Shown: positions 1 to 54,399 of the stretch, in pieces
How positions within the stretch are numbered: the first letter of the stretch is position 1
Layout: every line of letters starts with the position of its first letter
Virus record (IMG/VR): IMGVR_UViG_3300043294_000079
Coordinates: 1 to 54,399 of that record
Source of the DNA: a virus
Taxonomy: Duplodnaviria > Caudoviricetes
DNA length: 54,399 nt
Reading direction: 5' to 3' (one strand)
Program-made: the position numbers and the translations under genes
The notes under the pieces: model-generated
What the model saw: only the letters and a program-made list of their open reading frames with translations
Told to the model about the DNA's origin: nothing
Databases searched by the model: none

Positions 1-764
1 TGTACGGAGGACGCGGCATAGGCGTTGTAGTGGTTCGTAACCTGCGTGCTCGTCAGGCTGGTCGGATAGATTGCCGCGGCCTGGATCTGGCCCGTGAACT
101 GACGACCAACCTGGTGAAAACTGCCGCTGTTGTACCAATAGCCGGCATCATTGCCGACAGAAGCTCCCCACGTGGAGCCGCTCGGGGTGCTTGGAGTGCC
201 GACTCCGGTCTGGGTCGCGATGTTGTTGCCGTTGACGTACCAGGCGAGCGTGCCACCTGCGTCGCTCGTATAGACAACCACAACGTGATATTTGGTGGTC
301 GAGGACAGGGCGTAGGCATTCCCGCACCAGGCTGTGTTGTTAAAAAGACAGACTAGAGACGAGCCTGCGACATCACCAGAACCGCCGATGCCAAAGGCGT
401 ATCCGTGTTTGACACCGGCCCAGCTTTCGTCGGTGCCGTTCATCAACACACAGGTCCACTGACTGGTCGGCAAGGTTGGTGTCTTTATGCAGGCTTCCAA
501 CGACCAGGCTGACGTGGCTGTTGTTGGAGGCGTACTGCCGTTCAAGATAAGCCCGTTGTACCCCGTACCAGAATCTGAAGAACAGTCCATACAAGTATCG
601 GTTGCATCGCTTGGGATGATGCTCGCTCCGCCGAGGGTGATCGTTCCGGAGTAGTTGCCTGTGAACCCGTCGCCAGTAGCGTCGGCCGCGGACGGGCCAG
701 AAGCCTCATTCAACATCCACAGGACGGAGGGTGAGTCGCCGAGGACGACGGATTCATAGCTCAT
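1..764 (-). CDS. LamG/concanavalin A-like domain virion protein, N-terminal part (runs off the window; in frame with 53910..54398 if circular)
   Basis: Not in the ORF track. ATG at 764 overlaps the upstream stop (ATGA); open to position 1: MSYESVVLGDSPSVLWMLNEASG...WSLEACIK...KYHVVVVY...WYVNG...FTGQIQAAAIYPTSLTSTQVTNHY, a typical LamG-3 pattern. Confidence 0.8.
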   Translation of the reverse strand, partial: MSYESVVLGDSPSVLWMLNEASGPSAADATGDGFTGNYSGTITLGGASIIPSDATDTCMDCSSDSGTGYNGLILNGSTPPTTATSAWSLEACIKTPTLPTSQWTCVLMNGTDESWAGVKHGYAFGIGGSGDVAGSSLVCLFNNTAWCGNAYALSSTTKYHVVVVYTSDAGGTLAWYVNGNNIATQTGVGTPSTPSGSTWGASVGNDAGYWYNSGSFHQVGRQFTGQIQAAAIYPTSLTSTQVTNHYNAYAASSV

Positions 765-1978
765 GAGGCTGTGTTCCCCGATTGGGTGATGTTGTAGCAA
801 GTGCTGTCGACGTACACAGCACCATCGGGCCAGTCGGCGCCGGAGCCAAACCCGTTGTTGGTAGCGGTACCTTTGACACCGCTGTTGTTCGTGACCGTGA
901 TGTTGCTGTCATAAGCGGCCAGGTTGACGGGGTAGGGCGCTCCTCCCTGGTAGGTGCCGAGGGCCACCGTATTATTGGAGATCGTGCCATTGCTCGCGTT
1001 ATGGACCTCTACACCGTTACCTCCAGTGGTAAGGAGGGTGTTGTTGGTGATCGTGAAACCGGTGGTTACGATGCCGGTGATCGAGTTAAGGGTGATCGCG
1101 GCTTCCGTGGTGTTCGGGTAATAGGTCATGGTGTTTCCGGTGACGGTGACATCTCCACTATTGGCGGGTGCAGCGTTGCCGCCCATCGAGAGTAGGCCAA
1201 AGCTATTCCAGCCAATAGTGTTATTGATGATCGACACGTCCTGACTGTATTCGCCGGACGTATCAGTTTCCATATCCACCACTTCACCGCAGGCGCTGAT
1301 GGTGTTGTTCTCGATCGTGATGTTCCGGCCATCGGTGATCCCGATTGCCATACGTCCGTCGTTTTCAAGGGTCGAGTTCTCGATCACAATGCCGGTTGTC
1401 GGCCCCAAGGCGACATTGTTATCGTTGTCCTGGGTCTCCACCGAGTCACCGAAGGTCTGGTTGATGGTGACGTTGTTGACCATCCCGCCTTGTGTGTCAT
1501 TGAAGGCGATGCCGTACTGCCACTCGTAGTTCCCGTTGATGTTGCAGTAGTCGGTATTGTTGGGTCCAAGAACCGTCATGTTCTCGAAAGTGATATTACT
1601 GCCCCCCTCGGCTTCCCAGATGGTGTTGTTTGTACCGGTGGTCGTCCCGTTCCCGTAGAGGGTGTTCTCAAACGTCGAACCATTCCCGTTGACGATGACG
1701 TTGTTGAGGTAAGGGACGACGAGGGTCTCGTTGGCCTCGTAACACGCACCGCTCGGGAAGTTCACCTGCGCGCCATTGGACAGCGTCGCGAGCCACGCAT
1801 TGAGCGGAGTCGATACATCCGATGAACACGTGGCGTTGATGCTGGAGGGCGGCGAGACGTTCGGGTTGCCGCCGACGTAGACGGCGATCCCACCGCCACA
1901 GATCAGCGCACCGGTCACCCCGAGGGCGATGACCTTGTGGCGTTTCGAGGAGAACCAGGACTTCAGGCGCGCGAGCAT
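761..1978 (-). CDS. Right-handed parallel beta-helix (pectin lyase-like) protein with N-terminal TM/signal segment
   Basis: Repeated NITIENNTI/VSIINNTI/VTVTGNTM beta-helix coils; basic N-terminus followed by hydrophobic VIALGVTGALICGGGIAVYV. Confidence 0.8.
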   Translation of the reverse strand: MLARLKSWFSSKRHKVIALGVTGALICGGGIAVYVGGNPNVSPPSSINATCSSDVSTPLNAWLATLSNGAQVNFPSGACYEANETLVVPYLNNVIVNGNGSTFENTLYGNGTTTGTNNTIWEAEGGSNITFENMTVLGPNNTDYCNINGNYEWQYGIAFNDTQGGMVNNVTINQTFGDSVETQDNDNNVALGPTTGIVIENSTLENDGRMAIGITDGRNITIENNTISACGEVVDMETDTSGEYSQDVSIINNTIGWNSFGLLSMGGNAAPANSGDVTVTGNTMTYYPNTTEAAITLNSITGIVTTGFTITNNTLLTTGGNGVEVHNASNGTISNNTVALGTYQGGAPYPVNLAAYDSNITVTNNSGVKGTATNNGFGSGADWPDGAVYVDSTCYNITQSGNTAS

Positions 1979-1980
1979 GA

Positions 1981-2604
1981 CTACGCCGGCGTGGTAGCGA
2001 AGAAGCCGCAGTTCGCGTCAGGCGCCACCGAGACAACATCGGCCACTGTGGTCCCGAAGGTCACCAAACAGATCAGCGGTTCGGTCGACCCGGTCCCTGA
2101 CTGCGCGTCATAGATCACGCCGAAGGCGGCCGAGCTGGTCGAGCCGGGCCACGAAGCCGCGGCCGAGGTGTAGACCGTCACGGACTCGCCGGCGCATTGC
2201 CAGGTCACCCCTGAGTCGGTCACAACAGCGCCAACGACCGTGGGCCAGGTGGGCGCCGTGCCCGCTGTCGTACCTGCCACCACGCAGCGGTAGACGTACC
2301 CGTTGCCCGTGGGAGGACGAACGAGCTGGCCCACCGTCTCGGCAGTCGAGGCCGCCCACTGGACGGTCCACGAGTTGGCGACCACGACCGTCGCCGAGCA
2401 CGAGGCGAGCGTGGCACCGCCCGTCGTGTACCCGCTGCCCGAGGCGACCTCGTTGGTCAGGTCCGAGTAGTGGACCCAGGTGCCCAGGTTAGGCGACGCA
2501 GACGACGTGAGCAGCGCCATCTTGATCGTGTCGGTCGTCCACTTGACGTTGCCCAGGAACGCCTGGTCGATCGCATTGGCGAACAGATTCGAGCTGAGAG
2601 TCAT
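1981..2604 (-). CDS. Virion structural protein with inserted carbohydrate-binding-like module
   Basis: Start moved to ATG 2604 (RBS CAGGAGG); insert WAASTAETVGQLVRPPTGNGYVYRCVVAGTT...VTDSGVTWQC resembles CBM5/12-like modules of phage fibres. Confidence 0.65.
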   Translation of the reverse strand: MTLSSNLFANAIDQAFLGNVKWTTDTIKMALLTSSASPNLGTWVHYSDLTNEVASGSGYTTGGATLASCSATVVVANSWTVQWAASTAETVGQLVRPPTGNGYVYRCVVAGTTAGTAPTWPTVVGAVVTDSGVTWQCAGESVTVYTSAAASWPGSTSSAAFGVIYDAQSGTGSTEPLICLVTFGTTVADVVSVAPDANCGFFATTPA

Positions 2605-2760
2605 GGGTGTTCCTCCTGAGGACGTGCTGGTAGCGGTGCCGGTAAGCGAGACGGTCGGCGCCAACTTCCGGTAGAGGCGTCGGGCTGTAGATACCGGTTG
2701 GGAATGTCATGGGGCTCGCTCCTAGGCGGGTGCGGTCCAATGAAGGGCACGGGTCACTCC

Positions 2761-4377
2761 TCAGTAGTACGGGATGACACGCTGAGTCCCGTTGATGTTG
2801 ATGGTCAGATAACCCGCGGGAGTGGCCGGGAGTGCGCCCGCTCCGCCCGCTGATGGACTGCCCGATGATGTGGAGTAGGGACCGCTCAGTTCCAAGATGC
2901 CCGCACCAGCCCGCGAGAGTGTCGTGTCAACAGCAGCGCTTCCTGACCCCCAGACCAGTGCGCCACTAAGCCCAATGCCAAAGCGTGGGTATGTGCCCCA
3001 AGCGGTTTGAATGAAGTCCAGTTGGTCGCTTGAGTTGGCACTCGCGATGAACTGAGCACCGCCTTCGTGGGGGAGAAAGAATGTGTTATTGCAGTCCGTC
3101 CTGAGGAAACTCCAGCCGTGCGATACAACGGCGGGGAGAGCAGAGCCAGCGGGGATGGCTCCAGTTATCACTCCGGTTAGTCCATCGTGGGCCAGGTTGA
3201 TGACCGTAAGACTCTCAGCTTGAGTGGCGTAGCCGGTCCCCGCGATGCGGTTGACCAACGCACCACCGCCGTAGAGCGCCATGGCTACATTCTCTAGTGC
3301 CCACATGGTGCCGTTGCCCGCGCCCCCAAGATCGGTGAACACGGCCCAAGTAGCGGCGCCCCCGTTTGGAGAGTCGAACTCAACTCGCAGGCTTCGGATC
3401 GCAACGATATTGTTCCCAGGTAGGGACAGTGCCTGTTCATCTAGCTGGAAGATCCCAAGCGCACCCGCGCACCCGCCGTAGTCCAGATTGTCAATGACAA
3501 AGGAACTATCAAACTGAGTAGAAGCTAACTTCGCGTTGATACCGAACCCGCTTACTGCGTTGAAATACAGACCGTCCCAATGGACCTTCGTGTACGGGTA
3601 GGAGTTGCCAATCAGGATTGCGTCCGACGAACAGGACGTGAACATCACGTTATGGAGCTTGTTCCCCATGTCGCATCCGACAGCAGTCAGATCAAGGAGG
3701 TGTGCTGGTTGATGCGTACCGAACCCGCCGAGGGTCATATCGCAGATCGCCCAGTCGGATCCGTTGGCGGGGATGAGACTGGCGACAATGAGCGTCCCGC
3801 CCGCGGCCCCCGTCCATAACAGCGTGGTCGCGACGGCAGGGGGGGTACCGATCATCCCTTGACCAATAAGAATGCTGTTGCTGTACCACGTCAGTGGCGT
3901 TGAACTCTGATAGGTGCCCGGAGCAAAGATGATGCGGTAGAGGGTCGGAGCGTTCGCGTTAGCGACGTTGAGCACAGCCTGAATAGCGGCATGGTCGTCG
4001 CCCCCCGATGGCGGTGGTACATAGAGTGTGCCCCCGGGGACACCAAGTACGGTCGGAAAGCTGACGACGTAGGGACGGCCAACGCCGTTGCCGATGAAGA
4101 TGACGATGACGGGCGCCCCAACAGGGGGGACACCGCCCGAGAAGCCGGCGGCGGCTGCCGGTTGGTAGGGAGCGGGCCCGAAACCCGGTCCTGGGCCATA
4201 GGTCTCGGGAAGGGCGAACCACACGCACGGCAGCGTCACGGCTGTCTGCCCGGCGATCGAGATAGGCGCCGTGCCTACCTTGGTGACGACAGCTTCCTGC
4301 GGTCCCTGGATCGCCGGCGTCGGTGACCGAATGCCGGTGAGGTCCCGGAGCAGCTTCTGTGACCAGACGTCAGACAT
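2761..4377 (-). CDS. Central spike-like protein: Gp5/VgrG-type OB-fold fused to a pectate-lyase-like beta-helix
   Basis: PPVGAPVIVIFIGNGVGRPYVV matches the Gp5 OB motif; GGDDHAAIQAVL...IIFAPGTY is the typical start of a tailspike beta-helix; follows the hub gene. Confidence 0.7.
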   Translation of the reverse strand: MSDVWSQKLLRDLTGIRSPTPAIQGPQEAVVTKVGTAPISIAGQTAVTLPCVWFALPETYGPGPGFGPAPYQPAAAAGFSGGVPPVGAPVIVIFIGNGVGRPYVVSFPTVLGVPGGTLYVPPPSGGDDHAAIQAVLNVANANAPTLYRIIFAPGTYQSSTPLTWYSNSILIGQGMIGTPPAVATTLLWTGAAGGTLIVASLIPANGSDWAICDMTLGGFGTHQPAHLLDLTAVGCDMGNKLHNVMFTSCSSDAILIGNSYPYTKVHWDGLYFNAVSGFGINAKLASTQFDSSFVIDNLDYGGCAGALGIFQLDEQALSLPGNNIVAIRSLRVEFDSPNGGAATWAVFTDLGGAGNGTMWALENVAMALYGGGALVNRIAGTGYATQAESLTVINLAHDGLTGVITGAIPAGSALPAVVSHGWSFLRTDCNNTFFLPHEGGAQFIASANSSDQLDFIQTAWGTYPRFGIGLSGALVWGSGSAAVDTTLSRAGAGILELSGPYSTSSGSPSAGGAGALPATPAGYLTININGTQRVIPYY

Positions 4378-5350
4378 ATTGCAGCGTCGGCACGCCGAGC
4401 CGTACTTGCTCCGCTGTCATGGGCGTTTCGAGGGTCATGGTTCCCTCCGGGTTGAACAGGCTGCGTTGCATGCTGTAGATGAGCCACACACCCGAGAGCG
4501 GACCGAGGCGAGCGATGGTGACGCCCTGGCCCGGGTGATAAGGCCAGTACTGCGTGATCGCCGTGACCGAGATCTGGCCCCGCGGCATCCCGATGTCGTA
4601 GGTCCCGTCCATGTTCATGATCGCCGGGGTGAACTCGACGAGCGTGCCGGCAGAGGGGAACTCGGTGAGGAACCAGTCGTCGCCCCCGAGGTAGATCGTG
4701 TGCTCGCACTCGTAGACCCGGTAGCCGCACGAGTTGGCGAGCCGGTTGATGCAGGTCCACGAGTCCTCGTTCGGCGTCGAAGTCGTGCCACGGGCGATCG
4801 GCACGCTCGTCGAGACGGTCGAAGAGGCGGTGACGCCCGAACCGGTGTCGAAGCTGACCGCTCCCGGTTGGGCCACGAGCTTCGCGCCCGGCACAACCGA
4901 GAGAAGGTGCTCGACAAAGCCCGGCAAGTCCGTGGTCGAAGCCCAGGTCATGGCGCCCGTCTGCTTGCGCAGGTCGTAAGCGAGGGCCGCTTCGAAGGTG
5001 AGCTGGAGCTGGTCGCCCTGCTTGGCGAACTGCACGAGGGCGAAGTTGAGGCCGTCCCAGGCCAGCACGTCACCGAACTTGAAGATGCCCGAGTTGATGA
5101 TCGAGCGGAACGGGTCCTGCAGCTGCACGACGATGGACGAGGCGCCGTCGATTGTCCTGTTGAGCTGCATGTCGGTCACCCCGGAGGTGACGTTGGCAAC
5201 CTGCGCGGCGGCGCTCGGATTCGACTTGTGGCCCTGCACGAGGATGGGCACGATCTGGTTGAGCGGGACGGTGTTGATCAGCACGTCGGCGGCGGACAGT
5301 TGGCCCATGCCACGAGCGGGAGGTGTGCCTGAGGCGACGAGAAGGGTCAT
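4370..5350 (-). CDS. Baseplate hub protein (GpD/gp27/XkdQ-like)
   Basis: Position after the LysM protein; NEDSWTCINRLANSCGYRVYE and LSGVWLIYSMQRSL motifs. Confidence 0.7.
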   Translation of the reverse strand: MTLLVASGTPPARGMGQLSAADVLINTVPLNQIVPILVQGHKSNPSAAAQVANVTSGVTDMQLNRTIDGASSIVVQLQDPFRSIINSGIFKFGDVLAWDGLNFALVQFAKQGDQLQLTFEAALAYDLRKQTGAMTWASTTDLPGFVEHLLSVVPGAKLVAQPGAVSFDTGSGVTASSTVSTSVPIARGTTSTPNEDSWTCINRLANSCGYRVYECEHTIYLGGDDWFLTEFPSAGTLVEFTPAIMNMDGTYDIGMPRGQISVTAITQYWPYHPGQGVTIARLGPLSGVWLIYSMQRSLFNPEGTMTLETPMTAEQVRLGVPTLQYV

Positions 5351-6027
5351 GACGGGAGGATGATCCTTTGGCCCGGAGTCAGATTGGCGGGGTCACGGAT
5401 CGAGTTCACGGCCGCCAGCTCGGTCCACAGCGCCTGGTTGCCGAGGACCCGGGCAGCGATCTTGGCGAGGGTGTCACCCGCCTTGCACACATACGTCCGG
5501 CGGCTCGTCGATTTCCCCTGCGCGTTGAGGGCGAACTGGGCAGCCTGTGCGGGCGTCAGTTGCGTGAGGACCGAGGACGATGACGGCACGTACTCGTAGA
5601 GGGTGAGGTCGATCTTCTGCTGGATACGGTTGCCGCCGCCGTCACGGATCAGCTCGTCCTCGTTGAACTTGACGACGTACAGGACCCAGTAGAGGGCCTT
5701 GGCCTGGGCATCGATTGGGCCTGAAAGCTGGTGCACGGGCGGCTGCATCGCCCCGGGCGTCGGGTACTGCCAACCGAAGAGCGTGGCGCACTGCGGTTCG
5801 ATCGACTGGCCGGCGCCGTCGAGGATCAGCTCCAGCACGAGCGACATGGGCGACGCGTCGTACCATTGCGTGATGGCCTTTTGACGCGGGCGGTCCACGA
5901 TCTGCCAGCCCCCCGAAGAGCCCGAGCTCACCGGCTCGAACGAGCCGTTGCCGATCATCCCGAAGGTGACGGGAGTGCCGCGCGGGAGCACCGGGGTGAC
6001 CGTCAGAGTGTGGGGGAACTGGGCCAC
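5347..6027 (-). CDS. LysM-domain tail tube initiator/baseplate protein
   Basis: C-terminal LysM (YVCKAGDTLAKIAARVLGNQALWTELAAVNSIRDPANLTPGQRIILP); tube-like N-terminus; follows TMP. Confidence 0.85.
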   Translation of the reverse strand: MAQFPHTLTVTPVLPRGTPVTFGMIGNGSFEPVSSGSSGGWQIVDRPRQKAITQWYDASPMSLVLELILDGAGQSIEPQCATLFGWQYPTPGAMQPPVHQLSGPIDAQAKALYWVLYVVKFNEDELIRDGGGNRIQQKIDLTLYEYVPSSSSVLTQLTPAQAAQFALNAQGKSTSRRTYVCKAGDTLAKIAARVLGNQALWTELAAVNSIRDPANLTPGQRIILPS

Positions 6028-6082
6028 CAGGCATCACCCCCGGATGGGCGTAGAATTTGCGGGACGGAGACAGGAGCACGAA

Positions 6083-6553
6083 ATGGCAACTAAAGAAGAT
6101 GAGGCCTACGCCGAGATGATGGGCGGTACCCACCTGACCGAAGAGGAGCGGATTGCACGCAGTCGGCAGCTGACCGGCAGCTACAAGGGCCCGAGATCTG
6201 GCAGCCGCCGCGTGAACTGGATCGTCCGCATCATCGTGGTGTTGATACTGCTCACGATCGGTGGCGTGTGGCTGTTCCACAAAGCACACCCGGGGGGCCT
6301 GCCCAACGGATACTCGCAGACCGCTTTCGACAGTTACATCAAGAGCGACCTGGTTGCCTCTCCGTTCCGGATCAGCGGCATCGCGTCGGTCAGTTGTGTC
6401 ATGCCGAACTCCTGGGTGCCCGGCAAGACGTTCACCTGCTACGTGTACGGCAGTTCTTCGAACATCGAACTCGGCACAGTGACCGTGACGGTTACGCCGA
6501 CGCCTTCGGGCCGTGCATTCGCTGCAAACCTGGTGTGGCGGCCGGGGGCCTAG
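6083..6553 (+). CDS. Single-pass membrane protein, DUF4333-like extracellular domain (moron)
   Basis: RBS AGGAG at 6072, candidate -10 TAGAAT at 6051; TM WIVRIIVVLILLTIGGVWLF; VSC...PGKTFTCYV Cys pair. Confidence 0.65.
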   Translation: MATKEDEAYAEMMGGTHLTEEERIARSRQLTGSYKGPRSGSRRVNWIVRIIVVLILLTIGGVWLFHKAHPGGLPNGYSQTAFDSYIKSDLVASPFRISGIASVSCVMPNSWVPGKTFTCYVYGSSSNIELGTVTVTVTPTPSGRAFAANLVWRPGA

Positions 6554-9268
6554 CTACTTCCGCGCCACGGATGTCTTTGTACCGGCCACGGCCAGAGCGT
6601 GGATATTGGCCGGGCTGAAGGCCGCAGCGGCGTTGCTCGTTAGCGCGGCGATATGTGCCCCCGCCAGCTCAAGACTGGCCGCCGCGCTGTTCAGGTTCGT
6701 GGCGGCGGTGTTGGACTGCTGGGCCGCCGTCTTCTGGTCGTCCGATGCCGTCTTCAGGCTGTCGGCCGTGACGGAGTACTTCTTGGCCGCCGCAGAGAGA
6801 TCGAACTGCGCGTGCTGCGCCCCGAGGAAGCCGCCTGGACTGGTCCCTGTGGCGATCCCGAAGGTGGGGGACTCGCTGGGGGACGCCCCAAGGGCCTTCG
6901 CCCGCTGAGCGAAGTTGGCGGCCGTGACGCCGAGCCCTGCCTCGCTGGTGAATCGAGCATTGGCACCGGGAGTGGATACGTAGGACTGGATCGCCTTCGA
7001 GTAGGCGTTCTGGTTGCCCATCGAATAGAGGCCACCGATGGCGGCGCCGGCGCCGGCGCCGATGGCAGTCCCTACGACGGGGGCGACGTAACTTCCGATC
7101 GTGCCACCGACGATCGCGCCACGCAGAGCATCGTTGATTGAACGGGACTCCTGCGGGTTCTTGATGTGCTTGCTGATGGCGGGCGCGCCCCACTTGTTCA
7201 AGCCATAGAACGCAAGAGCGCCAACTGCCGTCCGTCCGGCCGCTCCGCGGAGGGCCGCGCCGAGTGAGCGACTACCCGCGTACCCGACACCGAGCATTCC
7301 CGCGTCCTCTTCAGCAATGGACGCCTCGCCGTTGGCCGCCACGCCGCCAACTCCGCCAACTCCACCGCGGCCCATCAGCATGTCCGCTGCCGTCTGCAAG
7401 CTCGCGGCGGACGCGTCCAGCGCCGACGCTGCCCCGGTGAGCGCGGCTCCCCCACTTGTGGCCACGCTACCTGTCAGCAGGTACTTCCCGATGTTGATGA
7501 CGCCGGTTCCGAGCTTCTCGACCACCGAGACGGTCTTCACGATCGCCGCACCTGCGACGATGGTGCCGGCAGCCGCGCCCAGGGCGTCGAGGGCCCACTT
7601 GTTCTTCCCGAACCACGACCCGATCTTGAGCAACACGCCCATGAACTCGTCGAGGGCCGGCGTCACGTCCTTGCCGACTCGGATGGTGAGGTTCTCCAAC
7701 TGCTGCTCGAACTTATGGAACGTGACGATGGGTTCGGCGAAGGCGAGCGCGAGCGCCTGACCGTAGGACTTGGGAGTCTCAGCACCCGAGATCGCCGCCT
7801 GTTTGCTGGCGAGGACGCCTCGTTCGTTCAACATCTGCATGATGGCCGCGCCAGTACGACCGCCACCGAACATCTGGCCGATGAGGTCGGCCATGACGGT
7901 CGCACCCGCCGTTTTGCCGGTCGTGCCGGCGTTGAAGCCCAAGCCCTGAAGCTGAGCGGGGGTCAGCGACTTGAGACCGCTGATGCCCTGGGTCTGAAGG
8001 AGCGAGACGAGGCCAGCGTTCGTGAAGCCGATCGACTTCAAGAAGTCCGCCGCGCCGGACACGCCAGAGTACTTCCCTGACGCGGCGCCGAAGATGCCGC
8101 CACCGATGAAGGACTTCCCGGACATCGCCTTTGTCTCCAGGCTGGCGAGGTAGTTCATCAAAGCAGTAGGGCCACCGGTACGGAGCAGGCCGCCCATGGT
8201 CGTCGCGTTGCCCCCGACGAGCTCGGTCGCCTGCACGGCCTTCTGCGAAGGGGCACCGAGCAGCCCGATCGCCGTCTTCAGGCGCGTCGAGGCTTGCTGA
8301 GCACCCATGGCGGGCGTGAGCACGTCCAGCATGGCGCCGATGTCGTTGAGCGACAGGCCAAAGGTCTTCGCCACGGGCAGGAGTCCGGTTCCCATGGCGG
8401 CCACCAGTTGAGCCGGAGTTATGTCGCCGTGGCCGGCCGCGGCGAGCACCCATTCGTTGATGGCCTTGCCGCCGGCCGCCGAATAGGTGAGCGCCGGTCC
8501 CCCCCGTGTGAGCGACATAGCGTTGGAGACGATGGCACCGTAGAGGCGCGCGACCGTGTCCGCGACCGCGTTCGGGCTGCCTGTGCTGGTGAGGACGGCG
8601 AGGTTCCCGGCCTGGGTGACCATGTCCTTCATGGACTGGGTGGTGATCTTGATCTTCGGGTTGGCCGAGGCGATCCGGTACATCATGTCGCCGACGCTGA
8701 CGGCAGCCATGCCCGTGGCGTCGCTGACGGCGATGGCCATCTTCGTGAAGGCCGGGAGCTGGGACTTGGACACACCGGCGGAGATGGCCAGCTGGGTCAT
8801 CTGCTGCTGGAAGGACATGTACTTCTTGACGCCCTCGTAGACCACGGCGGCGCCGATGACAGTGGCGTACTTGAGGATCTTGGTCGACGTGGCTACGGCG
8901 GAGGTCCATGCCGTCTTCGTCTCAGCGGCTGCTGCTGTCGATGAGGCGGCGATCTTGGTGTTGGCCGCGCTCACGCCCACGGCGGCGTCATCGGCGGCGC
9001 CTACGATGACGTCAGAGGCCTCTACGGTGGCGGCGGCCTGGGCCTTGACGGCATCGGCGGCTACGGCGCTCGAATCCACGACGGTGGCCGAGGATTCCTT
9101 GGAGGCGGCAGCGATGGACTCCTGGCTCGAATCGGCCAGCTCGGCGGCGCGCTCCTGCTCGTCGTTGAAGGCCTGCAGGGCGTCGGTGGCTGCTGCGAGC
9201 CCCGCACGGAAGGCAGGGCCGTTCAGGAGGGTGAGTCTGGCGCCTACGGGCTCGATCAGGTCGGACAT
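6554..9268 (-). CDS. Tape measure protein
   Basis: 904 aa, Ala/Gly-rich helical; TP901-like core (LLPVAKTFGLSLNDIGAMLDVLT...ASTRLKTAI); follows the tail chaperone. Confidence 0.92.
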   Translation of the reverse strand: MSDLIEPVGARLTLLNGPAFRAGLAAATDALQAFNDEQERAAELADSSQESIAAASKESSATVVDSSAVAADAVKAQAAATVEASDVIVGAADDAAVGVSAANTKIAASSTAAAAETKTAWTSAVATSTKILKYATVIGAAVVYEGVKKYMSFQQQMTQLAISAGVSKSQLPAFTKMAIAVSDATGMAAVSVGDMMYRIASANPKIKITTQSMKDMVTQAGNLAVLTSTGSPNAVADTVARLYGAIVSNAMSLTRGGPALTYSAAGGKAINEWVLAAAGHGDITPAQLVAAMGTGLLPVAKTFGLSLNDIGAMLDVLTPAMGAQQASTRLKTAIGLLGAPSQKAVQATELVGGNATTMGGLLRTGGPTALMNYLASLETKAMSGKSFIGGGIFGAASGKYSGVSGAADFLKSIGFTNAGLVSLLQTQGISGLKSLTPAQLQGLGFNAGTTGKTAGATVMADLIGQMFGGGRTGAAIMQMLNERGVLASKQAAISGAETPKSYGQALALAFAEPIVTFHKFEQQLENLTIRVGKDVTPALDEFMGVLLKIGSWFGKNKWALDALGAAAGTIVAGAAIVKTVSVVEKLGTGVINIGKYLLTGSVATSGGAALTGAASALDASAASLQTAADMLMGRGGVGGVGGVAANGEASIAEEDAGMLGVGYAGSRSLGAALRGAAGRTAVGALAFYGLNKWGAPAISKHIKNPQESRSINDALRGAIVGGTIGSYVAPVVGTAIGAGAGAAIGGLYSMGNQNAYSKAIQSYVSTPGANARFTSEAGLGVTAANFAQRAKALGASPSESPTFGIATGTSPGGFLGAQHAQFDLSAAAKKYSVTADSLKTASDDQKTAAQQSNTAATNLNSAAASLELAGAHIAALTSNAAAAFSPANIHALAVAGTKTSVARK

Positions 9269-9269
9269 C

Positions 9270-10102
9270 TCACCTCCAAGCGCAGCGTGATTTCACGATC
9301 GCCTCTACGAGCACCTTCAGCACGGCAGAGATCTCGCCCTGGCGTCGCTTGCCGTCGATCTCCAGGGCCTTGGAATAAATGGCCGAGCGGATCGACAACT
9401 CGACGCCCTCGGAGGACAGCCATGCCATGGGGTCACCGCCCGCGAGGGTGACCCAGGCGGCGTTCTCGATGAGGTAGTGGCCCCTTAGGGCCTTGGAAAA
9501 TCCGCCTCGGCGTCCTTGCTCGCCTGCCCGGACCAGTCGCCGAGCTGCAAGGCGGCAATCGTCACGTCCCCGTCCGTGCAGTAGGTGGCGCGTACGACAT
9601 CGACGGCCGTGGCTCCCTTGACGAGTGTAGGTCCGAGCATGGCGGCCAGGTCCGGGTCAAAGCGCGTCCAGCGCCCGTAAGGATCGCCTTCGCGAAGCGA
9701 GTACTTCGTCTCGTCGCCCGGAATCTGGGCGTAGATGCCTATGCAGGCGTCGGCGAGCACCTGGGCGTTGGTCTGGATCTCCCAGTCGTCGATCTTGCGC
9801 TTCTGGAACATCTCCTGCACTCGTTGGGCGTGAGACGGCGACACAGGGCTGTAGCGGACGAAGAGCCGCATCCCCATGCCGCGGCCGCGCGGGGGCGGGA
9901 CATCCCAACGGGGCACTTCGAGGTCGATCCAGAGTTCGTCGACGATCGAGGCGAGCTTGGCGTGCAGGTCGGCGAGCGGGCTCGCTGCTGGCGCCGGCTG
10001 GGCATGAAAAAGCCCGGCCCCGGACGTGCCGGAGCCGGGGTCGGTACTGACAGTCTCGTCGGGCACGAGGGACTCGACGGGTTGGACTGTGAGGTTGCTC
10101 AT
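9270..10102 (-). CDS. Tail assembly chaperone G/GT pair (G = 9485..10102; -1 frameshift product ends at 9270)
   Basis: G GAT TTT slippery heptamer at 9497-9503 just before the G stop; the -1 frame is open (SKALRGHYLIENAAW...KSRCAWR) to TGA 9270, abutting the TMP start. Confidence 0.8.
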
Positions 10103-10139
10103 GAGGGCGTGCTCCCTTTCTGATGCTGTTGTTGGCTGC

Positions 10140-10580
10140 TTAGTGAGCAGAGGTCGTTACGTCGATGTCCACCTGCCAGAGACGAGCGGTCTCGCTGTTG
10201 GAGTCCACGCCACCGTCTTTGACCGAGGTGAGCAGGCCGTGGAAGGTCCTCGGCGTGCCGAAGGCCGACATATTCGCGTCGAGCGGCTGCTCTGTCACGG
10301 TGGCCTGCGCCATACCGGCCAAGCTGCGGAGCTTGCCGATCATGTTCTGGTCGTCGCGGAACTCGTTGTCGTAGACGCGTTCGAGCGTGATCGTCCCGAA
10401 CATGGGCAGGCTCGGGTAGATGACCTCGGTCTTGGAGCCGCCCGGACGGTGCTTCACGGGCGTCGCCGTGGCGTCGCCTCCGTCGAGCTTGTCCCAGATG
10501 CCGCAGTCGATTGCCGCCGCTCCCTTCGGGGAGACCGGCGTGACGTGGAGATGTACTAAGAACTGCTGTGATGAGCTCAT
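10140..10580 (-). CDS. Tail tube protein (T4 gp19-like)
   Basis: 146 aa directly after the sheath; WDKLDGG...HRPGG...GTITLERV pattern. Confidence 0.8.
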   Translation of the reverse strand: MSSSQQFLVHLHVTPVSPKGAAAIDCGIWDKLDGGDATATPVKHRPGGSKTEVIYPSLPMFGTITLERVYDNEFRDDQNMIGKLRSLAGMAQATVTEQPLDANMSAFGTPRTFHGLLTSVKDGGVDSNSETARLWQVDIDVTTSAH

Positions 10581-10596
10581 GGATGCCTCCGGTGAG

Positions 10597-12135
10597 TTAG
10601 ACGGGGATGTTCTGGGCGACCGAGTACTGCACGACGTTGATGAGCGTGAACTCGGCGTATGGCGAGAAGCGCACGCTGACCGTCGCCAGGAGCTGGCAGG
10701 CGGCGAGTGTCGTCGGGGTGTTGACCTGCGGCCCCGTGTTCACGCTGAAGGCCTGCTCGGCCGTGGTGCCGTACAGGGCTCCCTGCTGCCAGAGGTCCTG
10801 GCAGACACCGGCAAGCGCCCCGTTGAAGGCACTGATCAGGTGCCCCTGCCCGTCGATCTGCTGGAAGGCGAACGGCGCGGCGGCTACCTTGAGCTGGTTG
10901 GTGATCGCCATCCGCATGCGACCGAAGCTGGCCGGCAGCCACCGTGGATCCGTCGAGATGCTGACGTAGCCGTAGAGCTTGATGAGCCCGTTCATGCTGC
11001 GGATGACGCTGACGCCAGCCGAGTTCAACAGGCCGCGGTCGGACTCGACGTAGTTCTGGGTGACGCCGATGGCGTAGCTCGAGATGCCGTTGTCGCCCGC
11101 AGCCGGCACGCCGGCGTTGTTGTTCTGGTCGCTGGAGGCGATGAGGGCCGCTACGAGGGCCGACGGGGGCACGGTTCGGGTAGCTGCCACCGGCGAAGCT
11201 GTCGTCGACGTGGCGGCCGTGCCGGGGATGATGACCCACGGGGCGAGGAACATGCCGTAGGAGCCGTCGACGCTCGCGATGGTGCCAACAGCGGTCACGA
11301 CGGTGGCCGCCGTGGAAGTGTCGACGTCGTCGCAAAGCGCGAAGCGGTTGTTCAACAGTGCCCCCGAGGCCGAATCCAGAGCGCCGGCGTGGGCGATGAG
11401 GGCGTCCCAGCCCGCAGCCGTGGTGTGCCCGGGTGCGGAGACCTGGCCAGGCCCGAGCGTGTCGAGGAAAGCCGTCAGGCCAGCCGTCCATTGCGCCTCG
11501 ACTATGTCGGCGAGGTCGTCCGCGCCGGTGGCGAGGACTGTGGCCGAGAGGGTAGCCGGGTTGTTGTTCGGGGCCACGGTCACAGACCCGTCGTTGACGA
11601 TCGTGAAGGGGAACGCCCACGGCGTATTGCCGGCCATGTTCGTCGCCCACGTCACCGCATCGGCCGGGGAGAACAGGGCCGGGCTGACCCAGCTCTGGCT
11701 CGTCGCGGGGTTGGCGATCGTGATGACGTAGCTGTTGGCCGGTGTGCCGGCGGCAACCGCCACGGTGCAGGCATTGCCCCACACGCCGCCGCCGTTGGCG
11801 GTGACGGTCAGGGTGTTGAGGGGCGTGCCAGCCTTGTCCTTCAGCACGAGCGTGGCGCTGACGGGGGTGGGGCCGACGATCCTGGAGACGTAGGCGAGCA
11901 CGCCACCGTCGTGGAAGTACTCATCCAGGCTGTCGTAGAGCGTCGTGTAACCGGAGCGCGTCCCGAGGAAGTTGGCGTAGTCGGTCATCGATGTGATCGG
12001 GATGGCGACGCCGACGGGACCCTGCGCAGCCTCACCGGTGACGAACCACGTCCCGGTCGACGGTGCGGCGGAGGCTGACGGTGCGGCGGCAGCTATGTCG
12101 ACATAGACACCGGGGGCAGTGGGGACTGGGCTCAT
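10597..12135 (-). CDS. Tail sheath protein
   Basis: APGVYV N-terminus, GPVGVAIPITSMTDY, VPPSALVAA, LNSAGVSVIR, C-terminal PYAEFTLINV. Confidence 0.92.
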   Translation of the reverse strand: MSPVPTAPGVYVDIAAAAPSASAAPSTGTWFVTGEAAQGPVGVAIPITSMTDYANFLGTRSGYTTLYDSLDEYFHDGGVLAYVSRIVGPTPVSATLVLKDKAGTPLNTLTVTANGGGVWGNACTVAVAAGTPANSYVITIANPATSQSWVSPALFSPADAVTWATNMAGNTPWAFPFTIVNDGSVTVAPNNNPATLSATVLATGADDLADIVEAQWTAGLTAFLDTLGPGQVSAPGHTTAAGWDALIAHAGALDSASGALLNNRFALCDDVDTSTAATVVTAVGTIASVDGSYGMFLAPWVIIPGTAATSTTASPVAATRTVPPSALVAALIASSDQNNNAGVPAAGDNGISSYAIGVTQNYVESDRGLLNSAGVSVIRSMNGLIKLYGYVSISTDPRWLPASFGRMRMAITNQLKVAAAPFAFQQIDGQGHLISAFNGALAGVCQDLWQQGALYGTTAEQAFSVNTGPQVNTPTTLAACQLLATVSVRFSPYAEFTLINVVQYSVAQNIPV

Positions 12136-12356
12136 TTCTCTTCCTCCTGGCTTTGGGCCGCGGGACGGGGGGTCGTGGGCGGGGGCTTTACGAATGCGGC
12201 GGGTTCACTGGTCGCGACGAGCCGGAGCTGGCCCTCCGCGATCTGGCCGCGGTGGCGCTCCGAGTCGGCGATCTCGGCGACTTCGCCCGGATGAAGATGC
12301 CGCCCGTCCTCAAGACAGACGGCATAGGTGACGGTGTTGACGACGCGGACGGTCAC
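12132..12356 (-). CDS. Small protein preceding the sheath
   Basis: RBS AGGAG, stop overlaps the sheath start; common position in myophages. Confidence 0.6.
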   Translation of the reverse strand: MTVRVVNTVTYAVCLEDGRHLHPGEVAEIADSERHRGQIAEGQLRLVATSEPAAFVKPPPTTPRPAAQSQEEEK

Positions 12357-12400
12357 GAAGATCTCCTGTTCGGCTTTGAAAAGTGGGAGTGAGCAGGTAC

Positions 12401-13039
12401 TCAGGAGGCCTCTTGCTCCACGGCGATGCCGATGTACTCAACCTCGCCCTCTGCAGCGGGTGCCAGCACCGAAGGCGTCGGGATGCCGCCGAAGGGACTC
12501 ATGACATTGGCGACCGTGACACCGAAGCGGACGATGGTGAACATGCGCCAGTAGGTCGAGGACCGCCCTTCGCTCGCGACGTTGTAGCCGTGCCACTTGG
12601 TGATCTCGGCGAAACCCCCCAGCGAAGGATTCTGGGCGATGGCCCCCGTGACGGCGGCGGCGTAGGCGTTGCCGACGGCCCTGGACTCGTTGAAATCCTG
12701 CGTGCCCCCGAAGAACACGCTCACGCGGGCATCGAAGGTGGCCCGGGTCGCGCCCTGGCCCGTGGCGCCGACGCTGGCCTTGCGCTCCGGGACGCCGATG
12801 GTGCCGGGCACGATGACCATGCACTGAGAGGTCTTGGCGGCTATCGGTCGTTCCGTGGGCTGGTAGAGGTAGGACTGGGGAACGACCAGGACCGGCGCAC
12901 CAAGCTGGCGGTTGATCTCGGCGACGTAGCTCGGCAGCCAGCTCTCGAGCGTGCGGATCATGGCCACTTCGACCGAGCCGCCCATGTAGAGCGGCCCGAA
13001 GGCGTCCGGCAGGTAGGAGAGGTTCCAGTCGACCGTCAT
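12401..13039 (-). CDS. Tail terminator/completion protein
   Basis: Start moved to ATG 13039 (ATGA overlap); position between neck and sheath genes. Confidence 0.6.
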   Translation of the reverse strand: MTVDWNLSYLPDAFGPLYMGGSVEVAMIRTLESWLPSYVAEINRQLGAPVLVVPQSYLYQPTERPIAAKTSQCMVIVPGTIGVPERKASVGATGQGATRATFDARVSVFFGGTQDFNESRAVGNAYAAAVTGAIAQNPSLGGFAEITKWHGYNVASEGRSSTYWRMFTIVRFGVTVANVMSPFGGIPTPSVLAPAAEGEVEYIGIAVEQEAS

Positions 13040-13542
13040 GCCGACACCAGCTCCGCCGCCGCGGCGCCTTCGAGCAGCCAGCCCTCGAGGATGGCGGCCC
13101 ACTCGAGCGCAGCCCCGTCTGCGGCCATGTCGACGATGCGGCGCTGCGGGGGCCAGCCCGCGCCCGAGGCGTGCAGGCGGAAGCCGCCCGTCTGGTGCCG
13201 GTGGGCATAAGGGACGGTGGTCATCATGGCGACCGAGAACGGGGTCCATTCCGTGTCGAAGCCTTCGCCGCCGGCGAGAGAGGCCTGCAGGACGCCCGTG
13301 TCGACAAGGATCTGGTCGTAGTTGGTGTTCTGGCGCGCCCAGGATCCCGTCATGGAGATGGTGGACTCAGCCAGCGGCGCCCAACCCGGGCCGTTGTCGG
13401 CGAAGCGGCGCGCCTCGATCGAATGGAAGGACTCGACGATGGCGTCGAAGGCGAGCACCCAGTTGGAGGCCCTGTCCGCCATGCCACTGAGAAGGTCCTG
13501 GAGGGCCGCGCCGCCATCAAGGGGTTCGTAGCCGACGCTCAT
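13036..13542 (-). CDS. Virion morphogenesis/neck protein (Mu gpG-like)
   Basis: WAPLAESTI, ILVDTGVLQASL, VPYAHRHQTGG, PQRRI motifs. Confidence 0.8.
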   Translation of the reverse strand: MSVGYEPLDGGAALQDLLSGMADRASNWVLAFDAIVESFHSIEARRFADNGPGWAPLAESTISMTGSWARQNTNYDQILVDTGVLQASLAGGEGFDTEWTPFSVAMMTTVPYAHRHQTGGFRLHASGAGWPPQRRIVDMAADGAALEWAAILEGWLLEGAAAAELVSA

Positions 13543-14232
13543 CTAACTTTTCGCCCAGTTCGAGAGCATCGCCGTTATCTGCAGCTCGATCTCGTCGAGG
13601 TTCATTTCCTTGCGAGACTGGGGCTCCATATCGAGGATGATCATCTTGGCGGCCACGTAGCGGCAGAGCCGTTGCAGGTCAGCGGGGATGGCGATGGTGT
13701 AACCGCCCGAGTAGTTGATGACGGCGTTCGTGCCTTCTGGGCAAAAGGTACCGAGGCGCATACGGCATTCGCCGGTGTCCGGGTGCGGTGCCCCGCCTTC
13801 GACGGAACTCGGGTCGACCTGGATCTTCGACCCGAACGTGAGCTCCAAGGTGATCGAGTTCACCGAGTAGGTCCACAAGTCGGCGTAGTGCGGGGCCGTC
13901 TGGTCCACCCAGAACTTCCGCACGAGGTTGTCGGTCTGGTAGGCCGCCGCCTGAGACAAGCCCAACGATCCATAGATGTCGAGCGGGCTGTCGGATGATG
14001 CCCCGTACTCGTTGGGGTCGATCCCGAAAAGCCTGTGCGATTCCGTCAAGTTGCTGAAGGGTGCCAGGCGGCGGCCTACGGATGACTCAATGAAGGCTGT
14101 CGCCTCCACGAGGACTTGTGAGAGTGCCATCGGGTCCGACGCGGGCGCGTCCTCGCACAGCGACGGAAAGAACAGCTGGAACTGATCGGCCGTCGCTAGT
14201 GCGGGCGGAATCGTGCTGACGAGATCGGACAC
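13543..14232 (-). CDS. Head-tail adaptor
   Basis: ATAFIESSVGRRL and INYSGGY..IPADLQRLC motifs; follows the MCP. Confidence 0.75.
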   Translation of the reverse strand: MSDLVSTIPPALATADQFQLFFPSLCEDAPASDPMALSQVLVEATAFIESSVGRRLAPFSNLTESHRLFGIDPNEYGASSDSPLDIYGSLGLSQAAAYQTDNLVRKFWVDQTAPHYADLWTYSVNSITLELTFGSKIQVDPSSVEGGAPHPDTGECRMRLGTFCPEGTNAVINYSGGYTIAIPADLQRLCRYVAAKMIILDMEPQSRKEMNLDEIELQITAMLSNWAKS

Positions 14233-14244
14233 GACGGGCGCGCT

Positions 14245-14526
14245 CTAACCGAGCCCGACTGCGGGGAACTCGGCGGGGACCGGCTCTGCCTCGGGCTCGG
14301 CCTCGACCGGCACGTCATCTTGGTGCGTGGTGGGCACGGGCTCGGGCACACCCTCGGCGACGGGGACCACCTCGGGCTCTGCCTCTGGCTCGGGGACCAC
14401 CTCGTCTACCTCAGAGAAGGGAGAGGGCTGTGTGGTGCTCGGAACCGGCGGGAGCGGCTGGACCTCGGCGAACGGGCCGTTGGTCACGGCTCCCTGGGGC
14501 GCGTTGGGGGCGGGGATGTCGGTCAT
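14245..14526 (-). CDS. Acidic Pro/Glu-rich hypothetical protein
   Basis: ATGA overlap; PEPEAEPE repeats. Confidence 0.55.
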   Translation of the reverse strand: MTDIPAPNAPQGAVTNGPFAEVQPLPPVPSTTQPSPFSEVDEVVPEPEAEPEVVPVAEGVPEPVPTTHQDDVPVEAEPEAEPVPAEFPAVGLG

Positions 14527-14795
14527 CTGCGTGGTCCTCTCTTGGGTGCGGGCGTCTCGGGCTTAGTCAACGCGTCGAGCTCCTCCTCGCTGAGCGACGC
14601 CAAGTCGTCCCCCATGCCGTTGGGCAGGTCCTCCGGGTCGTCAGCGTGGACCGACGGGATGAACTCGGTCGGCGCGGGCGTGCAGTCGCTGAACGGGCTG
14701 CGCTTGACACGCCCGAGGGCGATGGCTGAAGCGGCCACCTGGGGTGAGACGGTGCCCGACGATTGTGCGAACGGGCTGGGTTTGGTTCCTGACAT
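14523..14795 (-). CDS. Hypothetical protein after the MCP
   Basis: Start moved to ATG 14795 with RBS GAAGGAG. Confidence 0.55.
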   Translation of the reverse strand: MSGTKPSPFAQSSGTVSPQVAASAIALGRVKRSPFSDCTPAPTEFIPSVHADDPEDLPNGMGDDLASLSEEELDALTKPETPAPKRGPRR

Positions 14796-14883
14796 GCGTG
14801 CTCCTTCTGTCGGAGAGCAACAAGGGGGATGCCGAGGGAGAAGGAGGGCAGACCCCAGCATCCCCCCGTTGCTCGTGGCTGGA

Positions 14884-16353
14884 CTAGACGGCCAGCGTCG
14901 CGACGGCGTTGGTCGCCCGGGCCATGAACTGCGGGGCACGTGTCGCGAGGCACGTGTCGCAGACGAAGGCGAAGGGCAAGCTGTCCGGGCTGGACGTGGT
15001 CGGGTAGACGTCCACCGTCTGCATCTCACGCACGTAAGGCCGGATGATGAAGTCCGGGTCACGCGGCAAGAGGTAGATGTTCTGCGCACCCGTGGTGGGT
15101 GGCACCATACCGGCGTTCGTGCCGACATAGGCGGCCGGGGTGGTCGCAGGAATAGTTGAACCGTTCTGCGGGACCAGGGCTGTGCCGGTGTCGACGATCG
15201 ACGTGGTCGGAAGCGGCGTGATGCCGTCCGACTGCAGTCCCACGTTGGCGTCCACGTAGCCGAGCAGCGTCTCGGTCTTGGTGCTGCCGTTGGCCGCGGT
15301 CCGCCACACCTTGTAGAGGATGGGGGAGAGCGTCTGGCCGAGCTGGGTGACGGAGGGCGGTGTCGCCCATGCCAAGGTGATGATGTTGGCACCCGAGCCG
15401 GTTAGCTGGCTGACCTCATTGCTGGCCAGGATCTCGCCGAAGCGAGCGATGACCGCGGAGACGACGTACTTGTACGTGGTCGTGTTCGGCAGCGTGCCGG
15501 CCGAGAGCGCCGGCGTGTCGGAACTGGTCGTCGCAGTCGTGATCGTGACCGTGGTCATCGCGTTGCTGCGCGGGTTCAGGAACGACGACTTGATGAAGGG
15601 GATGTTGCGGTAGGTCGGCACGATGAGACCGGCCGCCACCTCGGTGTTCGTGATCGCACCGCTGTCAGCTGCGTTGAACCGCTGCTGGTTGGTGAGCAGC
15701 TGGGCGACCCGGCTGTTCACGCCCGAGCTGACGAGGAAGAAGTAGTCGGTGCCGCCATCAGGGTAGGTAGCCGCGTTCGATTCCACCATCTCGATCAGGT
15801 TGTCGAAGATGGTCAGGTCGAGGATGCCCGTGTTCCCGGATGGTCCGAGCGAACCGCTCCAGTTGATGGTGTTCGGTGCCGAGCTCGTCGCGTCGGACAC
15901 GAGCGTGTCCAGGCCGTCGTACTGGGGGTAGGGGCCGTTCAGCGTGGAGGCGGCATTGCCCCAGTCCAGGCCGGTCTCGACATCCCATTCGAGGCCGCGT
16001 GCGGCGCCCTCGATTTCCTTCGCGCGCAAGGACCCGATGAGGTCGGCCGTGACCGCCTCGGCGTAGCCGGTGACCCCACCGACTGCCTGCAGGTTCTTGA
16101 TCGTGAACGGGTACTGGGTGTAGGTCGACGTGCTGATGGGGCGAGCGCCGCCGTCTGTCACGAAGCCACCAGCCGCCACTTGTGAGCGCTGGTTGAAGTT
16201 GTAAATGGTCGAGCCCCAGCGGATGGACGGGAGCACGCGCACCAGTGGTGCATAGCGACGCTGCAGCTCTTGGACTACAGGGTCGATCTGCTTCTGGATG
16301 AGTGCCGCCGCGCCCGAGGCGCTGAGGACGGCCTCGGTGAGTTCAGTGGCCAT
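14884..16353 (-). CDS. Major capsid protein (HK97 fold) with inserted Ig/FN3-like domain
   Basis: Strong RBS AGAAAGGA; follows the scaffold; LIQKQIDP, YDGLD, TYRNIPFIKS; beta-rich insert near 15180-15560. Confidence 0.85.
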   Translation of the reverse strand: MATELTEAVLSASGAAALIQKQIDPVVQELQRRYAPLVRVLPSIRWGSTIYNFNQRSQVAAGGFVTDGGARPISTSTYTQYPFTIKNLQAVGGVTGYAEAVTADLIGSLRAKEIEGAARGLEWDVETGLDWGNAASTLNGPYPQYDGLDTLVSDATSSAPNTINWSGSLGPSGNTGILDLTIFDNLIEMVESNAATYPDGGTDYFFLVSSGVNSRVAQLLTNQQRFNAADSGAITNTEVAAGLIVPTYRNIPFIKSSFLNPRSNAMTTVTITTATTSSDTPALSAGTLPNTTTYKYVVSAVIARFGEILASNEVSQLTGSGANIITLAWATPPSVTQLGQTLSPILYKVWRTAANGSTKTETLLGYVDANVGLQSDGITPLPTTSIVDTGTALVPQNGSTIPATTPAAYVGTNAGMVPPTTGAQNIYLLPRDPDFIIRPYVREMQTVDVYPTTSSPDSLPFAFVCDTCLATRAPQFMARATNAVATLAV

Positions 16354-16415
16354 GGTTCATGGTCCTTTCTTCTGAGAAGGTGTTTGCGAGTGGTTGGTCG
16401 GGCCAGCCGGGCGGG

Positions 16416-18134
16416 CTAGACCGAGGCGCCTTGCGGCAACATCGGGTCGAGGGCGTGGAACAGCGTCTCCTTGAACTCCTCGGTGGTCTGACCTGCGAGC
16501 TTGCGGGCGTCGGTCTCGACGGTGATGCCCTTCATGACCTCGGCCTTGCCGACGATGCCGCGACGGACGATGGTGCCCGAACGCCGCGCCTCTTCGATGA
16601 CTTCGGCCTTGGCCGCGGTCTTCATTTCCTCGGCAAACTTCGCGAGGTCGGCGAGAGTGACAGGAGCGCCCAAGGCTGCAGCGTCCGCCTCGGCGACGAG
16701 ACGCCGGGCCTTGTCGAGCTCGGACTCGACGGGTGCAGCTGCCGGGACGCCGACAAGGGCCTCCAGGACGGCTTCACGAGTGAGCGCGGGCTTGGTCTCG
16801 GTGACCGGAGGCCGGAGCAGCGCTTGCAGTTCCTCGGTCGTGTACGTGGTCTTGGCGGGGTCTAGAGAGGCCGCCTGCTCGGGAGTGAGCAGTGCCTTGA
16901 CTTGCTCCGCGCTGTGATTGGCCATCTGGCCCTTCCTTTCTTCAGCCGGGGCTTCCTCAGCGCCGGGAACGGGTTGCCCGCACTGCGGGCAGAACAGAGA
17001 ACCTTGGGGGACGGACTCGCCACACGAGGCGCACTCCATATCGTCGTCGTCCTCGGCCGGCTCCAGAGCGTCGATGTCTCCGTCGTTGTCAGGGTCGAGC
17101 GACAAAAGCCCTGCGAGAGCGGCTCGCGCCATGGCTGCGCCGGCCTTCGGAAGATCGGACGGGTCGTTGATCCAGCCCGACACGTTGATCGAAGCGGCGC
17201 CGTTGTCGAGCGACGTGGAGGCGTAGGCCTCGATGACGTCGACGAACTCGGCACCCATGCGGGTGAGCGTCTCCTCGAGTTCGAGGGACTCCTTGGCGAT
17301 GTCGATACCGAAGCGCTTGCAGGCTGCCTTGATCTTGCCCTTGATGCGGGCGAGCTGGTTGGCCGTGTACTTGGCCGCGTTCTTGGCCTTGTTTATGTAC
17401 CCCCAGGCACTTCTGCAGTGAGATTTGCTATCCGTGGGGTAACGAGGCTTCTTGTCTTTTTGGTAGCCGGGGTCCGCATAGCCGCCGCCGGGCGTGAGCG
17501 GCTTGGCACCATCGGCCTCGGTGGTGCACACCGTGCACAAGCCGTCCACCATCGGGTGGGCGATCTCGGCTTCGAGCAGGGCCAGCACCGAGGGCGTCTC
17601 GTCGAGTTCGAGCACTACGGAGTCCAGCGACTCGCAGATCGTGGCCCCCGTAAGGGCCGCCATCTCGCCGAGCTTGGCGCTGTCGATCTGTGCGTTAGCG
17701 AGCCCAGGCCGGTGGGTGAAGTCGAGGGCCGTCACGTCGAGGTCGGGAGCGGTCTCGTTGCCGGCTTCATCGGTCTCGACGTCGCCCACCCAGGAGCCAA
17801 AGATCGACACGGTCTTCAGTGCGGCCTTCCCCGACTTGTCAGGCACGGCCATGGCGGCGACGTCGCGACCCGCATCGGTCGGGATGATGTCAGCCTCGAA
17901 ATGACCGGCACCGGCGTCGTCCTGGTACACCTTGGTCACGGTCGCGGCCGTGGCACGGGTGTCGCCCTCGGCGTTCGCTTTGTGGCTGGTGTGCATCGGG
18001 ATGACCTGGCCGCCGGACAGTCGCCCGTTCATGCGCTCGACAGCGCGCCCGATGTTCTCCCGGGTGTACTTGCGCTTGTTCTTGCTGACCCCTGGAGCCA
18101 AGAAGACGCCTTTGAGCGTACCGATTCGAGCCAT
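16416..18134 (-). CDS. Prohead protease/scaffold fusion with DUF6582-like and zinc-ribbon domains
   Basis: PGVSKNKRKY, VSIFG, LDFTHRPG protease motifs; YADPGYQKDKKPRYP...SAWGYIN; CASC...CPQCG; helical acidic C-terminus. Confidence 0.8.
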   Translation of the reverse strand: MARIGTLKGVFLAPGVSKNKRKYTRENIGRAVERMNGRLSGGQVIPMHTSHKANAEGDTRATAATVTKVYQDDAGAGHFEADIIPTDAGRDVAAMAVPDKSGKAALKTVSIFGSWVGDVETDEAGNETAPDLDVTALDFTHRPGLANAQIDSAKLGEMAALTGATICESLDSVVLELDETPSVLALLEAEIAHPMVDGLCTVCTTEADGAKPLTPGGGYADPGYQKDKKPRYPTDSKSHCRSAWGYINKAKNAAKYTANQLARIKGKIKAACKRFGIDIAKESLELEETLTRMGAEFVDVIEAYASTSLDNGAASINVSGWINDPSDLPKAGAAMARAALAGLLSLDPDNDGDIDALEPAEDDDDMECASCGESVPQGSLFCPQCGQPVPGAEEAPAEERKGQMANHSAEQVKALLTPEQAASLDPAKTTYTTEELQALLRPPVTETKPALTREAVLEALVGVPAAAPVESELDKARRLVAEADAAALGAPVTLADLAKFAEEMKTAAKAEVIEEARRSGTIVRRGIVGKAEVMKGITVETDARKLAGQTTEEFKETLFHALDPMLPQGASV

Positions 18135-18342
18135 CGAGGCTCCTTTCGCGAAAGAGGACTAGGCGTCCTACACGCACCGCCGGGAATGGGCGGCGCTCCC
18201 TTCGGGCTTGTCAGGCCCTCTGTGCCCTGCGCGGGCTGGACCCTGTCCGTAGCCCCTGTTGTCCCTGGCCGCGGGTTGACGCCCGACCGACACCAGGCAG
18301 TTTCTACGGCACTTCCCCTCGGACGCCTAGAAGACGGACCGC

Positions 18343-19023
18343 TTAGCTCTCGGCCAGGGCGCTGCACATGCCGTACCAGTTGGTCCCATCAGAGACGAGA
18401 GTGAACACGGAGACGGCACCAGCCGCGCCCACGGCCGCAAACCCCGAGGTGACCTTTGCACCCGAGAAGGCGAGACTGGTGGCAGATGTACCCGCAGCAT
18501 TGGTGAAGATGCAGGTCACCATCGCTCCATACGCGGCGGCCGGCATCGTCAGCACCAGGGCGGCCGAAGATGTACCGGTGACGGTGTTCACGCCATAGAC
18601 CAACGTGCCGGTGGTCGTCTTGACACCGAGAGCGTTGACGGCAACCGTTCCCTGACAGGGGGTCTGTCCTGCAGCGGCGGCATCGGTCGCAGCGGTCCCG
18701 TTGGCGAGGCCGGTGATCTTGTGCGCGCCCATGGCGATTGCACCCGTCATCGAGCCGCCAGTGAGGGGGAGATCAGCCGGAGCAGCGGGTAACCCGTGGT
18801 CGTGGTCGTTGCGGGCGTAGCTGGTCCCAACCCCGACGACAGCCGCGTCGCCGTAGGCGGCAGGCCCGGCGACGGTGGTCGCGGCAGAGGCGACGGGGCA
18901 CGTTCCGCCCAGGAGAGCGGTCTCGATGGCGACGATGGCGTCGTTGATGAGCGCGGCTGGCGGCAGGGTTTCGTCGCCGCCGGGGAAAGCGTCGATGGAG
19001 TTGGGGAATGTGCTGGTGGTCAT
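18343..19023 (-). CDS. Fibre-like virion protein (head fibre candidate)
   Basis: LPLTGGSMTGAIAMGAHKITGLANGTAATDAA trimeric fibre/YadA-stalk-like motif; C-terminal SDGTNWY. Confidence 0.6.
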   Translation of the reverse strand: MTTSTFPNSIDAFPGGDETLPPAALINDAIVAIETALLGGTCPVASAATTVAGPAAYGDAAVVGVGTSYARNDHDHGLPAAPADLPLTGGSMTGAIAMGAHKITGLANGTAATDAAAAGQTPCQGTVAVNALGVKTTTGTLVYGVNTVTGTSSAALVLTMPAAAYGAMVTCIFTNAAGTSATSLAFSGAKVTSGFAAVGAAGAVSVFTLVSDGTNWYGMCSALAES

Positions 19024-19043
19024 GGGATTCCTCTCTCAGGGGA

Positions 19044-19949
19044 TTACAGCGAGACGGTGCCGGCTGGTGCCGTCGAACAACGGCAGTTGAAATGAAGTGG
19101 CGGCTGAGGGAGGTCGCCCAGGCTGTACGCACCTGCTATGGACGAATCGAGCGGGGCGCACTCCTCACAGGCGTCGGGCTGGCAGACGAAATCGAACATG
19201 TCGACCCCGGCGGCAACCATCTGGGCTATCTGTGCCTGTTGCATGGCCGAATGGATCGACTCGTCGATGTAAGCCTGGACGCCATCGCCTTTGTCGATGA
19301 TGGCGTTGACGGCGTCCGCCATCTCCTCCTGCCCGAAGTCACGGGCGAGAGCATCGGCGATGCACTTGCCGACGTCTCCCGCGAGGCCACCCAGTTCGTC
19401 GATGATCCAGATGCCGGACTCGGCACCGTAGCTGTCGAGCTCGCGCAGGTTGGCCAGCGTGTCGTCGAACAGCTTGTCCAGGTCGATCGTGATGTCGGCC
19501 GGGGTGACCCCTGCGTCTTGCAGCAACGCCGTGGCCTGGACCACGCCCTCTGCCGCGGCCTCGGCCTCAGCGAGCGAGACCAGCCCGGTCCACTCTTCGG
19601 CGACCTCGGGATTGTCCCGGAGCCACTGGGCGAGCGCTCCGAGCGCGACCGCCTTGGCCGCATCACGACGGACCGTTGCCGTCTTGTCGCCGGTCATGTC
19701 GTCGTCGTTCGGTTTTGTCACGTGGCGCTGGACCTTGGCCACGTAGGCCTTCGCGTCGAAGCCCTTGGCGATCGTCCTGGTCACTGGCTTGATCTTGCGC
19801 GCCCAACGCCTGGAGAGCTTGTCCCGACGCTCCTCTAGCTCGGCGAGCAGGGTTTCGTAGACGACGATGCGCTCGGCCAAGGACGGGTCGCCCAGCTCAG
19901 TTGCGATGTCTCGGGCCATCTCCCGAACCTGCTCGGCGGTCACGGTCAT
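19044..19949 (-). CDS. Minor head protein (Mu gpF/SPP1 gp7-like)
   Basis: CEEC and PPLHFNCRCS C-terminal motif. Confidence 0.85.
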   Translation of the reverse strand: MTVTAEQVREMARDIATELGDPSLAERIVVYETLLAELEERRDKLSRRWARKIKPVTRTIAKGFDAKAYVAKVQRHVTKPNDDDMTGDKTATVRRDAAKAVALGALAQWLRDNPEVAEEWTGLVSLAEAEAAAEGVVQATALLQDAGVTPADITIDLDKLFDDTLANLRELDSYGAESGIWIIDELGGLAGDVGKCIADALARDFGQEEMADAVNAIIDKGDGVQAYIDESIHSAMQQAQIAQMVAAGVDMFDFVCQPDACEECAPLDSSIAGAYSLGDLPQPPLHFNCRCSTAPAGTVSL

Positions 19950-19957
19950 CGCTTAGC

Positions 19958-20084
19958 GCCCCCGGGGCAGGAATCGAACCTGCCAGCCCATTGAGACAGC
20001 CAGCTCACGTCACCGACGCGTACGTCGTCGGGAGGGATGAGCAGCCTATGCCCTGTCTCGGTACACACCCACCACAGCCGGGGA
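19958..20084 (-). ncRNA. tRNA-like RNA with expanded anticodon arm
   Basis: Acceptor TCCCCGG/CCGGGGG, D-arm with GG, T-arm GGCAGG-TTCGATT-CCTGCC, anticodon stem GAGACAG/CTGTCTC enclosing 53 nt; no encoded CCA. Confidence 0.65.
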
Positions 20085-20085
20085 T

Positions 20086-20283
20086 TCATGTGTGCATGAT
20101 CTTTCGGTGATCATGCAGGCGATCCTTCACTACCTTGCGGCTTCCGCCCTGAACGCGAACGTTGCAGTCAGGGCAAGTACCTATCCATGGACGCCAGCCG
20201 CCGAACACCCCGAGAAACAGTCCGAGGTCTTTCGCGCCCTCGATCTTCGGCATGTGACGCTTGCGGATCGGATTCACAGTCAT
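20086..20283 (-). CDS. Small CxxC/His zinc-binding hypothetical protein
   Basis: ATGA overlap; CPDC...HDH. Confidence 0.5.
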   Translation of the reverse strand: MTVNPIRKRHMPKIEGAKDLGLFLGVFGGWRPWIGTCPDCNVRVQGGSRKVVKDRLHDHRKIMHT

Positions 20284-20615
20284 CGTGGCCGGGCCCCCCG
20301 CTTGTTCCGCATCCAGTGTCCGAACGCCCGGCGTCTGGTCTTGGCGAGCCTGAGCCGGCGCTTGAAGTGGAACCCGTGCGCCCGCTTCCACCCGGACGGT
20401 CCCCCGCTGCCCTGCGCGGTGGGAGACAGGCGCTTGACGAACTTCTTCGGCTCACCTCGAAGGGGGAGCTTCTTGAGCGGGTAGGTCGTGTGCGCAGCGA
20501 TCTTGTGGGTGCCAAGGACCTGACGGCTGGTGCCCTTCAGGGACTTAGTCGCGGGGATGCCCGAGACCGGGGCACGGAGCGTGCGGCGATGAACCTTCGT
20601 GCGGTGAACCGTCAC
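20280..20615 (-). CDS. Very basic Arg/Lys/His-rich protein
   Basis: 111 aa with a single acidic residue; start and stop overlap its neighbours. Confidence 0.6.
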   Translation of the reverse strand: MTVHRTKVHRRTLRAPVSGIPATKSLKGTSRQVLGTHKIAAHTTYPLKKLPLRGEPKKFVKRLSPTAQGSGGPSGWKRAHGFHFKRRLRLAKTRRRAFGHWMRNKRGARPR

Positions 20616-20902
20616 GACACGGGCTTCAACCGCCGCACTCCGCAGTTACAACACTCCTGATGTGCTCTGTCGGTGAACCAGGCACACGGCTCAGCGTCGC
20701 GGCAGAAGCAGTGCTCACAGGCGCTCGGGACAAAGCGGAAGCCGAAGGCCGGCTGAGGCGAGAAAGCAGACTGCACAAACGAGTAGGGCAACATAGGCTG
20801 CCCGGGAGTGACCGAGCTTTCAGGCTGGCAGGTGAAGCACCGATAACCGAACGCCACGCCGTGGGGACAGTGAGGCCCACTGGTCGTCTCTCTCATCGTC
20901 AT
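20612..20902 (-). CDS. Cys-rich hypothetical protein
   Basis: CPH..CFTC and CEHCFC..CCNCG; ATGA coupling. Confidence 0.55.
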   Translation of the reverse strand: MTMRETTSGPHCPHGVAFGYRCFTCQPESSVTPGQPMLPYSFVQSAFSPQPAFGFRFVPSACEHCFCRDAEPCAWFTDRAHQECCNCGVRRLKPVS

Positions 20903-21060
20903 GGCGGCGGTTCCACCGCGAAGGCACCCTTGGCCATGTAGTGGTCCCATACCTCAGGCGGATCGACCTTGTTGTCCAGTTCGAGCGATTCGGTCTCTTG
21001 CGCCACAAGGATCCCCTGGTCGTCGAGCATGTCGCGCGTGACGGAGATGACGTGCTTCAT
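20899..21060 (-). CDS. Hypothetical protein (MKHVISVTRDMLDDQG...)
   Basis: Below the track cutoff; RBS GAAGGGAG; stop overlaps the next start. Confidence 0.5.
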   Translation of the reverse strand: MKHVISVTRDMLDDQGILVAQETESLELDNKVDPPEVWDHYMAKGAFAVEPPP

Positions 21061-21575
21061 CTGCGTGCTCCCTTCGGTTACCTGCGATGTCCCCCGTAGG
21101 TGCCGCCTGCGATCTCTTTCGGCACGAGCGCCGCAGCCTTGGCCGCGGTCATGATCCCGTCGGTACCGGGCGCCTCGTCTGGGTCATCGGTTGCATCGGT
21201 TCGAGGGGCTTCATCTGGCATGGACGCACCGTCCCTAACGTGTCGGCGTCCTGGGTCGCGAGGACGCGCGCCGCTTTCAGCAGCTCGGTGTTCCGGGTGA
21301 ACGAGCACTCGGCATGAGCGTCGTGCCCATCGTCGAAGCACACGCGCTGCCCCGGCTCGATCGTCCCTCCGCAGCGGTAGCACCTGCCGGGTCTGAGACG
21401 GAGGCGATTGCGCTGCTGGCGCGTTGATCGTGTGATGCGCCCCCGCTTGGGCAGACGGTTGGCGCTGGTGAAGGGCTCGGTCACGAATAGACCCCGCAAC
21501 GACGGCACGGTCGCCCGTAGCGGCAGGTAGAACCCTTCCGGCGGCGATGCCCGATAATGCGGCAAAGCAGGCGTC

Positions 21576-23357
21576 TCACGAGCGCACCCTCACGCGCCTG
21601 CGCTGCTCGTAGACGGCGCGCCAGTTGGACTTGCGGGCGATGTACTCGGCCAGGTGCTCGCCGGGCAGACGCGCCTCTGGATCGTCCTCTGCTTCGGGCG
21701 GTGGCTCGGGCGGCGGTTGTAGGACTTGGGGCTGGGTCGGCAGTTGCTGCGGTGTCGGGTCGAGCGATGTCCCCTTGCCTTTGGCTGCGACCGAGGCCTT
21801 CGACAGGGCGCTCAGGTCGGCCCACAGCGTGATGTTCTGGCGCTCGATCAGGACCGGGTCATCGCCCCCCTCGATGGGTGGCTCGCTGATGTCGTCGCGG
21901 TAGCGGTTCGCGGTCCAGCTCCCGTTGCGGAGCCGCATGTCGCGGATCTCCTCGATGACCAGGTCGTCGCGCCAGTCCACCTCGCTGAAGCTGATGCGCC
22001 AGTCCTTGACGCCGTAGGCCTGGTAACACAGGGCGAACGTGAACTTCTCCAAGACAAGTTCGCTGGTCGGGCCGCAGGTGGTGACACGAAAAGTCTTGTC
22101 CTGTCCACTCTCGGCCCCTTGCCCGCCCAGGGACCCCGGCTCCATGACGCCGGCCTTGCGGGGCGGCACGCCGTAGGTGGACAGGATGTCGTTGCGGGCA
22201 CCGTCGAGCACGGCCATCCAGTAGTCGAGCTTGTTCTGTGACAGCTCGGTGACGCTGGTCTTGATGCCGCTCGAAGCGCCGCCCTCGGTCGTGAACAGAT
22301 TGCCGATGTTCCTGGTCCCGAGGTTGCGGGCCGCGTACTGGCTGAGCTTCTTCTCGATCTCCGGCGGCGGCGTGGCGAAGGGGAAGTCGACGTGCAGCCG
22401 TGGCGGGTCGCCACGCTTCATGGTCTCTTTGATGAGGCCCGCAGCGAAGAGCCAGGTCTTGATCGGGACGCTGGCCTTCGTCGTGGGCGAGACGCCATAG
22501 AGCGAGGCACCGGGAGAGTCGAGCTTCACGTGGATGACCTCGTGCGGCTCGAAGTTCACCCGCTTGCCGGTGTCGGTCATCTGCACGAAGGCGACGAGCT
22601 TGCCGTCGACTTCCTTGCCGATGTTGCCGTGCTCATCGGCGATGACCGACATGGACTGGCAGTCGAGTGGCCAGAGAGCGACCGGCTCGTTGCCGATCCA
22701 GGTCACCTCCACGAACGCATCGCCGAAGATCAGAGCATCGGTGACCGCCCGGCGCATGAGCTGGCGGATGTCGTCGGTCGGGTTGCAGTAGTCGAGCAGC
22801 TCCTGGATGCGGGCGATCCCCGGCGGGGGGGCGGGCTTGGCCCTGACCTGCTCGGGATCGAGGTTGAGGGGTTCGAGCGTGAGACCCCCGGCGGTGATGG
22901 TGCGGGCGATGCCGTCCACGCACACCGCCACCCATGGGCAGGTGAGGTACGCCTGCAGGAGCTCGGTCATCGCCGTCTGGCGATCAGGTGCACCGGGGGT
23001 GGACGACATGCCGGAGTTGGTCGGCGTCGTGCCACCGATGGGCAGGCCGTTCACGTAGCCGAGACGCGCTACCTGGCGTTTCGGGGGCTGTGGGAGTGCC
23101 GGTGCGGCTTCAAGGGCGTGTGACTGGCCACGGCGCCACGGCAGGACCGAGCGCGACGGGGCTGTGGCTTCGACGAAGGGCGAAGGGGCCGTGCGGCCGC
23201 CGTTGGCTGGCGGCATGAGCGGACCGGCCTCGGAGACCGGCATCTCCATCATGGACAGCTCGCGCTCGATGGTGGCCAGCGCCAGCTCGGCGTGCGCGTG
23301 CTCCAGGCGGCCGAAAATAGGATCAGGCGCACTCTTCTGCCGGTTCCAGAAAGCCAA
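21576..23357 (-). CDS. Portal protein (HK97-like)
   Basis: TTG start with CAGGAGG; VAVCVDGIARTI, DALIFGDAFVE, EVIHVK...YGVSP, ILSTYGVPP. Confidence 0.93.
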   Translation of the reverse strand: MAFWNRQKSAPDPIFGRLEHAHAELALATIERELSMMEMPVSEAGPLMPPANGGRTAPSPFVEATAPSRSVLPWRRGQSHALEAAPALPQPPKRQVARLGYVNGLPIGGTTPTNSGMSSTPGAPDRQTAMTELLQAYLTCPWVAVCVDGIARTITAGGLTLEPLNLDPEQVRAKPAPPPGIARIQELLDYCNPTDDIRQLMRRAVTDALIFGDAFVEVTWIGNEPVALWPLDCQSMSVIADEHGNIGKEVDGKLVAFVQMTDTGKRVNFEPHEVIHVKLDSPGASLYGVSPTTKASVPIKTWLFAAGLIKETMKRGDPPRLHVDFPFATPPPEIEKKLSQYAARNLGTRNIGNLFTTEGGASSGIKTSVTELSQNKLDYWMAVLDGARNDILSTYGVPPRKAGVMEPGSLGGQGAESGQDKTFRVTTCGPTSELVLEKFTFALCYQAYGVKDWRISFSEVDWRDDLVIEEIRDMRLRNGSWTANRYRDDISEPPIEGGDDPVLIERQNITLWADLSALSKASVAAKGKGTSLDPTPQQLPTQPQVLQPPPEPPPEAEDDPEARLPGEHLAEYIARKSNWRAVYEQRRRVRVRS

Positions 23358-23371
23358 TTCAACCTCCTGGG

Positions 23372-23599
23372 TCAGACAAACGGCGAAGGTGCGACCGTCC
23401 CGGCAGGGAAGTCGCGGGCCGGCTCTTTGGAACGGTCGACGTCGGGGGGCATGGCGAAGTCCTTGGAGGCGAACACGCCGCCGAACAGGGGCAGGCGCTC
23501 CTTGCCGTCGAGGTCGAAGCCCGGATAGTGCGCCACGGGCTCCGGCGTTGGCTCGGCGAGCAGGTCGTCGGGGATGAGGTCGGGCTCTTTGTCAGGCAT
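23372..23599 (-). CDS. Hypothetical protein between TerL and portal
   Basis: Fills the gap and overlaps the TerL stop. Confidence 0.5.
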   Translation of the reverse strand: MPDKEPDLIPDDLLAEPTPEPVAHYPGFDLDGKERLPLFGGVFASKDFAMPPDVDRSKEPARDFPAGTVAPSPFV

Positions 23600-25130
23600 G
23601 GCTCCCATTCCCGTTGAAAGGCGACACCGCCGTGCCCTGGCCGGGCGCGAGCACGAGCGGCTTGGTCACGATCTTCGGGCGCTCAGGCTCGCGGGCGTAG
23701 GGCGAACCGACACCGCCCATCGCTTGTATGGCGTAGCGGGCCGCGTCGCAACTGTGATCGGAGACGTGGGTATCGACGTCTTCCACCCTGGTCTTGTCGT
23801 AGGGCAAGTCGGGCAGCTCCCGCACGAAGTTCGGGCACGTATCGGCCAGCACATGCAGCATCGGGCAAGTGTCCTGGTGCCATTTCCCCTGCTCGCGCAG
23901 GTATTCGTGCACCCGGCACAGCGGGCCGTCAGCCAGGGCCTCATGCACCTTCGCCCAGCCGGCAAGCCGGTCGTTGTCGGCCAAGATGCAACCCAGGCCT
24001 TCCTGCGCGTACTCCTCGTAAATGGACAAGCCGTCGGTGGGGTGGTTGCCGGTCGACGGGTCGATGGCATGGCGCACGTAACCGGGCTGCTCGCCAGCCT
24101 CGCGTTCGAGGGCCAGGATGCGTCGCGCCTGGTCACGCACGTCCACACCTGTCTCGTAACACTCGCGGTAGAACCAGAGGCGGCGATCGCTGTCGACGGC
24201 GAACCAAATCACGGCCCATGGGGAGCGCCGGCCGTAGTCGATACCGCACCAGCGCTGCCACTGTGGGGGAAGCGTCGTGCGGGGGACGACGTGGCGGTCG
24301 TGGTCCCATTCCTCGAAGACCTGGCCGATGAAAACGTCCCAGTTACCGTCGCGCATGGCGGCACGACGGGCTGGGTCCCTGATGGCGTTCAACTGGCCGA
24401 GGTAGTCCGCGTCCAGGTAGGCGTTGTCGAGGTACCTCGCCGGGATGAACTCGGTCAGTCGGTGCTGCTCATCCTCGGCCAGGTGCTCGCCGTAGTCGGT
24501 TGGCTCGAGGAAACGCTTCTTCAGGGAGGAGTGACCGAGCCCGCCGGGGTTCGATGCGAGACGCAGCCCGAGAACCGGGATTAGCGGATCCGCTGTGCGT
24601 TGGCGTTCCTCGAGGTACTCGATCACGTCACTGGGCACCAGTCCCGCCTCGTCAAAGAGAACGAGCTGGTATTCCGAACCCTGTTGGCGCGAGACGTCCT
24701 GCACGGTTTCGGCGTACCGGAAGCGAATGAACGAGCGGTTCGGGAAGCGCAGGATGTGCTTGCCCTCGTACCAGGTAGCGCCTAGCGCCTTGGCGAAGTC
24801 GACTTTGAGCAAGGCGTCGAAGAAGGACACTTCCAGCTCGGGGTAGCTACGCCGAAAGGCTCCGATATGGATGCCCGGGTAGCGCACCGCGGCTCGCAAT
24901 CCCTCCATGAGCAGGGCTTTCGTCTTCCCGCCACCCATCGCGCCGCCGTACAGGATCGCGTGCGCGGTGGAGTCGTGAAACTGTCTCTGCTTGGGCGTCG
25001 GGACGTAGCCGAGCGCTTTGAAAACGTCCAGCTTGCGGGCTACTCGCGCCGCCAGCTCATTGCGTTTGCCAAGCAGCTCCTGGTACTGGCGAACTGTCTC
25101 CGGCGTCGCTGTGATCACTGGTGTCGTCAC
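23592..25130 (-). CDS. terL: Terminase large subunit
   Basis: Walker A YGGAMGGGKT, Walker B VLFDEA, ASNPGG, GIDYG nuclease motif, DHSCDAARY. Confidence 0.95.
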   Translation of the reverse strand: MTTPVITATPETVRQYQELLGKRNELAARVARKLDVFKALGYVPTPKQRQFHDSTAHAILYGGAMGGGKTKALLMEGLRAAVRYPGIHIGAFRRSYPELEVSFFDALLKVDFAKALGATWYEGKHILRFPNRSFIRFRYAETVQDVSRQQGSEYQLVLFDEAGLVPSDVIEYLEERQRTADPLIPVLGLRLASNPGGLGHSSLKKRFLEPTDYGEHLAEDEQHRLTEFIPARYLDNAYLDADYLGQLNAIRDPARRAAMRDGNWDVFIGQVFEEWDHDRHVVPRTTLPPQWQRWCGIDYGRRSPWAVIWFAVDSDRRLWFYRECYETGVDVRDQARRILALEREAGEQPGYVRHAIDPSTGNHPTDGLSIYEEYAQEGLGCILADNDRLAGWAKVHEALADGPLCRVHEYLREQGKWHQDTCPMLHVLADTCPNFVRELPDLPYDKTRVEDVDTHVSDHSCDAARYAIQAMGGVGSPYAREPERPKIVTKPLVLAPGQGTAVSPFNGNGSHA

Positions 25131-25593
25131 GGTCTTGGACCTCCAGCGCGGCCATCTCCTGGTTGAGGCTCTTGATCGCCTCGGCGAAGGCGTCCTCGGT
25201 CATGACCTCGATGCGGCTGCGAGTTGGCTCGTCAAGTCCTAGCAGGTCAGCGCGCCTTTTCGCTATGCGGTCAAACGCCGAGTTGAGCGTCGCCATCTGT
25301 TCGGGTGTCAGCTCCTTGCCATACTCCGTCCAGAGACGACGTTCACGCCGATCGAGTTTGAGCAGCTCATTGGCCTTGGCTGCTGCCACGTCCTCGGTGC
25401 CCTGTACCGCCTTGAATCCTCTGTCCGCCGAGCGATGGGCCGTCGATGCCTCGATGCCAAGCACTTCACCGATCTGCGAATAGGTCAGGCTGGCCGACCT
25501 CAGCTCCGCTGCCTTCTGGTCTTGCTCGATCGTTTCGAGGGCACGGATGGCCCTGCCTCTGCCGTCCCTGGCCTTGATCCGTGCGTTGGTCAT
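25057..25593 (-). CDS. terS: Terminase small subunit
   Basis: HTH (LTYSQIGEVLGI) and KRRADLLGLDEP; directly upstream of terL. Confidence 0.8.
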   Translation of the reverse strand: MTNARIKARDGRGRAIRALETIEQDQKAAELRSASLTYSQIGEVLGIEASTAHRSADRGFKAVQGTEDVAAAKANELLKLDRRERRLWTEYGKELTPEQMATLNSAFDRIAKRRADLLGLDEPTRSRIEVMTEDAFAEAIKSLNQEMAALEVQDRDDTSDHSDAGDSSPVPGAAWQTQ

Positions 25594-25719
25594 GGTCTTG
25601 TAATGGCAGCCATGGGTTGCACCGCCTTCCGGACGCTGGCCAGGTCCCGGGGTGTTCTTGCACCGCCGGGACCGCTGCTTGCACGGTCCTCTAGGGACTC
25701 ACGTGGTCAAGCTTACGCG

Positions 25720-25748
25720 TTTATACACTTTCGTGGCGACAAATGCAA
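25720..25748 (-). promoter_or_regulatory. Candidate late promoter upstream of terS
   Basis: TTGCAT-N17-TATAAA on the minus strand in an AT-richer gap. Confidence 0.4.
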
Positions 25749-25771
25749 GTCATCGCAGGTCAGGGGGTGGC

Positions 25772-25823
25772 GACAGACGGGAGCTAGGCAACAGGAGTCC
25801 CTGCCACCCAGCCCCCGCCTGTC
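25772..25823 (-). other. 24-bp RNA hairpin closing the GGC-NN array (processing or terminator structure)
   Basis: GACAGGCGGGGGCTGGGTGGCAGG-GACT-CCTGTTGCCTAGCTCCCGTCTGTC pairs fully only with G.U wobbles, i.e. as minus-strand RNA. Confidence 0.75.
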
Positions 25824-26034
25824 TAACCTCGCCGTGCCTCGCCACGCCAAGCCCCGCCTTGCCACGCCTCGCCGCGCCTTGCCGCGTCACTTCACGTTCA
25901 CCCATGCCTGCCTCGCCAGGCCCGGCCTCGCCATGCCTCGCCGCGCCTTGCCGCGTCACTTCACGTTCACCCATGCCTGCCTCGCCTAGCCCAGCCAGGC
26001 CCGGCCCTGCCCAGCCGCGTCACTTCACATTCAC
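25824..26034 (-). repeat. Non-coding array of three units: 18-nt leader GTGAAYGTGAAGTGACGC + (GGC-NN)7/8/12 (putative guide RNAs)
   Basis: Leaders at 26034, 25970 and 25901; strict 5-nt periodicity with near-invariant GGC (one GGT) and variable NN; units 1 and 2 end GGCAGGCATGG. Confidence 0.9.
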
Positions 26035-26759
26035 GCCGTATCTTCCAGATTCAGCTGCTCCGCCGCGTTGAGCAGGTCCCTCAGCCGACGCAGCGCCGAC
26101 ACCAGCGGGCCGCTCTCCCAGTCGAGCAGATGAAACTCGAGTGCATCGGACAACTGGCGCACGAGCAACCCGTAGTTGGTCCCTGGCGCCGACCTTTGTG
26201 CCCGCGCCTGCTCCATGGTCATCGTGCGACCACGGAAATGGGCGGTGGATGCCTTGAGTGGGATGCTCTCACCCGTCTCGACAGAAACCCCAGTCGTGGA
26301 TCCACGGACCGTGTGCGCTATGAGCACCTCCAGCCTCTGCACGCTGCTCGGGGTCACATACAGCACTTTTGCTATCTGACCTTCGCTCATGCCGCCTTCC
26401 GCCAGCATAAGCACTACGCGTCGCTTGTCGATCTCGTTCAACGGACGCCCGTGTAGCGCGTTGAGGGTAACAGCCTCAGCCAGGGCCGCAGTGTTGGATG
26501 CATATGTTCGCAAGACGGCATCGATCTCGACATCGGGGCCACATGCCTTGAGCCACGCCGGGACGCGATGCCACCCGTCAGTGAGGCGATAGGTACGCTT
26601 CTCTGCAACCACGGGCGGAATCAACATTCCGTAGCCAGCCTTGATCGACTCAACCAAGGATGCGACGTGCTGGCTGTTGACTCCCGTTTCGCGCCTCGGG
26701 TAGATATCCCAGTCCATTACGAACCGAGACGCGGGAACCTTGACAGTTTTAGCGTCCAC
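26031..26759 (-). CDS. ParB/Srx N-terminal domain + HTH protein
   Basis: YPR, PPVV, RLTDGWHRV, NALHGRPL, HTH MSEGQIAKVLYVTPSSVQR. Confidence 0.85.
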   Translation of the reverse strand: MDAKTVKVPASRFVMDWDIYPRRETGVNSQHVASLVESIKAGYGMLIPPVVAEKRTYRLTDGWHRVPAWLKACGPDVEIDAVLRTYASNTAALAEAVTLNALHGRPLNEIDKRRVVLMLAEGGMSEGQIAKVLYVTPSSVQRLEVLIAHTVRGSTTGVSVETGESIPLKASTAHFRGRTMTMEQARAQRSAPGTNYGLLVRQLSDALEFHLLDWESGPLVSALRRLRDLLNAAEQLNLEDTA

Positions 26760-27507
26760 GGCGCTTTATCTCCTCTCCTGCCCACTCCAACAACTCGGCA
26801 GTCTCTGTGTCGTAGGGCTCAGCAACCTCCATCGCCTTCACCTGGGCCTTTCGTGCTCCATCCTTCGTAACCTTGAGAAAGTCCGGATCATCCAGTTCAC
26901 AGAGGCGAAACTGCCCGAACGTCCCACTGCCCTTTTCCGGTCGCCAGTCCCCCACGCCAATCGTGAACCCTGCGGTGGAAAGGAGATTGACGATCGCCTT
27001 CTCCGTGAGATTCGGCATCAGGAACCGAATCGACAGTCGACACCCCCAAGCGGGAAGAAGAGCCCTGGTCCTCACGTCTGGGGCTCCCTGAATGCCGGCT
27101 TGGCGCACAATCGCCATAAACAACTTAGGAATCCCGAACATCGGTAGGCGGTACCCCTGGACCCATACCAGACGACCGATCTGTGCCTTCGATGCATCAG
27201 GGAGATCGACCGCAGCCGACATCATCGCCTTCTTGAACGCTGCCGCCGGGACCGCAAGTCGTGTCGGACCCTCCTCAAGGACATAGGGTGCCGAGTTGAA
27301 CTCAACCAGCGGTTCATGTTTGAGCGTCGCTTTTCTCTCGGCGTTGTTCCTCGGACCACGAGGCACCAACAGCTCGTGCTTCGCTTTCTCGCTAAGACGG
27401 TTGGCAATGTACGGCGTGAGTCCTAGAACGCCGACTTCTACTTCGCCGACCTCGGGTGGTGAGACCTCGATGACGGTAGTTTCCTTGGGTTTGCCAGCTA
27501 TTGCCAT
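26749..27507 (-). CDS. Stand-alone RAMP/Cas7-like RNA-binding protein
   Basis: RAMP-like order of motifs: beta1 VGVLGLTPY, VPAAAFKKAM (cf. iPgsslKGa), thumb-like VRQAG..DVRTR, C-terminal Gly loop GVGDWRPEKGSGTFGQF; RBS AGAAGGAG. Confidence 0.7.
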   Translation of the reverse strand: MAIAGKPKETTVIEVSPPEVGEVEVGVLGLTPYIANRLSEKAKHELLVPRGPRNNAERKATLKHEPLVEFNSAPYVLEEGPTRLAVPAAAFKKAMMSAAVDLPDASKAQIGRLVWVQGYRLPMFGIPKLFMAIVRQAGIQGAPDVRTRALLPAWGCRLSIRFLMPNLTEKAIVNLLSTAGFTIGVGDWRPEKGSGTFGQFRLCELDDPDFLKVTKDGARKAQVKAMEVAEPYDTETAELLEWAGEEIKRRGR

Positions 27508-27543
27508 GAACGGATCTCCTTCTGTTTGATGACTGGCCTTGCC

Positions 27544-28236
27544 TCACTTCGGTCTCGACTTCTCGAACTTCGGTCGGTCAGGTCGACCGGCTCGCAGCCA
27601 CGCGGTGTAGCAAGCGCCGCAGTAGCCCGACCGCATCCGGTCCTTGGGCGTGCCAGCGATGTCCGTGCCACAACGAGCACACACGCCAGCCAGACTCGAC
27701 TGCCTGCCTCGGTAAGCGTCCGCGGCCTTGAGCACGACCGTCGCCTGCTTGTGAGCCAGCTTCGCCAGGCCGTGAATCTCACTCACCATCCCCTGGAACT
27801 CACTCACGAAGTCGCCGAGCGGATCCGGGTACGGCTGCCAGGTGTCAGGCGTCGTCTCCTCGGTCCCGTTGTCACGCTTGATGATGCGACCGCGCGCCTT
27901 GCGCTCGACCTGCTCCTCTGTCGGATCGCTCAGGCGCCCCCCGTGGATGTCGCTCTGTCCCATGCCTGCCGGGTAGCCGTCGACGGCCGCTGTCTCCTCG
28001 GCGCGGGCATACAGGTCTGCCAGCACACCGGCGTCTGCGTACTGGGACAGGATCTCGATGGTGTCGGTCAGTTTCTGGGCGTCGCGCTCGGCTCGCGACA
28101 GCGTCTTGGCCTTCGGTTTACGGCGGTCCACCCAGCACACTCCTCGGTTCGGTAAGATCTGAGCGGATACGGAACCCCTGTTCTGGATGCACGACGGCTG
28201 GGTCACGAGCTCGGCCGCCGTTGTGTGTTCAGTCAA
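27544..28236 (-). CDS. Zinc-finger protein, possible late regulator
   Basis: CARC...CGACY C-terminus; near the end of the early operon; TTGA overlap. Confidence 0.55.
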   Translation of the reverse strand: MTEHTTAAELVTQPSCIQNRGSVSAQILPNRGVCWVDRRKPKAKTLSRAERDAQKLTDTIEILSQYADAGVLADLYARAEETAAVDGYPAGMGQSDIHGGRLSDPTEEQVERKARGRIIKRDNGTEETTPDTWQPYPDPLGDFVSEFQGMVSEIHGLAKLAHKQATVVLKAADAYRGRQSSLAGVCARCGTDIAGTPKDRMRSGYCGACYTAWLRAGRPDRPKFEKSRPK

Positions 28237-28526
28237 GGTCGCCTCTTTCGGGGCACGACCTTCGACGCGTCCACGAACCACTGAAGCTCAGCAATGATCT
28301 TGCGTGCTTGCGGAACAGTCAGCAGGACCGTCGCAAACTTGTCGGCGTCAAGACTCAGCCGCAGGTAGGGAAGGATCCTCCCGTCAAGCACGCTGTCTCG
28401 GTAGACGTAGCCAGGGATCACGGCGAAATCGACGTGCGCTAGCCCAGCAGACCAGTCCCACGGTCGGATGTGGGAACCGTCGTAGGCGAGAACCTTGATT
28501 ACGTCGGTTGACGCGTAGATGCTCAC
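28233..28526 (-). CDS. Hypothetical protein
   Basis: GTGA-coupled ORF MSIYASTDV... Confidence 0.5.
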   Translation of the reverse strand: MSIYASTDVIKVLAYDGSHIRPWDWSAGLAHVDFAVIPGYVYRDSVLDGRILPYLRLSLDADKFATVLLTVPQARKIIAELQWFVDASKVVPRKRRP

Positions 28527-28752
28527 TTCGTCCCCCTCACCAGCATCATCCCCGGGAACTCCTTGACGCACCGCTCGTGACCCTCGGCGAGCAACGTCCG
28601 ATGGGGTCCGATGAGCCGCGTCGCCAGCCATCGGCACCAGGCCGCGTGCTCGGGTGTTATCGGAGCGTGACGGTGGATCGCGTGGCCGCAGGGGCAGAGT
28701 GCGCGGTGCGGGCGAGTTTCCATCGTGATGTCGGGATCGAGGCGGGTCATCG

Positions 28753-29016
28753 TCACCATTTCACCCAGCTCCACACCGACCATCCGATCGCCAGAACGAC
28801 CAACATCACCGTCACAGCCCGGATCAGGCCGGCCACGGCATCTGCTCGTCTGGCTCTCGCGCTCCAGTGCAAGGCAGCCGCGTGCTGGACCTCGGCCATC
28901 GCGTTGTTCACGGCCACCACGGCCCGGGCGTTCTCCAGTCCCGCGTGCTTGGCGAGCGAGTCGATGTTGTGATCGAAGTCCAGGTCGATCATCGCCGGGA
29001 TTTCTGACGTGCTCAT
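28753..29016 (-). CDS. Small membrane protein
   Basis: C-terminal TM VTVMLVVLAIGWSVWSW. Confidence 0.5.
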   Translation of the reverse strand: MSTSEIPAMIDLDFDHNIDSLAKHAGLENARAVVAVNNAMAEVQHAAALHWSARARRADAVAGLIRAVTVMLVVLAIGWSVWSWVKW

Positions 29017-29774
29017 GACGCACCTCTCAGTAGTTCCAGCAACCGATCTGACTGCCACTCGCGTTCCTTCTTATGCGCGGCGGCAGAGGCGGCGGAGGCG
29101 GCGTTGGCGTCGGCGCAGCCGGCGGCGTAGTAGGCGGCGGCGTAGTAGGCGGCGGCGGCGTCGGCGGCGCAGCCGGCGGCGTCGGCGGCGTAGTAGGCGG
29201 CGGCGGCGTCGGCGGCGTAGTAGGCGGCGGAGGCGGCGTAGTAGGCGGCGGAGGCGGCGTAGTAGGCGGCGTTGGCGTCGGCGCAGCCGGCGGCGAAGGC
29301 GGCGGCGTAGGCGGCGGCGGCGTCGTAGGCGGCGGAGGCGGCGTAGTAGGCGGCGTAGCGATTTGCCTCAGTCGGGTTCTTCGCCCATCTCAACGCTGCA
29401 TCAATCGCCTCGCGCGGCCGCTTGTCACCGGGGTAGCGATCCTCGTAGTGTCTGAGCACTCGTTTGGCACACTCCGCTGCCCACTGGACGGCGATGATCT
29501 GTGTCAACGTCCCGACCTGGCTCACGAGCCGCGCAGAACTGAACGCCACCTTGTCATCGGCAGCGACGGACGCGCCGCGACCCTCGGCGATCCACAGCAC
29601 GGCACCGTTGCGAGCGTGCTCTGCGATGCCCTGGTGTGTGGCAAGGTGCCAGCCGGATACACACATCACTGGTCTCGTGTCAGCAGTCCACGCGCCCACC
29701 CTGACAGGCCATTTCACCCTCTGGTAGGTGGTAGTGCGATCCGGGTTGAGCCATTTGTAACAGGTCTCTCTCAT
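29013..29774 (-). CDS. Imm5-like domain protein with Ala/Tyr low-complexity repeats
   Basis: WAAECAKRVL..YE..YPGDKRPREAIDAA motif followed by AAYYAASA repeats and EREWQ. Confidence 0.7.
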   Translation of the reverse strand: MRETCYKWLNPDRTTTYQRVKWPVRVGAWTADTRPVMCVSGWHLATHQGIAEHARNGAVLWIAEGRGASVAADDKVAFSSARLVSQVGTLTQIIAVQWAAECAKRVLRHYEDRYPGDKRPREAIDAALRWAKNPTEANRYAAYYAASAAYDAAAAYAAAFAAGCADANAAYYAASAAYYAASAAYYAADAAAAYYAADAAGCAADAAAAYYAAAYYAAGCADANAASAASAAAHKKEREWQSDRLLELLRGAS

Positions 29775-30658
29775 GCTTTCCCTTCCTGTGTGTCGAACGC
29801 GGCCACGATCGGGTAACCGTTCGCGTCGTAGATGGGAGGCGCCGCAGTCTTCATTTCGCCCACACGTTCCTTGATCGCGGCGACGGCCGCCCTACCTTCT
29901 TGTGTCGGCTCGCCTCCCATCTCAGGCATCGGTGTCTCTGGGATGCGAGCACCATCGGAGCGGGGCGGCACGGGGCCATTCACGGACGGGGCGCGTGCCT
30001 TGACGGGGTCGTAGGCGCGCATCCATCCTTGCCACCCTTTGACGTTCGGCTGCGTCCCGTGCTCGGCGCAGTAGGCCACGAAGGCGGCTGTCTCGGCTTC
30101 GATATCAACGTCGGCGAGGTTCGGCCGCTTGGCCGTCTGTGCGCGCAGTTCGCCGGGGACTACGAATCCAGGTGAGGCAGGCGCGGGTTCCTTCCTACCT
30201 CCTAGATCCAAGTTCCTAGATCCTAGATCCCGCGCGCGCACGCGAGGACTAACACCCTCCGGGAGACTTACGGGAGGATTACCGGAAGCCTCAGGGAGAT
30301 CATCTAGGAAACTTCCCTGAATATTCCGGGGTGGCTCCGGGAATCTCGACGCCGATGGATGATTGATTTTCTGATGCTCCCAGTGCTTGACCTGGATGTA
30401 TGTCTCACCATCGACCTGGTAGCGGATGATGCGACCTGCCTTCGCCAGTTCGGCGATGACGCGTTGCATGCGTGCCGGGGTCATCCATTTGTCGTTCGGC
30501 CAGAGTGCTCCGGCCAATTGTTTTGGCAAGTCGCGCGCCCTTCCAGTGTCATCGGCCTCTGTCCAGAGACCGATGTAGGTCAAACGCGCCTCCAGTGAGA
30601 GGGCCGTAACATGAACGTCACTAAAAAAATCGGGTTTGATACTCCGTATTCTCGACAA
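29771..30658 (-). CDS. Replication initiator protein
   Basis: RIRSIKPDFF...ARLTYIGLWTEADDTGR N-terminus typical of phage replisome organisers. Confidence 0.75.
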   Translation of the reverse strand: MSRIRSIKPDFFSDVHVTALSLEARLTYIGLWTEADDTGRARDLPKQLAGALWPNDKWMTPARMQRVIAELAKAGRIIRYQVDGETYIQVKHWEHQKINHPSASRFPEPPRNIQGSFLDDLPEASGNPPVSLPEGVSPRVRARDLGSRNLDLGGRKEPAPASPGFVVPGELRAQTAKRPNLADVDIEAETAAFVAYCAEHGTQPNVKGWQGWMRAYDPVKARAPSVNGPVPPRSDGARIPETPMPEMGGEPTQEGRAAVAAIKERVGEMKTAAPPIYDANGYPIVAAFDTQEGKA

Positions 30659-30659
30659 C

Positions 30660-31340
30660 TCAGACCACAGCCTTTCGCGTCACGAAAACCCACTCGCAAT
30701 CGACCCGCACCGTGTAGTTCTCCCCGAACCCCATGCGCGGCGTCCTGACCGGGATCGCCCTCTTGAACCTCAACCCGGCGAGCAGCATGCGGGCCAGCCA
30801 CCATTCGGCCACGAACTGCTCGGTGCCCTTGCGGATGTGGTTCGACACGTTCACGATGACCAGGCCGCCGGGCTTCGTGACCCGCACCATCTCGCCTAGG
30901 ATTCGCCGGTGGAGTTCGCGGTAGGCGTCGCCCCACTGCAGGCCCGCACCGCTGTTCGGACTCAGGTCGCGGCCAAGGACGTGCTTGTAGGTGATCCTGC
31001 GCGAGTCGTCCTTGGCGTTGTGGTGATCCGCCATGCGGTTGCCGTAGCAGGGCGACGTGACCACCGCGTCGAAGGTGCTGTCACGGAACAGGAGCGCCGT
31101 CGCGTCGCCCTGCAGGGTCCAGGGATGCGCCCGGGCCCACTCCTGCTCAAGCTCGATGCCGATCGTCTTGTAGACGGCGCTGCGGTCCAGTTCGTGGATC
31201 CGTCCGACGCCGGCCATCGGATCGAGAACGAACAGGCGCGCCTCTCGCCTCTCGGCTTCGTCAGCCATCACTTCATTGAGCACGGCGAGAACGGAATCGC
31301 TGAACTTGGCCGGGTGCTTGACCGCGGTGGCTGTCGTCAC
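30660..31340 (-). CDS. DNA amino-methyltransferase (N4-C/N6-A)
   Basis: HPAKF, VLDPMAGVG SAM motif, VTSPCY catalytic motif. Confidence 0.8.
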   Translation of the reverse strand: MTTATAVKHPAKFSDSVLAVLNEVMADEAERREARLFVLDPMAGVGRIHELDRSAVYKTIGIELEQEWARAHPWTLQGDATALLFRDSTFDAVVTSPCYGNRMADHHNAKDDSRRITYKHVLGRDLSPNSGAGLQWGDAYRELHRRILGEMVRVTKPGGLVIVNVSNHIRKGTEQFVAEWWLARMLLAGLRFKRAIPVRTPRMGFGENYTVRVDCEWVFVTRKAVV

Positions 31341-31560
31341 AAGACAACCCGCAAATGCGTAGCCCGAGCCTTGTGCCCGGCGACAACCCGAATCGGGTGC
31401 TGCTCACGCCGGCGCTCGAGCTCGTCATCCCGGTACGCGCAGGCCAGCACCTCGAGCAGCTCGTGGATCAGCTCTTCCTGGCGAGCCGTGAGCTGGCCCC
31501 CGTCAACGTCGGGTGTCAGGGCCTCCGCGGCCAGGGCGTCGACGCGGTCGGTGTAGGTGG

Positions 31561-32607
31561 TCATCTCAGTCGCCCCCACAGGATCCTGAGTGCAGTTTCG
31601 GCCTGCTGAGGGACGACCCCGTTGCCGAGCAGCCGCAGTTGATCGTCCCGAGAGGCGTAGGAAGTGCCCAGCCAATCGGCAGCCCCATCAGCCACTCGAC
31701 AAAGCGAGGGTTCAAGACCCGGCTCGCATTCGAGGATGGCGTTCCACCAGTCGCGTTCGTCTGGTCCTGGTGGGAACGTAGGAACTCGGGAAGCGACATG
31801 CCCCCGGTCCGACCGGGGACATCCTGGCCCTTGCCGTCCCGCGAAGTCGCCGTCGGCCACTGTCGCGCCGCCGCGTCCGTCAGCGTCACGCCCGCGTGAT
31901 GCGAGTCCGTCGGCTCGTAGGTAGCCCCGCTCGCTCGGGAGTCCTGAGCCGTCGCGCTCGGCCACATCTTCGCCACCACCGTTAGGGATGTCGGCTCCGT
32001 CCGCGGACCGCCCTTCATGCGGGCCTTCATCGCCAAGTGCGCCTCGGGCGACTTCTGATCGTCGTGAGCTACGGGCGTCGGCCAGGATGAAGACTCGTTC
32101 CCGTTGCTGGGAGGCACCGACCTCTCCCGCAGATAGCACCGCCCACTCCGCATCGAACCCGAGGTCGGCCAAGTCAGCGAGGACGAGTCCCAATCCTCCC
32201 CTAGAAATGAGGGCGCGGACGTTCTCCAGGAACACGAGGCGGGGTCGAACTCCGCGAAGAAGTGAGGCGATGGCCGGCCAGATCCACCGTTCATCATCGG
32301 TGCCCCTTCGCTTTCCCGCTGCGGACCAGGGCTGGCATGGGAATCCTGCGGTGACGAGATCCACTCCGAAAAATGGCGCGGGGTCCAGGTCTTCGAGGTT
32401 GCCGCACCAAACAGGAGCAGGCTCCAGGGACGCGTCCTCCATCCTTGCCAGGAGGACGGACGCCGCGTAGGCGTCCCGCTCGACGTAACCCACCACTCGG
32501 CTGTCGGGGAACACGGTGGAGACAGCCAACTCGAGTCCTCCGTAGCCGCTGCAAAGGCTGAGGACGGTTGGGAAGGGAGTAACCACACCTAGTTGCCCGC
32601 TTTCCAC
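31561..32607 (-). CDS. C5 cytosine methyltransferase, alpha polypeptide (motifs I-VIII, X)
   Basis: SLCSGYGG, GFPCQ, LENV, QQRERVF, LGNGVVP; true start probably GTG 32586. Confidence 0.88.
   Translation of the reverse strand: MESGQLGVVTPFPTVLSLCSGYGGLELAVSTVFPDSRVVGYVERDAYAASVLLARMEDASLEPAPVWCGNLEDLDPAPFFGVDLVTAGFPCQPWSAAGKRRGTDDERWIWPAIASLLRGVRPRLVFLENVRALISRGGLGLVLADLADLGFDAEWAVLSAGEVGASQQRERVFILADARSSRRSEVARGALGDEGPHEGRSADGADIPNGGGEDVAERDGSGLPSERGYLRADGLASRGRDADGRGGATVADGDFAGRQGPGCPRSDRGHVASRVPTFPPGPDERDWWNAILECEPGLEPSLCRVADGAADWLGTSYASRDDQLRLLGNGVVPQQAETALRILWGRLR
31566..32588 (-). CDS. C5 methyltransferase beta polypeptide in an overlapping frame (TRD + motif IX); start uncertain
   Basis: WPTP/WPSA/WPTA repeats and LNPRFVEWLMGLPIGW motif IX, which the other frame lacks. 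Confidence 0.7.
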   Translation of the reverse strand: MWLLPSQPSSAFAAATEDSSWLSPPCSPTAEWWVTSSGTPTRRPSSWQGWRTRPWSLLLFGAATSKTWTPRHFSEWISSPQDSHASPGPQRESEGAPMMNGGSGRPSPHFFAEFDPASCSWRTSAPSFLGEDWDSSSLTWPTSGSMRSGRCYLRERSVPPSNGNESSSWPTPVAHDDQKSPEAHLAMKARMKGGPRTEPTSLTVVAKMWPSATAQDSRASGATYEPTDSHHAGVTLTDAAARQWPTATSRDGKGQDVPGRTGGMSLPEFLRSHQDQTNATGGTPSSNASRVLNPRFVEWLMGLPIGWALPTPLGTINCGCSATGSSLSRPKLHSGSCGGD

Positions 32608-32855
32608 GCCGCGTAGCCAGCCACCCTCGCTTCAAGAACGGCGTCGGAGTTGAAAGTCCGTATTCGGTGACAGTTCGCGCAGACCACGTCGCACTTAGCA
32701 ATCTCAGCCTGAACCGTGACCAGGCTGAAGTAACGCATCTGACTGAGGTGGTAACGCTTTTGTGACGGGTCGCGATGGCGCGTCAGGGTGTACTCAGGCT
32801 CGGCGCCATTCGCCTCGGCGTTGCCTTCGAGCGTCTGCGTCATTGTGAGAGTCAC
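32589..32855 (-). CDS. Truncated/degenerate HNH protein
   Basis: HRDP...EIAKCDVVCANCHRIRT present but no N-terminal CxxC. Confidence 0.55.
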   Translation of the reverse strand: MTLTMTQTLEGNAEANGAEPEYTLTRHRDPSQKRYHLSQMRYFSLVTVQAEIAKCDVVCANCHRIRTFNSDAVLEARVAGYAAWKAGN

Positions 32856-34021
32856 GACGCCTCGTCAAATAGCGACGCCTGCGTGACCAGGCAATGCGGC
32901 GAGCACCACAACACCTCGCAGTGGCGGTTGTCCTTGTTGCCGCCCGTGCTCGTGCTCGTCTGATAGGCGGCCGATGCCGACCAGCGGATGCGGCGCCAAG
33001 ACTTCGGGATCGCATCGTCGTGCTCGGTGGAGTAGCCAGCCAGCACGATCCGATAGCGCGGGTTGTCGCCATTAGCTACCGCCCAGTCCCGGCAAGCGAT
33101 AGCGACGTCGACCGTCTCGCTCGCGTACAGACCCGCGGTTCGCACGTCCTCCGCATAGGGTGGATCGAGGAACACACCGACCGACGCTCCGAAGCTCAGC
33201 GCGCCCTTCGTGACAACCCGTGACCAGTCGCCCGTGCAGACCCTGACATCGCGCAGCCGTTCGGCAAGCTCGCGCATATAGGCCGCGATGCCTTCGGTGC
33301 GGTAGCTCAGGTTGTTATAACCAGCCCGGCCCGCGTCGCCGAGGTGAGGGAGCTGGCGGTTGACGCCCTGGCCCGCGTCGCCGAGGTGAGGGAGCTGGCG
33401 GTTGACGCCCTGGCCCGCGTCGCCGAGGTGAGGGAGCTTGCGGTTGACGCCCTGGCCCGCGTCGCCGAGGTGAGGGCGCTTGCGGTTGACGCCCTGGCCC
33501 GCGTCGCCGAGGTGAGGGAGCTGGCTCTCATCATCCGTCGCCGAGGTGAGGGAGCTTGCGGTTGACGCCCTGGCCCGCGTCGCTTCGTAGTCCCACGGGC
33601 CGGTTCCTGAGCACCAGCCGCCACCGATCCAGGCATTGACGCCCCAGACCCACCAGCCCGCGATCTTGGCGTCGTAGAACATCGGGTCACACTCAAGTCC
33701 CGCCGCCAAAGTCTCGCGGCCCTCATTCACGAGCCATAAGTGACGGGCGAACAAGTCGTCCTCGTTCACCGGCCAGTCTGCGAACGCCGCCACAGTCTCA
33801 GGATCGGAGGCTAGTGCTCGCCAGAAGTTCGCCAAGTAGTGATCCGCGTCATTTACCGTCTCGGCGCGTCGCGTGCCATCTGCGAGGTTGTGAGGCCGTT
33901 CTAGAAGAACAGCGAGAGAGCCAGCGAACGGTTCAACGTAGTTGTCCACGTCACCGAGCGCCGCCCATACGTTGGGAGCAACCCTGCGCTTGCCACCGAA
34001 CCAGACGAAGGGGGCCTTCAT
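32852..34021 (-). CDS. DNA adenine methyltransferase (Dam/D12-like) with internal repeats
   Basis: PFVWFGGK, YVEPFAGS, FLDPPY. Confidence 0.88.
   Translation of the reverse strand: MKAPFVWFGGKRRVAPNVWAALGDVDNYVEPFAGSLAVLLERPHNLADGTRRAETVNDADHYLANFWRALASDPETVAAFADWPVNEDDLFARHLWLVNEGRETLAAGLECDPMFYDAKIAGWWVWGVNAWIGGGWCSGTGPWDYEATRARASTASSLTSATDDESQLPHLGDAGQGVNRKRPHLGDAGQGVNRKLPHLGDAGQGVNRQLPHLGDAGQGVNRQLPHLGDAGRAGYNNLSYRTEGIAAYMRELAERLRDVRVCTGDWSRVVTKGALSFGASVGVFLDPPYAEDVRTAGLYASETVDVAIACRDWAVANGDNPRYRIVLAGYSTEHDDAIPKSWRRIRWSASAAYQTSTSTGGNKDNRHCEVLWCSPHCLVTQASLFDEAS
33329..33583 (-). repeat. 42-bp coding tandem repeat (QLPHLGDAGQGVNR), about 5.5 copies
   Basis: Directly visible; the first copy is read in a different frame. 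Confidence 0.9.
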
Positions 34022-35469
34022 GCCCCCACCTCAAGCGAGGTCACGAAGTCCTCGGGCCATATCCAGTGATCGGACGCACCAAGGCAGGCGTGGCCCCACT
34101 GGACCCACCGCCAGGCTTCGTCGAAGGACTTGAAGGGTTCCTCGTGGCGCTGTTCGCCGTCAGGACAGACCACGTAGACGTTAGGCATTAGTCGGTTCCT
34201 TTAGCCGGATCTTTCCGCACCAGCAGACGCCATCACACTCGGCGGCGTCTTTACGGCACATGTCGTCGATGCGAGGATCCCGACGCGTCTTCCATATCAG
34301 GACGGAGTGAGCATTGGCGGGACAGATGTTCGGCAACTTGCAGAGGTGCCACCAGAGCCACCAACGGAGCCGGCTCATCGCGGCACCCGCGCCTGGCGCG
34401 CCAAGTCCCAGATCCCATCCTTGAGCGCATCAAGTTGGCTTTCGAGGTCGTCAACCTGACGTTCCAGCTCCTGTTTGTCGGCCATCAGTTCTGCTATTTC
34501 CTGCAGGGCATCCGCCATCAGGTCATCGCTCATGACGCCTCGAAAATGGGCTTAAGCGGAAGCCCCATCATCGTGGCCTTGAGAACAGCGAAACACTCGG
34601 GGCATAGGTCGCCAGAGTGTGAACCGGTGGACTCTGACGAGCTGCCTATTGGCCGGTATCCGACGGCTTGCCAGCCCGCTTTCTGTGCCGCGTCCAACCT
34701 CTCAAACTGGGCCGTCGCGTAACATTGGCTGCACTTCGTCTCGATGATGGTCTTGTAGGGCATCACACCTCCAACCCTGGTAACTGCGCCGGCGCCTCGG
34801 GTTCCTCTGTTTTGTGCTCCGTCAGCGCGATGACGCGCGAGGCAAGGAACCGGGACGTGTGGATCTCGTTGCCGTTCTTGTCCAGTTCGGAAACCTCGAT
34901 CATTGCGCGCGCCTGCTTCACCTCCACGGTGCGGCCATTACGGGTCGCCGTGACCTCAAATGTCTTCGCCTCCTGCGCGCCGGTGTCGACGTAGATAACC
35001 ACCTTGTCGCCTTTCATGATCGTTTAGCCGTAGCTGATCGTGTTGTCTGGATTAATCGTCTCAACTACGCGGCCAAGAACGGTGACGTGGTGCTTGAACA
35101 CGCGTCCGAGCCACATCCACCAAGTAGCGAACTCGGCCGTGGCTGGCTCATGTGCTGGGTGGTGAATGTAGCCTGTTGCGAACTTCGTCGGGGCTAGTTG
35201 CCGTATCCGCTTGATGTTCATGGTGTTTCCCTTTCGCTTTCCAATAGAAGATCCAACCTATGCCGCCCATGACACCCAGCAGCAATATGACGCTGAGCCG
35301 GCGCCCATTGCTCGAACACCTTGCCGCAACCTTTGCAGCGCCACGGGTAGTGCTCGGCGCGGGGTTCCCTGTCCCCTTTGGCCGCGGGTTGCGCGTCGAT
35401 CCGGGCTCTGACGGCCGCCGGTAAGTCGGAATATCGAATCGGCATCGGGGCCTCGGATCGGTTAGGCAA
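34018..35469 (-). other. Run of translationally coupled small early genes (34018-34188, 34181-34378, 34375-34533, 34530-34766, 34763-35017, 35024-35221, 35218-35469)
   Basis: Mostly overlapping starts and stops; several CxxC proteins and one coiled coil; no function assignable. Confidence 0.6.
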
Positions 35470-35476
35470 CGGGGCA

Positions 35477-35956
35477 TCATGCGCTGATCCGCTTCTTATT
35501 TCGCCACTTAGCCGTATGGATCACAGCGCAGGCTCGACAACCTCGCCCGGTCTTCCTCGGGGTGGTGTTCGCCTCGTCGTAGGGATGACCCCGTGGACAG
35601 TGCTGGACGGCTGCGTGGCGGGCCGAGAAGGACGTACCGCGCAAGATGTTTTCACGGACCGAGACCGGTTCTAAATGACTTGGGTTGACACCAGAGCGAA
35701 TGCGACACAGGTGATCCAACGTCAGACCATCAGGAATCCGTCCGATCCTGTATTCGTAGGCGATTCTATGGGCGCGGCGGGTGGTGTAGAGGGAGCCGAT
35801 CGTCAGAGTAAAACAGCCATAACCGTTTGAATACAGGGCAGCCGTCCACATCCAACAGGGCCCCAAATCGGGACGGTAATCGGGTACGGGGCCGTTCTTA
35901 TCGACCTTTGCCCAGAAGCGCACGCCGCGCTGCTCAGCCGTTTCTGGTCGCTTCAC
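35477..35956 (-). CDS. HNH endonuclease
   Basis: RFWAKVDK, CWMW, AHRIAY, LDHLCR...VNPSHLEPV...EN, CPRGH, CRAC. Confidence 0.9.
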   Translation of the reverse strand: MKRPETAEQRGVRFWAKVDKNGPVPDYRPDLGPCWMWTAALYSNGYGCFTLTIGSLYTTRRAHRIAYEYRIGRIPDGLTLDHLCRIRSGVNPSHLEPVSVRENILRGTSFSARHAAVQHCPRGHPYDEANTTPRKTGRGCRACAVIHTAKWRNKKRISA

Positions 35957-37702
35957 GATTTCGCCGCCAGTTCGGCCCGTAGCGCCTCGATCTCGCGTCT
36001 CAGGTTCGTCACCTGCTCAGCAAGCGCCGAGTTGGCCTCGGTCGCCTCACGTAGCGCCTGCTCCACGACGGCGAGGCGGTCGCCCCTGTTCTCTTTCGGG
36101 TCGGGGGTCATAACTCAGCCTCGCTTTCGGTCGCTGCCGTCAGGTCCGAGCGCGTCGAACAAGGCCCGAACGGCAGACGAGAGGGAGTCCTCGAAGTAGC
36201 CGCACTTTTCACGGTCGTACTTACGAAAGAACGGATACTGAGGTCGCATCTTGCGCTTGCGGCAACAGAACAACTCGAACACGTAGCAGGTGCCATAGTC
36301 CTTGTCGGCAGCGACGAGGTCGTCTACGCACTGGTTGAGCAGGTCCACGTCATCAGGGGTGAACTCCTCAGAATCCGCGCAGGCCCAGTAGAACAGGTCA
36401 TTGCAGTTGACGCAGATCCTGAGTGAACCATCCAGTGCGACGCGCGGCCAGATACTTTCGCCCGAGTCGTCAATCTTGGCGAGCACCAGCATGAGTTGGT
36501 GGATGTAGTCTGGGCCGACCTTGGCGCGGACTTCTTCTTCGGTGAGTCCGGGGGTCACAAGCACCGCCCGCAGAATGGACACGCCCTGCCCGGATGAAAC
36601 GCACCGACGACGCGATACGGCATCGTGCTTTCACGGTCACCCGTTGGAAACCCCCATTCCTGATCGGGTGCGTAATGCGCCCGGCAGGCTTCGCAGTAGA
36701 GCAGCCCGGCATAAACAGGCGACGGCACCACGCGGTACTCGCGAACGTTCCCCCACGTCATGAGCACCGCCCACAGTCGTCCTCGCGCCCCTCACCGATG
36801 AACAGGACCCCACAGCGGGAGCATTCACGCCAGGTGAAGGGATGGGGGTTTCCAACCCACGCCGGCATGTCTTGGTCGCGATAGGTCACGCGGTCGTCCA
36901 CCGTCACGGTGGTCTCGATGTGGGGGGTCATGGCGCTGCCTCGAACATCCACGCGGGCTTGTGATCCTCGTGTTCGTGGTCGAACGGTGGCTGACACCGC
37001 GTGTGATTGCGGATGTCGGCAGGCGGGTCGCACATGAAGAACCCGACATCGCCGAAACAGGGCGGCACGAAATGGGGCTGTAGGCCGTAGGTGCAACCTG
37101 GATGGTCGCGTAGGTGAGCTTCAAGCACGACCTTTCTCGCTCCGATGAACTTGGGTATCGGGATACTTTGGGTGCGGCTCAGGCTCCGACGCTGCGGACC
37201 GTGTTTGCGGCTCATTGGAGCGCCCGGACTGTCTCGCAGGGCTCCACGATCTTCTTGAGCAGCGCCGTCAACTCTGGTTCATCATCCATCTCAAGTGGCC
37301 CGATCCAACCACCACCGCCAGGGTGAAGAACCTTCTTCAGCTCAACCCGCATGGTTTCATCAAGGATGCGAATCAACTTTTCAAGTTGCGCTTTCTCGGC
37401 TTCCAGTTCGTCTATGGCGGCGAGCAGGTCGGTACAGCTTCCAGCCGGTGCTCCGTTGTGAAGATGGACGCACGGCGTGGCTCGTATCTGCTCAGCGTCC
37501 ATCACGCCCCCCTCACAGGCCGCACGGCCGCGCGGCATCTCTTGCAGACTCGCTGTCCGAGGGGAAGGTTGCAGGTCGTGTCGAAGGCTTGATGCGACCC
37601 GCAGAGAGCGACCATTGTCGGCTCACCTGTCCACTGGTCATAGCCACACAGGTGCATGATCCGACGCTTCGCTCCACGCCCACGTCGGTAGAGGAATCTC
37701 AT
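35953..37702 (-). other. Run of small coupled hypothetical genes (35953-36111, 36115-36558, 36555-36761, 36758-36931, 36928-37215, 37212-37505, 37502-37702)
   Basis: Start/stop overlaps; several Cys/His motifs. Confidence 0.55.
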
Positions 37703-37706
37703 GGCT

Positions 37707-38297
37707 TCACAACCCGCACATGGGAGCGGTCTGCCACGCGCTGAACCCGTTCCCCGTGTACTTCAGGTCCCACGCGTAGAGCTTCAGTGCAAACTGGTCC
37801 TGCTCCCACGGTGGGGCCGCGTTCGGCACCCCACTGAAGCCGAGCCCCTGCCAAGTACTCACCGCTGCTTGGTACGCGCCACCAAATGGCTCGTCCCCAC
37901 CACGCGCGTAATCGTCCCCGCTTTCCTTTTGTCGGACGCACGCCCAGTCCGCCGTATCCGTCGAGTTGGCGTCGGTAACGGGCGGTAAGGAGGTCGCGGT
38001 CGTGCTCCCGCTGGGTGAGGGAGGCGATGAAGTCGGCGGTTTCGGCGTTGACGGCCTCTGCTGCTTCATCGACGAGGCGTTGGATGGCGAGCCGGGTGCC
38101 AGCATCATCCGGCGCAGTAAGGGTGTCGCCGCCCCGCCGACGGTCGGCGCCGATTCTCTCGTCGGCTGCGCGAAAGTAGATCGTGTAGAAGTCGCGGTCA
38201 GACCTGCGTCGCTCCTCCCCTGACCGGGTGTTAACACCGAGCCAGCCACCAGGAACAAAGCCAGGACCGCCAGTGTCCGCGCCAAGCGGGGGCGCAT
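37707..38297 (-). CDS. Secreted Rpf-like lytic transglycosylase
   Basis: Signal peptide, Pro/Ser/Thr linker, then WACVRQKESG...GGAYQ...STW...A.PWEQD...AW...C (Rpf/lysozyme-like domain with catalytic Glu). Confidence 0.8.
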   Translation of the reverse strand: MRPRLARTLAVLALFLVAGSVLTPGQGRSDAGLTATSTRSTFAQPTRESAPTVGGAATPLLRRMMLAPGSPSNASSMKQQRPSTPKPPTSSPPSPSGSTTATSLPPVTDANSTDTADWACVRQKESGDDYARGGDEPFGGAYQAAVSTWQGLGFSGVPNAAPPWEQDQFALKLYAWDLKYTGNGFSAWQTAPMCGL

Positions 38298-38390
38298 TAT
38301 TCATGTTCCCTTCCCTCACTGCGGCAGTAGTCGAAGCCGGACAGGGCCTCCTGGGTCGGTGCGCTGGTCTGTGTCGCTTGAATAGTCATG

Positions 38391-40916
38391 TCACGCTCCT
38401 TCTTGATCTAAGGCATGGAGACTTCGGCAGCCGATGGCGAACCATTCGTCGGCCGCTTCTGACCCGCAAGGGTGGCCGTCCTCGATGATCTTCCTGAAGG
38501 TTTCGGCTACCCTCGCCAGCGCCTCGATCCGGTTCTCGTAAGACGTGGTAACCCGGCAGAGTTTCTCGGCGAGCTTTGAGTTGCCCTCACGCCATATCTC
38601 CGCTTGCTTGGCTGTCATTTCCAGCACATCGACGTGCTTCACTAGACGCAACAGGTCCAACACATCGAAGTCAGCACAGCCGCCATGCTCGATGTGGACG
38701 AGGCGCACAGCGACGCACGGCTCGGCCAGGGCAGCCTTCAGGCGTTCTAGTAGCTCACCGTCGGTCATGTCGCCTCCAGTACATCGAGTGCAGCGAACAG
38801 GTTCCCTAGTGCGCTGGCGATGTCCCATCGCAGCCCTATAGCATCGGGGTCGTCGTGGACAGCACGCAGGGCTAGCGCAGCCTCAGCAACCCCGCACAGA
38901 GCCTCGAACCGGTCCCGCGGCACCTGGACGATGTTGGCCGTATTGCCCATGAAGCCGGGTGCGGCCTCGGCGCGGATATCGGCGATCGTGGTCATGATCT
39001 GTCCCATATCTGCCCGTGGCGGTGTCGCGAATCGGCGGGCTGTTCTCCGCGTTGCAAAGCGCGCTTGACTTGGCTGCGAGCGGCGTGCCACCAGCGCTTG
39101 CGTTCGGCTTGCCAACGGCGACGCCGGTGCTTCGTTGGCTTCATGCCGCCCTCCTCGCCTTCCTCGCCAGCGCGTCCTCGGGATGCCGCCGCTGCTTGCG
39201 CCAGTCCTCAACCTGCGCCCAAGCGAACGCGGCAACGAGCAACAGGCCCGCGGCGCACACGATCACGAGGGTCACCTTGCCGGCGACGACGCAGAGGAAC
39301 ACGACGACCGCGGTGACGATCAGGATTCCTGCCGCCGTGCGGACTGGGTTTGTCATGGTGCGTCCTCTATCGAAAGTTGCCCAGGGCACTCGGGTGGCCG
39401 CTCTCCTGGTTGAATCTCAGCGAGGATTTCAAGTGCCCGCTGCTGTGTGACCTCATCGCCAGCCGGTCCACCCGCCCAGATGTAGGCGCCCTTCGGGAGC
39501 TTCGACGTGTCGGTTATCTCGCTGACTGTGACTGTGACGCCCCACACGTCCTCCCAGATATCACGCTCTGAGGGGTCGGCCAGTTCCTTGGCGTCGATTT
39601 CGGCGGCGTCCTTGTCCGGAGCGATGATGTAACCCTCCGTCTCCAATGTGCGCTCGGCGTCAAAGCGGTAGAGCTTCATTCGTCGCCCCGATCGTGGTAG
39701 TCGCGCAGCAGAGTCCCTGCCGCGGTGCGGACTGGGTTGGTCATTGCTCGGCTCGCAGGATTCGCGCTATTGACTCAAGAAGGTCGGCATAGCTCGGCTC
39801 CGTGGTCGTCTCGGTAGCGGCGATGTGACCGCCCCCGATGGCCTTTCTCCAGCGCGTGCGCTCAGACTCCCAGTCGCTCAGCCAGACACGGGCAATGTTC
39901 CCTTCGTGGGTCTTCCCTGTCTTCATGTCGATCTTGAGAGCCGACTCAAGCTCAATGCGAATCCGAGGAGCCTTGCGGATCTCAGCCGCGTAGTCGCCGT
40001 AATCGCCGCTCAGGGGATTAGTCATCAGTAATAGAACTCCATGTAGTGGTGGTCCTTGCCGTCCTTGACGGTGGCGATCGCGGCCATGAGGTCACCCCAC
40101 GCTCGGAACGTGAATGAGCCGATCGTGTCGTCCTCGAACAGAGGCACGCCGCGGGGACCGTTTTGGTGCTGGCCACCGTTGATGAATCGGCCAGACGCTA
40201 GAACGTCGTCCTTGATGGCTTCCAGGTAGGGGTGCGTCTCGGGCTTGAAATGGGCCAGGTAGTCGGCCCAGCGGTCACCATCTCCGTTGCCGAACCATCC
40301 GCCCATCCAGCCGACGCTCTCTGTCTTGCCATCGGCCTCACCGTAGGAGATCCAGTCGGTGACCTTCATTCGGCCATCCCCCGATCGTGATAGTCGCGCA
40401 GCAGAGTCCCTGCCGCATAGGTCGCGCCATTCCTCGCGCACGCCCATGCGAGCACCCGGAAACGGGCCGACGTGTCGAGGCGTTCGAGGATCGCGGCAAC
40501 CTGGCCGAGGGCCTCTAGCTCGCGCTCGACGCTGACGTAGACGACGGTGATCTCGTGGCCTGGGGTTGTCATGGGATGTCCAAGTCATTGTCGTCGTGGT
40601 ACTGGTCGACCTCGACCTCGTAGGGCAATATCTCGACCTCTGGCAGCTCAGGCAGCTCCCACCGCGTCACCGGCTCGGGCTGGTGGTGCTCGGCGAACCT
40701 GCGTGCTAGGTCTTCGGTCGTCGGGGTGATGGCATAGACGGCATTCGGCGCGTAGTACTGCGTCGCCTCTGTGATGTCCTTGCCCGGTACGTCGATGCGT
40801 AGGAAACCGTGGCCCGCGATTTCCTCTTCGGTCACGTGGCCGGCGAGGCGGCGGTGACCCATCAGTTCGAGGATCGCCCAGCAGTCAAAGGTCTTGGTGT
40901 CGTAGTCGGTGGTCAT
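38391..40916 (-). other. Run of small coupled hypothetical genes (38391-38768, 38765-38995, 38992-39144, 39141-39356, 39353-39679, 39676-39744, 39741-40025, 40025-40369, 40366-40572, 40569-40916)
   Basis: Near-continuous ATGA overlaps; 39141-39356 has two TM segments. Confidence 0.6.
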
Positions 40917-42037
40917 TGCGCCGATGCCTTTGCCTTCAGCCCCTCAGCCACGAGGTCAAGGTCAAACAGCGACAAGTCGGACATCGACGCGATATCAGCC
41001 CCGAGAATCCGTGAGGCCTCACCGCGGATAGCGTCGTGGTCAAGTCCGAGCGGCTTCGCAATGGCGTGGACCTTCCGCATCTTGGCTGCCAGCGCGTCGG
41101 CCTCGGCCGTGGTGGACGACGCGGGAGGTACTGCGCCCGCGTCGTCCGTGTCCCCTGGGTGAGGTTCGTCGGCCTGGTCAGCCTCCTTTCCGTTTGCACC
41201 GCTGCGAACTTGTGCGGCCGTCCGAGCCTTGCGCCCCGTGGCCGGTAGTGGCTGGGCTGCGTTCGCCCTCGGGCGTGCCTGCGTTGGTTTGGCGGCTTCC
41301 TCCATCTGCTCACGAAGCGAGGCTGGCGGTAGGGCCGCGACGGGTGTGACGTAGGTGGCTGATGCCGGCGGGAGTGCGGCGGTCGCCGCGCCACGGCCAA
41401 GCGCCTGTAGGTTGATCTTGAAGTCGAGCACGGGAACCGTGAAGTTCCTGGTCGGCTCGCCTGGTCGCTTCACCTCGCGGTGGTCGATGCGGAGCGTCGC
41501 AGGAAGGATGGCCTGACCTGTGGCCTCAGCGATGCGCTCCATGAGTTCGAAGCTCCCGCTCAGTTCGGACGCGGCATAGAACCCATGGGACTCAAGGCGG
41601 AACTGGCCCGTGCCCGGTACGTCATCGAGCAGGACGGACAGGCGCGTCGTCGGCTTGCACTCGCGCGCCTCGGGATCGCACACGCACAGTTCCTCACTCG
41701 GGACCTGGCACTCGCCGTCGCAGCGTCGGATGCAGCCGCCGCCTGACCATGCTTCGAAAAACTGGCTGAACGCCATCGCGGCGGGCAGCACGTGGCAGGC
41801 GATCTCAGACGAGTCGGTGTAGACCTCCCATTGCTTGCCGGTCGGAGCGTCGGCCCACGGTTGAGGCTTGCCGCCGTAGAGGCCAGCGATGGCCTTGATC
41901 GCGCCTTCATTCTGGCTGGTGAAGCGAAAAGCATCGAGCTTGCCGGGTCGGGACTTGCCCGCGCCCATCGCGACCTTCTCACCGAGGCGGATACGACCGC
42001 TCTCGTGAAGGCGACGTTGCAGGGTCAGAATGGTCAT
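40913..42037 (-). CDS. Gp3-like/RDF-like recombination protein (putative annealase partner)
   Basis: GRIRLGEK...RPGKLDAFRFTS, IRRCDG...CKPTTRL; directly downstream of the exonuclease. Confidence 0.65.
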   Translation of the reverse strand: MTILTLQRRLHESGRIRLGEKVAMGAGKSRPGKLDAFRFTSQNEGAIKAIAGLYGGKPQPWADAPTGKQWEVYTDSSEIACHVLPAAMAFSQFFEAWSGGGCIRRCDGECQVPSEELCVCDPEARECKPTTRLSVLLDDVPGTGQFRLESHGFYAASELSGSFELMERIAEATGQAILPATLRIDHREVKRPGEPTRNFTVPVLDFKINLQALGRGAATAALPPASATYVTPVAALPPASLREQMEEAAKPTQARPRANAAQPLPATGRKARTAAQVRSGANGKEADQADEPHPGDTDDAGAVPPASSTTAEADALAAKMRKVHAIAKPLGLDHDAIRGEASRILGADIASMSDLSLFDLDLVAEGLKAKASAQ

Positions 42038-42933
42038 GCTTGCCCTCTTTCCATCGGTGCTCCGATGACGTGCTTGGAACCCTCGGTCATCCAACGGGCG
42101 ATCTCTATGGCGAACTGGAAGTACTCGAACACCGGCTCATCGCAGACGATCGGGTGAAGTGCCGCGTGCTCGGGCGTCAGGTGGAGAACCACCCCACCGT
42201 CGAGCGGTGGCATTGGCGAGGCAATGCCGCGCTCGGCATCATTGAGCAGGTAGTAACGGCGGCGGAACTGCTCGTATCGGCGCGCCCGCCACGTCGCAAT
42301 CAGATCCGCATAGCGATAGGCGGCTAGCTGCAATGCGACCTCGGGATAAGGCCCGCTCTGCTTGCCCTGGCTGTCGATGCTCTTGCGGCTGGACTTGTAA
42401 TCGAGCAGGAGCGTCATGCCGTCGAGTTCGACAATGGCGTCGAGCGTCCCGGCGTAGCCCCACGTGGGTGAGTAGACCGCCGCCTCTGCCGCGAGGTACT
42501 TCGGCTGCCACTTCTGCGCCCACGCGTCGAACTGCTCAAGGAAGGGGCGAACTTCGTCATCGACCTCGGGACGCTCACCGGTCAGCGCATAGCTCGCGCA
42601 CGGGTCGTGCACGGCCGTCCCTAGCTCGGTCGCACTGCGTATCCCCTTCGGCTTCTTGAACCGGGCGTCGCGCAGATCCTTGACGACTGCCTCGCGCCCC
42701 TCGGCTTCTATGCGGTCGGCGAGGTATCCCGCCTGGTCGCACGCTGCCTCGGCTGCCATTTCGGCCGACCAGTAAAGCAATGCCGGCTTGCCCAACTGGC
42801 CGATAATCGTCGTGACGGACCAGAAGCGTTCGTCCTCCGCACCAGGCTTAGGGACGTCGACCTCGCCGAGGCGGATGTGGGCGTAGGACTGGCCGGCGGG
42901 GGCGATGACTTCGAAAGGGAGTGTGATGGTCAT
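42034..42933 (-). CDS. PD-(D/E)xK exonuclease (RecE/Cas4-like fold)
   Basis: SVTTII, GTAVH, YAGTLD, LDYKS, QLAAY. Confidence 0.85.
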   Translation of the reverse strand: MTITLPFEVIAPAGQSYAHIRLGEVDVPKPGAEDERFWSVTTIIGQLGKPALLYWSAEMAAEAACDQAGYLADRIEAEGREAVVKDLRDARFKKPKGIRSATELGTAVHDPCASYALTGERPEVDDEVRPFLEQFDAWAQKWQPKYLAAEAAVYSPTWGYAGTLDAIVELDGMTLLLDYKSSRKSIDSQGKQSGPYPEVALQLAAYRYADLIATWRARRYEQFRRRYYLLNDAERGIASPMPPLDGGVVLHLTPEHAALHPIVCDEPVFEYFQFAIEIARWMTEGSKHVIGAPMERGQA

Positions 42934-43473
42934 TCCGGCACCGCCACGAGCGCGCCGTCCTCGTCCACGATGCTCGCCCAGCACTCGGGGCAGTAAGTCG
43001 CGAGCGTGTACGGGTCGAAGATGACCCAACCTTCGGGCGCGAGGTCGTTGGTGACGACGGGATACCGCGTCCGGCAAAACAGCGAGTTGGTGAACAGGCG
43101 GACGTACTCGGCCCTGATCGGCTTCGTGTCGGCCTCGGCCTCGCAGCCGCCGCATTTCAGATGGACGACGACGCTCACAGCGCCATCGCCAAGTCACTCG
43201 GCAACCACCCGATTGGCAGTTTGCACATCCTCTCGAACATCACCTGGAAGCACCAGATGGTTTCGAGCAGCGGGCGCTCGGCGTCAGAGACGCGCCCCAC
43301 CTCGTGGTCCTTGTTCCAGTCGGCCGCACGTTGCCAGGCCTTGGCAAACCGCGCCTCATCGAGGGTGGCGAGCGAACGGGGAAGAGTCTGGCCGCGGTGC
43401 TCGCACTCCTCGCACCCGTCGTGCCAGATCTGACGGGCGTCGAAGCCTGGGAGGGCGTCGTGGTAAGCGTGCA

Positions 43474-44256
43474 TCATGAGGTCTCCTTCTCTCTCGTTGT
43501 CTTCGCCACTTCGGCCTCGATCTGTGCCCTGCTCGCGCGCCAGTCGTAAATGTGCTGCTGGCTCACCCCGAACTGGTTGGCCGTCTCCTGGACAGTGTGC
43601 GTGAGCGCGTAATCGAGAATCTTGATCCTCAGTGCAGGCGTGAGCGAGGTGCCGACCTTCGGCTTGGCGACGTGGGGCGCTGCGCGGAACCGTTCGTTCG
43701 GATCCGGGCGTTCATCGTCGTCAGCCAAACCCGCGCTGGCTATCGCCGCGTCACGGGCACGGTCGGTCGTGTCGATGGGTTGCTCCAAGGGCGCACCGGC
43801 CTCCACCCTCTGCTTGCGAGGGGTCGTGGGTGACACAACCCCTACCGGCGCACCACTGGAACTTTTCTTGCGCCCGCTTACGCGATGCTCACCAGCCAGG
43901 CGACGCCACCGGTCGATCGAGGACTGCCCGTAGCCGTACTTCTTGACGGCGGCCGCGGTGCCGTGCTCGCGGGCGTAGGCGACAACCTTCGCCTTGACAT
44001 CTGGCGGGATGGCATTCGCCGCGCCACCGTGGCGTGGCCGCGGGCCAGGAACGGCTCGGGCAGGGAGGGAGGACGCCGCGGAAGTTTCAGGCGCTGTGTC
44101 CTTGGCCTGGGAGATGTTGACAGGCTGCTGATGAGGCCCCTCCGTGCCCGAACGGCTCATTCGCAGCTCACGTAGGGCCGCGTCGATGGCGTCGATCTCG
44201 TCCTGTCGCTGGGCGCGGGCTTGTTCGAGGTCGGCGATGACGGAGGCGATGGTCAT
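43474..44256 (-). CDS. Protein with two HTH domains
   Basis: AAAVKKYGYGQSSIDRWRR and QETANQFGVSQQHIYDWR. Confidence 0.7.
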   Translation of the reverse strand: MTIASVIADLEQARAQRQDEIDAIDAALRELRMSRSGTEGPHQQPVNISQAKDTAPETSAASSLPARAVPGPRPRHGGAANAIPPDVKAKVVAYAREHGTAAAVKKYGYGQSSIDRWRRLAGEHRVSGRKKSSSGAPVGVVSPTTPRKQRVEAGAPLEQPIDTTDRARDAAIASAGLADDDERPDPNERFRAAPHVAKPKVGTSLTPALRIKILDYALTHTVQETANQFGVSQQHIYDWRASRAQIEAEVAKTTREKETS

Positions 44257-45334
44257 GACTGGCGCCTCTCTGCGCCTTCGCGGCGCATGATGATCGCTTG
44301 GGCATCGGTATAAGCGTTGCGTTGCCGCCTCTCGACCCCATTCCGCCGCTCGATCCACTCCTGCTGAGTGGCCGCGGTCACGCGGTAAGCGGCGAGCAGG
44401 TCACGCGTCTCGCGAAGTTCTGCTTCGTGCGCGACCTTTATCGCCGCGAGCTCAAGCTCCAGCGCAGCGCAGCGCACGGTAAGGGTGGTGACGGCGAACT
44501 CAAGGTCCGCCAGGTGGTCGCGGTCTACGTGGGTGATGGTCACCGTGCAACCTCACGCGGCAAGCCGTACTGCTCGCGCAGCGCTCGCATACGAGGGTCC
44601 GCCAGCTTCCTAGCCAGATCTCCGCGGCACGCGTCGATGTGACGCCGTGCCCGCTCTAGGGCTTCCTCGCGGGTCGCATAGGCGACGCCGAGGATCTGGG
44701 CGGTCGAAACCTTGCCGACGTTGTTCGTCGTGATGACGATCGGCACGTAGGGCCACTTGGCGTTGCGCCCACGCTTGGCCGCAGATGCCACCCCGAAGTT
44801 GGCCGCGGCGACTGCCTCTGTTATCTGCCCGGTCTCGGTGATGGTCATGACGCGGCCTGCTCACGGGCGTCTCGCTCTTGTTGCTCACGTTCAGCGACGG
44901 CGTTGGCCATTGCCACGAGACGACCTGTCTCCATCTCGCGCTGGAACTTGCGTGTCGCTCGGTCCTTCCGGTACTCCTCGCGCTGACGGTCACGCGACTC
45001 GCGCCATTGTGCCTTGCGCTCCGGAGTGTCGCCCTTAGTCATGAGATCCCCACCGCGCCGAGGCAGGCGATGACGAAGAGGGCCAGGACCATGAGAGCGA
45101 TCACGTAGAGGAAGAGGTCGAAGGTGAAGGTGAGGGCGTTCACGAGGTCGCCTCGCAACAGCACTCGGTCACGATGTACTCGGCCGGGTAAGTCCAGGTC
45201 TGGCGGACTGTTCGTTGCGTCCTGACAGGGCGTTCGCACTCAGCGTGGTCGCCATCGAGGCAGAAGCCGCAAGGCCGCGCCGGGTCAGACTCAAGGGCTA
45301 GGGCGCCCGGTTCGACGGGCAGAAGGTCGGTCAC
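44253..45334 (-). other. Small early genes downstream of Cro (44253-44543, 44540-44848, 44845-45042, 45039-45143, 45140-45334)
   Basis: Coupled ORFs. Confidence 0.55.
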
Positions 45335-45543
45335 GACGCCACCGCCTTCTTGCCGTTGCTGTTCTCCTTGAGGCCGTCCAGCCAGTTGGCGACGGTGCGG
45401 CCCGAGACGGTTATCCCGTGTTCGGTCTCAAGTTTGCGGGCGATGCGCTCGTGCGAGAGACCTTCCAGGCGCCACTTCGTCAGCAGGAAGGAGAGCTTGC
45501 CCCCCATCGCCCGGTCCGACAGTTCAAAGACCTTACTAGACAT
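45331..45543 (-). CDS. Cro-like HTH protein (leaderless)
   Basis: SHERIARKL...VSGRTVANWL; divergent from the repressor. Confidence 0.7.
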   Translation of the reverse strand: MSSKVFELSDRAMGGKLSFLLTKWRLEGLSHERIARKLETEHGITVSGRTVANWLDGLKENSNGKKAVAS

Positions 45544-45622
45544 ACTTTGAAAGTTATTCCGAACGTTCCTATCTGTCAAGTACCCTCTTGACGCCGGAAG
45601 GAAGTTCGGTAATACTTTCGAC
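45544..45622. promoter_or_regulatory. Back-to-back leaderless promoters of the lysis/lysogeny switch with operator candidates
   Basis: Minus: TTGACA-N17-TAACTT-N7-ATG; plus: TTGACG-N17-AATACT-N6-ATG; similar AGGAA(C)GTTCGG motif in both spacers. Confidence 0.75.
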
Positions 45623-45955
45623 ATGGCAGAGCTATCGCCACAAGTCCGGGGGGACGTCCTCCGCGAACGACGCGAAGCTGCTGGCCTATCGCAGGAAGAC
45701 CTTGCCTACCAGGTCAGAGCCCTCTTGAACGGAGGGTTCAAGGTCACGGCCGCCGGGATAGGCCAGTACGAGCGCGGTGCGTCAGGGACTATCCGCCCCA
45801 ATCTCATGCTCTTAGTAGCTATTTCCGAAGTGCTCGATTGCGCCCTTGATGACATCACGACGGGCATGTCTGCCGAAAGAGACCAGGTAGCGGCCCTGTT
45901 CTTCAAAAGCGGAAGTTTTCGAAGTCACTGCCAGGCCAGCACCGCTGTAGCATGA
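45623..45955 (+). CDS. Immunity repressor (XRE HTH)
   Basis: LRERREAAGLSQEDLA...IGQYERG...P; C-terminus STAVA. Confidence 0.85.
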   Translation: MAELSPQVRGDVLRERREAAGLSQEDLAYQVRALLNGGFKVTAAGIGQYERGASGTIRPNLMLLVAISEVLDCALDDITTGMSAERDQVAALFFKSGSFRSHCQASTAVA

Positions 45956-46857
45956 AAGTGCAGGTGGACCTAAAGATGACACCCAAACTGACCGATAATC
46001 TTCCAGTGCAGTCTGACGCTGAGCTGATCCGGCTCTTCGAGCGGGACCAGCGTCGGCGAGGACTAACGATCAGCACCATCGACGTTAGACGCCGCTTTCT
46101 CGGGCAGTTCCTCACGGAGCACAAGGGTACGTTCAAGCAGGCCACGACGGAGAGCATCCAGGTTTGGCTTGATCGATCCAAGATCGCCACCAAGTCCCGG
46201 GTCTGGCGCGTCTCGACGCTTCACAGTTTCTACGCCTGGGCGCTTGACGTCGGCTATCTGCGAACGGATCCGACAGCCAAGATCGTTCGTCCGAGGGTGC
46301 GCCGCACTCTCCCCCGCCCGATCCATGACGACCATCTCGTCCTGGCCCTCGAACAGGCCGACCCCTTAATGCTCTGTTGGCTGCTGCTCGCTGCGCTTCA
46401 GGGCCTGCGATGCCGCGAGATAGCGGGGCTTGAGCGCGACGACGTGCAGGAGGAGCTAAACCTCCTTCGAATCGTCGACTCCAAGGGCGGCAACGAACGA
46501 GCGATGGAGCTCCACCCTGACGTCCTAGCCGCGCTCCAGGCGTTGCCGATGCCTCAGGCCGGCGCCGTGTTCCGTCGACCTCGGATGTTGGACCGATACC
46601 CGCCCTATTACGTCTCACAGCTGATCGGCGCGCACCTTCGGCGGGTGACCGGGTTGGAGCACATCGGCGCCCACCAGCTGCGGCACTGGTTCGGAACGAA
46701 GTACTACGCCGAGTCCCACGATCTTCGCAGCACGCAGGAGATGCTCGGACACCAGTCACCGAACACGACCGCGATCTACAGTGCATGGGACAGGGGCGCC
46801 GCTGGAGCGCACATCCGAGCACTGAAAATCGACTGGCACCACACAGACGCAGCGTAG
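45952..46857 (+). CDS. int: Tyrosine integrase lacking an N-terminal arm-binding domain
   Basis: GLRCRE, SKGG, HQLRH, LGH, TAIY catalytic residues; about 300 aa; C-terminus TDAA. Confidence 0.92.
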   Translation: MKVQVDLKMTPKLTDNLPVQSDAELIRLFERDQRRRGLTISTIDVRRRFLGQFLTEHKGTFKQATTESIQVWLDRSKIATKSRVWRVSTLHSFYAWALDVGYLRTDPTAKIVRPRVRRTLPRPIHDDHLVLALEQADPLMLCWLLLAALQGLRCREIAGLERDDVQEELNLLRIVDSKGGNERAMELHPDVLAALQALPMPQAGAVFRRPRMLDRYPPYYVSQLIGAHLRRVTGLEHIGAHQLRHWFGTKYYAESHDLRSTQEMLGHQSPNTTAIYSAWDRGAAGAHIRALKIDWHHTDAA

Positions 46858-47430
46858 GTGACCTACTTCACCGCCGAGACCCTGAACGGTCCGTGGCAAC
46901 CGCTTGAGTCCCACTCCCACGGTGACGCGCCCCAGGGCGGCATCGTGCTCTGGCTCTACTACTGCAAGGTGTGCCGGGTGTGGATACTCGGCAAGGGCGA
47001 AGATGTCCCGATGAACGACCCGAGCGAGAGAAACAGCTAGTAAGGAGGAGAGCATGAGAGTCTGGATTGGGGAGGAAGAGTGGTGGCCCGTCTATGAAAT
47101 CGAACTTGACGGAGAGAACTCGATCTTTTACTCGACGGAGGTCCCCGACGCAGATGTTGAGCGATGGCAGCGCGTCTTCGCTGAGTTCGCTGGGGTGCAA
47201 AAGGAACTAAAGAGCGCTGCTGAGCGGGCCGATGCCGAGGCTAGGGAAGTGAAAACATGAGCAAGTGCATGATCAAGGACTGCCCGAACGAAGCGGGCGA
47301 CGCTTACATAGTCGTGAACGTCCACGGGCATCGGCTGGTTGTCTCGATCTGTGACGATCATCATCGGTTGGTCAGTGGGGACGCCCTTCGTGAGTTCTCG
47401 TTCGCAAAACCCTTACGGAATAAGGGCTAA
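46858..47430 (+). other. Three small genes co-oriented with the integrase (46858-47040, 47054-47260, 47257-47430)
   Basis: Strong RBS AAGGAGG before 47054; ATGA overlap at 47257. Confidence 0.55.
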
Positions 47431-47605
47431 CTAGCCAGCCCCCCTACGATTAGCCAGGAGCGCACGAAATCGCGAGCGAGGGGTACAGGTGCCGCGAAAG
47501 TGCCCTCCACCAGCCCTTAAACGCGAAACAATCGCCCGCCCTCATCCCTGCGGATGAAAGCGGGCGATCGGCGCCTCGGCGGGGGGTGCTGAGGCAGCTC
47601 TTGTG

Positions 47606-47848
47606 CTAGAGGCTCGCGTCCTTTCGCAGTTGCGCGTCCTTACGGACGTTCGCGAGCTTCGCAGCGTGCAAGGCGACGGTCGTTGCCGCCCCGCCACTGA
47701 CGATGACGAGGATGCCCGAGATGGCCATGAGGACCGCTTGCACCTCACCGGCCAGCGCCGAGCCGTAGATCGGTGTGATGACCGCGCCAGCCACGCCTGC
47801 GAGACCGGACACGACGGCCATGATCTTGGCCCAGGGTAACTTGTTCAC
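47606..47848 (-). CDS. Holin-like 2-TM protein
   Basis: Two hydrophobic helices and a basic C-tail; end of the lysis cassette. Confidence 0.6.
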   Translation of the reverse strand: MNKLPWAKIMAVVSGLAGVAGAVITPIYGSALAGEVQAVLMAISGILVIVSGGAATTVALHAAKLANVRKDAQLRKDASL

Positions 47849-47849
47849 T

Positions 47850-48674
47850 TCACCCTCCTAGTTGTTGAAGATCGGCCGAGAGCTGGGCGATGTTCAGCCC
47901 GCTCGGCCCCTTGCCAGCTTCGATCGTCTGCGCCGAGATGAGCGCGAAGCACTCATCCATCGCGTTCACGAGGAAGTCGTCGTTCATCGCGATCAACGCT
48001 CCCCAGGTGACGCCCCACCAAAGCTTCTGTGCTGTGGTGTAGCCCGTGAGAGTGATGCAGTGGCCTCCGAGCACCTCAGAGCCGGGCACCCAGCGCCACT
48101 CGTGGGGGAACTGGGCCTCCTGCGCGGCCTGGACCTGGATGCCGATGACGAGGCCACCCGAGAGGTAGAGGCCGTTGCGCACGTCATCGAGGTTCGTGTA
48201 GTCCACCGGCGCGAACAATCCCGGCTTGGCCCCAAACAAGCCGCCCTGCTGCCAGGTCTGAAGCGTCGTCGCGATGTCGAGGCCGTTGTCGTAATCGTTC
48301 GGGTCGGTGAACAACTGCTCTGTAGTGCAGCCCCCGAGCTGGCAGTAAGTCTCAACGCACTGGTCGGCGCTCGGGATCGGGAACTTGTTGCCGTAGCCCT
48401 CCCAGTCGGCGATCGTGAGCGAGTGCGCCATCCCGCAGACCACACAATCCCCACAGCCGCCCCAGCCCGCAGGTACGCCGGAGAGGGTCACTGAAGGATC
48501 AGGTCCGTTGGCGTCCATCTGCCAAGGCACGGAAACACGACCGCCGTAATGCGCTTGTGGTGGTGGCGGGGCGAGGGCCTCAGTGAAGTACGTCTTGAAG
48601 TCGCCCATCGCCAATCGGCGCGGCTCTTTCTTTCCGAGCTTGAACCCTAAGCGTGGAGTGGTGGGAACCGTCAT
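47850..48674 (-). CDS. Papain-like cysteine peptidase (second lysin candidate)
   Basis: GDCVVCG catalytic Cys, DNG, GGHCITLTGY, TWG; start moved to ATG 48674. Confidence 0.7.
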   Translation of the reverse strand: MTVPTTPRLGFKLGKKEPRRLAMGDFKTYFTEALAPPPPQAHYGGRVSVPWQMDANGPDPSVTLSGVPAGWGGCGDCVVCGMAHSLTIADWEGYGNKFPIPSADQCVETYCQLGGCTTEQLFTDPNDYDNGLDIATTLQTWQQGGLFGAKPGLFAPVDYTNLDDVRNGLYLSGGLVIGIQVQAAQEAQFPHEWRWVPGSEVLGGHCITLTGYTTAQKLWWGVTWGALIAMNDDFLVNAMDECFALISAQTIEAGKGPSGLNIAQLSADLQQLGG

Positions 48675-50278
48675 GACTTCTCCTTTTTCTTCGGCGCTGC
48701 CCTGGCCGACTCGATGTGGGCGTGCAGCTCGCGCATGTGGCTCTCGAACAGATCGGCCATCTTCTGATGGTGGCCTTCGAGGTGCCCGACGATCTTGCGG
48801 TCGAACCATCCCTCGAACGCATGGCGCATCCGCGGCCAGAGCAGGGACATCACGGCAGCGACGACAATGCCGGCTGAGATGTTCCCGATCCACGTCCACA
48901 CCGACCAGGTGAAGGCCATGAAGTGCCGAAAGTCGTCCGCCCAATGCACGAGGTCGTGGATGAACCAGAGCCAGCTCACGCGTGCTGCCTGAACCTGGTC
49001 CTGTTGGCGAGCCATTCCTCTGCCATGTCCCCGAGGATGGTCCCGAGCACGGCAGCTGCTCCGAGAGCGAGGAGGATCATCGCCGACATGAAGCCCACGC
49101 CGTAGTGGTAGATGCTGGCCCCGCCAACGCCCACGGCAAAGGCGCTCCCCTCGTCGTGGCCCACCTCGGACACGCTGGCGACCATCCGGCGCCGCCACTT
49201 GCCCCAGCCTTCGTTAGACAGGGCGTCTATCTTGATGGCCTCGCAGATGTCCATGAACAGCATGGAGACAAAGACGATCAGAGGGATTAGCACTGGTCCG
49301 TCCCCGTCACGACGGCATGAGTAGCCCTGGTGAGCGCCGTGTTCTCCGCCACGTCGACCTTGACCGCCCGCGTCGCTTTGAGGGACTTGAGGGACACGAC
49401 CGCCGTGAGGATGGTCCCGATGCCGATCAGCATCGTGCCGATACCCACGAGATAGTCGTTCACCTCTACCTCAGATCACCCCGAGGATGAGCAGAATTAC
49501 GACCACGACGAGGGCGACAAGCGCCCAATAGAGCAGGTCGCGGTTCATGCCGGCGGTGCGACTGTCGTGGTGACCGTCCTAACGACCGCCGGTCTCTGCT
49601 GCTTGGCGATGAAAACGTCGATTGCGGGAGCGAAGAACAGGGCGAAGAAGCCCGCGAGCAGCCCACTGGCGAGCCAGACGGTGACGCCCTCGCCGAGGCA
49701 CTGGCCCGTTGCTTCCAGTGAGGCGATGAGCATTAGGACGAACGTGACGGCGGTTGCAATTCTGAATAGCCAGTTGAACATGGTGCTTCCTTTCAGTGGT
49801 GGACCACGATCGCGATGATGACGGTAGCTACATTTGCGAGAACCAGACAGACCCCGAACGCAACCCCCGCCGCCATGCTGACGCCCGCACTACGGCCCTT
49901 ACCCGTGGCCGTGACGTCTTCGATCTTGTTGACCCGCTGGTCAAGAGCGGACACCATGAGGGCGACTTCCTCTTTCCCCATGAACCTCGCTTCACGGTCG
50001 TTCATCGAGCCCCGCCACTCGTTTGCAGCCTGCTGCCACTCTCGGGTGTTCTTCTCGGCCTTGTCCACGGCCAGCCCAGAAGATGCAAGGGCCGAGGCAA
50101 CTGCCTTGTCCTGAGCCTCGGCCCGCTCCTCGTAGCGTCTGTCCCGCTCGAAGAACAGCAGAGTCATCTCCCGTCGGACACCTTCAATAGCATCAAACAC
50201 GTGAGCGCGTACTTCAGCGGTCCAGCCGTTGCGCTGGGGCGATGGCAGTTCGTTATATCCAGTTGCAGGGGATGCCAT
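48671..50278 (-). other. Cluster of small membrane proteins in the lysis cassette (48671-48979, 48976-49293, 49287-49463, ~49470-49548, 49545-49781, 49793-50278)
   Basis: Each has one or more TM segments; lies between the two hydrolases. Confidence 0.6.
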
Positions 50279-50319
50279 TTGGGTCCTCGCTCCCTAGTCA
50301 GACGTTGAACAGCTTGGCG

Positions 50320-51102
50320 TCATGATGCAAACAGCGCTTTCACGAGCGCCGCCGAGCAGGGAATCTCCGGGACGCCCTTTGCCAGGAACGCCGAGTAGTC
50401 CGCCTGCGGCAGGTAGACCGGTGTGGACTTGGCGCCGATGAGGTAGTGGCACTTGTCGGCGGGATTGAGCAAGAGGAACATGGTTGGTGCCGTCCTTGGT
50501 TTCGGTGGTGCGGGTGGATCGAGGGTGAACAGACCAGCGGCGTTCCACCCGCCGAAGTCGGCGGTCTGGATCGAATCGACATCGACGCTCACCGAACCGA
50601 CGTTCGTGCCCGGCGAGACGCTCTGGACGATGTTGGCCTCTGGGTACGGCGGGGGGGTCCCGTCTGGCGCATGGCAGAAGTAGCGATAGCCGTAGCCCTT
50701 GACCAGGTGCCACACCGAGGTCTGACCGTAGAAGCCGGCGACGCGGCCACGGGCTGTGAGTGTCTCCGCTGCAGCTCGGAAGTAAGCCTCCGTCGTCGCC
50801 CAGTCGGGGACCATCTCGTCGTTCGGTAGGTAGATCGGCGCGCCGAGCGGTTGCCCAACGTCGTCCGCGTCAAGCGCCGCGGCGGTAGCGTCAGCCACAC
50901 CTTGAGCAGCGCCGCCCATCGGATCGTTGGCCCATCGCTCCCAGAACGAGAACAGTCCGAGGTCCAGCGTGGCGGCTTCTTGTGCCAACGCCCTGGTGAT
51001 GATGCTGCCGAGGTATGAACCGACCGCCCGAGCACCAGCCTTCTTTGCGAGGTTGAGGTCGATAAAGCCCGCTGTATCGAATGCTTTAGCTGGTAGCGTC
51101 AT
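50320..51102 (-). CDS. Endolysin, DUF1906/GH25-like glycoside hydrolase
   Basis: AFDTA, GAAQGVADATAA, PLGAPIYL..D, AGFYG, VDVD motifs. Confidence 0.8.
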   Translation of the reverse strand: MTLPAKAFDTAGFIDLNLAKKAGARAVGSYLGSIITRALAQEAATLDLGLFSFWERWANDPMGGAAQGVADATAAALDADDVGQPLGAPIYLPNDEMVPDWATTEAYFRAAAETLTARGRVAGFYGQTSVWHLVKGYGYRYFCHAPDGTPPPYPEANIVQSVSPGTNVGSVSVDVDSIQTADFGGWNAAGLFTLDPPAPPKPRTAPTMFLLLNPADKCHYLIGAKSTPVYLPQADYSAFLAKGVPEIPCSAALVKALFAS

Positions 51103-51377
51103 TCGTGCTCCCTTCGTCTCTCGAACACAACCAACAGCCGATCGTCCGATCCTGCGGACCAGCTATGAAGGTGCCACTCGCTGCCGAACATCTCTTTCAG
51201 CAGGGCGGCCAGTTCCTTGGTGCCGTTGACCTCGACGACCTTTGTCCACTCCACGGTTTGTTCACTGATCTCCCATCGTGCCCATCGAGGTCCTCGCCGC
51301 AGGGAACCCGGAGACGAAGGTCCCCGACGGCGAGGATTCTCGCTTCGCGCGGGAGCACGCCGGCGCGGCCACGAGAT

Positions 51378-51697
51378 TTAGTAGATGGTCACCGGCCCGA
51401 TGGGCAGGATGATCGTCTCCGGCGAGGCCGCGATCTTGACGAAGGCGTCATAATCGCCAGCGCTGAGGGTCACCTGGCCGTTGAGGCTCCCGGGCCCGAC
51501 GAGGATGCGCGCGGTGAAGCCCGCCCCGGTCTCGTCCCATGACCCGAGAGTCCACGTCGTCTCGGCTGTCGGCACGGCGTCATGTGCCAGGAAGGCGAAG
51601 GACACAGGGAAGGCCGACGGGTTCACAACGGTGCCATCCGGCAGCGTGCAGGTGACATCCGTCCTGGTGTAGGGGCACGAAGCCGCCGAGATCCTGG

Positions 51698-51701
<4 letters not shown>
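51378..51701 (-). CDS. Small Ig/BppU-like virion protein
   Basis: ARILVGP...LSAGDYDAFVKI..SPET pattern; follows the fibre gene. Confidence 0.55.
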
Positions 51702-53905
<2,204 letters not shown>

Positions 53906-53909
53906 AGCA

Positions 53910-54399
53910 CTACCACCGGAGCGTCCCCGACGTGCCGTTCATCGCCATCGCTGCCGCGGGCACGCCGCCGACGTTCGGGTTGACCGTGATGTGGGGATCG
54001 ACCCCGCTCGCCGCCATACCCTGCGTGATGATTCGAAGGGCTGCACCGGTCATCACCTGGAGCAGGAAGTCACTGATGACGTTGCTGGTCTGCACAGCCC
54101 AGTAGGTAGCGTTCGGCGGGGACTCACCGACGCAGATCGGAACCGGAGGGGTATTCGTATCATCACTGTTGGTGCCCACGCAGACATACTGGACATAGTT
54201 CACGATGCAGGTCTGCCCGACGTAATAGTCCGTGGAAGCGGACCAGGCTTGCGAGGCGAAGTTGGCGAGCAGGTCGGGAAACACGAAGTCGTTGACGACC
54301 CCGTTGGCGAACGTTACGACGAAGTACAGGCTGCCAGTGGGGTAAGAACCCGCCAACGTCCGGCCGACCTTCGTGATCGTGTAGCCGAGGGAACTCACG
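53910..54399 (-). CDS. C-terminal part of the LamG virion protein with a CBM-like module
   Basis: WSASTDYYVGQTC..NYVQYVC...PPNATYW; in frame with 1..764 across the ends. Confidence 0.65.
   Translation of the reverse strand, partial: VSSLGYTITKVGRTLAGSYPTGSLYFVVTFANGVVNDFVFPDLLANFASQAWSASTDYYVGQTCIVNYVQYVCVGTNSDDTNTPPVPICVGESPPNATYWAVQTSNVISDFLLQVMTGAALRIITQGMAASGVDPHITVNPNVGGVPAAAMAMNGTSGTLRW

Follow-up and report, generated by a model that had tools for sequence, protein, structure and literature searches.

A probable VIPR locus with a ParB/KorB-fold accessory gene and a three-unit GGY-NN array in a temperate phage of peat

Systems named VIPR, for Viral Interference Programmable Repeat, are RNA-guided DNA silencers described in Doudna-lab preprints of April 2026 (10.64898/2026.04.26.720920 / PMC13142463), with further accounts of their structures (10.64898/2026.04.26.720927) and biology (10.64898/2026.10.15.759431). 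They are a very recent addition to the known systems, and they recognize double-stranded DNA by means of a guide that is interleaved in a pentamer repeat. According to the discovery preprint, the target is double-stranded DNA read with one base skipped between NN pairs, and the arrays of the type II system of Escherichia phage SUSP1 were shown to be RNAs bound by the Vipr protein (10.64898/2026.04.26.720920). The same preprint gives the type II vrRNA 9–16 repeats with an invariable and structured tail on their 3′ side, includes in the minimal locus an accessory gene (vap) whose product interacts with DNA, notes that array architecture differs between VIPR types and that the systems are encoded mainly by viruses or proviruses, and reports no self-targets for the published systems; the legend of its fig. 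S18 introduces "staggered arrays" (PMC13142463). Since VIPR is already present in these preprints, we assign the locus reported here to VIPR and not to a new kind of system. A first-pass annotation had linked this locus to phage VIPR-type (GGY/NN) systems, and both the preprints and a sequence match to SUSP1 Vipr bore that link out.

The locus lies in the window, by which we mean the whole analysed stretch of 54,399 nucleotides. This 54.4-kb contig carries genes for terminase, portal, capsid, tail sheath, integrase and repressor, and the genome is that of a temperate virus; the phage comes from peat. None of the 8 sequencing runs listed for it is of RNA. Its large terminase subunit is at most 35% identical to that of any cultured phage among the matches listed, and no cultured phage matched a 10-kb segment in megablast. 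No tRNA was found in a search of the phage sequence. Reading the minus strand, we observed the order vipr, ParB-like accessory and array of three units, in agreement with the earlier description of two overlapping genes followed directly by a three-unit array. The first gene (27507..26749, minus strand) encodes the 252-residue Vipr protein. The second (26759..26031, minus strand) begins with GTG, overlaps vipr by 11 nt and encodes 242 residues. The public call of this gene starts 14 codons further in and gives 228 residues; homologues of the protein are longer at the N-terminus, which favors the GTG start. The array occupies 26034..25824 on the same strand, 3′ of the ParB-like gene, and ends in a 24-bp hairpin. 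A scan for consensus promoters and terminators returned one weak promoter-like site within the accessory gene and no T-tract terminator.

The product of vipr had been proposed to be a RAMP/Cas7-like protein that could be recognized by comparison with Cas7-type structures, and structural comparison upheld this proposal. The AF2 model (pLDDT 86.8, pTM 0.81) retrieved 47 PDB matches at E ≤ 1e-3 with Foldseek, headed by Csm, type VII, Cas7-11 and Cmr chains. A wide VIA search gave Z scores of 9.5 (9g9a_D), 9.0 (6s6b_I) and 8.8 (Csm3, 6ae2_B), all to Csm or Cmr chains, and nearly all of its best 30 matches were CRISPR RAMPs. As modelled, the protein folds as a Cas7-type RAMP, a minimal one with a single RRM, a G-loop and a thumb. 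Pfam, NCBIfam and PADLOC hold no family for it. A profile of the family found a sole significant match in the PDB, chain 36pp_D, entitled "SUSP1 Vipr protein" (E 3e-5; next best E 0.6).

This relationship was also visible at the level of single residues. As the reference for SUSP1 Vipr we used gene agp039 of NC_028808.2, which carries H17, R138 and D177-W178-R179, matching the description in the cryo-EM preprint. Residues 136–202 of the window's Vipr aligned with the SUSP1 protein by hhalign (probability 94.7%, E 5.7e-8), and BLASTP linked the two at E 3e-7. The G-loop GVGDWRP, residues 183–189 in the window's protein, is identical in both, and the thumb arginine R148 aligns with SUSP1 R138. 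No substitution occurs among 40 family members at G184, G186, R148 or R189, and D187 and W188 are each kept in at least 90% of them. The alignment covers only the C-terminal third, at about 31% identity over 55–62 aligned residues, and does not place a counterpart of H17. SUSP1 Vipr has 195 residues, whereas the protein of the window has 252 and bears an extra C-terminal three-helix part.

The two loci also resemble each other in layout. Both encode a small stand-alone RAMP, present vipr, an accessory gene and a three-unit array in order on one strand, carry units of about 8–12 GGY-NN pentamers, and reside in a phage genome without a self-target. They differ in the fixed triplet, mostly GGT in SUSP1 and GGC in the window, and in what adjoins the tracts: SUSP1 has a 3′ pseudoknot tail, while the window has a conserved element 5′ of each tract and a hairpin after the third. 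The shortest tract of the window, with 8 pentamers, is one below the published type II range (9–16). The accessory genes are different as well, SUSP1 vap1 being unrelated to the ParB-fold protein of the window (hhalign probability 0.2%). Compared with the wider Cas7 family (Csm3, Cmr4, type VII Cas7 and Cas7-11), the window's Vipr shares the RRM core, the G-loop and the thumb fold, and the binding of one subunit per fixed step of RNA, known for that family, is likewise proposed for Vipr by analogy. CRISPR class 1 effectors, in contrast, use a 6-nt step and not one of 5 nt with the guide interleaved in the repeat. The locus also lacks cas1, cas2, cas6, a large subunit and a repeat-spacer array. 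In agreement with the earlier statement that neither cas1/cas2 nor a CRISPR array is present, none of the 7 tandem-repeat rows of the whole window was a CRISPR-like array, and a PADLOC scan of 59 window proteins hit no Cas family.

Each unit of the array consists of an 18-nt conserved element followed by GGY-NN pentamers. The element, GTGAAYGTGAAGTGACGC, occurs in three copies that start at 26034, 25970 and 25901 on the minus strand (26017..26034, with T at the Y position; 25953..25970; and 25884..25901), and the first copy includes the stop codon of the ParB-like gene (26033..26031), as the annotation had it. These starts place the units 64 and 69 nt apart and leave 78 nt for the third, the very lengths given before. 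The candidate vrRNA tracts lie on the minus strand at 25977..26016 (8 GGC-NN pentamers), 25908..25952 (9 GGC-NN pentamers) and 25824..25883 (12 GGY-NN pentamers). The counts of 7, 8 and 12 reported previously thus hold for the third unit, whereas strict counting gives 8 and 9 for the first two, because it includes the GGCAG that closes each of them. GGC is present in 28 of the 29 strict pentamers, and the remaining one has GGT. Tracts 1 and 2 share the terminal sequence GGCGAGGCAGGCATGG, and each is followed by the junction GCATGG (25971..25976 and 25902..25907, minus strand). Together with the preceding G, this junction forms a GGCAT pentamer with a one-base overlap, which resembles the frame slips that delimit the units of relatives. 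The 18-nt element most likely marks the border between units, as a processing site or as a 5′ handle, and would not belong to the guide; extended by GG, it had no match in IMG/VR.

Tract 3 instead runs into a perfect 24-bp hairpin with a 4-nt loop (25772..25823, minus strand), which abuts it and whose 5′ arm is built of degenerate pentamers. The hairpin folds with z = −5.6, and none of 200 shuffles was as stable; in a transcript of the array it is likely the 3′ end or the terminator. Rfam, searched at E ≤ 1, produced only sub-threshold miRNA-like hairpin matches at 25772..25823 and no ribozyme between the units. Tandem Repeats Finder reported periods of 69 nt and 5/10 nt at the array. A scan of all 54,399 bases for runs of at least six GGY recurring every 5 nt found only these three tracts on either strand; in 100 simulations of the window with a first-order Markov model, the mean was 0.01 tracts and the maximum 1.

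The variation listed for the array was confined to the NN positions, between units as well as between strains. Tracts 2 and 3 have the same first three NN pairs and diverge in the later ones, and the 5 positions that differ within their first 8 pentamers are all NN. For a comparison of strains we used a contig from another peat metagenome (run X3). It showed 0 differences from the window over 25419–25636, and none among the listed differences fell in 25684–25833. Within the array (25834–25924), 15 of the 15 listed differences were at NN and none at GGC; the AT of the junction after tract 2 differs between the strains. The claim that GGY is fixed and NN free was therefore confirmed both between paralogous units and between strains, and a turnover limited to NN provides direct population evidence that specificity resides in these positions.

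The same pattern bears on the idea that the array belongs to a protein-coding gene with a low-complexity product rich in Gly, Ala and Arg. A 74-codon ORF (25974..25750, minus strand) does run over units 2 and 3, and gp43 of Gordonia phage Pipp is annotated as a CDS over its array. However, tract 1 lies outside this ORF, and a period of 5 nt is no multiple of 3, so that the constant GGC falls on each codon position in turn. The differences between strains follow the 5-nt register and not the codon register, and the arrays of relatives slip one base in frame at every unit boundary. We consider a coding origin of the array to have almost no probability.

We then consider whether such arrays accompany Vipr homologues, a check that the first-pass annotation had proposed. 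They do so nearly always, and on the same strand. GGY-NN tracts were present in 72 of 82 IMG/VR loci anchored on a Vipr homologue (319 tracts on the gene strand, 0 opposite) and in 18 of 21 such genome loci (75 and 0); altogether, 523 of 523 tracts in 139 loci were on the gene strand. The same scanner recovered the published layout of SUSP1, with one array upstream and three downstream. Cultured Mycobacterium and Gordonia phages carry relatives of the system, with arrays adjoining Saal gp51, Pipp gp42 and ODay gp19, and would be easy laboratory models.

Two groups of relatives frame the locus. The staggered arrays found in IMG/VR belong to the same Vipr clade as the window (43–54% identity) and consist of GGC-NN tracts with a GGCAGGC one-base-overlap junction, which also closes tracts 1 and 2 of the window. 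Their units abut, whereas those of the window are separated by the 18-nt conserved element. Their accessory is an unnamed family of ~160 residues (64 of 73 downstream ORFs found in 85 loci), which is absent from the window, and tblastn of the ParB-like protein detected it in 0 of these 85 Vipr-homologue loci. The second group, metagenome and IMG/VR loci (L108–L143), possesses the same ParB-like accessory family (29–41% identity) adjoining vipr and GGY-NN arrays, and some of them, e.g. L120, L133 and L136, have linkers of ~20 nt between units. Their Vipr usually belongs to a shorter clade, 29–36% identical to that of the window. Only L127, which is the contig of L141, pairs the window's Vipr clade (49%) with a ParB-like accessory, and it is without canonical GGY tracts. 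The recurrence of the accessory with vipr and its exchange between Vipr clades suggest that accessories are exchangeable modules.

The ParB-like protein (26031..26759, minus strand) occupies the position of vap. Its N-terminal domain is ParB/Srx-like and carries YPR and DGWHR motifs; an HTH follows, and then a helical part at the C-terminus. The protein matched phrog_1033 (E 1.9e-14), while Pfam matches to its HTH were below cut-off; Foldseek retrieved Spo0J (1vz0, E 2e-5), followed by KorB, Noc and ParB-CTP structures. These results bear out the description of the second gene as ParB-HTH. The likeness to ParB/KorB/Noc clamps concerns the first ~135 residues (rmsd 3.3 to Spo0J 1vz0 over 121 columns), in which YPR lines up with ParB Box I and G-x-x-R-x-R-A with Box II. 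Sequence similarity to the clamps is weak (E 0.52), and the C-terminal half differs from them and has a poor model. In place of the Box II GERR the protein has DGWHR, which makes CTP hydrolysis doubtful. A search of viral contigs for the accessory yielded 0 matches with a single-sequence query and 5 with an alignment query. In 15 of 19 accessory-anchored loci with more than 700 nt upstream, vipr was directly upstream on the same strand, indicating that the ParB-like gene is a recurrent VIPR accessory and not a chance neighbor. The word "ParB" has 0 occurrences in the text of the discovery preprint, as far as that text is available.

A gene with a ParB-fold HTH that ends exactly where direct repeats start might alternatively be read as a module for partition or for plasmid-prophage maintenance, in which the ParB-like protein binds the repeats as DNA, in the manner of iterons or a parS-like centromere, and the RAMP-like gene is unrelated; ParB, KorB and Noc folds do bind specific DNA sites. 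However, arrays are present in 72 of 82 RAMP-gene loci that are without a ParB-like gene, and a symmetric DNA site needs no such bias as the placement of every tract on the gene strand. Conservation would be expected of a protein-binding site, and the NN positions are hypervariable. In addition, arrays of the same kind in SUSP1 were shown to be RNAs bound by Vipr, no ParA-type family was hit among 43 window proteins scanned against PHROGs, and the phage has an integrase. DNA binding sites are thus a very improbable explanation of the repeats. Within the VIPR reading, the accessory probably strengthens silencing on the DNA where the filament is bound or in its surroundings, a role guessed from its modelled fold.

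To look for targets, we scanned the window itself under the one-base-skip rule and obtained best scores of 12/16, 14/18 and 17/24, all within the null of shuffled guides. With skips of 0–3, the only match in the window that exceeded shuffled guides was the array itself, at skip 3. Nothing above the null came from 143 fetched loci (785 kb), and the exact pattern of unit 3 had 0 matches in IMG/VR. The unit-2 pattern had 13 exact matches there, against 1 for a reversed-order control. These represent about 5 lineages, and 11 are codon-aligned with an open sense frame. All 13 read as the common coiled-coil peptide K-A-E-I-[DE]-R-L-[DE]-[RS], and we did not count them as a target. Rival vipr genes were also considered as targets of units 2 and 3; the best scores of 15/18 and 18/24 were equaled by 6.6% and 5.8% of NN-order shuffles, a protein-level scan of 120 homologues was not significant, and the candidate was dropped.

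The lack of a target in the window, the fetched loci and IMG/VR would fit a system that is VIPR by descent but decayed or inactive here, for instance a recently acquired cassette, one whose guides lack live targets, or one with its last tract locked in a hairpin. The last pentamers are indeed degenerate and paired within the hairpin, and vipr (GC3 0.65) and the accessory (GC3 0.72) lie below most neighboring genes (mostly about 0.8–0.9) in this measure, hinting at recent acquisition. On the other hand, both genes are intact and keep the GGY-reading residues, GGC persists in all but one of the strict pentamers, and the turnover of NN between strains, whose flanks are identical, has the look of selection that is still at work. 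We regard an inactive locus as improbable.

Taken together, these observations make it very probable, by analogy with the published mechanism, that the locus is a phage-borne VIPR system in which vrRNAs guide the silencing of a competing element. Every computational check that the first-pass annotation had suggested came out in favor of its overall reading. Transcription, vrRNA processing and RNP formation at the locus would proceed as in the published systems. The vipr-accessory-array operon would be transcribed from the minus strand up to the 24-bp hairpin, and the transcript would yield three vrRNAs. One Vipr protomer would occupy each GGC-NN pentamer, with D187-W188-R189 of the G-loop and R148 of the thumb keeping the GGC bases from pairing, and the resulting filament would display the NN dinucleotides. 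The displayed pairs would read double-stranded DNA with one base skipped between them, a register that would fit codons if the wobble base were disregarded. Once bound, the filament may silence the transcription of a rival in the same host, be it a phage, a prophage or a satellite, with the ParB/KorB-fold protein standing in for vap.

The accessory, which recurs with vipr, has a ParB fold and accompanies an element 5′ of each tract, might define a VIPR branch absent from the preprints, in which the filament marks a site, a ParB-type clamp loads or spreads from there, and the vrRNAs carry a 5′ element in place of a 3′ tail; we put this forward as an unlikely but specific proposal. If it were true, the ParB clamp would extend the recognition of a single point to the silencing of a region. 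The locus leaves what is known of VIPR unchanged and contributes a clear environmental case, in a temperate phage of peat. It also offers three useful handles, namely a recurrent ParB/KorB-fold accessory, an array with a conserved element ahead of each guide tract and a natural turnover between strains that is limited to NN.

The vipr gene (27507..26749, minus strand, 252 aa) is overlapped by 11 nt by a ParB-like gene (26759..26031, minus strand) whose GTG start gives 242 aa. The public annotation uses a later start that yields 228 aa, but we favour GTG because homologues extend N-terminally. The stop codon of this gene sits within the first of three copies of a conserved 18-mer, GTGAAYGTGAAGTGACGC, each of which opens an array unit on the minus strand (starts 26034, 25970 and 25901). 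The 18-mers are followed by 8, 9 and 12 strict GGY-NN pentamers in units 1, 2 and 3, respectively. The first-pass annotation had given the unit lengths (64, 69 and 78 nt) exactly and the count for unit 3 correctly, and had put units 1 and 2 one pentamer too low each. Tracts 1 and 2 share a common end, GGCGAGGCAGGCATGG, and tract 3 is continued by degenerate pentamers, which make up the 5' side of a perfectly paired 24-bp hairpin (25823..25772, minus strand, z = -5.6). A scan of the whole 54.4-kb contig for at least six GGY at a 5-nt step returned three tracts, all of them in this array, and Markov simulations of the window yielded a mean of 0.01 tracts. The alternative that the array is protein-coding is contradicted by the repeat period of 5 nt.

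The Vipr protein has no family in Pfam, NCBIfam or PADLOC and falls in an unnamed family of PHROGs. Among the candidates scored, 494 homologues reached E<=1e-3; none of the 120 listed, mostly ~250 aa long, bears a functional name. An AlphaFold2 model built from an alignment with 40 homologues (pLDDT 86.8) gave 47 Foldseek matches in the PDB at E<=1e-3, with chains from Csm, type VII, Cas7-11 and Cmr complexes at the top. An independent VIA search returned Z scores of 9.5, 9.0 and 8.8 against Csm/Cmr chains, with CRISPR RAMPs making up nearly all of the top 30, and one of three viral matches in BFVD is named RAMP superfamily protein. Led in both searches by CRISPR RAMPs, these results bear out the RAMP/Cas7 fold proposed earlier for the 252-aa protein.

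This anatomy corresponds to that of VIPR systems, treated in four 2026 preprints that cover discovery (10.64898/2026.04.26.720920, PMC13142463), cryo-EM (10.64898/2026.04.26.720927), satellite competition (10.64898/2026.10.15.759431) and a language-model survey (10.64898/2026.10.21.760802). As described there, a VIPR combines Vipr, a RAMP of ~20 kDa, with an accessory gene, vap, and with guide RNAs (vrRNAs) of 9-16 YNNGG repeats. According to the same preprints, one Vipr protomer occupies each repeat, dsDNA is read by NN pairs with a one-base skip, and binding leads to transcriptional silencing of competing phages and satellites. Seven types are distinguished; among the array architectures are type II tails, staggered one-base-overlapping arrays, hammerhead-interspersed arrays and single vrRNAs. 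In Escherichia phage SUSP1, Vipr is reported to hold GGY by a G-loop (D177, W178, R179), a thumb (R138) and H17 (10.64898/2026.04.26.720927). We fetched the SUSP1 genome by the accession given in 10.64898/2026.10.15.759431. Its agp039 product (195 aa) bears exactly the GGY-reading residues named, and our tract scanner recovered one upstream and three downstream arrays. Residues 136-202 of the window Vipr align with 126-187 of SUSP1 Vipr (hhalign probability 94.7%, E 5.7e-8; BLASTP E 3e-7), GVGDWRP is identical in both, and R148 lies opposite R138; R148 and the G-loop residues are invariant or nearly so across the family alignment. The only significant sequence found in the PDB by the family profile was 36pp_D, 'SUSP1 Vipr protein' (E 3e-5). 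The match to SUSP1 Vipr, together with the preprints, upholds the resemblance to VIPR that the first-pass annotation had suggested. In contrast to the 195-aa SUSP1 protein, the window Vipr has an added C-terminal extension of ~50 aa, predicted to form three helices.

The arrays accompany the protein widely. GGY-NN tracts occur in 72 of 82 Vipr-anchored IMG/VR loci (319 on the gene strand, 0 on the other) and in 18 of 21 loci from genome contigs of many phyla (75 and 0), as expected if homologues adjoin such arrays; loci anchored on the ParB-like protein gave 26 of 36 (129 and 0). In the window's Vipr clade the units usually abut with a 4-nt GGCA step as boundary, matching the staggered arrays in a supplementary figure legend of 10.64898/2026.04.26.720920. 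The window retains this junction, with the 18-mer inserted behind it. Distant Vipr homologues (24-29% identity) are also present in 23 records of cultured actinobacteriophages. Gene-strand tracts lie beside the homologue in Gordonia phage Pipp (3572-3787 of fetched locus L083), where the array underlies a CDS annotated as gp43 that is unlikely to be a real gene; in Mycobacterium phage Saal (2550-2772 of L084), where it takes up the interval ahead of gp51, beside the immunity region; and in Gordonia phage ODay (3584-3726 of L085), where it occupies the gp19-gp20 gap.

The window stretch is present in peat metagenomes, which provide natural variants of the array; none of the sequencing runs listed for it is of RNA. 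One contig, from run X3, matches the window without a difference over 25419-25636; over 25684-25962 it has 25 differences, none of them listed in 25684-25833. The 15 that are listed within the array all affect NN positions, counting the AT of the GGCAT junction among these, and 0 affect GGC; the others possibly lie in the final ~30 nt of the contig. Likewise, the first three NN pairs are common to tracts 2 and 3 of the window, beyond which the two tracts differ at five positions, all NN. Contig depth jumps at array words from 25906-26006 in 4/4 peat runs (X3: 83 vs 3-10 alongside), and several contigs link the array to unrelated DNA, so these peat communities seem to contain many other GGC-NN arrays. 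The neighbouring ParB-like gene raises the reading of the repeats as parS-like DNA sites. The strand bias of the tracts, the variability of NN and the presence of arrays in loci lacking ParB argue strongly against it.

The ParB-like protein has a predicted ParB/Spo0J/KorB/Noc fold followed by an HTH, supported by family matches, and its YPR and DGWHR motifs align with ParB Box I and Box II. It was found in none of the 85 Vipr-anchored loci, where a single unnamed ~160-aa family, absent from the window, accounts for 64 of 73 downstream ORFs and is the usual accessory of the window's Vipr clade. Members (~150-170 aa, e.g. 3768-4265 in L006, one of these loci) lie directly downstream of vipr in the IMG/VR set and carry an SPLH...W motif; the family matches nothing significantly in Pfam, and nothing in NCBIfam or PADLOC. 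By hhalign, SUSP1 vap1, the ~160-aa family and the ParB-like family are mutually unrelated. Seven ParB-like homologues and an alignment search gave the 36 ParB-anchored loci (34 distinct). Upstream sequence exceeds 700 nt in 19 of them, and 15 of these 19 have a vipr gene directly upstream on the same strand, usually one of a shorter clade with 29-36% identity to the window Vipr. The ParB-like protein thus recurs as a VIPR accessory, joined to a different Vipr clade in the window and in L127. Apart from the window, only the latter (400-700; same contig as L141) pairs the window's Vipr clade (49% identity) with this accessory; L127 has no GGY tracts, and GGA-NN-like pentamers upstream of its vipr are possibly a purine-type variant of the repeat. 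'ParB' is not mentioned in the available text of 10.64898/2026.04.26.720920 and 10.64898/2026.10.15.759431.

The contig, a whole genome as recorded, carries integrase, repressor, sheath, tube, capsid, portal and terminase genes, those of a temperate phage with a contractile tail. No cultured phage is close to it (megablast of 10 kb; TerL, among the matches listed). Its VIPR operon lies between replication genes and the small terminase subunit gene. GC3 is 0.65 in vipr and 0.72 in the ParB-like gene, against ~0.8-0.9 in most neighbouring phage genes, which hints at a recent arrival of the cassette. Upstream of vipr, after a 36-nt gap and on the same strand, lies a 245-aa gene (27544-28281, minus) with no family in Pfam, PHROGs, NCBIfam or PADLOC and a C-terminal CxxC...CxxC zinc-ribbon-like motif; it was not found beside vipr in the 85 related loci. 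Elsewhere, a 253-aa protein (29013-29774, minus) has an Imm5-like domain (Pfam E 4.1e-9) ahead of an Ala/Tyr-rich repeat region encoded by 42-48-nt tandem repeats, and a 42-nt tandem repeat (33324-33583; 6.4 copies, 85% matches) lies within a 389-aa DNA methyltransferase-like gene (34021..32852).

Scans of the window against itself, of the fetched loci and of IMG/VR by pattern found no convincing vrRNA targets. The mechanism is carried over from the SUSP1 work, and what is observed at the window locus is its anatomy, its conserved residues and the turnover of NN. The locus is a genuine VIPR system, of a kind already described, and two of its features are worth a closer look: the ParB-fold accessory and the conserved element 5' of each tract.

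Follow-up and report, generated by a model that had tools for sequence, protein, structure and literature searches.

What is encoded by a short array of pentanucleotides, three bases fixed and two variable, that lies next to the packaging genes of a phage? The window, i.e., the whole stretch of DNA that was analyzed, is an entire record of 54,399 bases and corresponds to a tailed-phage genome; the publicly deposited runs with this sequence are labelled peat metagenomes, and the closest isolated phages showed at most 35% identity in the large terminase (TerL). On the minus strand, positions 26034-25824 were composed of three head-to-tail units. Each opens with a constant head of 18 nt and continues with 8, 9, or 12 GGY-NN pentamers, and a hairpin was found next to the last unit:

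25977..26034, minus strand: putative vrRNA unit 1; head at 26034-26017, overlapping the stop codon of the candidate vap gene, then seven GGC-NN and a terminal GGC-AG
25908..25976, minus strand: putative vrRNA unit 2; GCATGG plus the head (25970-25953), then eight GGC-NN and a terminal GGC-AG
25824..25907, minus strand: putative vrRNA unit 3; GCATGG plus the head (25901-25884), then 11 GGC-NN and GGT-TA
25772..25823, minus strand: hairpin of 24 bp, starting at the third G[GA]CAGGC junction and present after tract 3 only

The constant head read GTGAA[CT]GTGAAGTGACGC in the three units, and the in-phase GGY-NN runs spanned 26016-25977 (8 units), 25952-25908 (9 units), and 25883-25824 (12 units, the final one being GGT-TA). 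The GGY was intact in 29 of the 29 units, and the NN pairs were non-repetitive. A preliminary description of this DNA had listed the NN strings, and parsing of the minus strand bore them out: TG AG CG CT TG TA GA for unit 1, AA GC GA AT GA CG CT GA for unit 2, and AA GC GA GT AA GG TT GT GA AC GA TA for unit 3. These lists stood as written, with the final GGC-AG of tracts 1 and 2 omitted from them, and the first three NN were indeed common to units 2 and 3. Elsewhere in the 54.4-kb genome, neither strand had a run of at least four GGCNN. By a hand estimate, with P(GGC) of about 0.033, eight in-phase copies are expected about 1e-7 times in the genome, and the pentamer pattern is far beyond chance. 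Tandem Repeats Finder reported periods of 5, 10, and 69 nt for the array, the 69-nt period at 90% identity, and an origin of units 2 and 3 by duplication is plausible. Near the array, the same program detected this 5-nt periodicity alone and no array of 25-40-nt repeats and spacers.

The sequence G[GA]CAGGC ended all three tracts and represented a one-base register slip. When counted from the GGCA-GGC junction, the 25-nt constant spacer shared the 5-nt register of the tract that followed it, as read directly from the sequence. The 18-nt constant element was located 5' of all three tracts and 3' of only two, and it folded no better than its shuffles (z 0.57); this element may serve as a 5' handle, as a processing site, or as the tail of the guide before it. 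The region 25740-25830 had a minimum free energy of -53.5 kcal/mol (z -5.07), and none of 200 shuffles was equally stable. The hairpin at 25772-25823 contained G-U pairs, and its 5' arm was pentamer-like (GACAG GCGGG GGCTG GGTGG CAGG). For the array transcript, this hairpin may act as a 3' cap, serve as a processing site, or form a terminator that has no U-tract; neither a canonical terminator nor a strong promoter was flagged within the module formed by the array and its neighboring genes. A match of the terminal hairpin to an Rfam miRNA family was sub-threshold, at 26.4 bits against a gathering score of 95.5, and was taken as chance.

Two genes on the same strand precede the array:

26749..27507, minus strand: vipr, two genes upstream of the array, predicted to encode a 252-aa Vipr protein, a Cas7-like RAMP; phrog_4652 at E 2.4e-12
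26031..26717, minus strand: candidate vap, 228 aa, between vipr and the array; predicted ParB/Spo0J/KorB/Noc-like N-terminal domain plus a helix-turn-helix (HTH)

The ORF at 26749-27507 had no Pfam match, and PHROG 4652 is labelled 'unknown function'. A phmmer comparison of the 252-aa product with the PDB sequences gave one meaningful match, chain 36pp_D, 'SUSP1 Vipr protein', at E 0.011. When a profile of 45 family sequences (profile A1) was used, the same chain was matched at E 2.1e-17, the alignment running from position 20 to 196 of the 202-position profile and from residue 4 to 188 of the 202-residue chain; the other clades in this profile showed about 20-30% identity to the 252-aa protein. 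The AlphaFold2 model had a mean pLDDT of 91.5 and a pTM of 0.85. In a Foldseek comparison of this model with the PDB, 68 chains passed E <= 0.001; Csm3/Cas7 subunits from type III and type VII CRISPR complexes ranked highest (E about 2e-5, probability 1.00). The RAMP architecture comprises an RRM core, a glycine-rich loop, and a thumb, and a G-loop, GVGDWRPEK, was observed at residues 184-192. In the SUSP1 protein, the GGY (G1/G2/Y3) is described as held by H17, R138, D177, W178, and R179 (10.64898/2026.04.26.720927). In our alignment, SUSP1 R138, D177, W178, and R179 corresponded to R148, D187, W188, and R189 of the window protein, R148 and R189 being invariant across profile A1; H17 aligned with N36, which is a difference. 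Collectively, the alignments and the predicted structure indicate that this ORF is a Vipr protein with a RAMP fold and conserved residues that would grip GGY.

VIPR was first described in 2026 preprints as a CRISPR-like gene silencer (10.64898/2026.04.26.720920; 10.64898/2026.04.26.720927). Its parts, as reported there, are a small ancestral RAMP (Vipr), usually one accessory gene (vap), and vrRNAs of 9-16 YNNGG repeats, and the published vrRNA caller accepts at least four units (10.64898/2026.04.26.720920). According to the same preprint, one Vipr protomer is bound per repeat with the GGY sequestered, and the NN pairs with DNA, where one target base in three, mostly at the wobble position, is skipped; this '1-nt skip rule' was shown experimentally for type II VIPR, to which the window Vipr is only distantly related (10.64898/2026.04.26.720920). 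The outcome is given as transcriptional silencing of rival phages, prophages, and satellites, and the authors argue that wobble skipping defeats escape by synonymous mutation (10.64898/2026.04.26.720920).

The Vipr homology, the RAMP fold, the GGY/NN array downstream on the same strand, and the lack of a self-target, together with this literature, identify the array, with high probability, as three vrRNA guide genes of a phage-borne VIPR system. The preliminary description had proposed, from the letters alone, a gapped guide whose NN pairs would read coding targets, skip the wobble base, and tolerate synonymous escape. This proposal is now supported by homology and by the literature, since it matches the published 1-nt skip rule. 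By homology and the published mechanism, transcription of the array would proceed from the minus strand, either together with vipr and the ParB-like gene or immediately after them. Vipr protomers would then bind along the GGY-NN, one per pentamer, sequestering GGY and presenting NN. The resulting filament would pair NN with double-stranded DNA, skipping every third target base, so that n units would read 3n-1 bp. Targets would usually be coding, with the skipped base at the wobble position, and transcriptional silencing would likely strike a gene of some rival, be it a phage, a prophage, or a satellite.

The GG runs of the sense strand, 3 nt apart, could also form two-tetrad quadruplexes, and a purely structural element with no guide function might thus be considered, either a G-rich non-template strand prone to G-quadruplex or R-loop formation or a slippage-prone microsatellite. 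Such an element explains neither why GGY is fixed while NN is free nor why the arrays are strictly associated with a RAMP homologous to a solved RNA-guided effector, and the non-repetitive NN are unlike slippage products. We find this explanation hardly credible.

The putative guide genes were then compared with the systems they resemble. With type II VIPR, as known from SUSP1 and a Pseudomonas fulva prophage, the window locus shares a small Vipr RAMP, one accessory DNA-binding gene, the phage-borne setting, and the lack of a self-target. The layout of SUSP1, with three vrRNAs downstream on the vipr strand, is the same, and the GG-binding residues are conserved, although the sequence similarity is distant (E 0.011 in the single-sequence comparison). 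There are differences as well. The accessory gene of the window is ParB/KorB-like, and the type II systems belong to elements of Escherichia and Pseudomonas, whereas the host of the window phage is a peat bacterium. The SUSP1 clade has a structured 3' pseudoknot tail, whereas the window has an unstructured constant stretch of 18-25 nt located 5' of each tract, in the repeat register. At the GGCA-GGC junctions between the window units, the frame shifts by one base; the same is seen in Cluster F mycobacteriophages and in one further locus (L064), and these junctions may correspond to the 'staggered arrays' mentioned in the legend of fig. S18 of the preprint (10.64898/2026.04.26.720920).

The backbone of class 1 CRISPR-Cas complexes (Cas7/Csm3) belongs to the same fold family and likewise places one protomer per fixed RNA step. 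In both class 1 CRISPR-Cas and VIPR, thumb-driven base flipping is reported to interrupt guide-target pairing periodically (10.64898/2026.04.26.720920; 10.64898/2026.04.26.720927). The VIPR step is 5 nt, with three guide bases withheld and one target base skipped, whereas that of class 1 CRISPR is 6 nt, with one base flipped per strand. Moreover, the guide information of VIPR is spread through the repeats, in contrast to the contiguous spacers of a CRISPR repeat-spacer array. TRAP on the Bacillus trp leader RNA is an oligomer that reads a fixed triplet approximately every 5 nt, the spacer bases being free and uninformative. The fixed triplet at a period of about 5 nt is its likeness to VIPR; TRAP guides nothing and is not a RAMP. 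A TRAP-like protein-binding RNA, or a pac/parS site, was an early idea for the window array and was dropped on finding the Vipr homology.

Regarding the distribution of these arrays, BLASTN of the array region against isolated phages retrieved only Cluster F-type mycobacteriophages, in 19 records. Mattes and Quico have intergenic GGC-NN arrays of 220-230 nt with GGCAGGC junctions, and a phrog_4652 gene (E about e-58) lies directly downstream of each:

2400-2628 of Mattes (L001), sense strand: array just upstream of the phrog_4652 (Vipr) gene
2481-2698 of Quico (L002), sense strand: array just upstream of the phrog_4652 (Vipr) gene

In the Mattes/Quico-type records examined, the array and the protein were annotated as nothing or as 'hypothetical protein', and the 'hypothetical protein' calls that cover arrays (DRBy19 gene 51, Florinda, and others) may be spurious. 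Vipr-like genes were also found by tblastn in 5 Gordonia phage records. A pattern scan of IMG/VR detected at least 136 stretches of at least nine consecutive GGCNN; among the arrays listed, the phages ranged from AT-rich to GC-rich, and the arrays were intergenic, often lying on both sides of a gene coding for some 200 aa. Homologues of the window ORF were used to build an HMM, which in a first pass detected a Vipr-like relative in 57 of the 138 array loci examined. After iteration, a Vipr-like ORF was found in 63 of 80 loci with full 1.5-kb flanks and in 17 of 56 loci with short flanks, counts in which some loci overlap on one contig and to which drift of the iterated profile can contribute. 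The array and the Vipr-family protein clearly travel together across distant phages.

In four peat-metagenome runs, many unrelated contigs aligned with the window only over the pentamer array and then continued into unlike, often AT-rich sequence; GGCNN arrays thus seem common in those samples. At two further loci (L020 and L043, about 1500-1790), a conserved hairpin tail, about 40 nt long, closed each tract (GGCAAACACAC..., next a stem-loop, then ...GTTTGC), a layout nearer than the window array to the published tract with a structured 3' tail. At another (L019, about 1465-1702, minus strand), the stretches separating the tracts contained the tRNA T-arm-like GGTTCGACTCC, and ARAGORN called no tRNA there.

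The genes downstream of the array belong to the packaging region, and the array with its two genes forms a compact module beside them:

21576-23357, minus strand: portal gene, downstream of the array; Pfam Phage_portal at E 8.8e-18
23592-25130, minus strand: large terminase gene (TerL), downstream of the array
25057-25593, minus strand: small-terminase-like gene (terS), downstream of the array; PHROG 645, labelled 'Rnase E', at E 1e-15
25594..27543, minus strand: insertion of about 1.95 kb, the VIPR module, with vipr, candidate vap, the array, the hairpin, and a leader of about 180 nt before terS

The 'Rnase E' label of PHROG 645 looks like an inherited misnomer, since related Arthrobacter phage records have an HTH DNA-binding protein at the same position. 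Three relatives were found via TerL, namely L139 (74% identical), L140 (71%), and L141 (62%). In L139 and L140, the portal was 89-92% identical, and a homologue of the ORF at 27544-28281 was followed by terS, with a gap of 146-155 nt in L139. Neither a Vipr ORF nor an array was found in the fetched DNA of these two relatives; the segments compared with 25594-27543 of the window were 8747-10074 of L139 and 2711-4007 of L140. Because the flanking genes are adjacent in both, the behavior of the module is that of a mobile insertion ('moron') located immediately upstream of terS. The third relative, L141, had an uninterrupted run of 26 GGC-NN units at 354-483, about 900 nt upstream of TerL, on a contig that ends before vipr could appear. 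The window module carries two genes along with the array; the remaining genes of a CRISPR locus are missing from it. Elsewhere in the window, tandem repeats were observed at 29077-29355 (GCG-rich, periods 3, 42, and 48) and at 33324-33583 (42 nt, 6.4 copies), both probably coding.

The second gene of the module, the candidate vap, has an alternative GTG start at 26759, with which the product would be 242 aa long and the gene would overlap vipr by 11 nt. Its product matched phrog_1033, 'ParB-like partition protein', at E 1.9e-14, with weak Pfam HTH matches. Eight homologues were detectable, one of them (P0122) with PF02195, and the motif DGWHR was invariant. The AlphaFold2 model had a pLDDT of 74, with values under 50 at residues 135-166 and a poor C-terminal half. 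The Foldseek search with this model returned Spo0J (1vz0) at 2e-5, followed by KorB, Noc, and CTP-bound ParB, the similarity covering the N-terminal domain and the HTH. The accessory protein is thus predicted, from fold and sequence, to resemble the ParB/Spo0J, KorB, and Noc clamps in having a ParB/Srx-like N-terminal domain followed by an HTH, with DGWHR in place of the canonical GERRxRA of ParB clamps. One further locus (L055) showed the identical order of vipr, ParB-like gene, and array, and in another (L044) the homologue lay beside its vipr; their ParB-like proteins matched that of the window at E 2e-40 and 1e-34, respectively. The words 'ParB', 'Mycobacter', and 'Actino' were absent from the main text of one VIPR preprint (10.64898/2026.04.26.720920).

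The array sits between this ParB-like gene and terS, a position compatible with repeats that act as double-stranded DNA sites, either a parS-like centromere for the ParB-like protein or a pac/cos site for the small terminase. Short direct-repeat arrays are, in addition, typical of plasmid and phage centromeres and of terminase sites. Against this, L139 and L140, with TerL 71-74% and TerS 66-74% identical, lack the array; as they keep both terS and TerL, packaging does not need it. The Cluster F arrays lie far from the terminase genes, and arrays travel with Vipr, while a ParB-like ORF was detected in just 4 of the array loci examined. Moreover, a 5-bp period with three fixed bases would place successive sites on opposite faces of B-DNA. 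We therefore regard a DNA-site function as highly improbable and keep to the interpretation of the units as guide genes.

If the units are guides, their targets could be sought directly. The preliminary description had noticed no self-target by eye, and the searches agreed with it: at skips of 0-2, the best scores in the phage's own genome were 10-17 matches, inside the spread obtained with 200 shuffled guides each. The observed self-score was reached least often for unit 1 plus AG with skip 0, namely by a fraction of 0.035 of the shuffles, and the perfect matches at skip 3 in this genome were the array itself. Published VIPR systems are likewise described as having no self-targets (10.64898/2026.04.26.720920). 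In 354 kb of fetched loci, including those of relatives, no target scored above shuffles, and the records of five relatives showed no match within three mismatches.

In the large collections, exact patterns with a 1-nt skip were used. For unit 3, no exact match was found to 12 NN in viral_contigs, nor to 11 NN in viral_contigs, metagenome_contigs, and genome_contigs. The central 9 NN of this unit gave 1 viral and 23 genome matches, none exceeding 21 of 24 bases, as expected from chance extension. Unit 2 plus AG (18 specified bases) matched 13 viral loci, compared with 1 for a control in reversed order and 0 for a control with a 2-nt skip. Ten of these loci belonged to one family, from phages of 42-43% GC, and all 13 read KAEI[ED]RL[ED][RS] in an open frame. 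There were also 106 metagenome matches (79 translations after merging identical ones, with some families recurring), in many unrelated coiled-coil proteins. All exact matches to unit 2 in the databases had KAEI[ED]RL[ED] in an open frame, and for this reason the excess and the codon phase were attributed to a common peptide and its codons, and not to a target. The support for the guide interpretation does not come from the gapped-match comparison with controls suggested in the preliminary description: unit 3 had no exact match, and the excess for unit 2 was that of a common coiled-coil peptide. The NNx-triplet translations given in that description (KAEIERLE-like for unit 2) were arithmetically correct, and its warning that a protein-like translation is weak evidence was justified, as the unit 2 matches reflect the commonness of the peptide.

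A further comparison used 253 guides from the IMG/VR arrays and 411 kb of DNA, far too small a sample for this purpose, and skip 1 showed no excess over skips 0 or 2 or over shuffled NN order. No natural target of the three window guides was found in the large collections by exact patterns. The target scan of a VIPR preprint accepts at least 80% NN identity, allows no gaps, and uses shuffled-guide and Markov nulls (methods section 17 of 10.64898/2026.10.15.759431). The missing target is thus weak evidence, since the large collections were scanned by exact pattern only.

We also applied an assay that requires no target. In 339 guides drawn from 119 loci, codon-position-1-2 dinucleotides were contrasted with their reverse complements in a score, and this score varied between guides beyond a within-locus permutation, with z 2.96 (5 of 2000 permutations), and a reversed-dinucleotide control gave z 0.9. 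When the permutation was pooled, the true score was significant at z 6.6, but so was the reversed control at z 4.9; differences in composition between genomes contribute to the pooled result, and only the within-locus contrast is therefore informative. The NN composition of individual guides is coherently 'sense-like' or 'antisense-like', which gives modest support to coding targets.

The lack of a target in the exact-pattern scans is also compatible with a decayed or orphaned VIPR remnant, whose tracts would be no working guides or would be decoys for the Vipr of another phage. The constant spacer is atypical, and tracts 1 and 2, with 8-9 units, are short, lying at or just under the published range of 9-16, with tract 1 one unit below it. 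Moreover, 'solo' decoy vrRNAs have been reported (10.64898/2026.10.15.759431). The state of the module argues otherwise: vipr is intact, with conserved RNA-binding residues and a confident model, the GGY is preserved in every unit, and the whole is compact and on one strand. Such a remnant or decoy array is thus very unlikely, and a VIPR system with intact guide genes remains the preferred interpretation.

A more specific arrangement can be proposed for this clade, on which three observations bear: the fold of the accessory protein, the homologues next to vipr in L055 and L044, and where the constant element lies. The VIPR filament would be paired with a ParB/KorB-like clamp, so that the guide marks a site in the rival genome and the clamp loads there and spreads or bridges, converting a 35-bp footprint into long-range silencing; at the same time, instead of a 3' pseudoknot tail, the vrRNAs would carry on the 5' side a constant segment that is unstructured and in register with the repeats. 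This proposal is speculative, and we consider it unlikely. If true, the 5' constant segment would represent a distinct vrRNA architecture and an assembly start point.

The mechanism is already in print, in three 2026 preprints, and the window locus is a further member of the VIPR family that opens no new question of its own. Its particulars, i.e., the ParB/KorB-like accessory gene, the in-register constant spacer, the terminal hairpin, and the insertion beside packaging genes, are minor additions. A literature search on pentanucleotide repeats in mycobacteriophages returned one unrelated microsatellite survey. The wobble-skipping code could be read from the raw sequence alone, and the VIPR family gains a phage of high GC content from peat, in which the module behaves as a mobile insertion just upstream of the packaging genes. 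Cluster F mycobacteriophages such as Mattes and Quico, which are well studied, have these arrays and this protein too, and since they infect M. smegmatis mc2 155, a host in common laboratory use, they would be practical phages in which to study this clade.
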